The notes under the pieces: generated by a model
Seen by the model: only the letters and a program-made list of their open reading frames with translations
What the model was told of the DNA's origin: nothing
Database searches by the model: none
DNA from: Craspedostauros australis
Taxonomy: Eukaryota
Assembly (NCBI GenBank): GCA_030167865.1
Contig: JALAGF010004219.1
Coordinates: forward strand, 1 to 64,000
DNA: 64,000 bases
Direction: 5' to 3'
Shown: positions 1-64,000 of the stretch, in pieces
Numbering within the stretch: position 1 is the stretch's first letter
How the letters are laid out: every line of letters starts with the position of its first letter
Made by a program: the position numbers and the translations under genes

Positions 1-3000
1 TTTGGACACAGAGACATCATCTGGCGTTTGCTGGGATTCGATCCCGACAACGTGTGTGCTCGCATCCAAAACAACGATGGGAACACGCCCCTCCACCTGG
101 CCTGCCGCAAAGGTTACAGAAACGTGGTCAATACGTTGATTCAATCCATCCACAACAACAGCACAACCAATACCGCTGTCAGCATCGACATCAATCTTCA
201 GAACAAGAACGGTTGGACACCGCTACATTACGCGTGCCGAAAGCGACACAAGGATGTGGTTGAATACTTCCTGCACCTCAATCGCAACGACAGCCATATC
301 CATGCCAATTTCGACACCAAGGACCACCTTGGCAAGACGCCGTTTGAATGCGTTGCAGAAGGTGACGAGGAGTGGATCCGTTCTTTGGTCGCATCCTATC
401 TGGTCAACCAGGAAGGGCGCACCTCGTTCGCTGGCAATGATGAGAAGAACACCGCGCTTCATCTTGCCTGTTTATCAGGACTTCTAGAAGTGGTGCGCGC
501 TCTCGTCGAATCCACCAAGATCTCGGTTGATGCCAACGCGAAGAATAGCCTGGGGTACACAGCATTGCATTATGCGTGCCAGAAAGGACACACAGATGTG
601 ATCGAATACTTGCTACAGTCCGATCGTGTGAGCACGACGTTCGACCTCTCCATCCAGAACACGGATGGAGATACACCCCTCCACCTTGCCTGCTGGCGCG
701 GAGCCGAAGAAATTGTGCAACTCCTGTTGAGAGAGAAGCGACAACGAACTGACATCGATATCAACGTCACCAACAACAAAGGCAACACGCCTTTGCATTA
801 CGCTTGTTGGCGCGGTCACACAGGCGTAACGAAGAATTTGATCGAGTCAGAGACACCCGTCATCAATGTGAATGTTCAAAACAACCATCTGGACACGCCG
901 CTTCACCTCGCTTGCCGGTATGGACACAAGGACGCGGTGGAATACATGACAAAGTCACAGATTGCCAAAGTGAACCTCGATGTCCGCAACAGATTCGGAA
1001 ACACGCCATTCCATGTCGCCTGCGTATCTGGACATGAAGATCTCGCCAGGTTTTTGGTGAATTCGCAACAACTCAACGTTGACATCGAAGCTGAGAACAA
1101 GAACAAGAATACGCCGCTTCACAGTGCCTGTCGTCGTGGGCACGATGGCGTTGCCGACTTCTTGCTGGGGCTCGATCAAGGCACCAGCAACGGCGGTGGC
1201 GGTGGCAACGCACCCAACAACAACGGAAACACACCGCTGCATGTTGCGTGCCGGCATGGCAAGAGACATGTGATCGATCGCATGCTGCAGCATCTTCAAG
1301 AGAAGGTGGATGTCAACGCGAAAAACAAGAACGGAAACACGCCGTTGCACGTCGCCTGTTGCCACGGACGGATAAATGCGGTCCAGGACTTGATCCAGTA
1401 CATGTTCGAATGCAACGACTGCAAACCTGTTGATATCAATACCCCAAACAACAAGGGATATACGCCACTGCACTATGCCTGTCGAAACGGCCACATCGAC
1501 GTCGTGAAACGCCTCATCGAATCGGATCAAGCCGACGTTAACGTCAACATGCAAGACAAGAATGGCGATACGCCAATTCACCACGCGTGCAGGAAACGGA
1601 AAAGGAAGGTTGTTCAATGCATGATGGAATCTGATCAGGCCGATATTGATCTCAACATCAGCAACTCTCGGGGCGATGTCCCGCTTGGTGTTGTTTGCAA
1701 CAACAGAGACGCAAGTCTTGCAGAGCATCTCATCAAGTTGAAAATAGCTGGAATTGACTTTGACTCAAGCAGACATGGGCAAATGAACATCGTTGACCAC
1801 CTCGTGCCATCAAAGCAAATCCACATCAATATCAATATACAAGACGAGCATGGGTACACGCCGCTCCATTACGCGTGCCAGTATGGGCACAAGGAGGTCG
1901 TCGAATTCTTGTTTGGATTTGGCGAGGACGCCGTCAACTTCAACATCGGAAACACGAACGGCGATTCACCTCTGCATCTGACATGCCGATACGGACAACT
2001 CCTTGTCGTTCAATGCATGATTCAGTTGGATGTGAACCGTAGAATCGATTTTGGCATCTTCAACAACAACAGGTGCACGCCAATCCACCTTGCATGTGAG
2101 AACGGCCACCGGGCTGTGGTTGAGTGCCTCGTGGAATCGCGTCGACAAGATATTGATCCGAATTTACATGACCACAACCATAACACCCCTCTTCATTTGG
2201 CATCCAGCGGCGGATACTGGAAGGTGGTTGCGCACCTGATGGAATCCAGTTGGATCAATGTCGATGTCGTTGCCCGTAACTTGGATGGCGACACGGCGCT
2301 TCATGTTGCTTGCCAACACCAGCATATCAAAGTGGTGCAATACATTGTGCAATCGAGTCAGGCAAACGTCCGCGCCAGTGTCAACGTCAGAAACTTCAAC
2401 AATGGAAACACACCATTCCATGATGCCTGCAGTTCTACGCAAATCGACGTCGTTCGTTGTTTGGTGGAATCAGACAAGCCCAACATCGATATCAACGCCC
2501 GCAACGACAAAGGCGAGACAGGACTGTACCTTGCCTGTTGGTTTGGGAACATCCCGGTAATCAAATACTTGCTCGGCGTGGATTCAGTTGGCACCAGGGT
2601 TGACGTGACCATCTCCAACAACGATGGACGCACGCCATTGCACATAGCGTGCCAGCAAGGCCACAGGAGTGCGATTAAGCTCCTCGTGGAATCCAATCTG
2701 GAGGCTATCAACACCATCATCAACAGCCAATCAGAACAAGGCGACACCCCCCTTGACCTCGCTTGTCAATACAGACGCAAAGACGTGGTCGAGTACTTGA
2801 CAGGTCTGCGTGGCAACGGCATCAACATACAATATGAGGACACGCCGCTGCACCATGCGTGTTGCCGTGGCCAAGTAGAGACCGTTCAGCATCTCATTGA
2901 GTCCGTTGGATTCAATACTGATCTCACGACCACCGATGGCAGAACCGGGCTCCACTGCGCTGCTCGCTACGGACAAGACGAGACCGTGCAGTATTTGATC

Positions 3001-4713
3001 GGCGCAGCCAATATCAACATCAACATCAACGCCCAAGATAATGACGGGAACACCCCGCTGTATCTTGCCTGCCGGGAGTATGATCCGGGATTCGTCGACG
3101 GCCATTGGGAAGTCTTTAACCTGCTCTTGCAACAACCGCAAATCGATGTCAACATCGTCAATCAACAGCACCAAACACCGCTGATGGAAGTATGCAAGCA
3201 GTACACACCCGAGAGTGGGTACGTCATCTTCATCAGAGGACTCTTGAACGCAGGCGCGGACGTCAATATCGCAGATGGCGACGGCAACACGCCGTTGCAC
3301 ATCATCTGCCAGGGCGGATACTTCAAGATCTTCACAGACCTGGCTCGTGCACAGGGCATCCAAATGGATGTTCGGAACAATGCTGGCCAAACGCTGCTGC
3401 ACATCGCTTGCAGCAAGCAAGAGTCCTCGGATCTGGACTATACGGGAGGCGACGACTGCCAGTACTATGCCATCATCCATCACCTTCTGGAGAAAGTGGG
3501 CATCTCCGCCAATGATGAAGATAACGAGCGCAACACGCCACTACACTTCATGTGCTCTGCCGAATATGCGTGTGTTGATGGAATCCGGCACCTTGTGAAG
3601 AAATGGCAAGCTCGTGCTAACGTCACCAACAGTGCTGGTCAAACTCCATTGCACCTTGCATGCATGCAAGGGAATCTCGAGGTGGTGAAATTTTTTGTTG
3701 GGGAGACAGATGTGGGCGCGGACGACCCGGATAGCGCGGGCCAGACCCCGTTGCACTTTGCGTGCGTGCGCGGACGCGTTGAGGTGGTGAAACATCTGGT
3801 TGAAGAGGCAAATGCTGATATCAATACTCAAGACCAGCAAGGCTACACACCGTTGCTCCTTGCCTGCGGATATGAACGGCTTCATGTGATCGAATATCTC
3901 ATCGCACAAGCCAACCTTCACATTGATGCTCGGTACAGTAACGCAAGCACGCTGTTGCAAGTCGCAGCAGCTCGTGGGCACCTTGACGTGATGAAACGCC
4001 TCCTCGAGCTTCCAAACGCTAACATCAATGTCCGGGACGCCCTGGGACACGCACCTCTGCACTTTGCGTGCGCGAGTGGGCACCTTGATATTGTAGAGTA
4101 TGTGACTAAAATTGAAGGTGTCGATGTCAATGTCCAGAATAGTGGGGGCAACACCCCGCTGCATCTCACCATCCAGTGCTATCGTGATGAGAACAATGGA
4201 AGCTACAGAAAGATACTCAACATCTTGGTGAACACAAGGCAGATCAGAACCAACCTGACCAATAGGAGAAACGAGACTCCGTTGCTCATCGCGTGCAAGA
4301 TATTCTCGGCTGTCAACGACATCTTTGCCGTTGTCATCGAAGTGTTGGTGAAAGAAGGCCACGCAGATGTCAACATCGTCGACATCGATGGCTACGCGCC
4401 TTTGCATGTTCTGTGCTGGTACGGGCGTCTCCAGATGGTGCGAGATTTGATCAACACGCCAGGTGTCCAAGTGGACATGAATATCCGGAATACGTACGAC
4501 TGGAGGCCTCAGGATGTTGCTGCGATGAGAGGACATGCTGAGTTGGCAGAGTACCTCATATCATTGCAACCAGCGCAGAGCGAAGAGCAAGCTGGACGCT
4601 TCCATCGTGGAGACAACAGCGCTCAGGAGGACGGGGTCAATACGTGGGAGCATGTGGGTCACGTGGCTCCTGAATCTGCCAATTCCAGGAGCACAGGTTT
4701 TGGAACTCCCTGA
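1..4713 (+). CDS. Very long ankyrin-repeat protein (5'-truncated by the window edge)
   Basis: Frame is open from base 1 (FGHRDIIWRLL...) to TGA at 4711-4713. Dozens of tandem G-x-TPLH-x-AC...G...VV..L ankyrin repeats; no intron needed. Confidence 0.93.
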   Translation, partial: FGHRDIIWRLLGFDPDNVCARIQNNDGNTPLHLACRKGYRNVVNTLIQSIHNNSTTNTAVSIDINLQNKNGWTPLHYACRKRHKDVVEYFLHLNRNDSHIHANFDTKDHLGKTPFECVAEGDEEWIRSLVASYLVNQEGRTSFAGNDEKNTALHLACLSGLLEVVRALVESTKISVDANAKNSLGYTALHYACQKGHTDVIEYLLQSDRVSTTFDLSIQNTDGDTPLHLACWRGAEEIVQLLLREKRQRTDIDINVTNNKGNTPLHYACWRGHTGVTKNLIESETPVINVNVQNNHLDTPLHLACRYGHKDAVEYMTKSQIAKVNLDVRNRFGNTPFHVACVSGHEDLARFLVNSQQLNVDIEAENKNKNTPLHSACRRGHDGVADFLLGLDQGTSNGGGGGNAPNNNGNTPLHVACRHGKRHVIDRMLQHLQEKVDVNAKNKNGNTPLHVACCHGRINAVQDLIQYMFECNDCKPVDINTPNNKGYTPLHYACRNGHIDVVKRLIESDQADVNVNMQDKNGDTPIHHACRKRKRKVVQCMMESDQADIDLNISNSRGDVPLGVVCNNRDASLAEHLIKLKIAGIDFDSSRHGQMNIVDHLVPSKQIHININIQDEHGYTPLHYACQYGHKEVVEFLFGFGEDAVNFNIGNTNGDSPLHLTCRYGQLLVVQCMIQLDVNRRIDFGIFNNNRCTPIHLACENGHRAVVECLVESRRQDIDPNLHDHNHNTPLHLASSGGYWKVVAHLMESSWINVDVVARNLDGDTALHVACQHQHIKVVQYIVQSSQANVRASVNVRNFNNGNTPFHDACSSTQIDVVRCLVESDKPNIDINARNDKGETGLYLACWFGNIPVIKYLLGVDSVGTRVDVTISNNDGRTPLHIACQQGHRSAIKLLVESNLEAINTIINSQSEQGDTPLDLACQYRRKDVVEYLTGLRGNGINIQYEDTPLHHACCRGQVETVQHLIESVGFNTDLTTTDGRTGLHCAARYGQDETVQYLIGAANINININAQDNDGNTPLYLACREYDPGFVDGHWEVFNLLLQQPQIDVNIVNQQHQTPLMEVCKQYTPESGYVIFIRGLLNAGADVNIADGDGNTPLHIICQGGYFKIFTDLARAQGIQMDVRNNAGQTLLHIACSKQESSDLDYTGGDDCQYYAIIHHLLEKVGISANDEDNERNTPLHFMCSAEYACVDGIRHLVKKWQARANVTNSAGQTPLHLACMQGNLEVVKFFVGETDVGADDPDSAGQTPLHFACVRGRVEVVKHLVEEANADINTQDQQGYTPLLLACGYERLHVIEYLIAQANLHIDARYSNASTLLQVAAARGHLDVMKRLLELPNANINVRDALGHAPLHFACASGHLDIVEYVTKIEGVDVNVQNSGGNTPLHLTIQCYRDENNGSYRKILNILVNTRQIRTNLTNRRNETPLLIACKIFSAVNDIFAVVIEVLVKEGHADVNIVDIDGYAPLHVLCWYGRLQMVRDLINTPGVQVDMNIRNTYDWRPQDVAAMRGHAELAEYLISLQPAQSEEQAGRFHRGDNSAQEDGVNTWEHVGHVAPESANSRSTGFGTP

Positions 4714-5050
4714 GTGCAGACACATGATGCGTTATACATGTTCTATTGGCACTCCGCACGCACTTTTAGTTCTCAGAAGCACGCTCTTGCGCTGAAGACA
4801 TCGACGAACGCCATCACAGCAGTGTACAGCCGTACTCATACTCGTTCTTGGCACATTCAATAGGTCGTACATACATATGATCCATCATCTCGCCATTCAT
4901 CTGAAAGGTAAAATAGGATTCGGTTCTTTCCGAAGGTCGGTGCTTTGCGTCCTCTTCTGTCGTGTAGGTCGTATGATATCGCTATCTCGTATGGCAATAG
5001 AATAGAATAGCATGGAACATATGGCAGTACTGAGTCTCTCACTCACTCTG

Positions 5051-5071
5051 GAGAGAGAGAGAGAGAGAGAG
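5051..5071. repeat. (GA)n microsatellite
   Basis: Run of about 10 GA units. Similar GA/CT runs occur near 16363, 22360, 23221 and 39053. Confidence 0.85.
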
Positions 5072-5316
5072 TGGTTGGCGTATCAACTGGACACGATCGT
5101 GCGTCGGGTTATTTTCCACGGTTTTTCGGTACTGGAGAAGTCTCAAAAAGAGATCACGGCATTTGTGTGTCGTCTTCCTCGGAGAGAAACGAGACACATC
5201 ACAAAACACAACCCATCAAGACACATCACATCACCCTCGACGCCAACTCCGCGCCAACTCTGCGGCTTCCAACGAGAATAACCCCACCAGGCTTCCACAA
5301 TAGCAACAATAGTGAT

Positions 5317-7853
5317 ATGCTGAAGTCATGCCGACGAATGCGCATGTTCCTGTTCTTTTGGAATTGGATGCTCGTCGCGTTGGCGAGCGTTGCCCTATCC
5401 TTCCAGCCTTCGCCACGATGGACTGCCCAAATGGCATCATTTGGAGCAGCCTCGGTGGAACGCACGAGAAGCAGCAATGCCCGCTGGCGGCTAGTCCATG
5501 CAACACACGCGCCTGTTCGTGGCACGACAACGTGCTGCACAAGCAACCCCACCGTCGATGAAAGTGATCACACTGCGAAAGTTGTCGTCGTTGGAGCAGG
5601 GGTCGGAGGACTAGCAGTTGCTGCCAGGCTTGCTTCGCACTATCGCAACGGCGGCAACAGCTGCCACAAATGCGAGGTGATGCTTCTGGAAAAGAACCAG
5701 GAGGTCGGCGGCCGATGCGGGAGCTTTATTTGCGACGTGCCGGAGCTGGGCGCATTCCGACATGAACGCGGACCGTCGCTGCTGCTCTTACCGGACGTAT
5801 ACAGATCAGTCTTTCATGATTGCACTGACCGCCAAGCAGGTGCAGAAGATTTCGGGCTCAGCATGCTGCAATGCGCGCCGGCCTACCAGGTTGTGTTTGA
5901 AGATGGTGATCGGATCGATGTTGGATTTCCAAGGGACATCGAAAAGAGCAGCAGCGAGGGTCGTGGGCACCACGACGATGCCACAACTTTGCTCTCGCTG
6001 GAGCAGTGCTCAAGGGCGAAGATGGATCAGTACGAAATGGAGGGTGCAAGCAAGTGGGACGATTACATGCAGGCCTGCCAAGCATTCTTGGATTGTGGAT
6101 TGCCGAATTTCATCGAGCAGAGATTGGACTTGCTGTCATTCCCCACATTCGTCATCGAGGCCCTCAAGAACAATGCTCGTGCGTGGCCGTTGAAACCGCA
6201 TTCGGATGTGCTGGATGCCATCTTCGAGTCGAGCAAGATGAAGGCGCTGGCATCCTTTCAGGATCTGTACGTGGGGCTGGAACCGTACAAAAACGACCAT
6301 TCATTTGGCGGTGGTATCTTCAAGACGACTGCGCCCGCCGTCTTTGGGCTCCTTGCTGCTATCGAGCTGCATCCAACGAATAAAAAGTGCGGAGTCTTTG
6401 CCCCCGTTGGTGGATTCGATGTTGTTTCCAAATCGCTGGAAGCTCTCTGCGAAGAGACTGGGGTGACGATCCAATGCGGAAGGACGGTGAGACGAGTTAC
6501 TAACGACGGCGTTTATGTCACGAAATCGTTGGGCAACGAAAATGAGGCTGATGGCCCCGCTTCCTGCACGGACGAATTCATCCAGGCGGATCTCGTTGTT
6601 GTCAATGCAGATCTTCCGTACGCGAAGAAGGTGCTAGAGATAGATGGGAATGCCGATGCAGCTGATGGTGATGCGGCTGATGCAAAAGCACCACGAACCC
6701 TACGTAACGACGAAACACCAGGTGGAGCTGACGTCTTCGACTGGGATGATTCATTTGTGTTCAGCAGCGGGGTCATTGCCTTTCATTGGTCTATTGGTCA
6801 GCGATGCGATGATCTGAACACGCACAACGTGTTTCTCATCGGGGAGAACGATGCTGCTGCAGAGCAGAGTTGGGAGACGCTGCGGTCCAACAGCGGCGGT
6901 ATCACAGATGATCAATCACTGTTCAACTTTTACGTTCACCGCGCATCCAAGACGGATCCAACCGCTGCGCCAGATGGATGTGACTCGGTCATGGTGCTTG
7001 TTCCCTGCCGCACCCTGTTGAGAGATGAACAGTGCGCCAACCTGCCAAAAGCGGAAGCGATCGAGCTGTACAAGCAACAGTTTACGGAATCGATGATCGA
7101 GACGGTCCGTTCTGCCGTCTTTCATCGGATGGGCAAGATCGAATCGTTGCAGGATCTGGAGGAGCACATCGTGGATGAAGTCGTCGACACCCCGGTAACG
7201 TGGGCAGATCAATTCAACCTTGCGGCGGGAACACCTTTTGCTTTGGTAAGTGACTTGTCTGCTTGATGCCGGTGTGCCACCATGCCGTTCTATTGCTCAA
7301 CCCATACTCTCCGCGACTACGAGTATCACACCACACAATGAACGCGCCAACTAGGGTTTTGTCGGGGGACTGTTGTGGAGCAGAGTACATGCCCGACTCT
7401 TATCGTACTACTTGCGTTCGTGCTACCCGCGAAGGAATACTGGCACATGGCATGCCCTTTGAAGTTTACTTCCGCCTTGGCGTCCCGCCTCGCTCTCCAC
7501 ACTGCCAATGTCCAATGGAGTATCGTATACCATGGTGCAAGCACAATGCAACAAAAGTCCTGTCTCACACACATCAATGCGTACACGCGCAAGCGCAAAC
7601 ATCTGCCCCGCATTGTCTCAATCCTGCCTCTCAGAGCCACGGGTTCAACCAACTGAGCCTGACCCGTCCAGGCTGCAAGTCGTCAAGGAATGACAACGTC
7701 CTGTATTGCGGAGCCAGCAGCCGGCCAGGCAACGGGGTGCCGTTGGTTCTCATCGGCGCGAAGCAAGTTGCATCTCAGGCCATTCAGCATTTGGATGCCG
7801 CCATTGCGGAAAAGGAAGCGATTGCAGACCAACACAAGCAGCAGCAGCGGTGA
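5317..7853 (+). CDS. CrtI-type phytoene desaturase / FAD-dependent carotenoid oxidoreductase family; exons 5317-7245 and 7635-7853
   Basis: FAD motif VVVGAGVGGLAVAARLA...LLEKN..VGGR and GPSLL. Intron GTAAGT(7246)..TCAG(7634) joins GTPFAL|SHGFNQLSLTRP. C-terminal CrtI signature LYCGASSRPGNGVPLVLIGAK. Hydrophobic N-terminus ending ALS-FQP. Start codon uncertain. Confidence 0.8.
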
Positions 7854-8648
7854 ACGTCTGCTGAAGAAGCCGGATGATGTTGGAACATGACTGCCATGAG
7901 CGCCTCCAAACCACACTACAATACGGATACGGATAAGCGCACCGAAGTACTCAGAGTGGAAGATTACATTCGTAGTATTCCACAAGTCTCCATTCGATGA
8001 TGAAATCGCCAGAGCTCGCAGCTGTAACATCTTGTAACGAATCTCCCCACTCGGTGACGACTGTGCGAGTATGGTGACAATGAGCACCAAGGACCCCGGG
8101 CGCAGCTGCCAACAAGGTCGCCATTTGTGTCCTTTGTGTGCTGTTGTGTTGGTTGTGTGGTGTTTGCGCGGTGGTGGTCGTTGTTGCTGTTGTTGTTTCC
8201 AACACGAACAGCTCACACCACTCAACTCACGCACGACCTACATTCATTCTAAATATGATTTTCCCTTTTACCAGAAATATCGCTAGGAACTTGTAGTACA
8301 TTTTGTACATGATTTTGGGCCACCGTCCGAAAATGCGGATTACACGAAAGGTAGATCGTGGGGACTCCCAACGAATCCGGAGGATCTTGGCGTTTGTGGT
8401 TCACGAGCACGAGCATCCGCGCTCGCGCAAGAGGCCCGCAGTCACAGAGCATCCACACACATCATCCAAGTATCTGAACCCTCCTCGACCACCCACGGAC
8501 GCACGATTGAGCAGAGGTCAGTGCAGCGCATCAAGGGAAGAAGGAAGAAGTCCAACAGAGGAGCGAAGATTGACCCATCAGGCGATCACGCAGCAGAACG
8601 CACGACACAGTGATATAGCAAAATAGCGGCACACCCAATCCATCCACG

Positions 8649-11600
8649 ATGAAGTGGGGACACACGTACAGTGCATTCACCGCCGCTCTGGCGGCATCCT
8701 CATTTGTGATCCCGCAAGGAGCAAAGGCCATGTTTGCTGAAGATGCGGGCACCATCGATTTCTTGATCGCCACTCCGGGCCATGCCGTGACGAGGTTCGT
8801 GCATCCGCTGCAATCCGAGCCTGCCTTCATCACGTCAGATGCAGATGGCATGGCCGATCGCACATCGTGCTACATCTCCAAGCGATCCGCGACAGACGGG
8901 AGCGTCGCATGGAGACGCAATGCCTGTTCGGGGCCTTCCGCGGATCAGAACCATGCCGTGTCGGCCGATGGAGACTTCGTCTTCACCGTCGATCAATCCG
9001 GCATCTTGCGTGCGTGGGCAGCCGCAGACGGCGCTCTGCTTTGGGACGCGGACGTTGGGTCGGCGGGAAGCCCTCGCGTGTGGACCTTCCGCGATGCTGG
9101 GGGAAACATCTTCGTGGCTGGTGCGGCAGGCGAGAACATCGTCATCATCAGCGCTGAGGGGCAGACCATCGGGGACATCACCATGGAGACCGCGCTGGAT
9201 CACGTTGCGCAATCCACCAAGGACCCCAACACCGCGGAATGGTTGCACGTCATCCCAGCACCAAATCACATCGGTGCCATCCGAATCATCTTCGGCATCC
9301 TTTCGCCGAACGGAGTTTTGGTCAAGAAGCCCATCCTGTTGGAGGTCGACATCAGCGCCAAAGCCATCACATTGGGTCAAAGCCGTGTTCTCGGAAACTC
9401 CAAGCCGAACGTTGTGGCGAACTCGCTGACGAGCCTCGAGAATGACGAGAGCTGGAACATCGTGGCCCGCACCGATGATAGCGAGGAGGCGATTGAATTC
9501 AGCATCGACAGTTCCGAAGTCTCCGACGTTGTCGCCACCAACGTTTGGAGCAAGCTGACTGCGGACGTCTATCCGATCGCCGAAGAAAAGGCGGAGCAGT
9601 TGCAGGCCGCCACGTACTGCAAGGAGATGGATGCCATCGTTGGGTTGAGCGATGGAGCCATGAAGGTTTGGAAGACTTCCGGCGGTGATCATCCTGTCGA
9701 TATGACAGGCGATGTCTACCAACCTGCGCCAAGCGATCTCCCTCTCACGACCATCTCTCTGCTGGCATGCGAAACCAACACGATGCGAGTCCTGCTGACG
9801 TCGGAATCAGGAACAGCGACCGCCGTTGCTCTCGATGTCACAGACAACGGCGTGAAGTCGGCCATCGAATGGACCAGCGAGGATGGTCTGGCGACCGTCT
9901 CGTCTGCCATCATGCTCGACGGAAGTCACATGGGATCGGATGATCTGGTGGGAGAGCAGGCGGAGCTTCTGAATCGCCTATCTTTTTCGTCACGCCTCGC
10001 GTCGCAGATCGAAAGCGTGACATCTGCAGTGTCGGCTCGATTGACCAACGCGGGACGCAAGGATCACGCCTTCGGTTTTGTGAAGGTGGCAGCGTTGCTC
10101 TCGCAGTCGACCCATCGAGTGTGGGGCATTGACACTGCAGGTAGCAACAAGGGCACCGTCAAGTGGATGCTGGATCTTCCCAGAGCGGCAGACCGGCATG
10201 TCATGGTGCACGGGACCAAGAGTTCCAAGTCGGCCGTTCATGGTATCAACGGAGGAACCCACAGCCGCGAGATTCTCGTGCTGTCGTTGGAACCGCAGCA
10301 GGTGTCGTGGAACTGCATTGACGGGACGAACGGCGAAAGCCACGCCAGCGGCTCTATCGCCGTTCCCTCATCGGTTGTTCAGATCTCGCCAATTTACGGA
10401 TCCAGCGAATTGTGCCGTCAAGGAGCTTTGCTGCTCCACGATGATATGTCCGTGACCACGATCCCCGATGATAACCAACTCAAGGCACACTTCGCTCGAG
10501 AAATTGCCGAGCTTGACAACGGCTTTTTCGCTCACGTCGTCGACCGCGATGATAACAAGGTGGAGTCCGTCCAAATCAAAGCCACCGGCGATGATTCCTT
10601 CGCCAGCAGCCCCGTCGGCCAGACCAGATTTGCCGGGGAGCAGATCGTGGCCGTCACGTACCCCTTGCGCGATGAGATCATCCAACGGATGAGCACCGTG
10701 CTCGGCGACAATTCCTTGCTGCTCAAGTACATCAATCCGCACCTCGTCGCCATCGTGACAGTGACGGCTGATGATGCAGCAATCGCCACCAAGGAGGGGG
10801 ATCTTGCGTCCTCCATCTCCAAGCCTCAGGCCTCCACGAAGCGCAAGCCAGCAGGCGTGGGTAGCGACAGCGGCACCAGCGCAGAAGTCGTCAACAAGCC
10901 GAATCTGTACGTGAACCTCGTCGACACCGTCACAGGCCGTATCGTCCACCGCACGAGCCACGTGAATGCCGATCCGACGGCGAAGGTGTGCATCACCATC
11001 TCCGAGAACTGGGTCATCTACACCTTCGTCAACAACAAGTCGCGACGCACCGAGCTGGGAGTCCTCACGCTCCATGAAGGCATGATCGACAGCAAGAGCT
11101 TGACCGCGTTCTCGTCTCCCGAGCAGACCACATCCTTCTCCAGCTTCAGCATGAAGGAATCCAAGCCAGTCGTGCTCTCCAAGCTTTACACTTGGCCCAA
11201 GGCGGTGACGGCATTGGGATCGACGGCAACCCGTGACGGCATCAGCGCTCGCCAGATCTTGTTTGCGACCACCGATGGGAAGATCACGGCCATTCCACGT
11301 CAGATGCTGGAAACTCGCCGACCCAATGGAGAGCTCAAGCCAGCTGAGAAGACAGAGGGTCTAGTGCGGTAAGTGAATTGAAACGGGATGGAATTGGTTG
11401 GTTGAAGTTGAATGTGTCAACGCGTGCACGTGAGAGTACCTGGATGGCGAAATGGATGTTGACATTGGATGGTGACATGGATGACAACTTGCTTCACTCG
11501 TGCTAGTATGACATCGCGCCATGATCTTCCAATCTCACACGGTCTCCCCTACAAAACTGCCGTTGCATGCACCAATGCGCCCACGCATCGTCTTCATCCT

Positions 11601-11927
11601 CTCGGAACGATTCTACGCTCACTTTCTCGCAGTTACGGCGAACTGATCCCGATGGTGCCTCTCATGGCACTGAGCTACAATAACACAGTGGAAGGCGTGC
11701 GCAGTGTGCTCTGTATCCACACAGGACTCGAATCGCAGTCTCTGATGCTGGCATTCGGCGGACCGGACATCTTTTACACCCGAACATCTCCCACAAAGGG
11801 CTTCGATTTGTTGCCGGAGAGTTTCAGCCACGTCCTTGTCTCCATTGTGACGGTTGGTCTGCTGATCGTCGTCGTGGTGGTGAAGAAGATGTCGACAAAC
11901 AAAACAATCAAGCAGGGCTGGACGTAA
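8649..11927 (+). CDS. EMC1: ER membrane protein complex subunit 1; exons 8649-11368 and 11633-11927
   Basis: Signal peptide then MFAEDAG..D, PQQ-like propeller, VLGDNSLLLKYINPHL, ENWVIYTF. Intron GTAAGT(11369)..GCAG(11632), phase 2. C-terminal TGLESQSLMLAFGGPDIFYTRTSPTKGFDLL, TM helix and terminal W. Confidence 0.92.
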
Positions 11928-12576
11928 GGAGGGAATAAGGAAGGAAATGGTCCTGTTTCCGTGAGTTTCCGTGAGTTAACAAGACCTTGCGGACGTCACG
12001 ACATCCAGATCGTCTCCAACTGCCGCACACGAGGAGTTATATTATTCTGCTCTACCATACTGCGGGTGCCATGCCATGAGCCTGGGTAGGACTCTGCCAC
12101 CACGTGTACGCAACAATCCAATTGCGAAACGGCAGTTCAAATAAACATTCATGATTATTCTACTCTACTGTGTAACACAACGGCTCTTCCTGCGGATGGG
12201 AACATGTGTCAGGATAAGAACGCCACGGCGGCTACCATACATACGAGAAGAGACATGTGTGGATCTGAACTACGTACTATTCAGTGTGGAGTGGGGCAGC
12301 GTGTGCCCTGTGCATTGGATGGTAGCTACCCGTACATGGTAGTGCATGTCACCAAGCGTGCTGCGCTCTGTCCAGAGATTGGCTCCATTGGCATGCGGCC
12401 CCCACAACGGGCTGTGCCCAAAATTTGAGACCAACGAGATTCGCCCAACGATCGAACGAGCGACTGAACGATTGAACAACAGCAATTACCAAACCCTCGG
12501 AGATCCAAATGTATGAGCATTCCATCGTGTACCATATGTAACATGCTCTGTATGAGTGTAGAGCATCTAGCGGTGC

Positions 12577-14688
12577 TCACGTTCCTGCCAACATGCCGTC
12601 GACATCAATGTCCACATCCTTGTCTTTGAATTCCTTTGCCTTCGTCAGCCCAGCCTCGCGCATTGCTTGGAGGTCGTCCTCTGCGTCCTTCGTGAAGAGC
12701 CTGCACTTCCCACAAGACTTGTGTGTGCAGTGCGCTGTTTGACAGAAATGGTCATATCCCTTGATGGGCTGGCGGCACAGGTAGCAACTGAATGCGCCGC
12801 AGGAGCATCTCATCTTGTTGCAACCGTCGCTCTTGATGAAGGACCGTTTGCACTTTGGGCAATTGCGGATCTTCGCGTTGGAGATCGCCTCCTCGACGGC
12901 CAACCGCCCATCTGTCTTCTGCTGCGACTTTGCTTCCTCGCAGCGCAAAGGGATGTGCGATTCCTTGCCACATTTGCGACAAGACTCGAAGCCGCAACCT
13001 TCCACCGGGCAGCAGAAGACCATTTGTGTGGTTGGTAGGACGGCCTTGTAGTCGCACTTAGGACACGACACCAGGTTGTCGTCCAGACCCGCCTGATCAA
13101 CCGCAAGTTGGCACTGCAACGAGTTGTACTTCTCCATCGTGGTTTCATCCAGCGCTTTGCGCAGATGTTCGAAGGAGAATGATGAATGGCAGCCGTCACC
13201 GTGAAAGCAGAGGAGCTCCAAGGAGGGCTTCTTGGTCCTTGGGTCGATGCCCAGATTGCCGCTCCCGAAGATCTGGCTCTTGGTGAAGCTGCCGAGACAT
13301 TCGACGCAGAAGAGATGGCCTTCGTCGCGGCAAGACACCATCTCGTCGATGTGGATCTTGCCAAAGCAGCAGGAGCACTCCACGCCCGTACCGGACACCT
13401 CCGTCTCGTGTCGCAATTTGTTGCGAGCGACCAGGGCTGCCATCTCCGACATCCATTCGTGCTGCTTCTTCTGCACGTGCTGGATCTCAGCCGCCAAGAT
13501 CTCATCGGTGATGGCGAATGGTTTCTGCCGTCGGATTGTGACAATAGTTTCACGTTTGCCAAAGCGCCCGCGTTGCAATGGTGACAGGTGGGTGGTGAGG
13601 AGGACCTTTCGCAAGGTCTTGTATTGGAGGATGTTCTTCTCTTCTTCGGTGGGCTTTGGTTTGGTGGGGTCGTCCTTCATATTGATCCCCAGCAAGGTGT
13701 CGATGATCCCCTTGCGCGCGATGGAGTAATGCCAGCTGCATCCCTTGAGCCGCGTCTTTATGGAGTTTTTCGACATGAAGGGGAATTCGTTCGCCATGTG
13801 CTGCACTACCTCCTTGCGGTAAGCATCCGAGGATTCGAATGACGTTGTCGACATGTAATCGTACTGGGATTCTGCCTTTTGCGGGCGGAGTTTGATGACT
13901 GGATTGCTCTGTATGTGCTTGGTTTGCGCAGTAGGAAAGGATTTTGCAGCTGCCAGCGCGGTGATGACGCGACCAACGCTGTTGCCACTTTCGTGGTAGA
14001 GGTTGCGGGCATATTCTGGATCCACGGTTGGGAAGATCTCGAAGATGCTGTGGAGCGGATCAGCTGGTGCTTTAACCTCCATGATCTCGACCTCAGAATG
14101 CTGATCTCCCGCCTCTACCGCTGCCACTATCTCTACCTCTACCTCGGATCCATCATCAACCTCAGCTTGCTCATGTCCATGCTGCTGCTGCTGCTGTCCA
14201 TCGAGCCTTGTGCGCTTCCGTCTCCATTGCGGTGACTTTGCCGCAGGCTTCCTATCATCATCCAAGACCATGACGACATCGGGGTTGACGCCTTCTTTGT
14301 CTCTCTTGCCGCGTCTCTTTCGTTGACCAGCATGGGGATGAACGAGTGGAGAAGCGACTGTACCAACGAACACGATGGGGGAGTCGTCGCCGTCGGTGCG
14401 AATGCCTGGACCGGCGTCATCATCGCTGTCTATCAATGAAACGATTCCTTGAGCTTGTGCAACGGCATCTCCTGCCGCTGCTGCTCTCGCAGGAACAGAA
14501 CGACCACAACCCATTCGCTTTGCCATTCGGAGCCGCAATCGTTCCTTCCGACGCTCGGTGCCCGTCTTTGTGATGGCCTTCGTCATGACACTGACCACCT
14601 CGTCAGCCTCCGATTCCGACTCGCACAAGTCCACGTTGAAGGCTGCCGGAGGTTGCGCCGTGTCAACGTCAATCAGCGTGTTTGACAT
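12577..14688 (-). CDS. RBR (RING-IBR-RING) E3 ubiquitin ligase, RNF216/TRIAD3-like, with CUE-like domain
   Basis: RING1 ECSCCF..C..GHLFCVEC..C; IBR CPKC..C..C..SCRKC..H..C; RING2 CPKCKRSFIKSDGCNKMRCSCGAFSCYLC followed by YDHFC..C..C..C.L; CUE-like IFEIFPTVDP. ATG taken at 14688. Confidence 0.88.
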   Translation of the reverse strand: MSNTLIDVDTAQPPAAFNVDLCESESEADEVVSVMTKAITKTGTERRKERLRLRMAKRMGCGRSVPARAAAAGDAVAQAQGIVSLIDSDDDAGPGIRTDGDDSPIVFVGTVASPLVHPHAGQRKRRGKRDKEGVNPDVVMVLDDDRKPAAKSPQWRRKRTRLDGQQQQQHGHEQAEVDDGSEVEVEIVAAVEAGDQHSEVEIMEVKAPADPLHSIFEIFPTVDPEYARNLYHESGNSVGRVITALAAAKSFPTAQTKHIQSNPVIKLRPQKAESQYDYMSTTSFESSDAYRKEVVQHMANEFPFMSKNSIKTRLKGCSWHYSIARKGIIDTLLGINMKDDPTKPKPTEEEKNILQYKTLRKVLLTTHLSPLQRGRFGKRETIVTIRRQKPFAITDEILAAEIQHVQKKQHEWMSEMAALVARNKLRHETEVSGTGVECSCCFGKIHIDEMVSCRDEGHLFCVECLGSFTKSQIFGSGNLGIDPRTKKPSLELLCFHGDGCHSSFSFEHLRKALDETTMEKYNSLQCQLAVDQAGLDDNLVSCPKCDYKAVLPTTQMVFCCPVEGCGFESCRKCGKESHIPLRCEEAKSQQKTDGRLAVEEAISNAKIRNCPKCKRSFIKSDGCNKMRCSCGAFSCYLCRQPIKGYDHFCQTAHCTHKSCGKCRLFTKDAEDDLQAMREAGLTKAKEFKDKDVDIDVDGMLAGT

Positions 14689-15253
14689 GTTGCTGCTGTT
14701 TCGCGGGTCCGATCGCTTGGTTCTCGTTTCTTCCTTTCCTTCTTTCCTTCGTTTTTGTTCGCACGTCGTCCTCTCTTCGTTGTCGCACCCCTGAACTGCT
14801 CTCGTGTCTCGCAAGCATGCGATCTGTGGGCGTCTCTTTCTCCTCGTTGGGTCGTTTCTTCCCTCCACATCTCCGCGATTCGCGGTCTGTTTTTAATTGC
14901 GAGAACAACAACAGAAACGCAAAGTTGATGCGCGACCATTTTTTGACATCTGGGCAATACTGTCCGTTTGTCCACGTTTTCGTTCGTTTATTTTGGGAGT
15001 TGCGTTGATATTTTGTTTGTATGAGTTACATTGTGATTTTGGATTCAAGCGTGTCCTTATTCGATGCAAATCGTGGCGCCAGGCACAAGGCAGAAACGAA
15101 AGCGCAAGGTAGCGCCAACTCACCATACAACCAAGGCACCGCCATACTATACCCTCAAGGTGTTGCCATACGACTACGAGTACACGTGATACGTCTGAGC
15201 AATAGATCACCCAGTGCCATTCAACACGCGCCGCTCCGCTCCGTTGCAACACC

Positions 15254-16363
15254 ATGGCTCTCCCGAACAGAGACACAAGAGGGGCGGGCAAAAGTCTGCA
15301 CGCAAGATGGAACAAGCGGAGCTCGACATCAGGTTGCGGCCGCACCCTCCAGATGATGGCCGGTGCCATCCTTCTCATTGTGGTCTTGCGACTCATGACT
15401 GCTGGAGATGACGGTGCGATTTCACAACAGCAGATCCAACAGCAGCAGCAGCAGCAGCCCTCCTCCGAGCAACGCATGGACAGCGGACCAATGCGAGAAT
15501 TGGAGAAGGAGCCCGCTTTCTTGAAGACATTGAAAAGCTGCTTGCCACAAACCAACAAGCACTGCAAGATTTACATTCCACCCCACACGACAACAGAACG
15601 GATTGCGCTCGTCACGCCGCCCGGTCACATCGGTGAGCGGCTCCATGAATTGTTGCAGAGCATAGTCGCGACGACTGACGACGCCAAATTCGACCTGATC
15701 CACACCACGTCCATTCCGCCCTATGGGTACGGCAAAACGCACGGCTGGACCAGAATCATTCGATTTGTGCCTACGCCCATGCTCATGGGCGTCATGGATA
15801 CGATGCAATGGTACTCCGAAACGGGAGGCGTTGAGATTGCGTCCGATGCTGACGCTTTGTTGCGGCAGTACGTGCGGTACCATTGTCGGTTGAGTCATAT
15901 CGCGGCGCACACTTCGCTGTGGACGATTCGGACGTCGGATGTGCTGGACGGGACAGCGGAGGATTTTGTGGCGCAAGCCAAGAGCTTCTTAGGAATCTCA
16001 ACGGACACGATATCGCTCGAGACCAGCAACGCGGGGGCTGCCTTTGCAAGTCTGCGGCTCGTGTTGCGGGGATTGCAGTCCGCCGATTCGGAGTCATCGT
16101 CGAGGCTGGTGAGCGTGCAGGCGAATGGGTTCGATGCGGTGCTGGATCGGGAACTGAAGATCTCCAAAGATCTGTCCAACTGGCCATGCGAATCCTTTTG
16201 GACGGTGGGGGATGACCATGGACCAGCGTCAAGCACATTGGAGCTGAGTCCTTTCATTCAGTCAATTGCCACGGCGATGAGTCCCAACTGCACGGCGCCG
16301 CTCACGAAGTGCTTCGTCAAGAGAGACAAATGTGAAGCAGCTGGTGATGGTCCCTGTCATTAA
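15254..16363 (+). CDS. Uncharacterised type II membrane protein with Cys-containing lumenal domain
   Basis: 369-aa ORF with a single N-proximal TM (MMAGAILLIVVLRL), polyQ linker, globular region (PPYGYGKTHGWTRIIRF; RQYVRYHCRLSH) and C-terminal Cys cluster. Confidence 0.75.
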   Translation: MALPNRDTRGAGKSLHARWNKRSSTSGCGRTLQMMAGAILLIVVLRLMTAGDDGAISQQQIQQQQQQQPSSEQRMDSGPMRELEKEPAFLKTLKSCLPQTNKHCKIYIPPHTTTERIALVTPPGHIGERLHELLQSIVATTDDAKFDLIHTTSIPPYGYGKTHGWTRIIRFVPTPMLMGVMDTMQWYSETGGVEIASDADALLRQYVRYHCRLSHIAAHTSLWTIRTSDVLDGTAEDFVAQAKSFLGISTDTISLETSNAGAAFASLRLVLRGLQSADSESSSRLVSVQANGFDAVLDRELKISKDLSNWPCESFWTVGDDHGPASSTLELSPFIQSIATAMSPNCTAPLTKCFVKRDKCEAAGDGPCH

Positions 16364-17012
16364 GAGAGAGAGAGAGAAACGAGATTCGATGAATTGCTAT
16401 CGAGCCACTCCACGCAGTTTTGCATCAGTGATTTAGAATGTACGTGAGCAGAGCATAATAGAGCGAAGTGATCTGTCCAAAAGTTCGCCGTGGGTTAGTT
16501 GTTCAATGTAACAGCCGTGAGTGTGGGCGCGGGTGCGATCTGCTACTGCCGATCGCGATGGTTTGCCGATCAATCCTCGTCTATCGTGCCCTTGTTTGTG
16601 GATCTCACTTAGTCCCTTCGTCTTTATCGCAGTAACGACACGACCGCGTTGTATCCTGGCACATCACGGGGTTTTCCCTCGTGTTTGCGATTGCGATGGC
16701 TGCGATTGTTCATTCCAAGCGGCCGCTCTCTCTCTGGAGTGACCACCCATGCGCCTCCTGCCGTTCCTCCTTTGGCGTACATATCCAAGGTGGTACCCAA
16801 GGTGGCATCCAAGGTGATCACGTCAAGAAGTACACACACGTCGTGCCGTTCGCTTCGTTGCTGTCTTTCGTTCTATTTCTTCCTTCCATCCTGCTCGTCA
16901 TGCTGAACTCTCCATGTAAATACTAGCATGTGCCTCCATTCCTTCCTTCCTTCCGTCGTTCCCCATTTTCGTTCAGACCGCTGCATCGCGGCGCTCTGAT
17001 CGTCTCCATTCT

Positions 17013-17652
17013 CTATTTCGATTTCGTGGGCGCGTTTTCCTGACGTGCCGCATCTTGCAGCAGCTCCGTGTCGACGTGCTCTGGCGGGATCTGAATATAC
17101 CGAATGACGCTGCCTCGCACGAAGCAGTTCTGCAGTGCGCAGAGCTGCGGGTACTTGTCGGGGTTGACGATCTTGACATTCATGAGCTTGACGTTGAGGT
17201 ACTGGTCGACGCTGTGCAGCGTGCCCGTCATGACGACGTCGTTCTTCAGTTCCACGGCGATCTCCTTGCCCACGAGGGTCTTGAAGAAGGAGAGGAAGAT
17301 CTGTGGGGTTCCATTTGGTTCGATGATAATCGGTGCGATGATGCAGGGTAGGATCGTGCATGTCGCAGTGATTTCGTTGTCGGTGTCGTCGATGTTGTCG
17401 ATATCCATGTCAATATCATCAAGAAGACAGAGATGGACGAGGAGGAGGACGAGATGAAGTGTGAGAACAAGTGCTTCATTGTGCTTGGAGGTGGTTTAGT
17501 GATTGGCGGCTGATTGACGACTTCTTGATGCGATCTCCATGTCTGCAAAGCACCGATCAAGCGTACCCGTACTTGCAGGTCGGTTGTGCGGAATGTAAGC
17601 GATGCTTGTCCATCAGCCGCCTTCCGCAATGGCACAAGTGGAGACTCACCAT
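17013..17652 (-). CDS. LSM2: U6 snRNA-associated Sm-like protein LSm2; exons 17652-17650 (ATG only) and 17300-17013
   Basis: IFLSFFKTLVGKEIAVELKND...GTLHSVDQYLNVKL...NCFVRGSVIRYI...DTELLQDAAR. Minus-strand ATG|GTGAGT donor at 17649 and CAG acceptor at 17301. Confidence 0.93.
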
Positions 17653-17983
17653 ATTCCGATTCAAAGGTGTTATAGTTATGCGTGGTAGTATCTGTCGGTT
17701 CCGCTTTCCCACGAAGGATCTTCAAGGATTTGCGAGGCGAGTGATGCGATGTGATGTGATGTGAATGGGGTCTTCAAGTGGATGGTTGATTGCTCAGAGT
17801 TGGTGGGGATTCCTCAGCAATTCGGGCCTTGGGCGCGGGATGGGTTTTCGTGGTGGGAGGATGTGTGGATGCCAGATGCGGTTGTTTTTGTTGGGTGGTT
17901 GTGGGTGGAGATTGCTGAACGAAGTCCATTTGATTGATTAAGTAGCATAATTTCGCCAGGGAGAGTTGGAAAAGCACTGAAAC

Positions 17984-18063
17984 AGCCCAAGGTCGTGGGT
18001 TCGACCCCCATCTGGAGCATCCATGTGCTCTTGTAACTCAGTGGTCAGAGTGTGGGTCTTATG
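17984..18063 (+). tRNA. Circularly permuted tRNA-Ile(UAU): 3' half (pos 38-73) at 17984-18019, 7-nt spacer, 5' half (pos 1-37) at 18027-18063
   Basis: Rejoined sequence GCTCTTGTAACTCAGTGGTCAGAGTGTGGGTCTTATG|AGCCCAAGGTCGTGGGTTCGACCCCCATCTGGAGCA (73 nt) folds into a full cloverleaf: acceptor GCTCTTG/CTGGAGC, D stem ACTC/GAGT, anticodon stem TGGGT/GCCCA, T stem GTGGG/CCCAT, TTCGA loop. Anticodon TAT at 18060-18062. Confidence 0.92.
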
Positions 18064-18070
18064 AGTGCTG

Positions 18071-18103
18071 TTTTGCATGAGCGTCTTTTCGCTCCCTCTT
18101 TTT
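18071..18103 (+). terminator. Candidate RNA polymerase III T-run terminators for the permuted tRNA
   Basis: TTTT at 18071-18074 right after the trailer helix, then a GAGCG/CGCTC hairpin and TTTTT at 18099-18103. Confidence 0.5.
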
Positions 18104-19379
18104 GTGGCGGCAGATTGATATCACGCTGACTTTGTCTTGTCGGCAACAAGCCCCCTCTTTTGTTGTTGAGAGTTGAAGGCATCGCCCCAAACATGCCATA
18201 GTTTATGTCTTATAATAGTTCCATTGCGATATTGCTCTGCGTGCGCGCCGAGGAGGAGACTTTCCAGAGAACTTGAGAGACTATATATTTTGTAGAATAT
18301 TTGTAGTGTGAGATCTCGTGCTCAATCTTTATCGCAGAAGGGATCACTCTTTGTTGTCTTCCGCCCTGAGGCGATTGCCGTGCTGCGCGCAACTTTGGAA
18401 TCCTCACGTCGCTGCTCTGCGACGCAAGGAACCTCGCCCAGGTACCACCCATCTCCTGCCTTGGGCGTTCCATCATCACACGGCGCGAGAATTCTGCTCC
18501 TTCGTGGCTTCTCGGTTTCGAGAATTGTCGAATCTTCCACTTCATGCCTTTTCGAGAATTGGCGCGAGTGTTCCTGGTCGACTCATACGACTAACGGACC
18601 CACAATTCTGGTTGATGATGTACTTCTGTGTGGAGCGTCACAGCCATCGCACTTTTGGGAGGTGGACAGAAGAACGAGAGAAGTTCTCGATTTGGTTGAC
18701 ACATCAACCTCAGAATCATCCACGATCGTCGTGGCGATCATCATCACGGCTCCCTCGTTTTGTCATTACCTGTCCCTCGTTGTGTCTCACGTTGAGCTGC
18801 ATCCACACACGCAGTCACATAAACAAAGACGTTCCGTCCCCTCCCTCCTGCTGCCGATCCCCCCTGTTCACGAAATCGAGAGCGCCACCCAACTCGACGG
18901 AGGCAGAGGCCGTCCAACTACGCACATTTGGTCACAACCACGCTACTGGTAATTTGCAGGACGTGTTGCACACAGACACGCACATTCTCCTTCTCAGCAT
19001 TGAGTGCGTGGCGCATTCCACCAAGTCATCACCGTTGCTATCATCATCGCGATTTGCAACGACAACACCACCACCATCGTTTCAGGCATCGTCGGTACCG
19101 CCTGTGCCAGCAGAGAGGCCAAAGCAGAACCATCAGCATCAACAGAATCTCTTCATCGAACTCTGAAGAGGAATCGGTGATTCGGTTGACACAACAACGA
19201 GACCGCCCTCCGACCCAGGATTCCTCAATCACCAACATTCCAAAGAACATTTCTGACGGAGCAGTGTGAGATAACCCTCCTCTGCTCGACTCCAAGCCAC
19301 TCTACGCCATCCTATCGCATCCCATTATACTTCATATTACACGAATCTTCTGCGGTCGGCAACACCCGCAACACCCAAG

Positions 19380-22075
19380 ATGAGACCGCCATCCATCTCG
19401 GCGACCATGCTCTGGTGCATGTGCACCATGGCGCCACGGTCCTCCGCTTTCCTGGGGACGCGAGCAACCCGCAGGAATCCGCACACGCAATCGCAGCAGT
19501 ACCCATCACAGCTGCATCAAAAACAGCAGCAGCAGGAACGACAGCATCACGGGCTATGGCAGCTGGGACAGCAGCAACTCTCGGCGATTGATTCCAAGCA
19601 ACTCAGATTCTTGGATGATACACGGATCAAATCTCAGGAGGCCAAACAAGTGCAGCGGCAGCAGGCAGAACAAGATGGAGATGACCAGGAGCTGTCGCCG
19701 TTGACCGGCGCCGCCATCTCATCATCATCGCAGTTACAAGCGCACACGCATTCGCTGGCGCAGACTCAACCTTCCAGAATAATTCCCAACGCATCCGTCA
19801 ACCAGCTGCTTGGCACTGACATTGGCACGGCCAGCAACGATACCCACGCCGACTTTTTCGAAAGCAACGACGGCGAAATCGACGAACTAGCATTGACGAT
19901 GCTATCGAATCATCCCAAGCAAGCGTACGGACCGTCGTTGAATCTAACGGACGATGAGAGAGACCTCTTTCGCCTGCTGAGAGAAGCAAAGCAGAATACC
20001 AACGTCTCCACAACCCTTCGCGTTGCCGGCGGCTGGGTTCGGGACAAACTCCTGGCAACTCCAGAATTCTCCCAGCCATTGGCGGAGCCCATCGTCGAAC
20101 GCCTCACCTCCAAGTTCAAGGGATCGACGGGTGGGGCCAGTCTGGGCCGGCAGGGCACCAAGGTCCTGTCGGCGAACAGCATCGCGCCCGTAGACATCGA
20201 TATTGCACTCGATGACATGCTCGGCCGGGAGTTCGCGGACCGGCTCAATGAGTACCTGTCGGGGAAGGGAGAAGAGACGATCAGCGTCGGCGTGGTGCTC
20301 AAGAATCCAGAAAAGTCCAAGCATCTGGAGACGGCCACAATGAAGGTCGGCTCCTTCTGGATCGACTTTGTCAACTTGCGCGCCGAGCAGTACGCGCAGG
20401 ACAGCCGCATCCCCGATCTCATGCGCATCGGCACGCCAGCCGAGGACGCCTTCCGCAGAGACTTGACCATCAACACGCTGTTCTACAACATCAACAACGG
20501 CATGGTGGAAGACTGGACGGGACGCGGCTTTCATGATCTCCAGAGAGGCGTCGTCGCCACGCCGCTGGCTCCGCTCACCACCCTCCTGGACGACCCGCTG
20601 CGCACCCTGCGGTCGGTTCGCTTTGCAGCGCGCCTCCGCTTCACCATGGACGAAGCCTTGCTCGACGCCGCCAAGAACAGCCGCGTGCGTCAGGCCTTGG
20701 CCGAGAAGGTCTCGCGAGAACGCGTGGGCGGTGAGATCGATCTCATGCTGCGCTCGCCCGATCCGGTGGGCGCCATGAGGCTCCTCATCAACCTGCAGCT
20801 GGTCACCACGGTCTTCCCCACCGAGGGATTGTTCGCTTTGGAGGAAGGCAAGGACGCGGACATGTTCCGCTCCGGCCTTGACCTCCTCTCCACGACGCAC
20901 GACCATCTGTGGGAATGCCAGCTGAAGCCGCCGGTGTGGTGCGACTCCAAGAAGTCCTACACGACGCACGGCGTTGACGAACGCACGCTGATGCAGGACG
21001 AGGAAGCACGGCGGTTGTTGTGGTACGCGGCATTCCTCAAACCGCTGTATGACCACGCTAGTAGCCTCCCCACCAAAGCCAAGAGCGCGCGGCAAGGCAA
21101 GAAGGCCAAACGGTCCATCACCTGCAAGCTGCTCGTGGATGAGCTCAAACGGCCCGTGCGCGACGCCGAGGCGATTGAAAAGATCATGAAGGCTGCTGAC
21201 GATTTTGGCGTTTTGTTCGACAGCGGCTGCGATCTTTCCGCGGTCTCCATCCTTCTCAGCAAAATTCGGGTCGCGGATGAACCGACGCAGAGCGACGAAC
21301 AGCGGAATGGGGTTCCGGACCATGTGTGCTTCATGAACGGCCGTGAAGTCAGCAGCACGCAGGAGGAGGATCCCGTGTGGAAGCATGCGATGGAGTTCCG
21401 GCTGCTCTGTTCCAAGGTCATGAACCGAATCGGGCCGCTCTGGAGAGCAGCGCTGCTGCTGTCGTTGGCGGAAGAGCTCCTGAACATCGAGGAGGAACTG
21501 GATTACACCATCGAAGGTGACGTTGTACGTGCCATCATATCATCATGCATGAACGTGGATATGCAGAATGCCCGAAAATTGCACGGAGATGTCAGGTTAT
21601 CGTTGTGTGCGTCTTCTTTTGTCTTGAGTGGTCCTCTACGGATGACATGTACGCTGCCATCTCTCACCCCATTTCGGCCCTCTTGTGTATTTTTGCGCTG
21701 TGCTGCAATTGGTGCTCCACGTATGAATGGTATTGCATGATTGCGGCGGACAACTGATACTGATGCAATAAACTCGCACACACTGATATGCGCACAACGC
21801 AGTTCCACGAAAGCAAGATGGAGCGCCGACAGGGCATCATCGATCGGTACAACGCGTTCGCGGTGGCGCTGCAACGCATAGGCCTCGTGGGTATTTGGGG
21901 TGAAAAACCGCTGATGGATGGCGGCAGCATCAAGAAAACCCTGCCGTCGATACCCAAGGGACCAGCCTTCCGCGATGTCATGGACGAGCAAACGAATTGG
22001 ATGACGGCGCATCCTGGTGCGCACATGGAGCTCCTGCAGGAGCACCTGGAAACGACATTTGCGGAGTACCGATGA
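19380..22075 (+). CDS. CCA1: tRNA nucleotidyltransferase (class II CCA-adding enzyme); exons 19380-21524 and 21803-22075
   Basis: LRVAGGWVRDKLL, DIDIALD, KHLETA, IDFVNLRAEQY..DSRIP, GTPAEDAFRRDLTINTLFYN, LDDPLRTLRSVRFAARL, KVSRERVGGE. Intron GTACGT(21525)..GCAG(21802). Exon 2 has KPLMDG and KGPAF..VMDEQ..W. Confidence 0.92.
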
Positions 22076-23592
22076 AGCAGCAGCTATGGCAAGAAGATGA
22101 TGGGTGCATACCACAACATGCAGTCGATGGAGGAGCAGGCACTTGCATTGTGCATGCATGCGCTGACGCTGTGTCAAGGATAATAGCACCAGCAGCCTTG
22201 CGGCAAAGGATATGCTAGGTCAGTCGATTGATTGATCGATCGGTAACCACACAAGAGAGGTTAAATTCTGTAAACTAGAGAGAGAGCATACAACTACATA
22301 ACGTAGGTACATCACGTGTCATGGTCGTACAACTACCGAGACTCACACCTCCACTCAAACAGAGAGAGAGAGAGACAATCGCATGATCCGGAATGCTCCA
22401 AAATCAGGAACGAGTGAAAGAACAAATCGATTGCATTGGTCGTAGATGAGTGAACGGATGATAACTCAAGTACCTTGGTGGTCGTACGCACTCGTGCGCA
22501 CGGACGAACGAACGAACGAGCACAGAACAATGCCCGATCATGGTTGGCGCTTCGGCCACGTTGACAAGACCGCCTCCTCCAAAACAAACGCAACCACAAC
22601 CACATCACCTCACCAAACACGCAGAACAGCGAGGGCATCGGAGGCGTGGCTGACATCAACGCCAACACCGTTGATGACTCGGTTGTGTCTTGTCGCTTGC
22701 CGTCACGACAAGAACGCGCCACACGACATTGGGGATGTAATCGTGACTGACATACAAGTACGACTGAGGGTTGCGCATTGTTCGTCCTGCGTGCGCTATC
22801 ACCAACGGAAAAAATGGGCTTCTGTCACTGTTGCGTGGACACGTCGCAGTGAGAGATTTTTGGCTCCTTCGACTGTTGTTTTCAAATTCAGAGGGAGCGC
22901 ATCTTCTTCCTCTTCCGTTCCCATTCGTTCGTGCGAGGTTGCTTGTTGCCTCTTGCGTTGTTCCGTCCCTCACCCCAACCACATCTCCTCTCTCTGTGTC
23001 GGTTTTGCATTTGATTCTTCTTCTGGAGGCATCCGATTCATTGCGCGCTCGCATTGTTCATCTCGCTCAGACCTGAGCTGGTTTGTTTGGTACAGCAGTA
23101 CACAACTGTTCCATTCCATTTAATTCTATTTCATCCGGTCGTGTACCAACAGCATCGACATCGACATCAACATAAACACCAAACGAAGTTGCATCCCATT
23201 GGTGATCATTGGAAGAGCATCTCTCTCTCTCTCTCTCTCTCTTGAAGAACAGACGAGAACCGGCACGCACACGTGATCAGATCAGATCATCTCATAGCAT
23301 TGCGGACTGCTGCACTGCTGCATTGGGTTGATTTGACGAACGGAAGTTGGCCGAAGATCCACGGACAACGGCTGCTAATCCAGTAACGGCAACATCAATC
23401 ATCGACTGGTGAACACGACATCCGATACAACACAATACTGTACAACACACTGCACACAACACGACAAGACAACACGACAACACGAACGAACACAGTACAC
23501 AGCAGAACAAAGGACGGAGCACCAAGCACAGCACAGCCGACGATACAACACAAGCAACACGACAGAGCACAACACAACACAACATCGCAACA

Positions 23593-25297
23593 ATGCCGCC
23601 GCGCCAACGATATCCAGTCCGACAGTCCTCATCATCGAGCGACGTGGTGGTGGAAGATCACAACTCAGTGATTCCACCAGCAACCCACGATCTGCAGAGA
23701 GCCAATCATGCAGACGACGACAAGTACAACAAGCCAGCTCCCAAGCCAGTTGCCGGGGTCTACACGGAAGCGGATCGAGCAAGGGATCGACACGATTACT
23801 TCAACTTGCTGGCATTGGTATGTCTCCTTGCAACCGAATCTCGTTGCTGTCGCGCTTCATTGGAGCAAGCGGAATGGAAGAATAGGTGGGATGTGTGCAA
23901 CTGTACAACTGTACAACTGTGCAACTGTGCAACTGTACTGGAATACTCCACTCCACATTCATTCTTCATCACTCCAATGTCAGGGTCACCGTTTCATCAA
24001 AGCATCCATCGTCATCATCGTCATCATCATCATCACCGATGTCGCCTCACATCCATTTTCTTCCTTCTGTTCTGTTGGTCGAATCATTCTTCTTTACTCT
24101 ACGTCTCTAACTTCCACTTCCATACCCACGACATACAAATGTGCATGCCGAACACAGCCGCTTGTGATTGGCACCATCTTGATCAACTACGATTACAGCC
24201 ACGTTCTCAGGCTAGAATCGCTTCAGATAAATTGGGTTGGGGAGTACTTCTGGTTGAATTGGTTTGTAAGTTGCTGCATTCACAGTCATCTCGTTCATGA
24301 GCACAATGCCTGGCGTTGCAATGTTCTTCTTTGCCTGGTGCGGGAGAAACACGCCAGCAACCGTGCGAGACCCTCCGTCAAATTGCACATTCCAAACTCA
24401 CAGCACCACCATCCACTATCTGCCACTCCATGGCACTCTCCGGTACAATGCATGCGCCCTCGCTCTTTGCACTCTGCACTCTGCACTCCTGGTGGTATGG
24501 ACAAAACCATGCATCCCCGAACAATAACGCCGAAACGACCAGACAACGAAGGCATACTTCTTCGCGGATCTCACTTGGGTCTCGCTCACTCCCATCTGCG
24601 TCAAGAGCCCCAATGTCATCATCAAGGTACGTACGCACCCGCGAAAAGCTGACCTGCAAAAAAAAAACAGCGACGATTCCCAAAGGCGATGGAGTCTACA
24701 GTATTTGAGATGCCATTGTTGCCTTCCCCCGATCCTGCTCTCTGTGAATTTCTCTCACGCTTCTCACCTCCCCCAATCCATTTCTCCTCCGTGTCTCATC
24801 TCGGCACCGCTGTGATACGATGCGATACCCTTCCTTTTTTACGTTCAATTCATGCGCAGCACCACATGGCAGCAATCCTGTACTTGATGGCGCCGCTCTT
24901 CTTCCCAGAATTCAACTGGTTCATTGGCGCGATTCTGTCAGTTGAAATCAACACGTGGTTTCTGATTCTGCGAAGGGTTGTGTACAAGCAGGGAGTCAAC
25001 GACAAGACCAAGCAAGCGCACCCCGTCATCGTCGAAATCGTGTCCTTCATGTTCTACACCACCTGGATACTCATCCGCTGCATCGTCTACCCGGCGGTGC
25101 TCGTCTGCTACCTCCAGATGGCGAAGGAGCGCATAGACCTCACGGGCAGCTGGATACACGTGCCCTTCATCTTCATCCCTGTCCATCTCATTCTCTGCTG
25201 CCTGAACCTCAAATGGACCTACGATCTCTTCAAGCCGCTGGTAAGAAGGTGGATCGGCAGCGGCCAAAAGTCAGTCGGGGTTCAGAATGGACTGTAG
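23593..25297 (+). CDS. TLC (TRAM/LAG1/CLN8)-domain multi-pass membrane protein; exons 23593-23817, 24158-24265, 24543-24626, 24860-25297
   Basis: Three phase-0 GT-AG introns give ARDRHDYFNLLAL|PLVIG...NWF|TTKAYFFADLTWVSLTPICVKSPNVIIK|HHMAAILY...SVEINTWFLILRR...FYTTWILIR...LNLKWTYDL. Collinear with the paralogue at 34742-36118. Confidence 0.8.
23894..23940. repeat. 8-nt tandem repeat (GT[GA]CAACT, about 5.5 copies) in intron 1 of the TLC gene
   Basis: gtgcaactgtacaactgtacaactgtgcaactgtgcaactgtactg. Confidence 0.8.
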
Positions 25298-26408
25298 GGC
25301 TATGAGAGCACACTGGCATAGCTACTCTACATCCTCTTCAGCACAGCGAAGCGAAGCAAAACGTGCCCGTCGGTGCGGCCACGGCTTCCAACCAATCCAG
25401 CACAAACGCAACTTCAGGAAGCAAGGCAAAGCAAGCCATGATGACATCGCTTCGTGACCAATCGTCTGCAGTCGTGGACAGACTATTGGCGCACAAAGCA
25501 GAAACAGCTTCTGGAGAACATGCAAACCGACGGGACAATGGGCTATTACTACTCGTACGAGCTACTCCGGAGTATGCAATTGTGACACGCATGCAGAGTG
25601 TAGAGCACCCAACATGATCTCAACGCAAACAGAGGCTTCAGCAATTCCATAATGCGACGCTGCAGAATATCCTCGTCCCCTACTATCTACACACTGCTCT
25701 TATTCCTATAACCAACAATGCGCAATATCTCTACATCCTTACATCAGTGTCCTCCTCTAGAGAGAGTACGAGCAGGATCGCATGGAAAGTCATTCAAAGT
25801 TCAGATTCGTTGTTCATGCACCAGACGGCAGATCTTGTGAATGACGGCGCACGGAGGAATCGAGGGTCGGGTAGCCTCTTCTTGACCGGTTTCATCACAA
25901 GACGCAAGTGCTCCACAAGAGAGGGAGGAGGACCGCCCCCAACGGAAACGTGTTGTGGTTCTGCCCACAGAGTGCGCGAACGAGGACCCGTTTTGCCCAT
26001 CATGGCCATGTGGCCAACCGCCTCCACTTCGCGCGGTCATCACGGTTCCTGTGCCTACACTCCAAACGGTGGATTCCATGCTATGGAACTAATAAAGTAC
26101 GATGGAATACAGGTCGACTCGCTCGACCAAATCTCGGTTGTCGCCATCTCGCCTGTCGGAGCGTCATTTTTTGTGCAGATCCACGCATGGATTGTGGGTG
26201 CGACATCAAGCGATCCATCAACCTGTTTGCGGAGGAGCCAAACAAGGAACAACAGACAGCGATGGCACAATTTCATGCACTCTGGGGCACTCGAAGTTGT
26301 TGACAGAAGAGGCGCGCTGCCATACTCGTACCATACTCATACCACACAGAGACCAAGGCATCAAGCCAGCGAGCACGCACGTAGACAGAAGAAGGAAGAG
26401 ATATCAGC

Positions 26409-28037
26409 ATGCCACGCGAGATCATCACTTTGCAGGTGGGCCAGTGTGGCAATCAGATCGGGGGTGAGTTCTGGAAGCAGTTATGCTTGGAACACGGGAT
26501 CACGCCGGAGGGAACTCTGCGAGATCCGTGGGAAACCTCGCATCAGCAACAGCAGCAGCATGGCAACGGTGGTCACAGCAGCCTGCACTCCAGCCAAGCG
26601 CAGGCGAGCGGGAACATTCCGCACAGCACCAGCTCGGCCTCGTCGTCGTGGAATCAACCGCAATCGCACGGACATCATCCCAGCCAGCCGCACCTTCACC
26701 AGGCAGGGTCGTCATCGACAACCAGGGGCCCGCTCGTGGATGATCGCAAGGACGTCTTCTTTTACCAATCCGATGACGATCGCTACATACCAAGGGCGTT
26801 GCTCATCGATCTGGAACCCCGCGTCGTCAACAAGCTGGCGCACAGCGGTCCGTACCGCAAGCTCTTCAACCCGGAGAACCTATTCGTCGCGCAGGAGGGA
26901 GGCGGCGCCGGCAACAACTGGGCCAGCGGCTTCGGGCAGGGTGAGGAGCACTACGAGTACGTTCTGGACATGATCGATCGCGAGAGCGACAACAGCGACT
27001 CGTTGGAGGGGTTCGTGCTGTGCCATTCCATCGCGGGAGGAACGGGAAGCGGCATGGGCTCCTACCTGCTGGAACGCCTCAACGACCATTTCCCAAAGAA
27101 GCTGGTGCAGACCTACTCCGTCTTCCCCAGCTGGACCGATCAATCGGACGTCGTCGTGCAACCCTACAACTCGCTGCTCACATTGAAGCGTCTCACGCTC
27201 AACGCCGACGCCGTGGTCGTACTGGACAACACAGCACTAAATCGCATTGCGACGGATCGGCTTCGGATAGAAAACCCGACCGTGGATCATCTCAATTCCC
27301 TGGTCGCCACCATCATGGCGGCATCCACAACGACCCTGAGGTATCCCGGCTACATGAATAACGATTGGACCGGCCTTCTGGCATCGCTGATCCCGACTCC
27401 ACGTTGTCACTTCCTCATGACAGGATACACTCCGTTGACGCTGGCGGGTGAGCAGTCAGTGTCTGCGCCTGGTGGCGGCGGCGGCGGTGGCGGCGAAACA
27501 GAGCAGGGCGTACGAAAGACCACAGTGCTGGATGTCATGCGACGTCTCACCCAGCCAAAGAACATCATGGTCTCGGCGAACACCAGATCCGGCAGCGGCT
27601 GTTATATCTCCATCCTCAACATCATCCAGGGCAACGACATCGACCCAACGCAAATCCACAAGGCGTTGCAACGTATTCGGGAAAAGCGGCACATGGAAAT
27701 CCCGTTCATTCCGTGGGGACCGGCGAGCATACAGGTCGCCCTGGCCCGCAAGTCACCGTACCTCCAAAACAGGCACAAGGTATCCGGTTTCATGCTGGCC
27801 AACCACACCTCGATGGCCGAACTCTTCGAGCGCTTGCTCAAGCAGTACGATCGCATCAAGAGCCGCAATGCCTTCCTGGATAACTACAGGCGGGAGGCCG
27901 TCTTTCAAGATTCGTTAGACGAGTTCGATGAATCACGCGAGGTCGTGCTGAATTTGATCGAAGAGTACAGAGCCTGCGAACGTCCCGACTACGTCCAGTT
28001 CGGCATGGCGCCGCCAGCACCACCTGGGGGGATGTGA
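26409..28037 (+). CDS. TUBG1: Gamma-tubulin with low-complexity loop insertions
   Basis: [103 protein letters not shown]. Confidence 0.97.
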
Positions 28038-28415
28038 TGGTGCACTCTACTCTACGCGCTATTCGGCTTCACTCCACTCTGCTCTAATCTATCGATATGT
28101 CATGGTGATGAACGTGATGTCCGTACAAGGCGAGTGGTACTAGTTTCAGTATGTATATACGGACGAAGAGCATTGTTGCATGTTTTCAGAGGACTAGATA
28201 GAGTACTCAGTTGGATGGGTGAATGGACAGTTTCGAAAGGAACGGAAGCAAAAGTATTGTAATCGTTGGGGTATTCAATACTATTATATCAAACACGAGC
28301 GTCATCCTTCTTGTCGGGTGTTCCGCTTTGCCTTTCTCTTCTGTTTCTGTTTCTTCTTGTTCTTACTCCTCTCATTGTAGCCAATTGCATGATTGGCTTT
28401 CCGCCTCATTCATGA

Positions 28416-31334
28416 TCAAACTCCGACCATACCCTTGTAGTACGCATGGCGTTCCACATTGACGGTTGACACCTCGGGCGTTGCTTTGCTCTTGGCCGCT
28501 GCAGTGGCATTGTTCTTCGCGAGTTTGGTCTCACTGATTCGAACTCTCCGACGTTGCGCTGCCGTCATTGTGGCCGCGTGATTGTTGCTGTTGCTGTTCC
28601 CATTTCGTGTCGTTGTCACACCTCCGCCAAACCACATCGATCGTTGCTTGCGTGGAGATGGTGGTCCTGCCACGACAGCGTTGGTCGTGTGCTTCGAGCT
28701 TGCTCTGGACTCGGTTGCGGTTCCTTGATCGCGTGCTCGGCTACGACTGCGACTTCGGCTCCTGTTGTTGCGGGCGAGGGATCGATCTTGTCGTTGCTGT
28801 GAGCGATCGTGCCGCTGCTTGTTTTCTTGTGGCACAAGCCGATGCATGTTACTGGATTGAGCTGTCGGGGTATTGTGCGGAAAGGATGTGTCGTGGGTTG
28901 TCACCGCTGCCGTTGTTCTTGTTAGAGGCGGCGGCGGTGGCGGTGTAGTGTGTTGCTGCATGCCTTGACGCCCAACGTTGCTGTTGTTGTTGTTGTTGTT
29001 ATTGTTGGTGGTGGTGGTGGGACGCCTTGCGTCCGGTTGCTGCTGTTGTTGCTGCATACCGTCCATGTTGCTGATGCCATCGTTACCGATGCCGACACTT
29101 GCGTTGTTGATGCCCATTTTCTGCTTCGCCTTGCGTTTGTTGACGGACTTGAGGATCGTCTCAGTGTCGGCTGCTACATCCAGAACGTCCCTGGCAGGGT
29201 TCCCGCAGAGCAATGTGCCACGTAAGTCTTTGGGTGTGAACAGACTGACGTTGTTGAGCCGGCGTTGAAAGTCCTCTCGCAGCACCTGCCGTTCGAACTC
29301 GGTGTTATCCACCATGCTGTTGGGTCCATCGCTGGAGGAGTCGGTTGCGGCGGTTACAGTTTGCTTCAGAATTGGCACGTCGGCAGTGGCACCACCATCG
29401 CCTTCAACTGGAACTGGAACAGTATCGCCGCCTCCGATCCCGTTCTCATTCTCATTACCATCAGCATCATCGCCCAAGCCTGATGAGGTGTCGTCGCCGT
29501 GCATCTGCACCAACCGTCCTCTCTCCTCCATCGTCTTGGTGGCTTGGTCTAGCATGGTGCGCGCCTCCTTGGCATACGAATGCGCCTTCTGCGCAAGACT
29601 CTCTCCCTCTACCGGATCATCGAGGATGACGTTCCTCGCCTCGTCTAGCAACTCACGTGCGGTAGCCTTGTACGATTCGCTCTTCTTCCTCAGCTTCTTC
29701 TCTTTCGCTTCCAGTAAGTCAGCCTTCGCCTTGTACTGCAACTGCGCGACATCCTTCTGAAGGCGACTGAGGAGATTGCGATACTGCAAGGGAAGCGCAC
29801 TGAAGTTCATTCCATTGTTGTTGGACACCCCGCCATTGGTGGCATCATTGTCGCCATCAATGTTACCATCGACATCGACATCGACGTTGACATTTCCTGT
29901 GCTTGTGTCGTTGGCAGGCGCGGCGCCATCATCAGACGTTGCGGTTCCACTGTCCGTTTCCTGTCGTTGTTGCTGTTGTTGCTGTTGTTGTTTCTGGTGA
30001 TGTTGCATCGCCGACTTGTCGCCCTTGCTCTCCTTATTTTTGTCCGTGGATTCTCCATCCTGAGACTGGCTCTTGCTGTTCTTCGAGCCTGACAATGTGT
30101 TTGATGTGTCCACGTTTTCATTCTGCCCATCTCTGCGCATCAGCCGTGAAAAGAACCCCCGTCTTGCCTTGCCGTTGTTGTTGCTGCCTGCTTGCGGCTC
30201 TGACGCTGCTCTACGAGTACTCTTGTTGCGATTGTTGTTGTTGTTCGCAACAACTCTTATGGCGCCCGCGTTCCTCAACCTGCTTGTGGAGGTCCTCGTC
30301 CTTCCCTGCTTCGCGGCATCATTCTTTGCTCCCTTCAAGGAAGCTTCTCTGTTCTCCCGTCTGGACTTGGAGTGGGCCCTCTGTCTTGATTTCGATCTGG
30401 ATCTAGACCTCGATCTGTTGCGGCGTCTTGCGACGGGCACCGCCTCGACTGAGGCCAGCACAGGATCCAGCTGCGATGTTGACGATTGGTTCGTTTCATC
30501 CTGATCTGTCCGTGTGTGATCTCTGCTCGATGACGGTGGTTCAAGGCCCAGCATGTACATCTGACCCGCGGTCTCTTGAATCTGCACGGTCTTGTGGTGG
30601 TGATGGGTGATGTCCTCGATGTGCAAGCTTGCAATCTCCTTGTCGATCAGTTCATCCTCCTGCTGCTTCTTCTGAAGTTGTCGCTGCGACAGTTTGGACG
30701 GCCGCTGAGGTTTCACCTCGTGCTTCTTGAAGTATCCCGTCGAGTTGTGAGGATGCAAGGCGTTTCCATGTCCCGCACGGTAATTTTCATCACGGAGAAC
30801 ATCCTTGGTTGTGCCGCAGTTGAAGCGGCTGCCTTGTTGCTGCTGCAGCTGCGCCCGTCGTTCTTCGTTTCGTGCCCATGTGCGGGAATTTACGAATGGT
30901 TTGTTGAATGGATCTCTGCAATCAATACCAGGGGCCAAATCCGCCGTGCCATCCGAAGGAGCAACGATGGCGGAGTGCATGGTCATCCCCATGTCGGGAA
31001 TGCCGGGCTGCGGAACTCCGCAGCTGAAGAGCTTCGCAAAGAGACTCCCCTGTCGATAATTGTTCATGGTTGTTGCGGTGGTCGGTTGCTGCCTGTTGCG
31101 GCGTTCCCGTGATACGCTCCGAAGTCGCCAGCCCAGCTTGTTCGGTGATCGGGATCTTGATCTCGCTCGTGTTCGTGTCCGCGTTCGTGGATGGGCCTCC
31201 ATGCCGTACTGCCTATCGGTCTGCTCCAACAGGGCCTCCTTCTCAGCCTCGTTGATTAGATTCGTCAGTCCCAAGATGTGATCTTCGTACTCTTTCGCCA
31301 TCGATTCCTGGTGCGGCTCTTGAGCGGGAACCAT
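28416..31334 (-). CDS. Uncharacterised low-complexity protein with RS tracts, polyQ/N and a central coiled coil
   Basis: 972-aa ATG-initiated ORF. Three RSRSRS tracts and a helical segment LLSRLQKDVAQLQYKAKADLLEAKEKKL...; no recognisable domain. Confidence 0.75.
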   Translation of the reverse strand: MVPAQEPHQESMAKEYEDHILGLTNLINEAEKEALLEQTDRQYGMEAHPRTRTRTRARSRSRSPNKLGWRLRSVSRERRNRQQPTTATTMNNYRQGSLFAKLFSCGVPQPGIPDMGMTMHSAIVAPSDGTADLAPGIDCRDPFNKPFVNSRTWARNEERRAQLQQQQGSRFNCGTTKDVLRDENYRAGHGNALHPHNSTGYFKKHEVKPQRPSKLSQRQLQKKQQEDELIDKEIASLHIEDITHHHHKTVQIQETAGQMYMLGLEPPSSSRDHTRTDQDETNQSSTSQLDPVLASVEAVPVARRRNRSRSRSRSKSRQRAHSKSRRENREASLKGAKNDAAKQGRTRTSTSRLRNAGAIRVVANNNNNRNKSTRRAASEPQAGSNNNGKARRGFFSRLMRRDGQNENVDTSNTLSGSKNSKSQSQDGESTDKNKESKGDKSAMQHHQKQQQQQQQQRQETDSGTATSDDGAAPANDTSTGNVNVDVDVDGNIDGDNDATNGGVSNNNGMNFSALPLQYRNLLSRLQKDVAQLQYKAKADLLEAKEKKLRKKSESYKATARELLDEARNVILDDPVEGESLAQKAHSYAKEARTMLDQATKTMEERGRLVQMHGDDTSSGLGDDADGNENENGIGGGDTVPVPVEGDGGATADVPILKQTVTAATDSSSDGPNSMVDNTEFERQVLREDFQRRLNNVSLFTPKDLRGTLLCGNPARDVLDVAADTETILKSVNKRKAKQKMGINNASVGIGNDGISNMDGMQQQQQQPDARRPTTTTNNNNNNNNSNVGRQGMQQHTTPPPPPPLTRTTAAVTTHDTSFPHNTPTAQSSNMHRLVPQENKQRHDRSQQRQDRSLARNNRSRSRSRSRARDQGTATESRASSKHTTNAVVAGPPSPRKQRSMWFGGGVTTTRNGNSNSNNHAATMTAAQRRRVRISETKLAKNNATAAAKSKATPEVSTVNVERHAYYKGMVGV

Positions 31335-31778
31335 GGCAGAAGATTCTGATCACTCCTGGGGGTAGCGAAGTTGCAGATTCTTGCAGCTTGTTTCCAATCT
31401 TCCACTCTGCGGTTGTGACGGCGCCGACCAACGCGTCTTCCTTGGCTTGGGTTGGCTTCACTGTCTTGCAGTTCCAGTCTTTCTCTTCGTGCCTCCTGCC
31501 TGATGATGCAGCGATGTTGCTTCTCCTCTTGTGCCTTGCCGTGATCAGAGTCTGCTTTTGAGTACGTCTTGGGACTTTGCCAATGCGCTCCCTTTCCTGG
31601 TGGCGCTGTTTGTGCAGCTCCAGGCTGCCAAATTGCAGATGGTGTCTGTGCAAAACCTTGATGGATGTGGGCAACGTCAATGTGCTTTCGTTGCTGTTGT
31701 TGATATTGATGATGAATGACTGTCTCGTTGATCTCGTTCTTCGTCTCAGGCCAAGAAGAAGAAGAAGAACAGGAACAG

Positions 31779-31806
31779 AATCAATCAATCAATCAATCAA
31801 TCAATC
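31779..31806. repeat. (AATC)n tetranucleotide microsatellite
   Basis: About 7 copies of aatc. Confidence 0.85.
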
Positions 31807-32426
31807 GGTTCTGGAGAGGAGAGATGGCGAGGAGAAGTGTTTCCCTTTTTTGCGCGGTATCGTACCGGAACGAAAATGTGACCTCTGCAGCGATTATATC
31901 TGTATTCAGATTTGTATACAACATTAAAGAAACCATGTCGAATCTTGGAACGTGTGACCCTACACGGACTGTGTCGGCGGAGGAAAGACCGTGTGTGAGA
32001 CGACGCTGCTCGCCAAATTGCCCAACACCAGACGACTCATGTGACCAAAAATGAATCAATCGTGCACGACCGTCCGTCTTCCGTAGACACGACTGTATGT
32101 TGAATCGAACGGTTCCATCATCTCACATTTCTGGCAACCAAACAAAAAAGCGGCAAAGAAGAAGTGGACAAACGAATGGAATTTGCGACGAAATCACACC
32201 ACCATCCCCATCAGCCGTCGCTCGTTGCCGCTTTCGCACCAAGGTCGATCATGGAAGAACATTGACAGGAGGCGGAGCCATCGACAGAGACATTGCACGA
32301 GTTGAGGGAAGAGACAGCGGCGACAAGCAAAGGAGACAAGTTGCATTCAAAGCTGTCAGGGGGTACCAAGCTACTGTTTATGTTGTACAAGTGACTCATC
32401 GCACGACATCAGCAGACGGAGACATC

Positions 32427-34187
32427 ATGGTTCAGCAAAAGCTCATTTCGTGCGTGACGACATCCCGGCCGTCGGCGTCGGTGACGGTGAATGGCGGCGG
32501 CGGATCGTTGTCTATTCTATCGCCAGATTCAACCACCATGCTTTCGTCTTTGCGGACGACCGCAGACATGAGCGGGAGGGCAGCCTTGGGGATGTCCAGC
32601 ATCTCCCTGTTTCCGGATACTTTCTCGACGCCGAACACACGTCTCGCGATGGCATACGGCGAGAACAGCGCGAGGGCCAATGACGCCTACGGCATGCTGC
32701 TCTCCGTCCGCACCGGATCCTCTCCACCCATCCTGCACTGGAAGTCGAGACTGCCGGAGGGCCAGCTTTCTGCCGGCCTCGTCGTCTCGCCATGCGGGTA
32801 TTACGTCGTCGGCGGTGGCCAATCCGGCAACTGCTACGTGTGGGCTTCGGTGGGTGGGAACCTCTTGAAGACCTTCAAGGCACATTACCGATCCTGCACC
32901 TGCTTGAGTTGGAGCGACTGCGGGAGGTATTTGATCACGGGAGGTGCCGATGGAATGGTCCATTTCTTCAGCTTGCTGGACATTGTTCGCAAGACGGTCA
33001 ACAACGCCAAGCGCAGCATCTCACCCATCCACAGCTGGTCCTGCCACACCATGAAGGTGAATCAGATCATCCCGCTGCAGAACGGGCGCATTCTTACGGC
33101 ATCCGATGATGGCCAGATGCTGATTCTGGAACTCTTCTCGCATTCCATAGTCGCGTCCTTGCAATTGCCGCACAGCATCCAATGCGTGGTGGAACACCAG
33201 AATCGAATATTCGCGGGCTCCTCAAAAGGCACGATCTACATCATCGATCTGGATTCGTACGCCGTCCACAAGACGGCACAGATGGGTGTGGCGAGCGCGA
33301 CGAAACGACGTCGTCGTGGTGAGGTTGACGCGCAGCCGGTGACATCTTCCAGGGATGTCTTCCAGCAAGGCGACGTCGCGGGTATCCGCAGTGATGGCGC
33401 CGGTAGCTCGAGCAACATCAACCCCCAATACCAGACCGAACTGACAGGGCACGAACGCCCAGTGTCGGCCATCGCTGTGGCGTCGATCGATCAGCAAGAT
33501 ATTCTGATCAGCGGCGATGAGTTTGGGACGATTCGCACTTGGGACATCGACTCCAGAGGCTCGCTTGCCATCCTACGTCCTTGGTCCAATGAAACCTCTA
33601 CCTCGGCCACCACACAAGCAAACACGAAAAAGAAGACCGTGTCGCACCCCATCACATCCATACTGGTGTTGCCGGAGCCGGACACGGCTGAGACCAGCAC
33701 ATTTGGATCCGGTGGCCATCGATCCAGCAACAGCAACACCATCGTACGTCTGATCAGTCCGCTGAAACGGTACGAGCAGGACGTGTCTGGAAACGAAGAT
33801 GACAAGTCGCTGACGGTTGTACCGTTCTTGGCCTGCAAGCGTGATGCACAAACGCTGAGGTATTGGGATGTGAATTATGAGCAGGATTGTGGCGATGATG
33901 ATGATGACGCGAACATGTACAAGTACGATCAGAAGGTCGTGTTTGGCGAGGATGCAACCGTGACGGATACGTTGGAAGGCACGGCGCAAGACGATGCGGC
34001 GATATATGAGGAGGCAGACGATGGCGAGGAGACCATGCAGTTGAGGGAGCAGGTGGGAGCGCAGAAGAAGGAGATGGAACGATTGCAGAAAGAGCTGGAG
34101 GCGCAGCGCTCGCAAGTGGAGCGATGGGAGACCGTGAATAACAAGCTGCTGGCACGTCTCAAGCGTGCAGAGGGCAAAGGAAAATGA
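32427..34187 (+). CDS. WDR18: WD40 protein, WDR18/Ipi3 (Rix1 complex, pre-rRNA processing)
   Basis: SPCGYYVVGGGQSGNCYVWASVGGNLLKTFKAHYRSCTCL.WS..G.YLITGGADG.V; GHERPV...LISGDEFGTIRTWD; C-terminal coiled coil ending WETVNNKL. Confidence 0.8.
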   Translation: MVQQKLISCVTTSRPSASVTVNGGGGSLSILSPDSTTMLSSLRTTADMSGRAALGMSSISLFPDTFSTPNTRLAMAYGENSARANDAYGMLLSVRTGSSPPILHWKSRLPEGQLSAGLVVSPCGYYVVGGGQSGNCYVWASVGGNLLKTFKAHYRSCTCLSWSDCGRYLITGGADGMVHFFSLLDIVRKTVNNAKRSISPIHSWSCHTMKVNQIIPLQNGRILTASDDGQMLILELFSHSIVASLQLPHSIQCVVEHQNRIFAGSSKGTIYIIDLDSYAVHKTAQMGVASATKRRRRGEVDAQPVTSSRDVFQQGDVAGIRSDGAGSSSNINPQYQTELTGHERPVSAIAVASIDQQDILISGDEFGTIRTWDIDSRGSLAILRPWSNETSTSATTQANTKKKTVSHPITSILVLPEPDTAETSTFGSGGHRSSNSNTIVRLISPLKRYEQDVSGNEDDKSLTVVPFLACKRDAQTLRYWDVNYEQDCGDDDDDANMYKYDQKVVFGEDATVTDTLEGTAQDDAAIYEEADDGEETMQLREQVGAQKKEMERLQKELEAQRSQVERWETVNNKLLARLKRAEGKGK

Positions 34188-34741
34188 GTGGCATGATCTG
34201 TGAGAATGGCTCTGAGTGGAAGACGGAGAGAGTGCAAGATGTAATGCACATGCCGCTTTGCATCTTCAATCTTTAGCTCTACCACGCTACTCTATGTGCT
34301 CTACTCGAATACGTTTGCTGACTTTATTGACATTGAGTGCGATTGCTCTGCTCCATCTTATAGTATTAGTACCATGCTCATACTCGTAGATTATGATGAT
34401 GCGTGGTTCTGCTGCTGCAGGTTATCTTGTTGTTAGAGAGCAGAATAGTGCTGTTATTCCAATTGTTTCTTGCGTTTGCTTCTTTCGAAGGAGGATCGGG
34501 GGTGATGCTGAGTTGTATTGAGCTGCGTTGGGTGAGTGAGTGGTGGCTGCACCCTCCGTGAATGCTAGGCGCTCTTCGAAGAGACATAGCATACGGTCAC
34601 TCTGCGTTTGGGGATGTGTCGCTGGCTCGCTTGTATCAGCGGTCGATGCGACCATGCTGCATGGATCTCGCTGATAGATTCTTGATTGGAATAGAGCACT
34701 CCATATTGTTTGGGTTTGTGGTTGCATTTGTGTTTGCGTGA

Positions 34742-36118
34742 TCACAGTCCCTTGTCTGGCTTGTATGCTTGATGCGCAGCGCCTCCCTTCCGAATCCTCC
34801 GCAGGTAGCGATACTTGGACATGATGAGATCGTAGGTCCACTTCAGATTGAGGACGCAGAAGGTGGAGTGCAGCGCCAACCCCATGAGTTCAATAGTGAA
34901 GTACGTCCCGGTGTCCGCCGATTGCTTCCACCATCTCTCCACGATGACAACGAGGAAGAGGGGGAACATGATGCAGCGGATGAAGATCCACGTGATGTAG
35001 AAGCAGATGGAGATGAGCTTGACGCGGAAGGAGACGAAGCTGAGGTCAATGACCCAAGGCGAGAAGCCCTGTTTGTTGAAGACGCGCCTCGCGATGAGGA
35101 ACCAGGTGTTGATCTCAACGCTCATGCAGACGCCGAGACCGAATCTTATGTCTTCGACCGAATAGGGCAAGGTGAGGTACAGGAGCGAGACCATGTGGTG
35201 CTGGATGATAGTGGCAGGGCTCTTGACGCAGTTGGGAATGACGAGGATCCAAAGCAAGTCCACCACAAAGTAGAGGATGGTGGTATAGAGGAAGAGGTCG
35301 AACCATGCTCCTGTCCAGGCATCCTGGATTGTGACGGAGACGCCGCCGTTGCCGCTGCTTGCACCGCCATGGTTGTTGGCGCTACCGATGTTGAAGACGA
35401 TGTCCCAGTTCCAGTTCATGATGTTGAGCGCGATGATGGGGATGAGGACGATGAGGTTGAAGAAGTCGTGCGCATCCCTGGCGAAGTCAGCGTCGTGCTT
35501 GGGGACACCGGGCAGCACGACCCTCTTGACCGGGTCCACTCGGAAATGCTCCTGCAGCACGGATTGGCGCAATGCCGGTGGCGCCGAGCGCGACCGTCTC
35601 CGCCGGATGCGCTGCCGGATCCCGCGGAATGGACTTCCCAGATCGGGCAGCTTTTGCTTCATCGTTTCCACGATCTTCGTGGCGCTCTTTCGGCTGTCTT
35701 GTTTGGCAAGACTGTCATTGCCATTGCCATTGCCATTGCCATTCCCATTGGTATTGACTTTAGCATCAGGGTTGCCGCTGTTGAGGTTGCCGCTGGATGC
35801 CCCGTTTTCGTTCTGAGGGACTCTCTCCTTCTCCAGCAGCGGATTGGCCTGAGACTCTCCGGGAGTCTCTCCATTCTCCGTTCCTGCATCTTCCGTTGCT
35901 GCGGCTTGCATCGTGGCTGCCGTCGCTGTGCCTGCCGGTGATTCCTTCATCTTCGCTTCTGGTCTGTCTCCGAACTTGCTTCTATCGCTGATGCTGCCGT
36001 CGCCGTTGGCTTTGCTGTTGATCCCACCTGAGACCTTGGTTGGCTGTGAAGTCGCAATGACTTCGCTTGGCTGGTCGATCTCCTTCCACTCCTGATGCTT
36101 CCTTTGGATGAGCACCAT
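34742..36118 (-). CDS. TLC-domain multi-pass membrane protein (intronless paralogue of 23593-25297)
   Basis: ARDAHDFFNLIVL, YFVVDLLWILVIPNCVKSPATIIQHH, SVEINTWFLIARR, FYITWIFIRC, LNLKWTYDL; long disordered N-terminus. Confidence 0.85.
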   Translation of the reverse strand: MVLIQRKHQEWKEIDQPSEVIATSQPTKVSGGINSKANGDGSISDRSKFGDRPEAKMKESPAGTATAATMQAAATEDAGTENGETPGESQANPLLEKERVPQNENGASSGNLNSGNPDAKVNTNGNGNGNGNGNDSLAKQDSRKSATKIVETMKQKLPDLGSPFRGIRQRIRRRRSRSAPPALRQSVLQEHFRVDPVKRVVLPGVPKHDADFARDAHDFFNLIVLIPIIALNIMNWNWDIVFNIGSANNHGGASSGNGGVSVTIQDAWTGAWFDLFLYTTILYFVVDLLWILVIPNCVKSPATIIQHHMVSLLYLTLPYSVEDIRFGLGVCMSVEINTWFLIARRVFNKQGFSPWVIDLSFVSFRVKLISICFYITWIFIRCIMFPLFLVVIVERWWKQSADTGTYFTIELMGLALHSTFCVLNLKWTYDLIMSKYRYLRRIRKGGAAHQAYKPDKGL

Positions 36119-36956
36119 GACTGTTCTTCTTCGATGGGCGACGTTGGATCACGTTGGTGGCAATGAACGACAACGGATGATGGATGGCGAATGACGAGTA
36201 GTCGTATGGTGATGTGTTCCGCTCCATCAAAGACCAATGAAGAGACGAACAAAGGAACAAATCAATGAGGCAGCAGTGTGTCAAGACACCAAGGCACACC
36301 AAGACAACGAAGAGAGTGGTCGGAACCAATCGTATTTTAACACGGACAGGTTGCGGTTCGTACGAGCAAAGAATCTGCACTCGTGCAAAAGTCAAGGACG
36401 CACAACGATGGCAGAAGAGGTCTCTGTTGTTCCTCGTTGCTCTCTCGCACTCTTTTTCGCGGTGTGGTGTCAAGGAGGCCGTTTTTGATGCCAAAACGAG
36501 TTCCTCGAACGTGTTGCACCAGATTCGTGACCAAATTCATCAAGATTCGTAACTCGGGATTGATTGTTCCTGAATGGAACACAGAAAATGGACCAACTGG
36601 ATCACAACAGACATCATTTTTGGATGGGAGGATCGGGGAAATCGAGATTGATGTCTCCGGAGTCACGGCGATGGTGATGGTTGTGTTCTGGACGAACGAA
36701 GATCTGTGAGGTACGACTACTTGTACCGCACACATACTGCTCATCTCGTTGATGTAACCCTCACCAACAGATCATTGATGCCATGGTAGAGTGGCTGTTG
36801 AGTATCAGTGCGCTCACTTCAATCCATTACACAGAATAATACTTTTAACAACCGTCGTCACAACTTGGCGCTAGTTTGAACAGGAGAGTTGAACCGGAAC
36901 TTCACTGCGTAGCAAACAAGAACAAGAACAAGAGCATCACCTCTCAATTGTGGACC

Positions 36957-38061
36957 ATGTCAAAACCGATGATCACCCTCGGAATCGCAGGCGGAACAGG
37001 CGCCGGCAAATCCACCCTCGCGCGACGGCTCTTCACGGAGCTGGGTGGCGCACCCAACGTGGTATACCTCACCCACGATCATTACTACAAGGACCTGTCC
37101 TCCAAGACGATCGAAGAACGCGGCAAGGTCAACTTCGACCATCCCGATAGCTTGGACACCCCGTTGCTGGTGGAGCACATCCGCCAGCTCAAGCGAGGGG
37201 ACTGCGCAGCCTTGCCCAATTACGATTTCACGACGCACAGCCGCACGGAGATCACGACCCTCGTACATCCCAAGAGAATACTCTTGGTCGAAGGCATCCT
37301 CATCTTCACCGATGTTGATCTTTGCAAGGAAATGGATATCAAGGTCTTTGTGGTACGTCGTTCCGCGCGCTACATCTGTCTGCTTGTTTGCTTGTTCGCT
37401 TGTTCGCTTGTTTGCTTGTTTGTGCAAATATGTATGCTCATCAACATTGGCTCGACCCAGCGAGGGAATACAAGATAGTGCCAGCATGCGTATCACGGGC
37501 AATGGGATCTACGCCACCACATAGTACTCAATAGGCTAGATGTCATTGCCCAGCAGTCGTTGCAGTGTCGGCTTTGCGATCTATTGAAGGGCAAAGCTGG
37601 TCTTGCGCATGGCTAAGAATCTGCCGCGGAATGTGCATACCGCTGGTAGAATGGATCAACGGTCGAACCGAGAGACTGAACGAATGGTCGAACAAACAAA
37701 TGGATATCTAACTGGCCGAGCCAATCCTTCGCCTCTTCATCATCTTCCTTCCACACCTCGCGCATCTGATACGTCGTTTCATACGACCACATTGCTATTG
37801 CAGGATGCCGATGCGGACACCCGCGTCGTGCGAAGAATTGCACGAGATACGGTGGAGCGCGGTCGCACATTGGAGTCCATCACGGAACAGTACCAGACGA
37901 CCGTCAAACCCATGCATTCCCAATTCGTGGAACCCAGCAAGACTTGTGCCGATATCATCGTCAATTCCGAAACAGGTCAGAGTGTGGACATTGCCATTCG
38001 GATGCTGGCCAATCACATGCGGGTAGAAAGCAATATTGTTCCAAAGGCTGACGAGTCATGA
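36957..38061 (+). CDS. udk: Uridine kinase; exons 36957-37352 and 37804-38061
   Basis: [13 protein letters not shown]-loop, [33 protein letters not shown]. Intron GTACGT(37353)..CAG(37803) joins [25 protein letters not shown]...VKPMH..FVEPSK..ADII. Confidence 0.93.
37381..37422. repeat. 8-nt tandem repeat ([TC]GCTTGTT x5) in the uridine kinase intron
   Basis: tgcttgtttgcttgttcgcttgttcgcttgtttgcttgtttg. Confidence 0.8.
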
Positions 38062-38284
38062 GAGTCGTCAAAGCCAATGATTTGGGAAACGGAACAGAGG
38101 TCCTACGCAGGACTGCGCCAAGCACACAAGAGTCCATACCTGCAATGCCAATCTTCATTCTGTAAACAATACGAGACAAGGCAGAACAGATGTACAGTGT
38201 GCACACTCGAGCAAAGAGTTCCAGTCCTGTCCTGGCAGAATGCCCTGCTCGACTCTACTATATGAACCTTGCAGCAAACGTATG

Positions 38285-39647
38285 CTATAGAAAGCAGCCC
38301 CTAAGTTTATGCAAGGTGTATACTTTGCTGATCCCCTGCACGATCGCCGCGCTCTTCTTCTTTTCGCTGTCTCCGCCTGAAAGATCAATCGCAAGCTCTG
38401 CCATGCTGACAAAATCGAAGAGGTTGCTGGAACAACCATTCCGTTGAATGGATTTGTACGACGGCGGTGTTGCCGACCAAGTCTCCGTGTCTCCATCGTA
38501 CATGTGCATCCGATCGCTGGAAAAATGGTGGAGAAAGTCGGTTGCTCTTACAACTCTGTTCACACCATACATTACGGGCAGAGTGCGTACATATGCATAT
38601 GCGTATGCGTGTTAGAGTTGACAACCACAATCGTTATTATCAGTCGTGTCCAAATGGTGTCCATGAGGTTTGAGCATGTGGAAGGAGATCATCGGGAAAA
38701 CGTGGCGTGACAGGTACGTGAGGGCGGTGGAAGAGTACCAATTTCAAAATGCAGAGGGTGAGGAATCGCATCACAATTTAAAAGAGGTAAGTTGGAGTAT
38801 GGTATGGTATGGTCAGTGTAAGTGCATGCGCAATGCTGGCTTTCCTTTATACCTCAAATGAAGAGGATGCAGTCAGGCAGGCACACAGAGGGATGCACGC
38901 ATATAGCCAAACAGGACTTCGCAGCATGCTTGGATGCTGACGGTCGTTCATGTTGCACTCGGACAAGTTTGCCCTGCATTGCTCATCCATCATCCTCTTC
39001 ATCTCCGTTGCTTCATCTTGCAATGCTGCGGACCCCATCAGATGCATGGATCGAGAGAGAGAGAGAGAGAGCTAGACCTACCGGAACATGGGTGCGAATG
39101 CTGGTGGCAAATCGTTGAGATCCGGAAAGCTCCGATCGAGGTACATCTCCAAGGAACATGGATACGGCAAGTGGCTGTCAATATCATAGATCCTGGATTG
39201 CGCATGTGGCTTCGATGAATATTCGGTCGTGGTGACGTGTGCCGTGGTGACCTCCATCAGTATGACATGGTAATCCCAAAAGCACGCCTTCGACACGGAC
39301 TGCGAGGATGCTCGCTGATGGAACATGGGAACGCATTTCTTCGAGTTGGAAATGAAGATGACGTAATGCGTTGTGTTGGACACGGCATCATTGGTGCTAT
39401 TGCGGGCATTGGAGTCGCAGTGCTCCATGTGAGCATGTTGCGATTGCTCGTGCAGCTTGCGGTACGCCAGCCTCCACACATTCTCCTCGCAGTAGCATGG
39501 CACGCGAAGTTCCTGATCCGCAGGTGTTTCCAATGCAGTTTGGGCGGCCTGCAGTTCGCCGATGGATGCATGCAACTCCTGTTGCTGTTGCTGATACGGT
39601 TGCTGATGCTGATTCGGTTGCTGACGATCGTGATCGTGGTCGGCCAT
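38285..39647 (-). CDS. NTAQ1: Protein N-terminal glutamine amidohydrolase; exons 39647-39082 and 38555-38285
   Basis: PCYCEENVW, FISN, WDYHVI, IYDIDS.LPYPC. Phase-2 intron GTAGGT(39081)..ACAG(38556) joins PMFR|VVRATDFLHHFSSDRMHM...W..PPSY. Start may lie further upstream. Confidence 0.88.
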
Positions 39648-40703
39648 GGCAGGAACGTGTCTCAATCGCGAGAAATGGGAAATGGCCTCCTCGGCGTGTC
39701 CCAAGAGAGTGTTCCTCCGGACGCTCCGCATGCGGGCGAGTATGGGATGGGACTGCTCGTCAGCCTCTCTCCCTTTCTCTCCACTCGTGTGATACAGGCG
39801 TATAATCTTCGTGTGGTTGCCTTGGTGATTGTGTTGGTGATTGCGTGGGTGGTTGTGAGGTCCCTCGCCTGTGGCGGACTGGAGGGAGGTGGAGAGCGTA
39901 GCCTTTGTGAAGGCGAAGTATCGCTCCTGTTGTGGCACGTGTGTGAACCAGTTCGCTCCTTTTTTAACCATTTTCACACAGTATCAAATCGAGACGAAAC
40001 AATTGTATGATTATCGATACAATTATGTTTTTTGGACCCATTCGATCGAGATATTTCTGTACGTTTCAAGCGCATTACTGTCATAATCACAACGAAGGAA
40101 TTGCGAGAGCGACTTACTCGAGTCGAAGCGATCCATTCGTGATCCACAGCAAAAAGACCCACGCGGGTTTGGGTGAAGAGGCGCAGTGCAAAACACCACG
40201 ACACAAAAAACACGACAAAATGCAGCGGAAAAGCACACGACAGAACAGAACACGACACAAAACACACGAACGATCTTCGAGTTGAGACATGCGAATGCGC
40301 ACACAAGACGTGTCTTCGCTGGACACACATCAAAATAGAGAAGAATCAATTCTTCGGAAACGCGGGAGTTGACACACGCAGAAGACACGGTGACAGAGAC
40401 TGTGTGAAAGACTGGCACTGGAGACACAGCACGAGAACCAACACACAGAGAGGAGAACGAGGGCAGAACCCTCAGAGCCATCACAAACACACGAAGCAGA
40501 AGCAGAAGGAGGACCCAGGACACAGAAAACCCGTGTTGCGCAACGCAGAACGCAGAACACAGAAGAGAGCAGGCACAAACCCGCAAGGCACGCAGTAGAA
40601 GGGAGCCAGCTGCGCGGAGGACCGCGACGAGGGGAGGCGAGGACAGACACTGAAACTGGAGCTGGGAGACAACGCTCCGCGCGTCAACAGAAGGCAAGGC
40701 ACG

Positions 40704-43700
40704 ATGGCCACGCCACCAGCAGCTGCGGCTGTGTTGCCGGTCGCCTCCACACAAGGACCAGCTGCGGTGTCATCCATGCCCCCAACATCATCGCAGACGG
40801 TGACTATCCGGGTGCTTGCCGCCAGCACGGGCCTTTCCTACACGATACCTTTGCACCCGGCAGAACTCACGTGAGTGGCGCCCACTGTTTTCGTGCTCAT
40901 CGTTGCCACAAGAGCCGCGAGGAATAGCATCTCGCATCTGAACGACCCACGATTGGTGTTGCTAGCGTTCCTGTTCCTGTTGTTGCTGCTGCTGCTGCTG
41001 CTGTTGCTGCTGACCACTAGTATGCTGGTTGATGATGCTGTGCTCTCGGCAAACCAAAGCAGGAGGCTGACTGCCAGAGAAATTGGGCATCGCATTGCAT
41101 TGCACTTTTCCGTTGAACGAAAGATCTGTTCTTCCATGATGCAAAGCGATGCAATCGCTTACAAAGCAACTGCGACCATCTAGGTTGTCACGTGGTCACT
41201 GCCACCTTGCTACTACAAGGAGCGTTGCCATCCTCTTCGTTGTCACATCTAACATCTGACCTCATCCTTCTGTTCTCTTCTCCTTGCTCTCCTCGCCAAC
41301 ACCGGTCGTTCATGCCTCGATCTTCTCGTGTGCTTGGTCCCACGGTACCGAAATGGTATCTCGCGGCTTCCACTTCGCATCCGGCTTGCTTCGTTTCGCT
41401 TTGGCGGCGTGCCTCCGACTCATCCGCTCCGCACGACCTCCGCCCATTCGCGATACCACACCACACCAACAGCGTCGCCAATATCCGCGCTCACTTGGCG
41501 GCCGCAGTCCCGACTTCGGACCAGATACTGCTCTTGGGTCCGCCGTATAAGGTGCCCAAAGACAGCACGTTGCAGTCGGAAGAAGTTCTGAATTCCTTGA
41601 GACTCGGCGACGCAGAAGACGACCCAGCTGCTGTCGCGGAAGATGCCACCAACAAGCCCGACGGAGCGAGTGACTCCAGAGAACGACGAAAGACCCACCG
41701 CCAGTTGCTCACCAACACAGAACGTACAGGCGCCCGCAGACTTTTCTTGTTTTCCAAACGTGCGTTGTCCGAGAACGCGCCGGATCCAGCGCCATGCCGG
41801 CTGGAACCGAACGAGATCGTTTTGCCAACTGACGTGCCCGGTAGCACCGCACTCAACATGACCCAATCTGCCGCAGCCGCCCAGCCTCTGCACCATGCCC
41901 TTGTGGCATACGAGCGCCAGTTCGTGCTCTTCCTCGCTCAAGGCAGAGTTCTGGCAGATGGAGCCGATATGCGCCTCACGGCTTGCCGACAGTGCGTGCA
42001 GGAGCAGGCCATCATGGCCAGAGCGCTGCGTGCGGCCGTCTCCAACCTCTCGGATCACTTCAATGGCGCCACCAGGACACGATCGGGATTCTCATCGATG
42101 TTCCAGTCCAAAATTGCTTCACATTCGGCGTTGCTTCAGAAGTTTGAATCCGTGCTGTCCAACCTTGGCACCATTCCCCTGCATCCATCGCTCGTGCAGA
42201 TCGCTCGCGGTTCCGGCAGGATCATGGAGACGCTGCTCGACACGGTGCCCGTCGAACAGGAACGCGCATGGGCGCAGCAGTGCCAGACTTCACACCAGCG
42301 TCTCCTGTCGTTGTACTCGGAGTTGGAGACCACCTTCTCTCGGCTGGGATCTCCGTCGTTGCGGGAGGAAGAAACCCGCAAGGACTTGCTGACGGAGGCT
42401 GAGATCCAATCTCTATCGGACGAAGTGGGGACAACTTGCCAGGGCATTCGCGACAGACAGGCGAAGCGGCTGGAAGAGCTCACGAGAGATCACGGGAAAG
42501 TGATGAAGATTGTGATGGATGCGCTCAATGATGATGGAAACGCGACGGGCGCCGTGAGCGCCAAGGTCCAGAACGCATTCACGCCCTTGCAGGAGCTGTC
42601 TACCACATCGCAGCAACTGATACCGGCGATGGAGGCCGATGATAAGCAATTCCAAACACTGATGCTGAAGGTGGCCAACGCGAAGACGGACATCATGCAA
42701 CGGATGAAGGTCCGGCTGCGCGAGGTGAGCGTTGCCCAGTCGTCCATCCAAAGAATGCTGTCCAGCGTCGGGGTCCTCAAGGATGCCTTGAATCGCCAGT
42801 GCGAAAACATGGCGCACCTGGAGCACGTGGCCGAACTCAGCTCGTCCTACAAGGACTTCCTCAGCGAGTTGAAACGACGAAAGGCTTATGGGCAAGCCGT
42901 GGTTGCGTCGTCCACAGCCATGGTGGAGCGTCTTGCGTTGATGCGATCCGATGAGGTGAAGTCACGCGAGAAGTTCCTCAGAGGAACGGGCCGGCACCTC
43001 ATGCCACCGTTCTTCGAAATCTTCGTCCCAACGCTGGCCACCCCGCCACCGCTCTTCACACCCCAAATTCCAGCTCTTGCCGAGACCGAGATGCTGCCGG
43101 ATATCGCATCGCCTGAAAACCCTGAGGGAACTGATACCTCCATGATGGGTGGCCAGGAGGGCGGCATCAGCAGCGCATCGTCCCTGACCGCCGAAAGCAG
43201 CCAGCCCCAACCTGCCGACAAAATGTCTCACATCACAGCGACCACCGCCGCTACGGCAACAACAGCAGCCGACGCAGCAGTGCCAGAGACCGGAGCTCCA
43301 GCCGGTGCTGCAGCGGCGCACAATCCAGACCAGCTCATCGTCAGCGCTGATGAAACATCCGCTAACGACGATGTCATCATGGATCCAGGGACTGGCGCGG
43401 CGGACGAAGCTGAGAGGAAGACGCTGGCTTACGAAAATGAGATGCTTCGACAGCAAATTGATCAGCTTGGCGGAAAGGCACCGCGTTCGTACGTCGACGT
43501 TTCCGCATCAAAGGCCAGCGCGAACATGGCGGAGATGGATTCGCTGCGGAAACAGCTGGAAGGCATGACAGCACGTGCGCAGAGAGCTGAAAAGGAGCTT
43601 GGTTTGAAGATGGCGGAGCAGTCCAAACCAGATGACAAGATCAGTCACTCCAGCCTGTCCATAGGCGACGTGGCTCTGTTCATGCCAACGGGTCAAGACT

Positions 43701-43912
43701 CCGGTGGCAAACGCCGTTACTTGGCCTTCCACACCAGCTGTCCGCACCGGTACTTGTCCAGGGAAGGAATCGAGGGCAATCCCGACTTCATCGTAGGGCG
43801 CATCATCTATCAAGAAGAAAAGACCGCTCAGGATAAGGATCCATTTGGTTTGCACACTGGGATGAAGTACCACGTGCTCACGGTGGAAGTGCTGAAATCC
43901 CACCAGGGATGA
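40704..43912 (+). CDS. ATG11: Autophagy scaffold ATG11/RB1CC1-like; exons 40704-40870 and 41473-43912
   Basis: N-terminal ubiquitin-like segment (VTIRVLAASTG...|VANIRAHL..VPTSDQILL), Atg17-like helical region (QARALRAAVSNL-type motif, ELKRRKAY), coiled coil and C-terminal claw (KISHSSLSIGDVALFMP..YLAF..CPHRYL..FIVGRII..PFGL..YHVLTVE). Intron GTGAGT(40871)..ACAG(41472). Confidence 0.88.
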
Positions 43913-45215
43913 AGAGGCATCCGTACTAGCACTTGTGCAAGCACGACATGGAGACATATCGTAGTGGGGAACCATGCCATAGCATACCATACCGATACTG
44001 CCAAGGGTACGTATCTGCTCCCGCGATTTCCATCTGCTCCGTTCACGCTTGGGCTGCCACATGCGCGCGCACTTTGAAATGGCAGAGTGGTACATGTACT
44101 CGCACGAGTATTCCAACGTTTTGGTGCCTGCATGTACTACGTTAGTAGCTACGTCTGGTCTTGTGCGAAAGGCAGCATGAAGCGCTTGGCAGCCTTGCGA
44201 TCGGGCCAGCACGAGTACGCACAAATCCATGCGTGGATATTCGTATGGACATGGACATGGCCACCATACCAGTAAGCTTCAAAATTGCATCCACATGGCA
44301 ACCAAGATACAGGAATCATACAACCCAAACTTAATAATCTCGGCTTGCCAGCTGTTAATTCTCCCATCTCAAATTGTACAACGCACTCTTCATGTGCTTT
44401 CATCGATGTCAATCCTTGGCTTCAAACGTTGCGCATGCAAGAGCATGTACTCGCACGTCAGGAGTTCGCGGATTGCAGGGCTGCTCGGGGTTGTCCTCAG
44501 CCTGTTCACGATTGCAACATGCATCTCTCTTTCCGTGGCTCGAATGACTCCTGGAGAAACAACGCCAGGAGCCCTCGTTGAGAGCAATCGTTTGAGACTC
44601 TGCGAGTGTAGATGGGTACTTTCATTGGTTGTAGGTATAGTTTCAGTTTCAGTGGAAGTCGCAGTTGCAGTCGTGGTAGGGTCGAGCGAGCTGACTGGCG
44701 ACAACATCACATCTCCTTGAGCTATATTGCGCTAATATTCGTTTCTTTTCTTTCTATGACAACTGTTTACTTTTACGGGCCGCTTGGGTCGCGTTCCGCT
44801 TGGACACAGGATGCAGCGTCCAGTATGTAGCACACCCTGTCGCATTTTACCTCTGGAGCGTGCCTTTTGCATCGTGGGGTACTCGCACTCTCGTCATGTT
44901 GCCTGGCGAACGATGTCGAAACCAACACTCGGATGTGCTTGTTGTTTTTTCGGTGTTGTTCTGGCACATGCACCATGGAGCAGAGTAAAGTATGTTGCAT
45001 TCCAACCACGTGACCAGTCAATTCTGCTTCTTTCCGATTCCGCATCGTGTTTCGGCCCAGTGAACATTCGCTAACAGCCACAGTACAGGACACGATGATG
45101 GAAACGTCGAAGCCGATTCAACTGGCATGAGGTCTGTGCCGTGGTGTTGGACCATGCTTGCACCTAAATGCACGCAGACATTCGCCCTCTCTCAGTTTCT
45201 CTTTCACTTTCAGTC

Positions 45216-46096
45216 TTAGAGATCCTTAGAGGAAAGCTCACGAAGCATGTCATGCAATTCACCCAAAGCAGCGAGCTGATCAAGTTCCGAGTTTCCTCCA
45301 ATGTGCTTCTTGCCAATGAATATGTTGGGGAATGCCCACTGACCAGTCAACTCCTGCAGTTCGTGCATAAGGAGGGAGGGATCGAAGCCAGGTAGCAGAT
45401 CAACGTCCACAACCTCGACGTGCACGTTGATCTCCTCTTGTATTTCCTTCAGCAGATTCTTCGCCTCCGCATTGTGTGGACCGTAGCTGCGAGCGAACAC
45501 CATGACCTGTCGGAAGGCAGATGGGGGGTGTATGGTACAGATAATATGTTTGAGTGCGTCGGGTCGGGATGCGCCGTGGCGGATCGGCGGCAAGTTGGTT
45601 GGATGGATATGTGACATGGATTATGCAGACGCAGAGTAGAGCGCGTCATGGGCACCATGCAAGCGACGTCATGTTGTCAGTGAAAGGGACCGAACGTCAC
45701 GAACAGTCATCAGTGATGGTGAGATAGAAGTACGATGCCAAAATTCATGCCAAGCAAGGAAGGAATCATCCTGCAATCAATGCCGTGCTGCGGAATATAC
45801 AATACATGCATGGTAAAGCTGAGAGTCGGCCGTGCGACCTGTGCCAATGGGGATGTTGGTGGTGATACCGTCTCTTCTTCCTTTCACCACGTCGCCACAG
45901 GCCTGTTGTTCGCAGCAGAGTGCTTCGCTTTGATGCCATACAAACTTACATCGTGGGTGGCGATCTTGTCCTTGATGTACTCTCTCGGATCTTCGCCTGT
46001 GCTGAGGTGCTGGATCTGCCTCCTCTCATCGGCAACGGCAAAGCCAGCCAAGGCGATGGCCAAAATGGCAAGGATCAGTCGGAATGGTCGGGTCAT
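45216..46096 (-). CDS. Secretory-pathway glutaredoxin-fold protein lacking active-site cysteines; exons 46096-45950 and 45506-45216
   Basis: Signal peptide; IKDKIATHD|VMVFARSYGPHN..AK.LL; LQELTGQWAFPNIFIGKKHIGGNSEL..L...GEL..ML; C-terminal SKDL. Intron GTAAGT(45949)..ACAG(45507). Confidence 0.82.
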
Positions 46097-47023
46097 TTTG
46101 ACGTCGGTTCAGTTGTGGAAGATTCGCTTTCTCGTCACCGTGTAGATGCGATTGTCTTCGTGGCTGCGAATAGAGTGAAGAAGGGCGAAGTCGAGACGGA
46201 TCGTCGCTGATGGTGATGCCAACCACAGAGGACAGGGAATGAGGATGGAGGATGAAGATGGTGATGAAGATGGACAATGTTGTTGATGGTGCTGTTTCTG
46301 CTGTTTTCGTTGCTGTTGCGTTCGTTGTCGATGGGTGCCGATGCTTCCCCCTCGCTGTTGATCCTTTCTTCGGAGCCTCTGCCTCTCACCTTTTTCGCGT
46401 CCTCGCAGAGAGAGAGAGAAGGGCGAGAGATGGCTGCGCACCACTGTTTCTGGATCCTTTTTCTCTCTTTCTCTCTGTATTTGACCGTGATGGGCGTTTG
46501 CGAACACAAAAAGCACAAACTCATCAAATTGTGACCTTGTTTGTGACCCCTTGAGTCGAGGTGGTCGGTAATCGGCCCGAAACCGAACTTCTTGTTTCGC
46601 TCTCCAACCATTTCGCCACGTTGCCACAAGTCTTCGCGCGCAAGGACTCGCGTGGAGACTGGACAGTTCGCGTTGATGTTGTACGTGGACGAGAGCGAAT
46701 TGATGAGTCACGAGTTGTGAACCAAACAGACTCTACCACGATTTGTGATTGGACAGCCGAAGCGATCTACGAGCTACGACCAACTCTACCCAGCAGTTGC
46801 TCGCAGCATGTGAGGGGTATCTCGTACAACAGGAAATAGGAGGACAATGCCACACTACTATATTGTATTCGGAGAGAGTAGTATTATAGAATAGATATCC
46901 CGAGCCTTCGTTGATGCGCTTTGCATAATTGGGAGTGCAGGAAGACGCCGGTCTGTATCTGACGTGGATAGAGGTGTCGAGTGGATGCGCTTCCCGTCTA
47001 TTCTGCACTTGTCTCCGAGAACT

Positions 47024-48682
47024 TTACTTGTCATCTTCCGTGTGCTCCTCACTCTGCACCGCTCGTCCACCTGCTGCTTCCGAAAGGCTCATTTCGTAGA
47101 GCATACGTTCGAGCTTTTCGATGCTGCGACGCAGCTGGTCGCTCTTCTTGTGGACGATGTTCGGGGCACGCGCCATGCTTTGGATGGCGACATGGACGGA
47201 GCTGTTGGCGGTCAAGCACTTGCGGACGCTCTCCATGTCGCGTGCGGTTCCGCGTTGCACAGCGTAACGTCCGATCTCACCTGTCAAGTCGCAGATGCCA
47301 CCGATGTAGTCGACCGGCTCGATGGGGACGTTCCCAAAGTCGTCCTTCCCGAGGATGATGCAACTCGGCATGTCAGATGCGGGCGTGTCGGCTAAGGACT
47401 TTCCCTCCCCCGGTTGTCCGCAAAGCCACACCTGGAAGAGCTTGGCCTCAACGTACTCCTCCAACACGTTGGCGAAGGATCCGTTGCGCAGCGGCGGTTC
47501 CTCGTTGACGATGGGCAAGAGGTCGTTGTGGATGCAAGTTTCGCAGGTTGAGATCAGCTTCTCCGCCTTGGCCAGATCTCCGCGATGCAGCGCGTAGATG
47601 GCCTGCTTGGCGGCCTTCTGACCATCGCGGCACTTCTTGATGAGCACCTCTCTCTTCTCATCGCGCGCCTCCACGCGCTGTCGGATGGCTTCGAGCTCGT
47701 CATCGGGCATGGCCGTGTCGGCCTTCTGGCGCTTGCTGGACGGTTCGCTGGCGTCCACGTCGTCGTCGCCGGACTCCTTGGCCGCGCATCCCGTGATGGA
47801 GAGCTCGTAGAGGATGGTCTCCAAATTCTTGAGAGCGTACTTGGTGGAATCGTACCTGCGACGCAACGGGCCGTTGCGGAAGTTGAACTTGAGGAAGTAA
47901 TCCAGCAGCTGCTTGACCAGGTTGGTGGTCTGAACGACGGAGTCAAAGTCACGCGCCGTCGCTCGGCCCATGCCGTACCGCCCGAGGTCGTGACAAAGCC
48001 CCATGCAAGCACCGGCAAGGTATTCCTCGTCCGTGGCGTACGTTGCCTGCGAGGGTGGCAGCAACGCTCCGTGGAGGAGGAAATGCTGGAAGGACTTGTA
48101 CCGCACGTAGTCCTCGATGCGCGAGGAGAGGTTGGCCTTGCGTGGCATGCGATCGGCGCCAGAACCGTCGGGCACCACCGATGCCACGATGCTGGCAAGC
48201 TCCGCATCGATGTCCGTTGTTGGCTGCCTCATCTCGATCTTCAGCTTGGCCTTCACGATGCCTTGCTCGATTTTGCGGGCAACGTCGAACGTCTCCTGAC
48301 GTTTCTGCTCGGTCTCCGCGCATTCCTGTCCCAGAGCTGTGAGATCCAGGACGGCGTCGTCAGTGCAGTACTTGTACGGTGGACTTGGCATGGTTTGATG
48401 CAGAAGTGTCGACAAGCACCGGTGCTGAGATGCGGTCGCTGCGAAGGTTGCTGCTACTGTTGCTGTTGCTTTTGGTACTGTCGATACTATTGACGCTGTT
48501 GATGCTGTTGACACTGTTGATGATGGGGCTCTGCTGACGCTGCCCAGTCTGGGAGCGAACGCTTGCACTGAGAGAGTGGAGCTGCTTCTGATGTGGGAAA
48601 GGATGAAGCCAGTCGCGACGATCTGTCGGCTCAGATGAACGAAGCTCTGCGAGATTACTCTGGAGTGTGGGATGGATACCAT
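47024..48682 (-). CDS. Translin-family protein with two tandem domains (translin-like then TRAX-like)
   Basis: Domain 1: EEYLAG..GLCHDLGRY..GRATARD...FNFRNGPLRRRYDSTKYALKNLETILYELSITG. Domain 2: DEKREVLIKKCRD..KQAIYALHR, LEEYVEAKLF, DYIGGICDLTGEIGRYAV, KKSDQLRRSIEKLE. ATG at 48682 or 48391. Confidence 0.85.
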   Translation of the reverse strand: MVSIPHSRVISQSFVHLSRQIVATGFILSHIRSSSTLSVQAFAPRLGSVSRAPSSTVSTASTASIVSTVPKATATVAATFAATASQHRCLSTLLHQTMPSPPYKYCTDDAVLDLTALGQECAETEQKRQETFDVARKIEQGIVKAKLKIEMRQPTTDIDAELASIVASVVPDGSGADRMPRKANLSSRIEDYVRYKSFQHFLLHGALLPPSQATYATDEEYLAGACMGLCHDLGRYGMGRATARDFDSVVQTTNLVKQLLDYFLKFNFRNGPLRRRYDSTKYALKNLETILYELSITGCAAKESGDDDVDASEPSSKRQKADTAMPDDELEAIRQRVEARDEKREVLIKKCRDGQKAAKQAIYALHRGDLAKAEKLISTCETCIHNDLLPIVNEEPPLRNGSFANVLEEYVEAKLFQVWLCGQPGEGKSLADTPASDMPSCIILGKDDFGNVPIEPVDYIGGICDLTGEIGRYAVQRGTARDMESVRKCLTANSSVHVAIQSMARAPNIVHKKSDQLRRSIEKLERMLYEMSLSEAAGGRAVQSEEHTEDDK

Positions 48683-49763
48683 GCCCTGGAAGACTGACTT
48701 GGGTTGCGATCTTGTGGGTCCAGGGTTTGTCCTGAGACGAATACTCGTGTGGAGTCGTCGTGCTGCTTTCGGGGGGAAGTGTTGTGCAGGACACCCGTCG
48801 GGATGGTGGATCGCAGAGAAACAAGGGCGTGGAAATGATGGTGGGCACGTGAGTGGGCTCGATAGTGGATGCAACTATGGTGATGTAGCGCTTGTATGGC
48901 AATGACAATGGTACTCGCACGAGGACTCTCAGCGTTGCGTTGTTCGTCGGTTGGATCCTTCACGAGAGTGTGGTTCTGCCCCCATCTTGGTTCTTCTCGG
49001 AGCCCCATCACCGCGCCACGAACACGAGCGTTTGGTGGGTGGTTGTGGTGGCCGCTCGAAGATACGACCGACAGATCTGCCCACATCTCTCTCCGATTTT
49101 GTGGAACGGTTTGTCTCCCAAAAATCTCGTGACACACGATTGAACTCCAAACACGAATGCAACAGACTGGAGATATAAAGGCTAATCTATCTCTTTTAAC
49201 GAACATATGTGACAATAGTCTAGAACATATTGTCCGTAAATGTTATGTCTCCACGAACACATCGTAGCTCCATGTTGGCAGACGAACACGGTGAACACAA
49301 TCGAATTCCTCTAACGGACACAAGCGCGATGCTGAAGCTGTTCGTAACCACCACGGACACTTCTGAATTCAAAACAAGAAAATGTCAGACAAAAGGCGAG
49401 CAGAACTGCCCCCACAAGCGCTGGAACTCTTGGCGAGGGACACAGAACCACAGGCACCCACAAGCACCAAGGTTGATTTTCGCCTGGAGCCTGGAAAAGA
49501 CAAACGACGAACACCTCCAACTCTTCAACCCATCAGGACTGACACACCATACGTACATAGCTCATCCTCGTGCTGGTAAGCGACAAGCCACTTGCGAGAC
49601 AGAAGAGCGAACGATCTCGGGAGGAAGTCGTCGAGAAGCGAAGCAGAGCTTGGGTTGCTGACCCGTTCGACGATACAGTACGACACGGCGCATCCGAGTA
49701 CTCTCTGCTCGTAGGAAACGGACGCCTTGGCGCACAAAGAGGGTTGCGTGCAAAACCACCAGC

Positions 49764-51308
49764 ATGGCGATGTCACAGGACTCGCCAGCCAAGATCGAAA
49801 CCAACAAGAAGAATCGCAAACGACGAAGGCATGCGATCGAGGACGACGACAGCAGCGGCAGCGGCTCGACTTCCGAAACGAACGTGATGAACAGTCATGT
49901 GTCGAAGAAGCCATCCGAGCAGGCTCTCCAACACCAAGGCCAGCGACACTCAGACGAGATCATTGCAACTCGAAAACAGCATGGCGCGCATCAGACCGTG
50001 GACGATGCCATGGCCATCACTCAGATCGATGGTGCGATCAGCCACAGCCTGTCGACAGGAGCAGGAGAAGAAGGAGCAGCAATTATCCCTCCACCAATAC
50101 CACCACCGAACGGAGGAGATGGATCTGCTGCGACAGCTGGAGCGAATACAGTCGCCACAATACTGGACGATGAGGATGCGATCCTGGCCGACCTTGACTT
50201 TGAAATTCAACGAGCGGAAGAGGATGAGTATCTGGACTTGCTCAAAGCTCAAATTCGACAGCAGGAGATGGCAGACGCAGAACTTTCACCTTGTGTCCTT
50301 TGGACAGTCCGCCCTGGCGAGGATGTCCCGCTGGCTGGAGAGGCAGACGAAATGGACGCCATGAAAGCATTTGCGAAGAAGCGACAGCAGCTACGACAAG
50401 CTCAGCAGCAGCAGCAGCACAAGAAGAAGAAGAAGGAAAAGAGACGCATAGGTTCCGAGTCTCTCGTGGAAGAAGTGTCTGGCCCTCCCAAGGTACGGTT
50501 GGTAAAGCGCATTCCGTGGATCGCCTCGATGACCAGCCTGAGTCTCGACTATCCTTGTTTGGACGTCTCGGTGGATATCATTCGTGTTCTGTGCAAATCC
50601 ACTCTCGGGGCAATGCAAGTACCAATGGCGTGGCTCGAACAAATCGAGATCAGCATTCGAGACGACCCCAGCGACAAGTACTCATGCTATGTGGTGCTGG
50701 AGGGACCATGGGAGGTGATGCATGAGAAGATAAGGGAGGCGTTCAAGCAGATTCTGCAGAAAATCTTGAAAAATCAGACCCTCAGCTTCAACATAGCCTG
50801 CGTGCTGGGCGACCCGATGAGCAAGGAAGTTGACATACCGATATTGGCAGGGGAATCGCTGAATGCCAAGGCAGAGAGCGAATGCTCGCTGAACCGAGAA
50901 AAGTTGAAGGAGGCGAATTCAGGACGCTCCTCCTCCAATCTCATTCCATCGGGGGTGTTTGTGGGTAGAATCAAGCCACAGAGTCCACTTCACAAATACT
51001 TGAGCGTATCACCACCACCCAAAGGTAGGACTCACGCAACTTCAGTCCCACCATTGGGCTTTATCATCATGGGCGTGAACGGAAAGCTCTGTCCAACTTT
51101 GACCGATTACAAATTGCACGTTCGGCAGGCGAAAGAGACACGACCCTCCGATAACATCACGATCAATGCGTGCGTCCCTTCCTTCGTCAATATCATAGGT
51201 GATCTGACATGGACATACCGTGGCGACAAATCGGCGGCTCAGCAAGGCAAGGCAACGGGCGCGTCGTCGACGACACCGCTACCGCATGACTCGTCGTTAG
51301 TTGAAGCA

Positions 51309-51343
<35 letters not shown>

Positions 51344-54300
51344 TACACCAATGGCAATAGCAGCAGACGAAGCTGAGGAACCGACGTCAGCATCAGCATC
51401 GCCGATTGGCCCATCCGCAACCGAATCCGCGAAACAATCGTCGAAAAAAGCAAACGGGACACGGAAACACAAGAAGCCAAAACCATCGTCGAATGGGACG
51501 AATGGAGTGCCCCAACGACAAGCACAAAAGTCAACCAATGACGCTCGACTTGCGTCTGGTTCTGAAGCGTCATCTTCGTCTGCTCCAGCGGCAGCAGCCG
51601 TGCCAGAAGCACAAAAGAACCGCTCGAAGACGAACGGCCGGGGACCGTACACCAGCTTCGAGCTCAAGACTCGCCAGGCACGTTTGTTTGAGTTCGGGGA
51701 GGCTGGTATCCACAGTCAAAAGTCTGCGTCAATCATGTGGACACAACATAAGATTCAGTTTGGAGCTGACTCTCCCTGCGACGAGGACTGCGAATGCCCC
51801 TACAGACTTCCAACATTATGTGAAGACCTCATAGAAAAGCACATCACGAACGAGCTGAGAAGCAAAAAGAAGTCTGTGGTAGATAGGGAAGCAAGGGGCA
51901 CTGGGTTCATGCAATTCTTCGCAAAGACATTCATCCCATATCTTCGCGAGGAGTACCCCGATGAAGGACCAATCGCGATCCTGAAACGGCTGGAGGAGAT
52001 GTGGCCACTTCACAAAGCTCAACGAAACTTCGGTTTGCGCTGTAAAAAGAACTGCCTCTGTTCCACGGGCTGGGAGATGGTCTTCAAATGCGGCGATCCG
52101 AAAGGGAGGAACAAGACATCGCGTCCCAAACCGTCCACTCACGTTGCGCCGAACACGGCGCTGCCGTTCCAGCCATTGAAACTTGTTCCAGTTTCTGCTG
52201 CTGCTGCTGCTTCGAAGGTGCCAGCTGCCTCATCACGGAAGCCGCAGTCGTCTTTGCTGGGGAGCCTCGGCAAATTGATGCAGAAGAAGATGAATCAGCC
52301 AAAGTTAGATCTTCTGGGCAATCTGCCAGTGAAGCATCGAAATCCGCGCAAGCTCTACGAAGTCACGTTTGACACGAAGAAGCCGCTGGGTGCCTACTAC
52401 ATGACCTCCAGAGTGGAAAAGTACGATGTCTGCAAGATCTATGACATTTTCCCAAAAGGTCAGCATCAGAAGGATAAACGAGTCAGCGTTGGTGAGTACT
52501 GGAACGTCGCGCAGGGCGTCACTTGGGCACGATGCTTGACCTTCGGTGTTGGCTTGAGCCAATCTAGACTGGGGAGTGTGTCATGACGCGGCGTTGTGCA
52601 TTGTGTCTCTCGCTGCACATGCGATGCTTTCATGCATGAGCACATTGGCTGAACTGCAAGCATTCTGCTGTGGTATGGTATATTAATGCTGTCCTTGACT
52701 ACATGTGCATCTGTGCTTGAGCATGGAGCTTTGCTAATGTGCATGACACTCTCGTACTTTACCATGCAATTCTACATCCGATCTACCTCCGACCCCATTC
52801 TTATCGTGGCTCACCATCGCACCATTTCGGTTCTTCGACGTCAACATTCAAACTCATTCTCTACTCGATTCGTCTCGACTCTTCCATCATCATTTTCTCT
52901 CTCCACCGTGTCATGCTGTGGCGCTCCATGCATTTGCCATCCGCGCCCATTACACCTGCGCGGCTTTGCATGTCAAATTCATATGCAGGATCTATCGTGT
53001 TGGGCGCCTTCATCCCTGGCGCACCTTTGGAGGGCCTCGCGGTCCGTGACGGCGCGCATCTCTCCAAGAAGTACGAGGCTGCGAAGAACACGAACCAGCC
53101 CATCACATTGATCATGACGAATACCGACGTTCGTGATGGTAATAACCAAGGCCGCGCAACCATGAAAAACTGGTCCGCCACAGGGGCATGGCAAGGTAAG
53201 GCAACCAACGGGTGGCCAGGAGGGGCGCCCGTGTCCAAACCATGGCATCCCAAACCATTCCAACCGAACCAAGGTCATGCAACACAGAATGCAAACGGCG
53301 TCGGTAACAGCGGCGGCGCCTATTACGGGCCAACTACCCCACAGTATGGCAATACTGGTATGCGTCCGGGGAATGAGCACAGCAACCAGGTGCCTCACCA
53401 TAACCAGGACCAGGCCCAGGCCCAATCCAGCGAAATGGATACATTGAATGTGCCGCCTCATCTCATCACGAATCGCCAGCCATACAGACCAAATCACCGA
53501 TCCGCTGCCCCAACGAAATCGCTTCTCAGGGCACCCAGAAGCGTACGCACACAGATAACCCAGGCGCAGCCGAGAACAGTGAGTATCAATGAAGACAGAA
53601 ACGAATTCAAACTCATCGCTCCACCGCAGATCGTGAACAACGAGCAAAACTGGGAACAGAACAACGAAGCCACCGAGAAGGCCAGCTGTCATGCTGCGTT
53701 GAAGGATGCGGTACGGATCGGCACAGTCCACGATGTCATCGCTGTCCTTGAAACCTCGGGCAGCGCCATGCATCTCGATTTCAAGAATCTGAAAGTCGAG
53801 CACGATTACATCAAACAAGTGCTCGAGGGTTCATCCAATTTCCATAGGTTCATGAAGCTGACGAAATGGGGCGACGAAGAAAGCGCGCGGAAAGATTTGG
53901 TACTGAAGCGAAAGGTCGTCATCCTCAACATCAATGCGCGCCAGGTGATCTCTCAAGCTATGACACTGAGACATTGGAGGGTGTTTGACTTTCATATCCG
54001 CAGCATCAACACGATCTCACAGCGTAACTTTTCGAGGCACCAACATGGCAAGAAGCGGACTCTCACCCTGCGATTCCACAGGGCGCTTGACGACAAGCAC
54101 AGAGACTTGGTAAGTGTGTTCCCTTTCGCCACCTCATTGCGATGGCGCCCGTGTCCTCGTTGGCTCACTTGATTTTGTGTCTGTGGCAACCTTGTGGAGG
54201 GGTGTGTCAGATTTGATCTGAGTTTATCAAGTCGGGTGACATCGTCGTTCGCGCCGATGGCTTCGCACATATTCTGATGTTGACCGTTGACTGTTGACTG

Positions 54301-55207
54301 TTGAAACGAAGAACGCTGTGCGCGCCACGTTTCCGTGTCGTATCCACATGGTTCCCAAATTAAATCCATGTCATGCTCACCAACAAACCTTGCGCATTTC
54401 TCCCGGTTCGTCTGCGGCCTGCTGAATGTACTCTGATCGTATTTCGCCCCTCCTCGCTCGTTCATCGCTCTGCACCGCTCTGCACAGGATGTGGACGTCC
54501 CGGAGAGACAGTTCGCCGACTGGATTAGCTTCGATACGGAAGACAGATCCAACCGCGTCACCTTCCGCATTCACAACAATCACGGGCTTCGTGCGATAGA
54601 GAACCGGATACTTCGGATCGTGCTTTACAGCGGCCCGCAAGTTCAACAGCATGGGCGGAAGAGACTGTGCTCCATATCAGTGCCGATGACCGCGTTGGAG
54701 GAAAAGTGGAAACGTAGAAATGGCAATGGGTGGTGCTCTCATCACGCAAGCTTCCACTACAAGGGTCGTGATGAAGAACTGAAGGGCAACGTCGCCTTCG
54801 AATTCCGATCCACCTCTGTCGCCCAAGAGTATGTGCAAGAAAAGATTGCCCAGGCACGGCACAAGATCGTCGAAGTGCTTGACGATATTAATCGGTTCAA
54901 CACTGAGAACCACATGCCCTTGTCGTGCGACATCAAGGGGGTTGACAACCAGTCACTCCTGCATGCCGCGATCCAGCTGAGGGATGCACCCCTCGTGGAA
55001 AAGCTGGTGAAGATAGGCGCAGACCCTCATGCGGAGAGTAACTTGGGGTCACCGATCGATTTCGCTCAAAAGCAGCTGAGCCGGGCAGAGGGTAAGACCA
55101 CGAGACAATCTTCGAATGGAGGGGCTAGCGAGAGACGCAAGTGGGAAACCATTGTGAAATGCCTGTGCAGCGCTGGCGATGCGGATGCCGATGTAGACGG
55201 GTACTGA
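49764..55207 (+). CDS. Large uncharacterised multidomain protein (PDZ-like, HMG-like/Cys repeats, C2-like, C-terminal ankyrin); exons 49764-52491, 52989-54109, 54488-55207
   Basis: Introns GTGAGT(52492)..GCAG(52988) and GTAAGT(54110)..ACAG(54487) keep frame. PDZ-like GVFVGRIKPQSP..IIMGVNG and YEVTFDTKKPLG..KIYDIFPKGQ; ankyrin SLLHAAIQLRD..LVEKLVKIGADP. Domain labels are tentative. Confidence 0.72.
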
Positions 55208-56763
55208 TCTGTGACCGCTGACCCCCTGTCCGCTGAAGGGTTGAAAGCGGGAGCGATGTCATATGGTTGCCTCGGGGTAGCATGAGTATGTAATCCGGGC
55301 GGCCCGGATTGCGATCGTTTTGGGCGCCGTTGTTGGTGGCGGGGAGGACGCATGAGAACGGGAATGACGATGCCGGATTCAGCAGGGCAAGCACATGGAT
55401 TCTGCCAGAGAGTACTCCACGAGCTTGCAGTTGATTGGTCACTCCCCATCAGCGACAATGCATCATCGTGCGCAATCACTTGTGAGTATACTCGTACACG
55501 TACATGGGCATCACATCGCTGGCACTTGTGTCATGCTTCTGCTCTATGCCTCGGCTTGTGGTCGTGGCAAGACGCATTCCGGAGGTTGGGGAAATGGTGG
55601 CAAACCCATCGCTTGCGTGTTCGCATTCTGGTGAAGTTTCGTCACCAGTTGTTGGGGCATAGCCTCTGGAATCGAGCCTAGACAAAGCGTGCCTTAGCAA
55701 CAGGAAAAGTCGAATTGCTCTTGTACGGTACACACTCGTCCATCAGAGCTCGCCTTGACCGACCATCATAGTGCACGATGGTGTGGAGAAATACGAGGTG
55801 CGAACGGAGATGTGTGGATTTCATCCCCAAAGGATGTATTGAACCACTGGTGCAGTTCTGGCAAGAACCACAACAGGAGGAGAAATGAACATGGAATCAC
55901 CTCCTGTGGTGCTTTCCAAACCATGCATGGTATATCATACTCCTGTGTACATAGTACAAATGGAGGATCACAAACAGCAACAAAGCGTTGCATTGACGTC
56001 ATGCCACGCCATGCACAAGGGTTGTTGGTGTTGGCAACAGAGTGGTGGTATGGATCACTGGCTGTCTGTCTTCGTATTGCTGTCACGCTTTGTCAGTCCC
56101 AATCGATCCCAGCGTGCTTTGAATTTGCACCTTGTCATGGCGTGCACTCACACAAACAGACACGATCACGAAATCGGTTGCTCAACAATTCGTGTGTGTC
56201 ACACGAAAAGTTTGTTTTCAACATTCAAAAAAGCCGGGTTTGATGGGACCGAATTTCGTTTTAGTCACGACGGGCATAGTAGTCATCCGAGTCAACAATC
56301 CAAGGTTGATCGAAACGATCTCGAGGCCAACCAACCAAATCCAGCCATCAGAAACCAACGAAACCAACAACGAAATCTGTCCAGACCAGTCAAACCAACC
56401 ACCACCAACATCCGCGTCGTCGCAGTTCCCACCAACATCTATCGTTAGTCGCACGGCGTCACTCCCTGCGCCAACACGGACATCGACATCGACATCGACA
56501 TCGACACCGTCATCTCCATCGTGCCCATCATCTCCATCATCAAGCAAGGCATCTTGAGCATCCATCTCGTCATCCACGAAGTGTAACTTTCGAGCTGAAC
56601 AATCCGCCGACCGACAGCCCGCAACCAAGTTCTCCCCTTCCCTTCAGACCAACCACACCATACTGCTCTGCAGACCCATCAACGACAACACAGCATATCA
56701 TAGCATACCATTGTATAGCAACGCATCGTTCACCAACGTAGCGCACAGCAAGGAATCACAACA

Positions 56764-57525
56764 ATGAGCGGCGAGGAACCAACCAACGAGGGACCCGATC
56801 TCAAGTCCGGCCCATTCACGGTGTTGTACAACGCAGTGAGAGGCAACACCCAGATCTTGGTCAACGTCCGAAATAATCACAAGCTGCTGGGCAGAGTGAA
56901 GGCCTATGATAGACACATGAACCTGTAAGTGGTAGGGCAGGCGCAGGTGCATTCGGAGCAGCTGATAGCCATGGATGCGGACGTGATATTGTGTATGCGC
57001 TTGCATGATGCGTATGCCTCTTTGTTGATGAACGCGAAAGTCTCACCTATTCTGCTGTCCTCTTTCTGGTGTCATTCTTTGATGTCATGTGTTCCGCTCC
57101 ATTCTCCTGCGTTCAACTTCGCTATTCACCCTGTTGCTGCTACCTGACGGCACATCTGCGATGCTACGCAATGCTGCAATGTGGCACTTCACTACCTGCT
57201 GGTGTGCTTGATGGGTATTGACGGCGATGGCCGTGGAATCCATGCATGGAATATCTCAATATGATACGTTGCACGTCCATGCACTTCCGGAAACCAACCA
57301 CAAATGTGTGCATTGTGCCTCGACGCAACGCCCTGCTTCATTCATCGCAGTCTGTTGGAGGATGTGAAGGAAATGTGGACTGAGACGTCGAAAGGAGGAA
57401 AGGGAAAGAAGCGAGGGAAGTCCATCAACAAGGACAGGTATATAAGCAAGATGTTCCTCAGAGGAGATTCCGTCATTCTGATCGTCAGCAACCCGGCTGC
57501 TTTGGCGGAAGGCGGCGGCGATTGA
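56764..57525 (+). CDS. SNRPD2: Small nuclear ribonucleoprotein Sm D2; exons 56764-56924 and 57351-57525
   Basis: [50 protein letters not shown]...[23 protein letters not shown]. Intron GTAAGT(56925)..GCAG(57350). Confidence 0.95.
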
Positions 57526-58319
57526 TCTGTTTGATTTTCTCAGCTTGCCTCCCCCCGAGCACGAGAGAGCCAATCTTCGAACACACAAGGCAGCATCTAA
57601 CCATTTTGGTACTAGCACGACACAAGCGCACCATCTAACAGCAGTCCTCAACCAACCAACCAACCCACCAATCATACCCTCGTGCGTGGATATATGTAGT
57701 ACTTGTGCCAAGAGCATGAGGTGACTATAAGCGCAGGGTGTTTAGCACACGATTCGTCCTTCAGAACATTTGGCATCATTGCACACGCGCCCAGCGAGTG
57801 TGAATACTTGCGTGCGGACTCTGGCATGCTCTATCGCACTCACATGCACCATCCGCACATAAGTGCATTCCCCCATTGCCGTGATGGCGATCAAAGAACA
57901 ATCTTGATTCATACCGTAGCTCGTACATACCTACATGTTTGGACCCACTGGTGTCGCCTTCGTGTTGCAGCAGGCAAAAGATGGGGCAGGTGCGCGTTTG
58001 GCTCTGATCCGTATGGTGTTATACTTCACTGCTGTGGTACACACTACATCTATACATACACATGCTGCAAATCCTCCATAGGTATTCCGGGCGGTTGTCC
58101 CAATGCTCTTAAACTCCAAGATCTCTTTGCTGATATGAACATTCGAGATCATCTCTGGAAGCTTCTGGAGAGAGGGAGGCACCATGTAGCACAATAACCG
58201 CATTCTCACAACGACTGTGGACCTGCTCTTTGATTCTAACTGCATCCGTCTCCGAAGACAGAGAGAGGGGTGGGTGAATGATGGTAGAATAGTTGTTTGT
58301 TTACTGCTCATTCATAGTT

Positions 58320-59455
58320 TTACTTTCCCGCGGCAACCTTCGCGGACTTGCGGGAGGATCGTCGCTTGGAGATCAGCGATCGGCGGGTTTCTCTCTTCTC
58401 TGCAAGACGCTGGGCGACGACCTTCTTGTAAGCGGCGGCCTCGTCCTTGTTCTTGAGGATGCTGTTGAGCATGGCTGCCTTGCGGGCACGCTTGCGCTGC
58501 AAGACGAGTGGGGTCACGAGACGCTGGATCTTTGGTGCCTTGCGGATGGAGACGCCCTTCTTGTTGGTGAATTGACGGTGAATGACGTACTTGCGGACAT
58601 CATCATCCTTGGTCAAGTTAAAGAGCTTGCGGATGTTGTTGGCACGCTTTGGTCCCAATCGGCGTGGCACGCTGCCGTTTGTCAAACCCTCGATCTCCTT
58701 GTCTCCGATCTGTGTGACGACGAGGTTGAGCACGGCGATGTCGTGTCCGACGATGCTACCGCGGACGGCCTTGCGCTTTCGCTCTCCGTTGCGGCGCTGT
58801 CTGTAGGCCTTGTGTCCCTTCTTACAGAGGAGACTGACACGGGTGTTGGTGAGGACACCCTGACGCATTGGGAAACCCTGCTTGTCGTTTCCTCCGCTCA
58901 CACGCAACACGTATCCCTCGAATTCATCTCCGAGCACGGCACCATCGACCTCCTGGGCCATTCTGCGGTCGTACAGGTTCTGGAGACGCTTTTCATCATC
59001 GATCTCGATGATCTTTTGCATTCCAGTGCTTGGGCAGGCAATATTGATCTACGGGTACAACGGGAGCGTCACGAAAGCCGTCCAGATTGGGAGCACCAAC
59101 ACACATCGCAGTAATCATCCACCACCCATGTTGTCATCGAGGTTCGATCGTTCACCACAACCGAATGGAAGCGGTGCGTTAGACGTCGCAGTCACATCGA
59201 GAAAGGGAAAGGAAGGGAGATCATGAAATGCATCGCGTGAGTGCATGCGTCCAGTGCTTCTGTACATCGATTCCGCGAGCTGCGTTCCCTCATCTCGTTG
59301 CATCCCGTTCAGGGAAAGCGGCTCCAACCATCGGTTTTGCTTGGCGCAACTCCACCGTTCCAGCACTATTGCGGCAACCGCCCATTCCGGACGTCGCAGC
59401 CGCACACCACGTTGCAACCATCGCCGTCAACATCATCCCATGGTCGTACCTTCAT
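58320..59455 (-). CDS. RPS6: 40S ribosomal protein S6 (eS6); exons 59455-59450 and 59048-58320
   Basis: [21 protein letters not shown]...[16 protein letters not shown]...[10 protein letters not shown]...[18 protein letters not shown]...[11 protein letters not shown]...RRSS. Intron GTACGA(59449)..TAG(59049). Confidence 0.97.
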
Positions 59456-59956
59456 GGTTGCGACGCTTTCTTGTAGGCTTCCTTCTGTTCCTCCGTCGAT
59501 GTAATCAACAACGGTGCTGAGCAAGGACTTGGGCGATGATGTTGGGCTTGTTTCCGCTGTTCCTGCTGTTTGGCTTGTCGATGCTTTTGGTCTGCGCTCG
59601 TTTTGGTGAAGCGTCGCGTGAGAACAGTCCGTTGAATCGACTAGGCAGGAATAGTAAGGAGGTAATATCGAAACAGGGGTGAAGAAGAAACCCAAAATTT
59701 CCTGTGCATCCCCCTCTTCATGTTCCACTGCCCCCACATTAGTCCAATCGTGGATAAGAGTTTGCCCGAAACACGTTCATCAAGAGCGACGAATCACAAA
59801 ATCATCAAACACCACAACCACACACAGAATGCTCGTACCGAACAAGGGGAGAGAGGGAGAGACGCGGAAGAAACGTCAAACCGCATTCCGCAATACTTTG
59901 CTTTGCTTTCTGCGTTGCCTCTCGCGGAGAATGCTTCCGGCATCGCACCGAATGTG

Positions 59957-62452
59957 ATGAGCATCCTTCCTCCTTCGGATCCCGACGTTCGTTGCGACGA
60001 GGGCAGCGAGCACGATGCTCGCCCCGCAACGCAGCAGCACGAACCGAGCATGAATCACCCTGAAGGCATTGGCATTGTTTGTGCGGACACTGCAGCTGTC
60101 GATTGCGAAGAAGAAGAAGAAGAAGTCGTTGGCGTCAGAGGTTCATCAGCATCAGGATCGACGCTTCAGCATCCTCATACGAGAGGGAACCCACAAGTAA
60201 TAGCGCTATCACAATCATCATCACCGGCAGCACCTGTCGACAGAGACGAACACAAGCACGAACACGACCACGAACGCGAAGGAGCACCCGAAGAACGCTT
60301 CAAAAGAGTTGCAGAAGTGGGCGGAGACATGCAGAACCCACCGACGAGGTCATCGAGGGGCACAGGGGGCGACGGTGCTGTTCCACCATTCGCACGAACA
60401 GCGGGACCATCGCTCTCGTTGCCGCTCAGGGCGCTGTACGCATGCAATGGATTCTCCCTTGCATTGCAGTACATGCCTCTCATGTACATCATCAACACGC
60501 AGGTCGAGCTGCCTCTGACCTATCTTCCAACGTACGGTTCTATCGCATTCTTCCCGTGGTGCCTCAAACCACTCTACGCCGTGATGTGCAAGCCATTTGA
60601 TCGCCCAACGTTGATGATCACGCTTTTCGCCGTCAACGCGGTCATGCTCATGTGGTACCTCTTCCTGGAGGAGGGTGCCGTCGTCCTCTTCTTCCTCCTC
60701 GTCTTCGTCAGGGGCACCATCGAGGCATGGGCAGAGTTCTGCGTCGGGCTCTACCTCATCGACGAATCGTCGCTGCAGCCTTCGCAGTTCGAAGCCAACG
60801 CGTCTGCCTACCAATCACAGGCAGCAACGTCCAGGAATGTTGGCGCCTTTCTCGCAGGAACCGTTTCCTCCGCCTTCTTCCTCTACAAACAGCTGAACGA
60901 AAACCAGCAAACAGGCATGAATCGATCAGCTGCCATCGCTTTGCTATTCGCTGCCTCGTTCAGCAACGTTCTATCGGCCTTGCTGGTGTGGGCATCGTCA
61001 AAATCAAAGCACCGACTGCGGGGCACACCCCAAGAAACAATGCCGATACACCTTGCGATCAACCTTGCTGCGGCAGACGACGGCGACGACGACGCAGCAG
61101 TGTGTTTGCATGTACAACATCCCAGTAGGACCATCACCGACAGCTTGGCGACCATCGAATCCACCACCGTTGATTCTATCGTGCCAAAAGATACGACGGG
61201 ACTTGCGGACTACAACAGCGAATCGTCCTACTCAAGCCACGATGATTCCTCCAGATCCTCCGCGCATGGAGCTCCTCGCACATCGTTCCATGACGCCTCG
61301 CCGGATGGAGCCTTCGCAGATGAATACAACGATGGGGGCAATCCGCATCCCAGCCATACCAATCGATTTACCAACATGGTACCACTCGTGTTGCTGCAGT
61401 TGGCCGTTGTCGCATTCTCACTGAAGGGCCCCATCGTACATCTCACGTCGGATGGAATATGGTTCGGAACAGTGACTGTGCTCACCGCAGCGATCTTCTC
61501 ATCGGGCATCTACATTGCCTGGTCGGGCCAATGGAGTGCCAAGTTGCATGGGACGAGCCTGTTCCTGATCCTCCGACATGCCATGCCTGGCGATGGCATG
61601 CTCATGAGCTCCTTCATGTACACGGCGTTCTCCAGCGCTCCAGTCTACCTGCAGGTCCACGGGTTGGTAGGCAGTCTTGCCAGCGTGGTATCGGCATGGT
61701 CCTACGGACGCTACCTTTCCAAGTTCAGCAGGGGGGCCATGCTGCGTTGGGTCATCGTATTCACGACGGTATTGACATCCGTTGTCTCTCTCAGCAACGT
61801 CGCCGTGGTGCGGAATGTACGCGCAACAATCTTGGGCCACCAAGCAGCAGCAGACGACGCAGACACCGACACCGACACCGACACCGACACAAGCGGAAAT
61901 GAGGATTCCAAAACGGTGAACTTTCCATTCTCCATCTTCGTTCTGTCCCTCATCACAAGCGTGCTCACAACCTTCACTGAGGAATGGTCCTTCCTCCCGG
62001 ACATCATCCTTGCCACTTCGTCCGTTGAAATCCGCTCATCCAACGGATCATCATCAGCGACGAGGACGGTGAACAGAGATGCTCTGTACGCGGAAGTTGA
62101 GAACCCAAGTCACACAAGGAACGTGGAGATGGATGGCGACAGTGGCAACGTTGGCAACAGTGCTGGTGATGCGACTACCGCCAACGATCGTAACGCCGCG
62201 ATCACTGCGAAGTCGAATGCAGGCCTCGAATACGGCGCGTTCATTTCGTGCCTTGACTTCGGTGACCAGCTCGGTGCGTTGCTAGCGAGTCCGCTGGTGG
62301 CCAGTCTTGGGATCAATCGTGACAACGGTTGGGAGAACTACGACAAGATGATCCTGATCTGTTCGATCTTTGGCGTTTGCGCCTTGGCGTTCTTAACGTT
62401 GTTGCCAAGGGATAGGGAGCGCCCAAGTCGATCATCCTCGTACGTAAACTAG
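59957..62452 (+). CDS. Folate-biopterin transporter (BT1) family, MFS
   Basis: About 12 hydrophobic helices, PWCLKPLY motif, YQSQAATSRNVG, AGLEYGAFISCLDFGDQLG..L...LGI. Start codon uncertain (ORF is open from 59720). Confidence 0.78.
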   Translation: MSILPPSDPDVRCDEGSEHDARPATQQHEPSMNHPEGIGIVCADTAAVDCEEEEEEVVGVRGSSASGSTLQHPHTRGNPQVIALSQSSSPAAPVDRDEHKHEHDHEREGAPEERFKRVAEVGGDMQNPPTRSSRGTGGDGAVPPFARTAGPSLSLPLRALYACNGFSLALQYMPLMYIINTQVELPLTYLPTYGSIAFFPWCLKPLYAVMCKPFDRPTLMITLFAVNAVMLMWYLFLEEGAVVLFFLLVFVRGTIEAWAEFCVGLYLIDESSLQPSQFEANASAYQSQAATSRNVGAFLAGTVSSAFFLYKQLNENQQTGMNRSAAIALLFAASFSNVLSALLVWASSKSKHRLRGTPQETMPIHLAINLAAADDGDDDAAVCLHVQHPSRTITDSLATIESTTVDSIVPKDTTGLADYNSESSYSSHDDSSRSSAHGAPRTSFHDASPDGAFADEYNDGGNPHPSHTNRFTNMVPLVLLQLAVVAFSLKGPIVHLTSDGIWFGTVTVLTAAIFSSGIYIAWSGQWSAKLHGTSLFLILRHAMPGDGMLMSSFMYTAFSSAPVYLQVHGLVGSLASVVSAWSYGRYLSKFSRGAMLRWVIVFTTVLTSVVSLSNVAVVRNVRATILGHQAAADDADTDTDTDTDTSGNEDSKTVNFPFSIFVLSLITSVLTTFTEEWSFLPDIILATSSVEIRSSNGSSSATRTVNRDALYAEVENPSHTRNVEMDGDSGNVGNSAGDATTANDRNAAITAKSNAGLEYGAFISCLDFGDQLGALLASPLVASLGINRDNGWENYDKMILICSIFGVCALAFLTLLPRDRERPSRSSSYVN

Positions 62453-63068
62453 CTCGTAAGCATGCGGTGAGGATTCACGAAGCACAGATCTGCGATTGCT
62501 CCTCTGCAAATGCAGTACGCAACTGCACAGACGTCCTTCATGTTGTCAAAACGATAGAGTTGGTCCTGTCATAGAGTAGATCAGGGTAGAAAAGAGTAGA
62601 GCATCTCGGATAAGAAAGGATGAGATGGGATGGGGCCGCGTTCTCTTGCCCAAAGCACATCCTCACGCGACAGCTGCTTGTAGCCCAAACAAGAATCTCC
62701 GGAGAGAGGCCGCTACGCAGCTCAATCAATGTGCAGTTTCCAATAGCACAACAAGCGGAGTAAACAGGACGCAATTGGAAAATAAGATGTAGCAAGAAGC
62801 TAATTACCAAAACCAACCACACGAATCGGTCAAACCAAAAACAGAAAAGAGACGCGCACAATCACCAGCAACAGAACCAGACAATCTGCAAGGAACATTG
62901 ACAGGACGAGGACGACCTACTCGAAAGCCATTCTTGCTCTATCCGTCGAGACAAAGAAAGGGGGATCGGGCAAAGCGACGATACCAACAAGAGTGTGCCA
63001 TCCGGAGTAATCTCCATAGCAGTCATACTCAGAATCACAACCAACATTATCACCACAATCGATTGAAA

Positions 63069-64000
63069 ATGGGAGACAGAAAGGTCGTGAACAAGTACAT
63101 CCCGGCGGACTTCGATCCGTCGCTGGTGCCGAAGGGCAAGAAGCTGTCGACGAAGGATGGCACGGTCCCCGTTCGCATGATGCTCCCGTTCAGCGTCCAA
63201 TGCGAGACCTGCAACACCTTCATGTACCGCGGGCGCAAGTTCAACTCCAAGAAGGAGCCCATGGGTGGACCGGACGGCAAGTACCTCGGCATCCAGCGCT
63301 TCCGATTCTACATCAAATGCACGCACTGCTCGCGCAGCATCAGCTTCCTCACGGATCCGCAGAACGCCGATTACGAGATGGAATCGGGCGGCACGCGGAA
63401 CTACGAGGTGTACAAAGACAAGGAGAAGAAGGCGGAGACATCCGCGTTGGAAAAGGAGAAGGAGGAGAAGCTGGATCCCATGAAGGCCTTGGAGAATCGG
63501 GTGCTGGAAAGTCAGCGCGAGATGGCAGATCTGGACAACCTGGAAGAAATCCGCGCCATGAATCGCAAACATGTCCAGCTGATGAAGGAGAACGAGAAGA
63601 ATGGATTGGGGGCGGATGCCAAGTCCTTGCTGGACAGGATCGATGCTGGCAAGAAGAAGAAGCAGACGAATGGCAATGGCGCTGTGTTGAATGAGAGAGG
63701 CATCACGGCGGAAGATGAAGAACTGATCAAATCCATCAAGTTCGGTGGTGGTGGTGGTGAGAAGAAGAAGAAAAAGAAGAAGCACAAGAAGAGCAAGAAA
63801 AAACAGAAATCCCTTGAAGGTGCTGGGGGAAGCGCGAATGATGATGGCAATGCCGATGGCGATGATAATGATGAAGAGATGGCATTGTTGCAGGCGGCTC
63901 ATCGCAAACGCAAGCAGCAGCAAATGCAGCAAGAAGAGGAGCAAAGGAAAAAGAGCGTGGCTGCTGCTGCAGCGCCGAGAATGACGATCGTCAAGAAGAA
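63069..64000 (+). CDS. YJU2: Splicing factor YJU2/CCDC94 (3'-truncated by the window edge)
   Basis: MGDRKVVNKYIPADFDPS..VRMMLPFSVQCETC..MYRGRKFNSKKE..YLGIQRFRFYIKCTHC..ISFLTDPQNADYEMESGGTRN..DPMKALENR. Absent from the supplied ORF track because there is no stop inside the window. Confidence 0.93.
   Translation, partial: MGDRKVVNKYIPADFDPSLVPKGKKLSTKDGTVPVRMMLPFSVQCETCNTFMYRGRKFNSKKEPMGGPDGKYLGIQRFRFYIKCTHCSRSISFLTDPQNADYEMESGGTRNYEVYKDKEKKAETSALEKEKEEKLDPMKALENRVLESQREMADLDNLEEIRAMNRKHVQLMKENEKNGLGADAKSLLDRIDAGKKKKQTNGNGAVLNERGITAEDEELIKSIKFGGGGGEKKKKKKKHKKSKKKQKSLEGAGGSANDDGNADGDDNDEEMALLQAAHRKRKQQQMQQEEEQRKKSVAAAAAPRMTIVKK

Follow-up and report, generated by a model that had tools for sequence, protein, structure and literature searches.

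A probable circularly permuted tRNA-Ile(UAU) gene in a diatom genome, with a leader and trailer that pair in the manner of a bulge-helix-bulge splicing motif

The two halves of a tRNA-Ile(UAU) lie in inverted order in the window, by which we mean the whole 64,000-nucleotide stretch of DNA analysed here, and the sequences flanking them can pair with each other and with the anticodon loop in the arrangement of a tRNA splicing motif. We consider it probable that this locus is a functional, circularly permuted nuclear tRNA gene of a diatom, whose transcript would be spliced by means of a bulge-helix-bulge (BHB) and matured through a circular intermediate. The flank pairing had been described in an initial annotation, and all of the bases and coordinates quoted there are present in the sequence. 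The same annotation took complementarity outside the tRNA body as an argument for a selected, functional gene, a view supported by the covariation of the outer helix in 12 distinct copies of the gene.

Positions 17984-18063 carry, on one strand, the tRNA's 3' half, a 7-nt spacer and the 5' half, in that order, with the junction between nucleotides 37 and 38 (Table 1). When positions 18027-18063 were joined by script to positions 17984-18019, ARAGORN recognised a 73-nt tRNA-Ile(tat) with a normal D arm, a normal T arm and one U.U mismatch in the acceptor stem, which in the window also has a G.U pair. The raw 64-kb window gave zero tRNA with either ARAGORN or Rfam at the gathering threshold, and at a permissive threshold the Rfam tRNA model returned partial matches of 19.1 bits (18027-18083) and 13.6 bits (17936-18019). 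No more tRNAs were found in the window by ARAGORN, run with and without introns, or by Rfam at the gathering threshold and at E <= 5. Weak Rfam matches to CRISPR-DR65, YrlA and snR67 over the region score far under their gathering thresholds and were taken as chance.

By cloverleaf numbering, the junction is the canonical 37/38 site, one of the marks of a substrate for a eukaryote-type tRNA-splicing endonuclease. The locus also presents the traits by which circularly permuted tRNA genes are recognised, namely the order of the halves, a cloverleaf with a sense anticodon and a BHB-type motif made by leader and trailer, the last of these taking a looser form in the window, which has A.C at position 32, and in four of the 12 copies.

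Table 1. Features of the permuted tRNA-Ile(UAU) locus, in window coordinates.
Feature	Position	Strand	Basis
A/T-rich TATA-like element CATAATTT, candidate promoter element	17946..17953	+	31-38 nt upstream of A38
Outer helix h', leader strand AGCAC	17973..17977	+	5 Watson-Crick pairs with 18065-18069; covaries in 12 copies
Central helix H, leader strand TGAA, opposite C32-A35	17978..17981	+	3/4 pairs in window
3-nt bulge A17982-C17983-A17984 (A38), with predicted 3'-side cut 17983/17984	17982..17984	+	geometry; cut inferred
3' half of tRNA-Ile(UAU), positions 38-73: anticodon-stem 3' strand, variable loop, T arm, acceptor 3' strand, discriminator A	17984..18019	+	ARAGORN on joined halves
Spacer TCCATGT bridging position 73 to position 1, CCA not encoded	18020..18026	+	sequence
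5' half of tRNA-Ile(UAU), positions 1-37: acceptor 5' strand, D arm, anticodon-stem 5' strand, C32 U33 U34 A35 U36 G37	18027..18063	+	ARAGORN on joined halves; partial Rfam match
3-nt bulge U36-G37-A, with predicted 5'-side cut 18063/18064	18062..18064	+	geometry; cut inferred
Outer helix h', trailer strand GTGCT	18065..18069	+	pairing with 17973-17977; covariation
TTTT run, candidate RNA polymerase III terminator	18071..18074	+	directly past outer helix

On the trailer side the sequence runs C18058 T T A18061 (C32-A35 of the tRNA), T18062 G18063 (U36 G37), A18064 and G18065 T G C T18069. The outer helix proposed by the initial annotation is present in its register with five Watson-Crick pairs, and its proposed extension by AAA/TTT past a bulged G is also found in the minimum-free-energy (MFE) fold. 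The central helix has three of four pairs in the window (U-A, G.U and A-U), the fourth position being an A.C mismatch (17981 x 18058). In this register, two 3-nt bulges lie on opposite strands and flanking helices are present at both ends, h being the anticodon stem (five pairs, 100% paired in 12 copies) and h' the five Watson-Crick pairs of the outer helix. The reading of these elements as what would be an hBHBh'-type motif at the canonical 37/38 junction is supported. When the anticodon side was kept fixed and 200,000 random leader/trailer pairs were taken from this window, at least five Watson-Crick outer pairs turned up in 0.11% of the draws, three or more of the four central pairs in 12.3%, and the two features together in 0.0135% (1.35e-4).

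For a strict BHB the results point in two directions: the hBHBh' geometry at 37/38 is there in the sequence, but the energies calculated with ViennaRNA favour other folds. Placed in one and the same background structure, the strict BHB has an energy of -26.9 kcal/mol, against -29.9 for an open junction loop, and the preferred fold (-32.6 kcal/mol) has a 6-bp outer helix, which includes U17978-A18064, together with one isolated pair. The pair U17978-A18064 of this preferred fold abolishes the 5'-side bulge. Formation of the central helix would call for help from the enzyme or for conditions beyond the energy model. The whole precursor does not exceed shuffled sequences in stability (z = -0.18), which is little informative for a tRNA. 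Another mark of eukaryote-type substrates, the anticodon-intron pair formed by nucleotide 32 with the leader nucleotide three positions ahead of the 3' cut, is missing in the window, where A17981 stands opposite C18058; the yeast endonuclease requires this position-32 pair for the 3' cut (PMC3978253 section 8).

Relatives of the gene were sought in metagenome contigs with a pattern in which nothing was fixed but the T loop, the D loop and CTTAT; it placed no constraint on the acceptor stem, the anticodon stem, the leader or the trailer. The scan gave at least 123 matches in at least 117 loci. Among the matches listed, 105 are contiguous tRNA(TAT) genes, each located behind another tRNA, and 13 are permuted tRNA-Ile(TAT) genes built like that of the window, in 12 loci (L027, L028, L058, L062, L063, L076, L078, L097 with two copies, L102, L105, L112 and L113). 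Five matches were left unclassified (L010, L066, L081, L101 and L111). L047, which continues into a contiguous tRNA, was removed before counting, as was L066 from the comparison, which has a phage-type DUF3310 neighbour, lacks G37/A38 and shows one central and zero outer pairs. L105 and L113 duplicate L062 and L028 exactly; once they were set aside, 11 distinct copies remained, and the window brings the number to 12. Each of these is recognised by ARAGORN as tRNA-Ile(tat) when its halves are joined, as opposed to none of the 12 in genomic order. The spacer between the halves measures 5-14 nt among the relatives, and all 12 aligned copies share A38 and the GCC that follows it.

The window and the 11 distinct metagenome copies were aligned in 12 rows (alignment A1), and the pairs of the cloverleaf and of the BHB were counted. 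Over the whole structure, 88.1% of cells are paired, compared with 75.9% after shuffling (0/500), and 15 pairs are altered on both sides (0/500 shuffles), although the close kinship of L028 with L097, L063 with L102 and L058 with L112 inflates these and the following shuffle statistics and overstates the independence of the copies. Changes on both sides affect four pairs of the acceptor stem and two of the anticodon stem. These stems exist only when the two halves are joined, and their compensatory changes show selection acting on the joined molecule. Non-pairs in the acceptor stem recur, at 6-67 in nine of the 12 copies, the window included, and at 3-70 in seven of the 12.

The outer helix lies outside the tRNA body, and its pairing in relatives was one of the points on which the initial annotation had staked its interpretation. 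It is both conserved and covarying, an outcome that favours the splicing-motif idea. Taken alone, this helix (homologous alignment columns 10-14/109-113) has 71.7% of its cells paired, against 44.2 +/- 4.7% in shuffles (0/500) and 30-50% in slid registers, and its covariation score is 0.682, against 0.218 in shuffles (0/500). All five of its pairs are altered on both sides among the 12 copies, from AGCAC/GTGCT in the window to AACAC/GTGTT (L058), GGCAC/GTGCC (L112), AACT/AGTT (L028) and AACC/GGTT (L097). Leaders also pair better with their own trailers than with those of other copies: cognate duplexes average -8.13 kcal/mol versus -5.41 kcal/mol for 132 non-cognate combinations (permutation p = 0.00055), and in a fixed register the mean run is 3.08 pairs for cognate and 0.97 for non-cognate partners (0/20,000). 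RNAalifold, run without a given structure, recovered the cloverleaf stems and four outer-helix pairs (columns 11-14/109-112); the central helix was not among its predictions on A1. When the count is made in the fixed register with G-U included, an outer run of two pairs or fewer is seen in four of the 12 copies (L027, L062, L063 and L076), which pair only through shifted or more distal helices.

For the central helix, where only the leader side is free to vary, the shuffle is uninformative, and pairing in the proposed register has to be read against slid ones: it reaches 81.3% across the 12 copies, compared with 19-65%. The leader motif complementary to C32-A35 is kept, and the pair with C32 is G-C in 11 of the 12 copies, the exception being the window itself (A.C). 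The distance from outer helix to junction is compatible with 3-nt bulges in eight of the 12. This conservation bears directly on an alternative in which the tRNA is permuted and functional, but the enzyme does not recognise a strict BHB. The leader-trailer helix would then merely tether the ends, and either the 37/38 site would be found by a ruler mechanism measuring from the mature body, or other nucleases would trim the ends before ligation. Such a reading would account for the ranking of the open loop or the 6-bp outer helix above the central helix in the energy model, for the retrieval of the outer helix only by RNAalifold, for the missing G-C32 pair in the window and for the shifted or distal helices of four copies, and PMC3978253 (section 8) does portray eukaryal endonucleases as locating 37/38 by means of a ruler. 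It fits poorly with a leader that keeps its complementarity to C32-A35 well above the slid registers, with a G-C32 pair in nearly all copies, and with a helix-to-junction spacing that suits 3-nt bulges in most of them. We regard it as improbable and retain splicing through a BHB as the preferred reading.

The neighbourhood of the gene indicates where it comes from. The window has a G+C content of about 51-59% (in 2-kb windows), and its long ORFs code for proteins of eukaryotic type: ankyrin repeats, EMC1, ATG11, gamma-tubulin, translin and an LSM protein. Among the named relatives of the gamma-tubulin, those from diatoms rank best, with identities of 78% (Cylindrotheca), 79% (Nitzschia) and 82% (Fragilariopsis). 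An LSM-domain gene (Pfam LSM, E = 5.4e-16) occupies positions 17013-17309 on the minus strand, just upstream of the tRNA. A transcript contig from run X1 covers positions 17000-17300 and 17650-17774 and ends short of the tRNA; it links 17300 to 17650, and the 349 nt that it skips read GT..AG on the minus strand. In L028, an LSM gene lies about 350 bp from the tRNA, and its product shares 80% amino-acid identity with that of the window over 95 aa. L076 has an LSM fragment near its tRNA (27 aa at 89%) and, about 450 bp from the tRNA, an ATG11 gene 40% identical to the ATG11 of the window (41192-43912), whose best named relatives are again diatoms (Ditylum, Seminavis and Epithemia, 42-47%). The protein-based placement among diatoms applies to the window and to L076 only; for the L058 contig, the Atlas taxon is just 'Eukaryota', with a score of 0.90, and a homologue search yielded seven proteins, all without a name. 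Together, the LSM and ATG11 neighbours and the diatom affinity show that the permuted gene is common to far-apart diatoms.

Signals for transcription can be proposed on both flanks. A run of T is found solely after the trailer, the spacer TCCATGT being without one, and in all 12 copies a run of at least four T starts 5 to 27 nt after G37, past the trailer strand. The putative terminator role of this run follows from what is established about RNA polymerase III (Pol III). Upstream, A/T-rich stretches occur at about -25 to -50 in 12 of the 12 copies, as judged by eye. The element CATAATTT of the window is a candidate promoter element by its likeness to those of Cyanidioschyzon merolae (PMC3978253 section 4).

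The conservation of these arrangements weighs heavily on another alternative, namely that the locus is a pseudogene, the decaying remnant of two tandem tRNA-Ile genes, and that the complementarity of its flanks is a functionless relic of their old introns. In the published model, permuted genes originate when a tandem pair arises by duplication and then loses its outer halves (PMC3978253 section 10), and an acceptor stem with a U.U mismatch and a G.U pair, as in the window, would suit such decay. A relic would nonetheless have had to keep its arrangement in all 12 distinct copies and to show compensatory changes in stems peculiar to the joined molecule, together with a covarying outer helix, a T run directly past the trailer helix in every copy and synteny of the loci in divergent diatoms. 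Moreover, the UAU anticodon is missing from the Phaeodactylum tricornutum tRNAscan set (PMC7678280 Table 2), and diatoms may need a hidden gene to supply it. We judge decay very unlikely, and a functional permuted gene remains the reading that we follow. Least probable of all is that the halves are transcribed as separate RNAs and joined in trans, like the split tRNAs of Nanoarchaeum, given that they lie 5-14 nt apart on one strand, that the only T run comes past the trailer and none is in the window spacer, and that the leader pairs with the trailer and not with the spacer.

A maturation pathway for the functional permuted gene may be proposed as follows. Pol III would produce a single transcript comprising the leader, the 3' half (38-73), the 7-nt spacer, the 5' half (1-37) and the trailer, ending at the T run. 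Leader and trailer would pair mutually and with C32-A35, rebuilding at 37/38 the BHB of anticodon-loop introns. The tRNA-splicing endonuclease would then cleave past the second nucleotide of each bulge, at 17983/17984 and 18063/18064, and tRNA ligase would seal G37 to A38 to give a circular intermediate, from which RNase P and tRNase Z would excise the spacer before the addition of CCA. Transcription, both cut sites, the circular intermediate and the enzymes are modelled here on the pathway of C. merolae and prasinophytes; the processing of permuted tRNAs and the BHB at their junctions are described in PMC3978253 (sections 6 and 8). The initial annotation had also suggested an origin from an intron-containing ancestor, which would be in line with duplication and loss as modelled in the literature (PMC3978253 section 10). 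PMC4090602 reports homologues of Trl1-type ligase from diatoms. Among the 17 large window ORFs scanned, none matched Sen2, Sen34, Sen54 or tRNA ligase.

In C. merolae, a red alga whose permuted tRNA genes were reportedly described by Soma et al. in 2007, a circular intermediate has been demonstrated; for the gene of the window it is a prediction. The likeness to the Type II (37/38) permuted genes of that alga is close: the 3' half comes first and the spacer is short (PMC3978253), the 7 nt of the window equalling the shortest C. merolae spacer (Table 1 of PMC3978253). Shared as well are the unencoded CCA, the A/T-rich upstream element, the downstream T run and a junction BHB formed from leader and trailer. 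Unlike in C. merolae, the host here is a diatom, and the isoacceptor, Ile(UAU), is not among the 34 genes of Table 1 in PMC3978253. The C. merolae tRNA-Ile(UAU) has three introns and is not permuted, as stated in the accessible text of PMC9602550.

The genes of prasinophytes (Ostreococcus and Micromonas) and of the Bigelowiella natans nucleomorph (Maruyama et al., 2010, as relayed by PMC3978253) likewise have a 37/38 junction, in all but one case there, with short spacers and a eukaryote-type endonuclease motif. As far as that account goes, their junctions are of the hBH form, whereas the permuted Ile(UAU) copies described here usually add an outer helix h' of 4-5 bp; and their isoacceptors are Ser, Leu, Cys, Arg, Asn and iMet, with none for Ile. 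The permuted tRNA of PMC3218864 (2011) shows the same permuted order and a BHB-type junction, but differs, as relayed by PMC3978253, by a junction at 59/60 in the T loop, an encoded CCA and an archaeal endonuclease.

A further comparison is offered by the intron-containing tRNA-Ile(UAU) genes of eukaryotes, such as the Ginkgo tRNA-Ile(TAT) genes, which have classical introns according to the accessible part of PlantRNA 2.0. As in these genes, what pairs with C32-A35 here sits where a 37/38 intron would be, being made up of leader and trailer. With this 'intron' open and the exons in swapped order, the outcome of splicing would be a circle rather than a linear RNA with its two exons joined. In yeast, the anticodon pseudouridines of tRNA-Ile(UAU) reportedly depend on the intron (Szweykowska-Kulinska et al., 1994).

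Since a leader/trailer BHB is what defines the permuted tRNA genes known so far, the one described here belongs to an established kind. By 2014, 34 of them had been counted, in one red alga, four prasinophytes, one nucleomorph and one archaeon (PMC3978253), and in Table 1 of that paper Ile(TAT) is absent, as are diatoms and all other stramenopiles. In its accessible text, a 2026 review (PMC13578239) names no hosts beyond red algae, green algae and the nucleomorph of B. natans; a 2025 preprint, available in part, adds Auxenochlorella to the hosts; and the PlantRNA 2.0 text, as far as it is accessible, annotates two heterokonts and mentions no permuted genes there. Provisionally, a literature search that left most subscription journals outside its scope found no report of permuted tRNA genes in diatoms or other stramenopiles. 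It thus appears that the diatom lineage is so far unreported as a host of such a gene.

A wider proposition is more tentative, and we lean somewhat against it for now: that in diatoms as a group tRNA-Ile(UAU) is encoded solely in permuted form, inherited from a common ancestor and located beside an LSM gene, and that other missed tRNAs are perhaps hidden in the same manner. In P. tricornutum, the anticodons missing from the tRNAscan set include UAU, GCA, UCU, UGG and UAA, and tRNA-Cys is wholly missing (PMC7678280 Table 2). Hidden permuted genes would explain these gaps, the candidates being Cys(GCA), Arg(UCU), Leu(UAA) and Pro(UGG). Table 1 of PMC3978253 has permuted prasinophyte genes for Cys(GCA), Leu(TAA) and Arg(TCT), and does not include Pro(TGG).

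Were this so, diatoms, and perhaps more stramenopiles, would be a new major eukaryotic lineage maturing tRNAs via circular intermediates, and inheritance from an algal endosymbiont versus independent origin would become a question. Permuted tRNA genes are rare, and a tRNA-Ile(UAU) gene of this type conserved in diatoms would extend their hosts to a lineage that is dominant ecologically and has secondary plastids. Such a gene would also explain why UAU was reported missing in a tRNAscan-type survey of a diatom, and would warn that diatom tRNA sets are under-annotated. The 12 copies offer natural variants of a leader-trailer BHB with which the recognition of intron-less substrates by the splicing endonuclease may be studied, and since Phaeodactylum and similar diatoms are transformable, the circular-intermediate pathway would be open to genetics.

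One feature of the mature sequence may be mentioned separately. All 13 permuted metagenome copies have G37, which might seem an oddity in a tRNA that reads codons starting with A; this idea was rejected, as 25 of the 105 contiguous tRNA(TAT) genes among the matches listed have G37 as well.

The permuted tRNA-Ile(UAU) gene of the window is accompanied by a divergently oriented LSM-domain protein gene, and the same LSM gene recurs beside permuted tRNA-Ile(TAT) genes at two metagenome loci: it adjoins the tRNA in L028, and lies at most about 1.8 kb from it in L076. The window copy of the LSM gene contains a 349-nt intron (17301-17649, GT..AG), which a transcript contig of sequencing run X1, 100% identical, supports. 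ATG11 is also found with the permuted tRNA in both the window and L076, at very different distances (see table), and the two ATG11 proteins share 40% identity. The association of the tRNA with ATG11 may represent a loose conserved linkage with rearrangement.

Features in the window and in metagenome locus L076
Feature	Location	Strand	Remarks
ORF, 1561 aa, ankyrin repeats almost throughout	window 28-4713	+	22 Ank_2 stretches; extends past the window 5' end
LSM-domain protein gene	window 17013-17774	-	divergent relative to the tRNA
ORF with PolyA_pol head domain and RNA-binding domain of PolyA_pol	window 19380-21740	+	head domain PF01743, E = 1.6e-22
ATG11	window 41192-43912	+	23 kb from the tRNA
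ATG11	L076 2530-4068	-	about 450 bp from the permuted tRNA

The PolyA_pol family includes CCA-adding tRNA nucleotidyltransferases, and 1.3 kb separates the ORF carrying its domains from the tRNA gene upstream, which needs CCA addition; this closeness is probably a coincidence.

In some organisms, the permuted tRNA-Ile(TAT) gene is multi-copy. The 713-base metagenome locus L097 carries two such genes in tandem, about 160 bp apart, whose leaders and trailers differ while a 4-bp outer helix between them (AACC/GGTT) is kept in each. Within the tRNA body, an alignment of 12 distinct permuted copies (A1; the window and 11 from metagenomes) shows positions 6-67 (columns 76/50) unpaired in nine copies, with U.U in the window, and positions 3-70 (columns 73/53) unpaired in seven. 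The acceptor stem of the permuted family is imperfect but conserved, and is not the product of random decay. Among the metagenome matches listed, position 37 is G instead of A in 25 of the 105 contiguous tRNA(TAT) genes, and G37 is therefore common in UAU-anticodon tRNAs of environmental DNA.

At the metagenome locus L010 (- strand, match 135-195), the T arm is followed by 3 nt and then by an acceptor 5' strand whose pairing to the strand upstream is 7/7. The anticodon-stem CCCGC has its complement in a GCGGG located upstream. L010 may be a further permuted tRNA, of a different kind. The metagenome locus L111 is an array of intron-bearing tRNAs, where ARAGORN places adjacent His and Gln tRNAs (+ strand, around 301-377) with a 31-nt intron in each, and where a repeated stretch occurs within or beside the two.

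Follow-up and report, generated by a model that had tools for sequence, protein, structure and literature searches.

The 64-kb window, by which we mean the whole stretch of DNA analysed, contains the two halves of a tRNA-Ile(UAU) on the same strand and in inverted order, with the 3' half placed upstream of its 5' counterpart and a 7-nt linker between them (Table 1). The 3' half comprises the 3' strand of the anticodon stem, the variable loop, the T-arm, the 3' acceptor strand and the discriminator A, and the 5' half comprises the 5' acceptor strand, the D-arm, the 5' strand of the anticodon stem and the loop bases C32 to G37. When the halves were re-ordered, ARAGORN read a 73-nt tRNA-Ile(tat) with a complete cloverleaf, whose acceptor stem has one mismatch (U6.U67) and whose position 37 is G, not A. 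The linker contains no T-run, and A73 is not directly followed by CCA, the next base being T. The original prediction had described two swapped tRNA halves around a TCCATGT spacer at 17984-18063 and a break at position 37/38. Halves and spacer agree exactly with the sequence, and the predicted 73-nt tRNA was recovered, the mismatch and G37 having been overlooked; the position of the break is corroborated by the bulge-helix-bulge (BHB) geometry of the junction and by at least 23 listed relatives with the same layout.

Table 1. Features of the permuted tRNA-Ile(UAU) locus and its syntenic neighbours in the 64-kb window.
Feature	Position	Strand	Basis or remark
LSM-domain gene, spliced, intron 17301-17649	16392..17774	-	syntenic anchor, outside the tRNA gene
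ATAATTT, possible TATA-like promoter element	17947..17953	+	weak; 31-37 nt upstream of the 3' half
Helix h', leader strand AGCAC	17973..17977	+	pairs with 18065-18069
Helix H, leader strand, facing anticodon-loop positions 35..32	17978..17981	+	predicted
Predicted bulge A-C-A38, 3' cleavage site between 17983 and A38 (17984)	17982..17984	+	inferred from the BHB rule
tRNA-Ile(UAU) 3' half, 36 nt, positions 38-73	17984..18019	+	sequence, ARAGORN, covariation, covariance model
Linker TCCATGT, from A73 to G1	18020..18026	+	sequence
tRNA-Ile(UAU) 5' half, 37 nt, positions 1-37	18027..18063	+	sequence, ARAGORN, covariation, covariance model
Anticodon TAT (UAU), reads AUA	18060..18062	+	ARAGORN on re-ordered halves
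Predicted bulge U36-G37-A(18064), 5' cleavage site between G37 (18063) and 18064	18062..18064	+	inferred from the BHB rule
Helix h', trailer strand GTGCT	18065..18069	+	pairs with 17973-17977
TTTT, likely RNA polymerase III terminator	18071..18074	+	sequence; 8 nt after the 5' half
PolyA_pol-family gene (tRNA nucleotidyltransferase / poly(A) polymerase type)	19380..21740	+	syntenic anchor, outside the tRNA gene

As encoded, no tRNA was found by ARAGORN in the whole 64 kb, and no Rfam family reached its gathering score in the window, as had been foreseen for standard scanners. A permissive Rfam scan of 17900-18150 gave two sub-threshold matches to the tRNA family RF00005, one for each half, of 19.1 and 13.6 bits (gathering score 29), which is expected because the gene is permuted. 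As a control for chance, chunks of 170 nt were each joined to a second copy of themselves in head-to-tail order, which lets ARAGORN see a 37/38 permutation as an intron. In the window this procedure returned a single locus, in seven overlapping chunks that all point to the same place, and it returned nothing in three shuffles of the window. AUA codons, whose use the original prediction had raised as a point to check, account for 19 of the 240 Ile codons in seven Pfam-supported open reading frames (ORFs) of the window.

The window encodes eukaryotic nuclear proteins, namely EMC1 (whose family assignment was confirmed with a protein atlas), ATG11, a WD40 protein, gamma-tubulin, Saf4/Yju2, translin and an LSM protein. 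Spliceosomal introns were recognised as stretches of 233-349 nt with GT..AG ends that are skipped by contigs of a sequencing run. To our knowledge, Cyanidioschyzon, one of the known hosts of permuted tRNA genes, has no spliceosomal introns of this type and length. Its candidacy as host, suggested by GC content and long ORFs, was dismissed on account of these introns, of the gamma-tubulin described below and of its own tRNA-Ile(UAU) gene, which is different and not permuted. Elsewhere in the window this run resembles a spliced transcriptome; none of its contigs covers 17876-18509, which, the run being single, small and of uncertain type, says neither way on expression of the tRNA. Among named sequences, the gamma-tubulin ORF (26409-28034) has its highest identities with raphid pennate diatoms, namely 82% with Fragilariopsis (78% of the query covered), 80% with Pseudo-nitzschia, 79% with Nitzschia and 78% with Cylindrotheca, and it shows about 69-72% identity at full coverage to centric diatoms. 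Two long mammalian entries come out on top by bit score, but they are only 67-68% identical across 72-78% of the query, and diatoms are nearest when identity and coverage are considered. We conclude that the host is a diatom and most likely, judging from the gamma-tubulin sequence, a raphid pennate. The diatom/stramenopile nuclear genome suspected by the original prediction is thus borne out, as that of a diatom, by spliced nuclear genes together with the closest named gamma-tubulins.

Relatives of the locus and their conservation

Metagenomes were searched with the 5' half only, from the D-arm to the anticodon, leaving the anticodon stem and position 37 free. With such a query, permuted genes are not favoured over ordinary ones. 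The scan returned at least 121 matches on at least 119 loci. Among the 121 matches listed, 76 are contiguous tRNA-Ile(UAU) genes (position 37: 64 A, 12 G), 23 are permuted (all G), five are of the intron type (1 A, 4 G), 12 are without a 3' half (7 A, 5 G) and five are cut by a contig end (2 A, 2 G, 1 not readable). One intron-type match is on locus L047, where two permuted copies stand in tandem, and represents the upstream one; the class without a 3' half takes in L006, L020 and L100, which the covariance model described below identifies as atypical or degenerate permuted copies. The scan of related DNA proposed by the original prediction thus yielded at least 23 more permuted copies among the matches listed. 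Including the window, there are at least 24 permuted instances, corresponding to 21 distinct sequences (the window and 20 listed loci), since L053 duplicates L009, L115 duplicates L025 and L050 duplicates L026. One contig additionally carries a permuted tRNA-Arg(ACG).

An LSM gene (in the window here taken as 17016-17495) adjoins the permuted tRNA, as in the window, on L025/L115 and L093 (89% amino acid identity), L117 (85%) and L009/L053 (80%), and a PolyA_pol-family gene (in the window here taken as 19275-21737) lies downstream of it on L115 (65%) and L117 (60%). The sharing of these neighbours indicates that the permuted gene has stayed at one chromosomal location in species whose proteins have diverged to this degree. 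In the alignment of the 21 sequences, L052, L022 and L058 form a distinct tRNA variant. The AP-1 gamma adaptin encoded on L052 has only diatoms among its named relatives, and since all of these, centric and pennate alike, stand at 58-63% identity, L052 derives from a diatom lineage apart from those named. Diatom origin is thus shown for L052 as well as the window, and synteny extends it to six loci; for the remaining listed contigs it is assumed.

These relatives also bear on the possibility that the arrangement is an assembly artefact fusing parts of two ordinary tRNA genes, which the original prediction had raised as a general caution and for which we see nothing more. The same arrangement recurs in many assemblies, on at least 23 independent metagenome loci whose linkers and flanks are species-specific, and an artefact is hardly conceivable.

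From U8 to G37 the 21 sequences are almost invariant, and the loop sequence CTTATG is present in all of them. Covariation was measured over the whole precursor structure in genomic order (31 pairs, 21 sequences). Standard pairs occupy 86.3% of the cells, as compared to 75.5% in column shuffles and 31-50% when the partners are slid by 1-3 columns. Changes on both sides were observed in 15 of the 31 pairs, and none of 500 shuffles reached any of five measures; as the 21 sequences are akin, the shuffle controls overstate significance, and more weight is due to the slid-register control and to the number of independent pair types. The acceptor stem, which is formed only across the linker, has five pairs that are altered in both strands. 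The anticodon stem, which encloses the whole gene, is 100% paired and has two such pairs, as has the T stem; the D stem is invariant, with no such change. Two non-pairs recur among the window and the 20 listed loci, U6.U67 in 16 of 21 and C3.A70 in 9 of 21.

Permuted loci were also counted independently of the classification of matches, by means of a covariance model. A leave-one-out model, trained on the 20 metagenome sequences with the window excluded, gave a single match at E<=10 in the 64-kb window, full length, at 17972-18071, with 96.9 bits and a rough E value of about 2e-28. On 123 loci, the covariance model returned 24 full-length matches with 86.6-108.5 bits, which are the 20 training sequences, their three identical duplicates and the second copy on L047. 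A second tier (38-62 bits) consists of L100 and L006/L020, and the matches on L071, L068 and L002 are cut by contig ends. The remaining matches score 49 bits or less, and at least some of them lie in tRNA clusters (e.g. L024, L019 and L039).

The G at position 37 deserves attention. Transfer RNAs that read ANN codons normally carry A37, modified to t6A, so that G37 beside a UAU anticodon is unusual, and we counted it against a functional reading of the locus. The loop predicted to result from ligation, CTTATGA, is present in contiguous genes too (L015, L019 and L090). Their tRNA-Ile(UAU) scores 70.2 bits to RF00005, and 64 of its 73 positions are identical to those of the re-ordered tRNA from the window. 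The contigs concerned have about 30% GC and carry tRNA clusters and genes for RNA polymerase Rpb2, UvdE, NUDIX and collagen-like/endosialidase-chaperone proteins, a gene set that appears giant-virus-like; the same junction was found on four IMG/VR contigs, one of which is labelled as a giant-virus MAG. Moreover, L114 and L119 share the 5'-half motif and G37 and have ordinary introns at 37/38, of 31 and 24 nt. Since all permuted copies as well as these contiguous and intron-bearing relatives carry it, G37 is characteristic of this tRNA family rather than a mark of decay.

The junction and the transcription unit

The canonical BHB motif consists of a 4-bp helix between two bulges of 3 nt, with cleavage after the second base of each bulge (PMC3978253 section 8). 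The flanks of the permuted gene can be folded in this way, with the leader contributing to both an inner helix H and an outer helix h' (Table 1). In the window, helix H has three of its four pairs (positions 33-35 with 17978-17980), C32 being left unpaired opposite A at 17981. Across the window and the 20 listed loci, three or four of the four pairs form in all 21, and a G stands at leader position -3, opposite C32, in 20 of 21. The outer helix h' has 5 bp in the window, and all six of its pairs change on both sides across the 21 loci. In strict register, an h' of at least 4 bp is formed by 9 of 20 true leader-trailer pairs, as compared to 4.5% of leaders and trailers cross-paired between loci; the mean run is 2.85 vs. 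0.82 (Mann-Whitney p=2.9e-8) and the duplex energy -10.2 vs. -7.2 kcal/mol (p=0.003). The 11 of 20 loci with h' out of strict register show a relaxed hBH motif and a more distal leader-trailer helix, this distal complementarity having been judged by eye (e.g. L026, L069, L093, L105 and L117). In its minimum free energy fold, the 114-nt precursor forms the anticodon stem, the helix between leader and trailer, and an acceptor stem closed by the linker; the energy of this fold is ordinary for its composition (z=-1.0 vs. shuffles).

A non-decoding tRNA-like RNA, acting in the encoded order of T-arm, acceptor and D-arm in the manner of the YrlA or Y RNA-like tRNA-mimic module, would share the arm order seen here. 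In fact, the YrlA family (RF02553), which has this order, gave a sub-threshold match over 17979-18077 (21 bits, E 0.029). The gathering score of this family, 69, is far higher, and RNAs of the YrlA type have been described in bacteria and phages. The locus keeps both strands of the anticodon stem and the full 7-nt loop with an invariant UAU, the stem covaries, and the flanks give a BHB of the splicing type, placed precisely at 37/38. We consider a tRNA mimic of this kind very unlikely.

The linkers are 4-14 nt long (median 7) at the 21 loci, with TTTT in none of them and an initial CCA in one. Downstream of the 5' half, a run of at least four T begins within 27 nt in 19 of 21 (the window and the 20 listed loci). 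Upstream, the A+T content of the 21 loci is 67-75% at -50..-31 as compared to 50-57% at -25..-6, and a regular expression for TATA-like words gave a raw count of 16 of 21 loci, the window not among them. Judging from base composition, the AT-rich upstream region is a weak candidate for a promoter element.

This layout has to be weighed against other ways of maturation, in which the halves would be joined in trans, would form a nicked two-piece tRNA, or would be read through from tandem copies and spliced like an ordinary intron-containing gene. Tandem copies do exist: L047 has two permuted copies, which ARAGORN reads as one gene with a 78-nt intron, and L006/L020 have three. However, the window and most listed loci are single-copy, with no 3' half downstream, and the T-runs found 8 nt past the 5' half in the window and between the L047 copies should stop RNA polymerase III. 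The linkers of 4-14 nt contain no terminator or promoter-like signal, and a tRNA nicked in the anticodon loop is not expected to decode. The locus also differs from a split (trans-spliced) tRNA of the Nanoarchaeum or Caldivirga type, the halves being 7 nt apart, with their order kept and no terminator between them. Taken together, these other routes appear improbable.

A decaying remnant or pseudogene left by a tRNA rearrangement, from which no working tRNA is expressed, might be suspected from the U.U mismatch in the acceptor stem, from the atypical G37 and from the clearly degenerate copies found elsewhere (L006/L020 and L100, 38-62 bits). The window copy, with its 96.9 bits, belongs instead to the top tier, and 20 more distinct intact versions are listed, in which four helices show compensatory changes. 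The neighbouring genes stay the same, with protein identities of 60-89%, the anticodon loop is invariant and the terminators are conserved. Decay is a very improbable account of such a record.

The order of the halves, the cloverleaf, the BHB, a single transcription unit and the unencoded CCA, all found in silico, are those of a type II (37/38) permuted tRNA gene. We therefore read the locus, with a probability of roughly 0.85, as a functional and conserved type II circularly permuted nuclear tRNA-Ile(UAU) gene of a diatom. At the DNA level, this reading is supported by the order of the gene's parts, the potential to form a cloverleaf and a BHB, the covariation, the terminators and the synteny.

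Proposed maturation and comparison with known permuted tRNA genes

The RNA steps proposed here are modelled on Cyanidioschyzon and on green algae and prasinophytes, to which the locus is analogous (available parts of PMC3978253 and PMC4033280). RNA polymerase III would start just upstream of 17972, aided by the AT-rich upstream element, and the transcript would take in the 3' half, then the 7-nt linker and then the 5' half, and end at the T-run (18071-18074). The precursor would fold to a cloverleaf with its acceptor stem closed by the linker, and the leader would pair with anticodon-loop bases 33-35 (helix H) and with the trailer (h'), giving rise to the BHB. The tRNA-splicing endonuclease would then cut after G37 and before A38, and tRNA ligase would join G37 to A38. 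By analogy with the known systems, we infer that maturation passes through the resulting circular intermediate of 80 nt, from which RNase P and tRNase Z would take out the linker; addition of CCA would complete a 73-nt tRNA reading AUA. In the available text of PMC4090602, homologues of Trl1-type ligases are reported in diatoms. In yeast tRNA-Ile(UAU), the pseudouridines at positions 34 and 36 are made by Pus1 in an intron-dependent manner (PMC9602550, in the part available). By analogy, helix H between leader and anticodon could play the intron's part in pseudouridylation. If helix H does replace the intron in modification, this would be the reason why the BHB at 37/38 has been retained despite the permutation.

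As to earlier reports, Table 1 of PMC3978253, a 2014 article available in part, lists 34 permuted tRNA genes from six algae and one archaeon, with no Ile(UAU) and no stramenopile among them, and their intervening sequences measure 1-74 bp. The lineages named in a 2026 review on the tRNA genes of algae are, in its available text, the same, again with no stramenopile and no Ile(UAU) (PMC13578239), and a 2025 preprint, likewise available in part, adds permuted tRNA genes of Auxenochlorella (PMC12633428). The PlantRNA 2.0 preprint annotates two heterokontophytes and mentions permuted genes for a rhodophyte only. In the available text of the literature, supplements aside, we found no report of a permuted tRNA in a diatom or other stramenopile, nor of a permuted Ile(UAU); a passing mention is possible. 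The original prediction, which knew of no case from diatoms, is upheld to this extent. The mechanism is of a known kind; what is new is the lineage and the isoacceptor.

The closest likeness is to the prasinophytes Ostreococcus and Micromonas and to the nucleomorph of Bigelowiella natans, which share the 37/38 junction (Maruyama et al. 2010, via the available text of PMC3978253). According to the same text, the type II genes of these organisms have intervening sequences of 5-64 bp, against 7 nt in the window and 4-14 nt in its relatives, and they have in common with the present locus a leader-trailer hBH/BHB motif, an unencoded CCA, an AT-rich upstream region and a T-stretch downstream. The locus differs from them in its host, a stramenopile nucleus, in its isoacceptor and in a synteny kept across divergent species.

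The same gene logic is found in Cyanidioschyzon, where an upstream TATA-like element and a T-stretch are also described (available parts of PMC3728597 and of PMC3978253 section 5). The tRNA-Ile(UAU) of C. merolae, however, is not permuted but has three introns, and its primer sequences, in the available part of PMC3728597, are unlike the window. The permuted genes of C. merolae have junctions at 20/21, 37/38, 50/51 and 59/60, some with extra introns, whereas the junction here is at 37/38. The circular intermediate, processing by RNase P and tRNase Z, and aminoacylation have reportedly all been demonstrated in Cyanidioschyzon, in a 2007 study and by Soma et al. in 2013.

With Auxenochlorella (PMC12633428) and Thermofilum pendens (Chan et al. 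2011, via PMC3978253), as described in the available text of these sources, the locus shares the reversed halves and the blindness of standard scanners. It differs from both in lineage, and T. pendens has junctions at 59/60 and an encoded CCA (PMC3978253, in the same part). A canonical intron-bearing tRNA-Ile(UAU) is likewise interrupted at 37/38, and its anticodon loop pairs with non-tRNA sequence, as in helix H. In the permuted gene, in contrast, this intron is turned inside out into a leader and a trailer, so that splicing would circularise the RNA.

Origin and significance

The intron-bearing and tandem relatives fit a proposed route in which a duplicated intron-containing gene gives rise to a permuted gene. 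The diatom genes may have arisen independently from an intron-containing ancestor, or they may have come with the genes of an algal endosymbiont. We hold it an even bet that the permuted tRNA-Ile(UAU) predates the split of the major diatom lineages, is relied on by them as the source of this tRNA, and is one of several permuted tRNAs, of which Arg(ACG) is at least one more. If this is true, diatoms would be the first nuclear lineage beyond the red and green algae to depend on circularising pre-tRNA splicing for translation.

Since standard scanners overlook the gene, annotations of diatom genomes based on scanners only probably lack Ile(UAU). Permuted tRNA genes are an uncommon means by which an essential RNA is encoded, and the present locus would widen the known range of the mechanism to diatoms, a stramenopile lineage and major primary producers of the ocean. 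The splicing endonuclease and the ligase of stramenopiles must then cope with circularising substrates, and model diatoms would offer a genetically tractable group in which to ask why permuted tRNA genes persist.

Position 37 and the acceptor stem

In tRNAs that read ANN codons, position 37 is normally A (t6A). In the permuted tRNA-Ile(UAU) genes, the position adjoining the anticodon is G, both in the window (18063) and in all 21 permuted loci, that is, the window and 20 distinct metagenome versions. Among the matches listed, G37 is kept across permuted, virus-borne and intron-type relatives (4 of 5 matches in the last), and A37 is found in most of the prokaryote-like contiguous ones. The alignment of the 21 permuted loci (A1) also shows two acceptor-stem non-pairs (columns 42/68 and 45/65), U6.U67 in 16 loci and C3.A70 in 9, which are conserved without correction to pairs and could be identity elements, processing elements or editing sites.

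Relatives of the permuted gene and their arrangement

Three metagenome loci, L114, L119 and L062, share the D-arm and G37 of the permuted gene, yet carry ordinary introns at 37/38, of 31, 24 and possibly 120 nt, respectively. These genes are candidates for the ancestral form of the permuted gene. A contiguous tRNA-Ile(UAU) with the same G37 loop is present at L015, L019, L090, L024, L039 and L104 and at the viral loci L120-L123; in L015, L019 and L024, for which this was counted, 58-64 of its 73 positions agree with the re-ordered diatom tRNA. These genes form part of tRNA clusters, and their contigs have about 25-37% GC and a gene content resembling that of giant viruses (from Pfam searches of L090, L015, L024, L104 and L039); one IMG/VR match is labelled as a giant-virus MAG. 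The viruses may have acquired the tRNA from algal hosts, as a copy of its mature form.

On metagenome contig L047, the permuted gene occurs in two tandem copies spaced by about 160 nt, each with its own upstream AT-rich stretch and its own T-run. An alternative ARAGORN reading joins the 5' half of copy 1 to the 3' half of copy 2, giving a single gene with a 78-nt intron. This layout is the arrangement proposed as an evolutionary intermediate between intron-containing and permuted tRNA genes. The covariance model built from the 20 metagenome sequences also matched L006 and L020 (three matches per locus) and L100, where the permuted element forms arrays or single copies in which the T-arm or one side of the anticodon stem is degenerate. 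These copies score 38-62 bits, as compared to 87-108 for intact ones, and are probably pseudogenes.

Coordinates of the features described
Feature	Location	Remarks
Ankyrin-repeat open frame	window 1-4710	>1,560 aa, extends past window start
EMC1 gene	window 8649-11924	EMC1_C profile matches
PolyA_pol-family gene	window 19380-21740	downstream of permuted tRNA, synteny conserved; tRNA nucleotidyltransferase / poly(A) polymerase family
Tandem permuted Ile copies	L047:1830-2089	minus strand
Degenerate permuted Ile	L100:3966-4066	
Permuted Ile	L080:103-201	
Permuted tRNA-Arg(ACG)	L080:1443-1524	

Other genes in the window

The PolyA_pol-family product consists of a PolyA_pol head and an RNA-binding domain; that a gene for a tRNA-maturation-type enzyme adjoins an unusual tRNA gene may be a coincidence. 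Ankyrin repeats fill the very long frame at 1-4710 nearly throughout. The EMC1 gene appears to be interrupted by a short intron: positions 1-118 of the EMC1_C profile close an ORF ending at 11372 and positions 119-214 continue in the ORF at 11463-11924.

A second permuted tRNA species

Metagenome contig L080 contains, besides the permuted Ile, a second permuted gene, which after re-ordering gives a 73-nt tRNA-Arg(ACG). The break likewise falls at 37/38, the linker is about 9 nt long and the trailer holds a T5 run; three of the acceptor-stem pairs are G.U, and leader and trailer form a weak helix. This second gene, on a contig of assumed diatom origin, suggests that permuted genes in diatoms are not limited to a single tRNA species.
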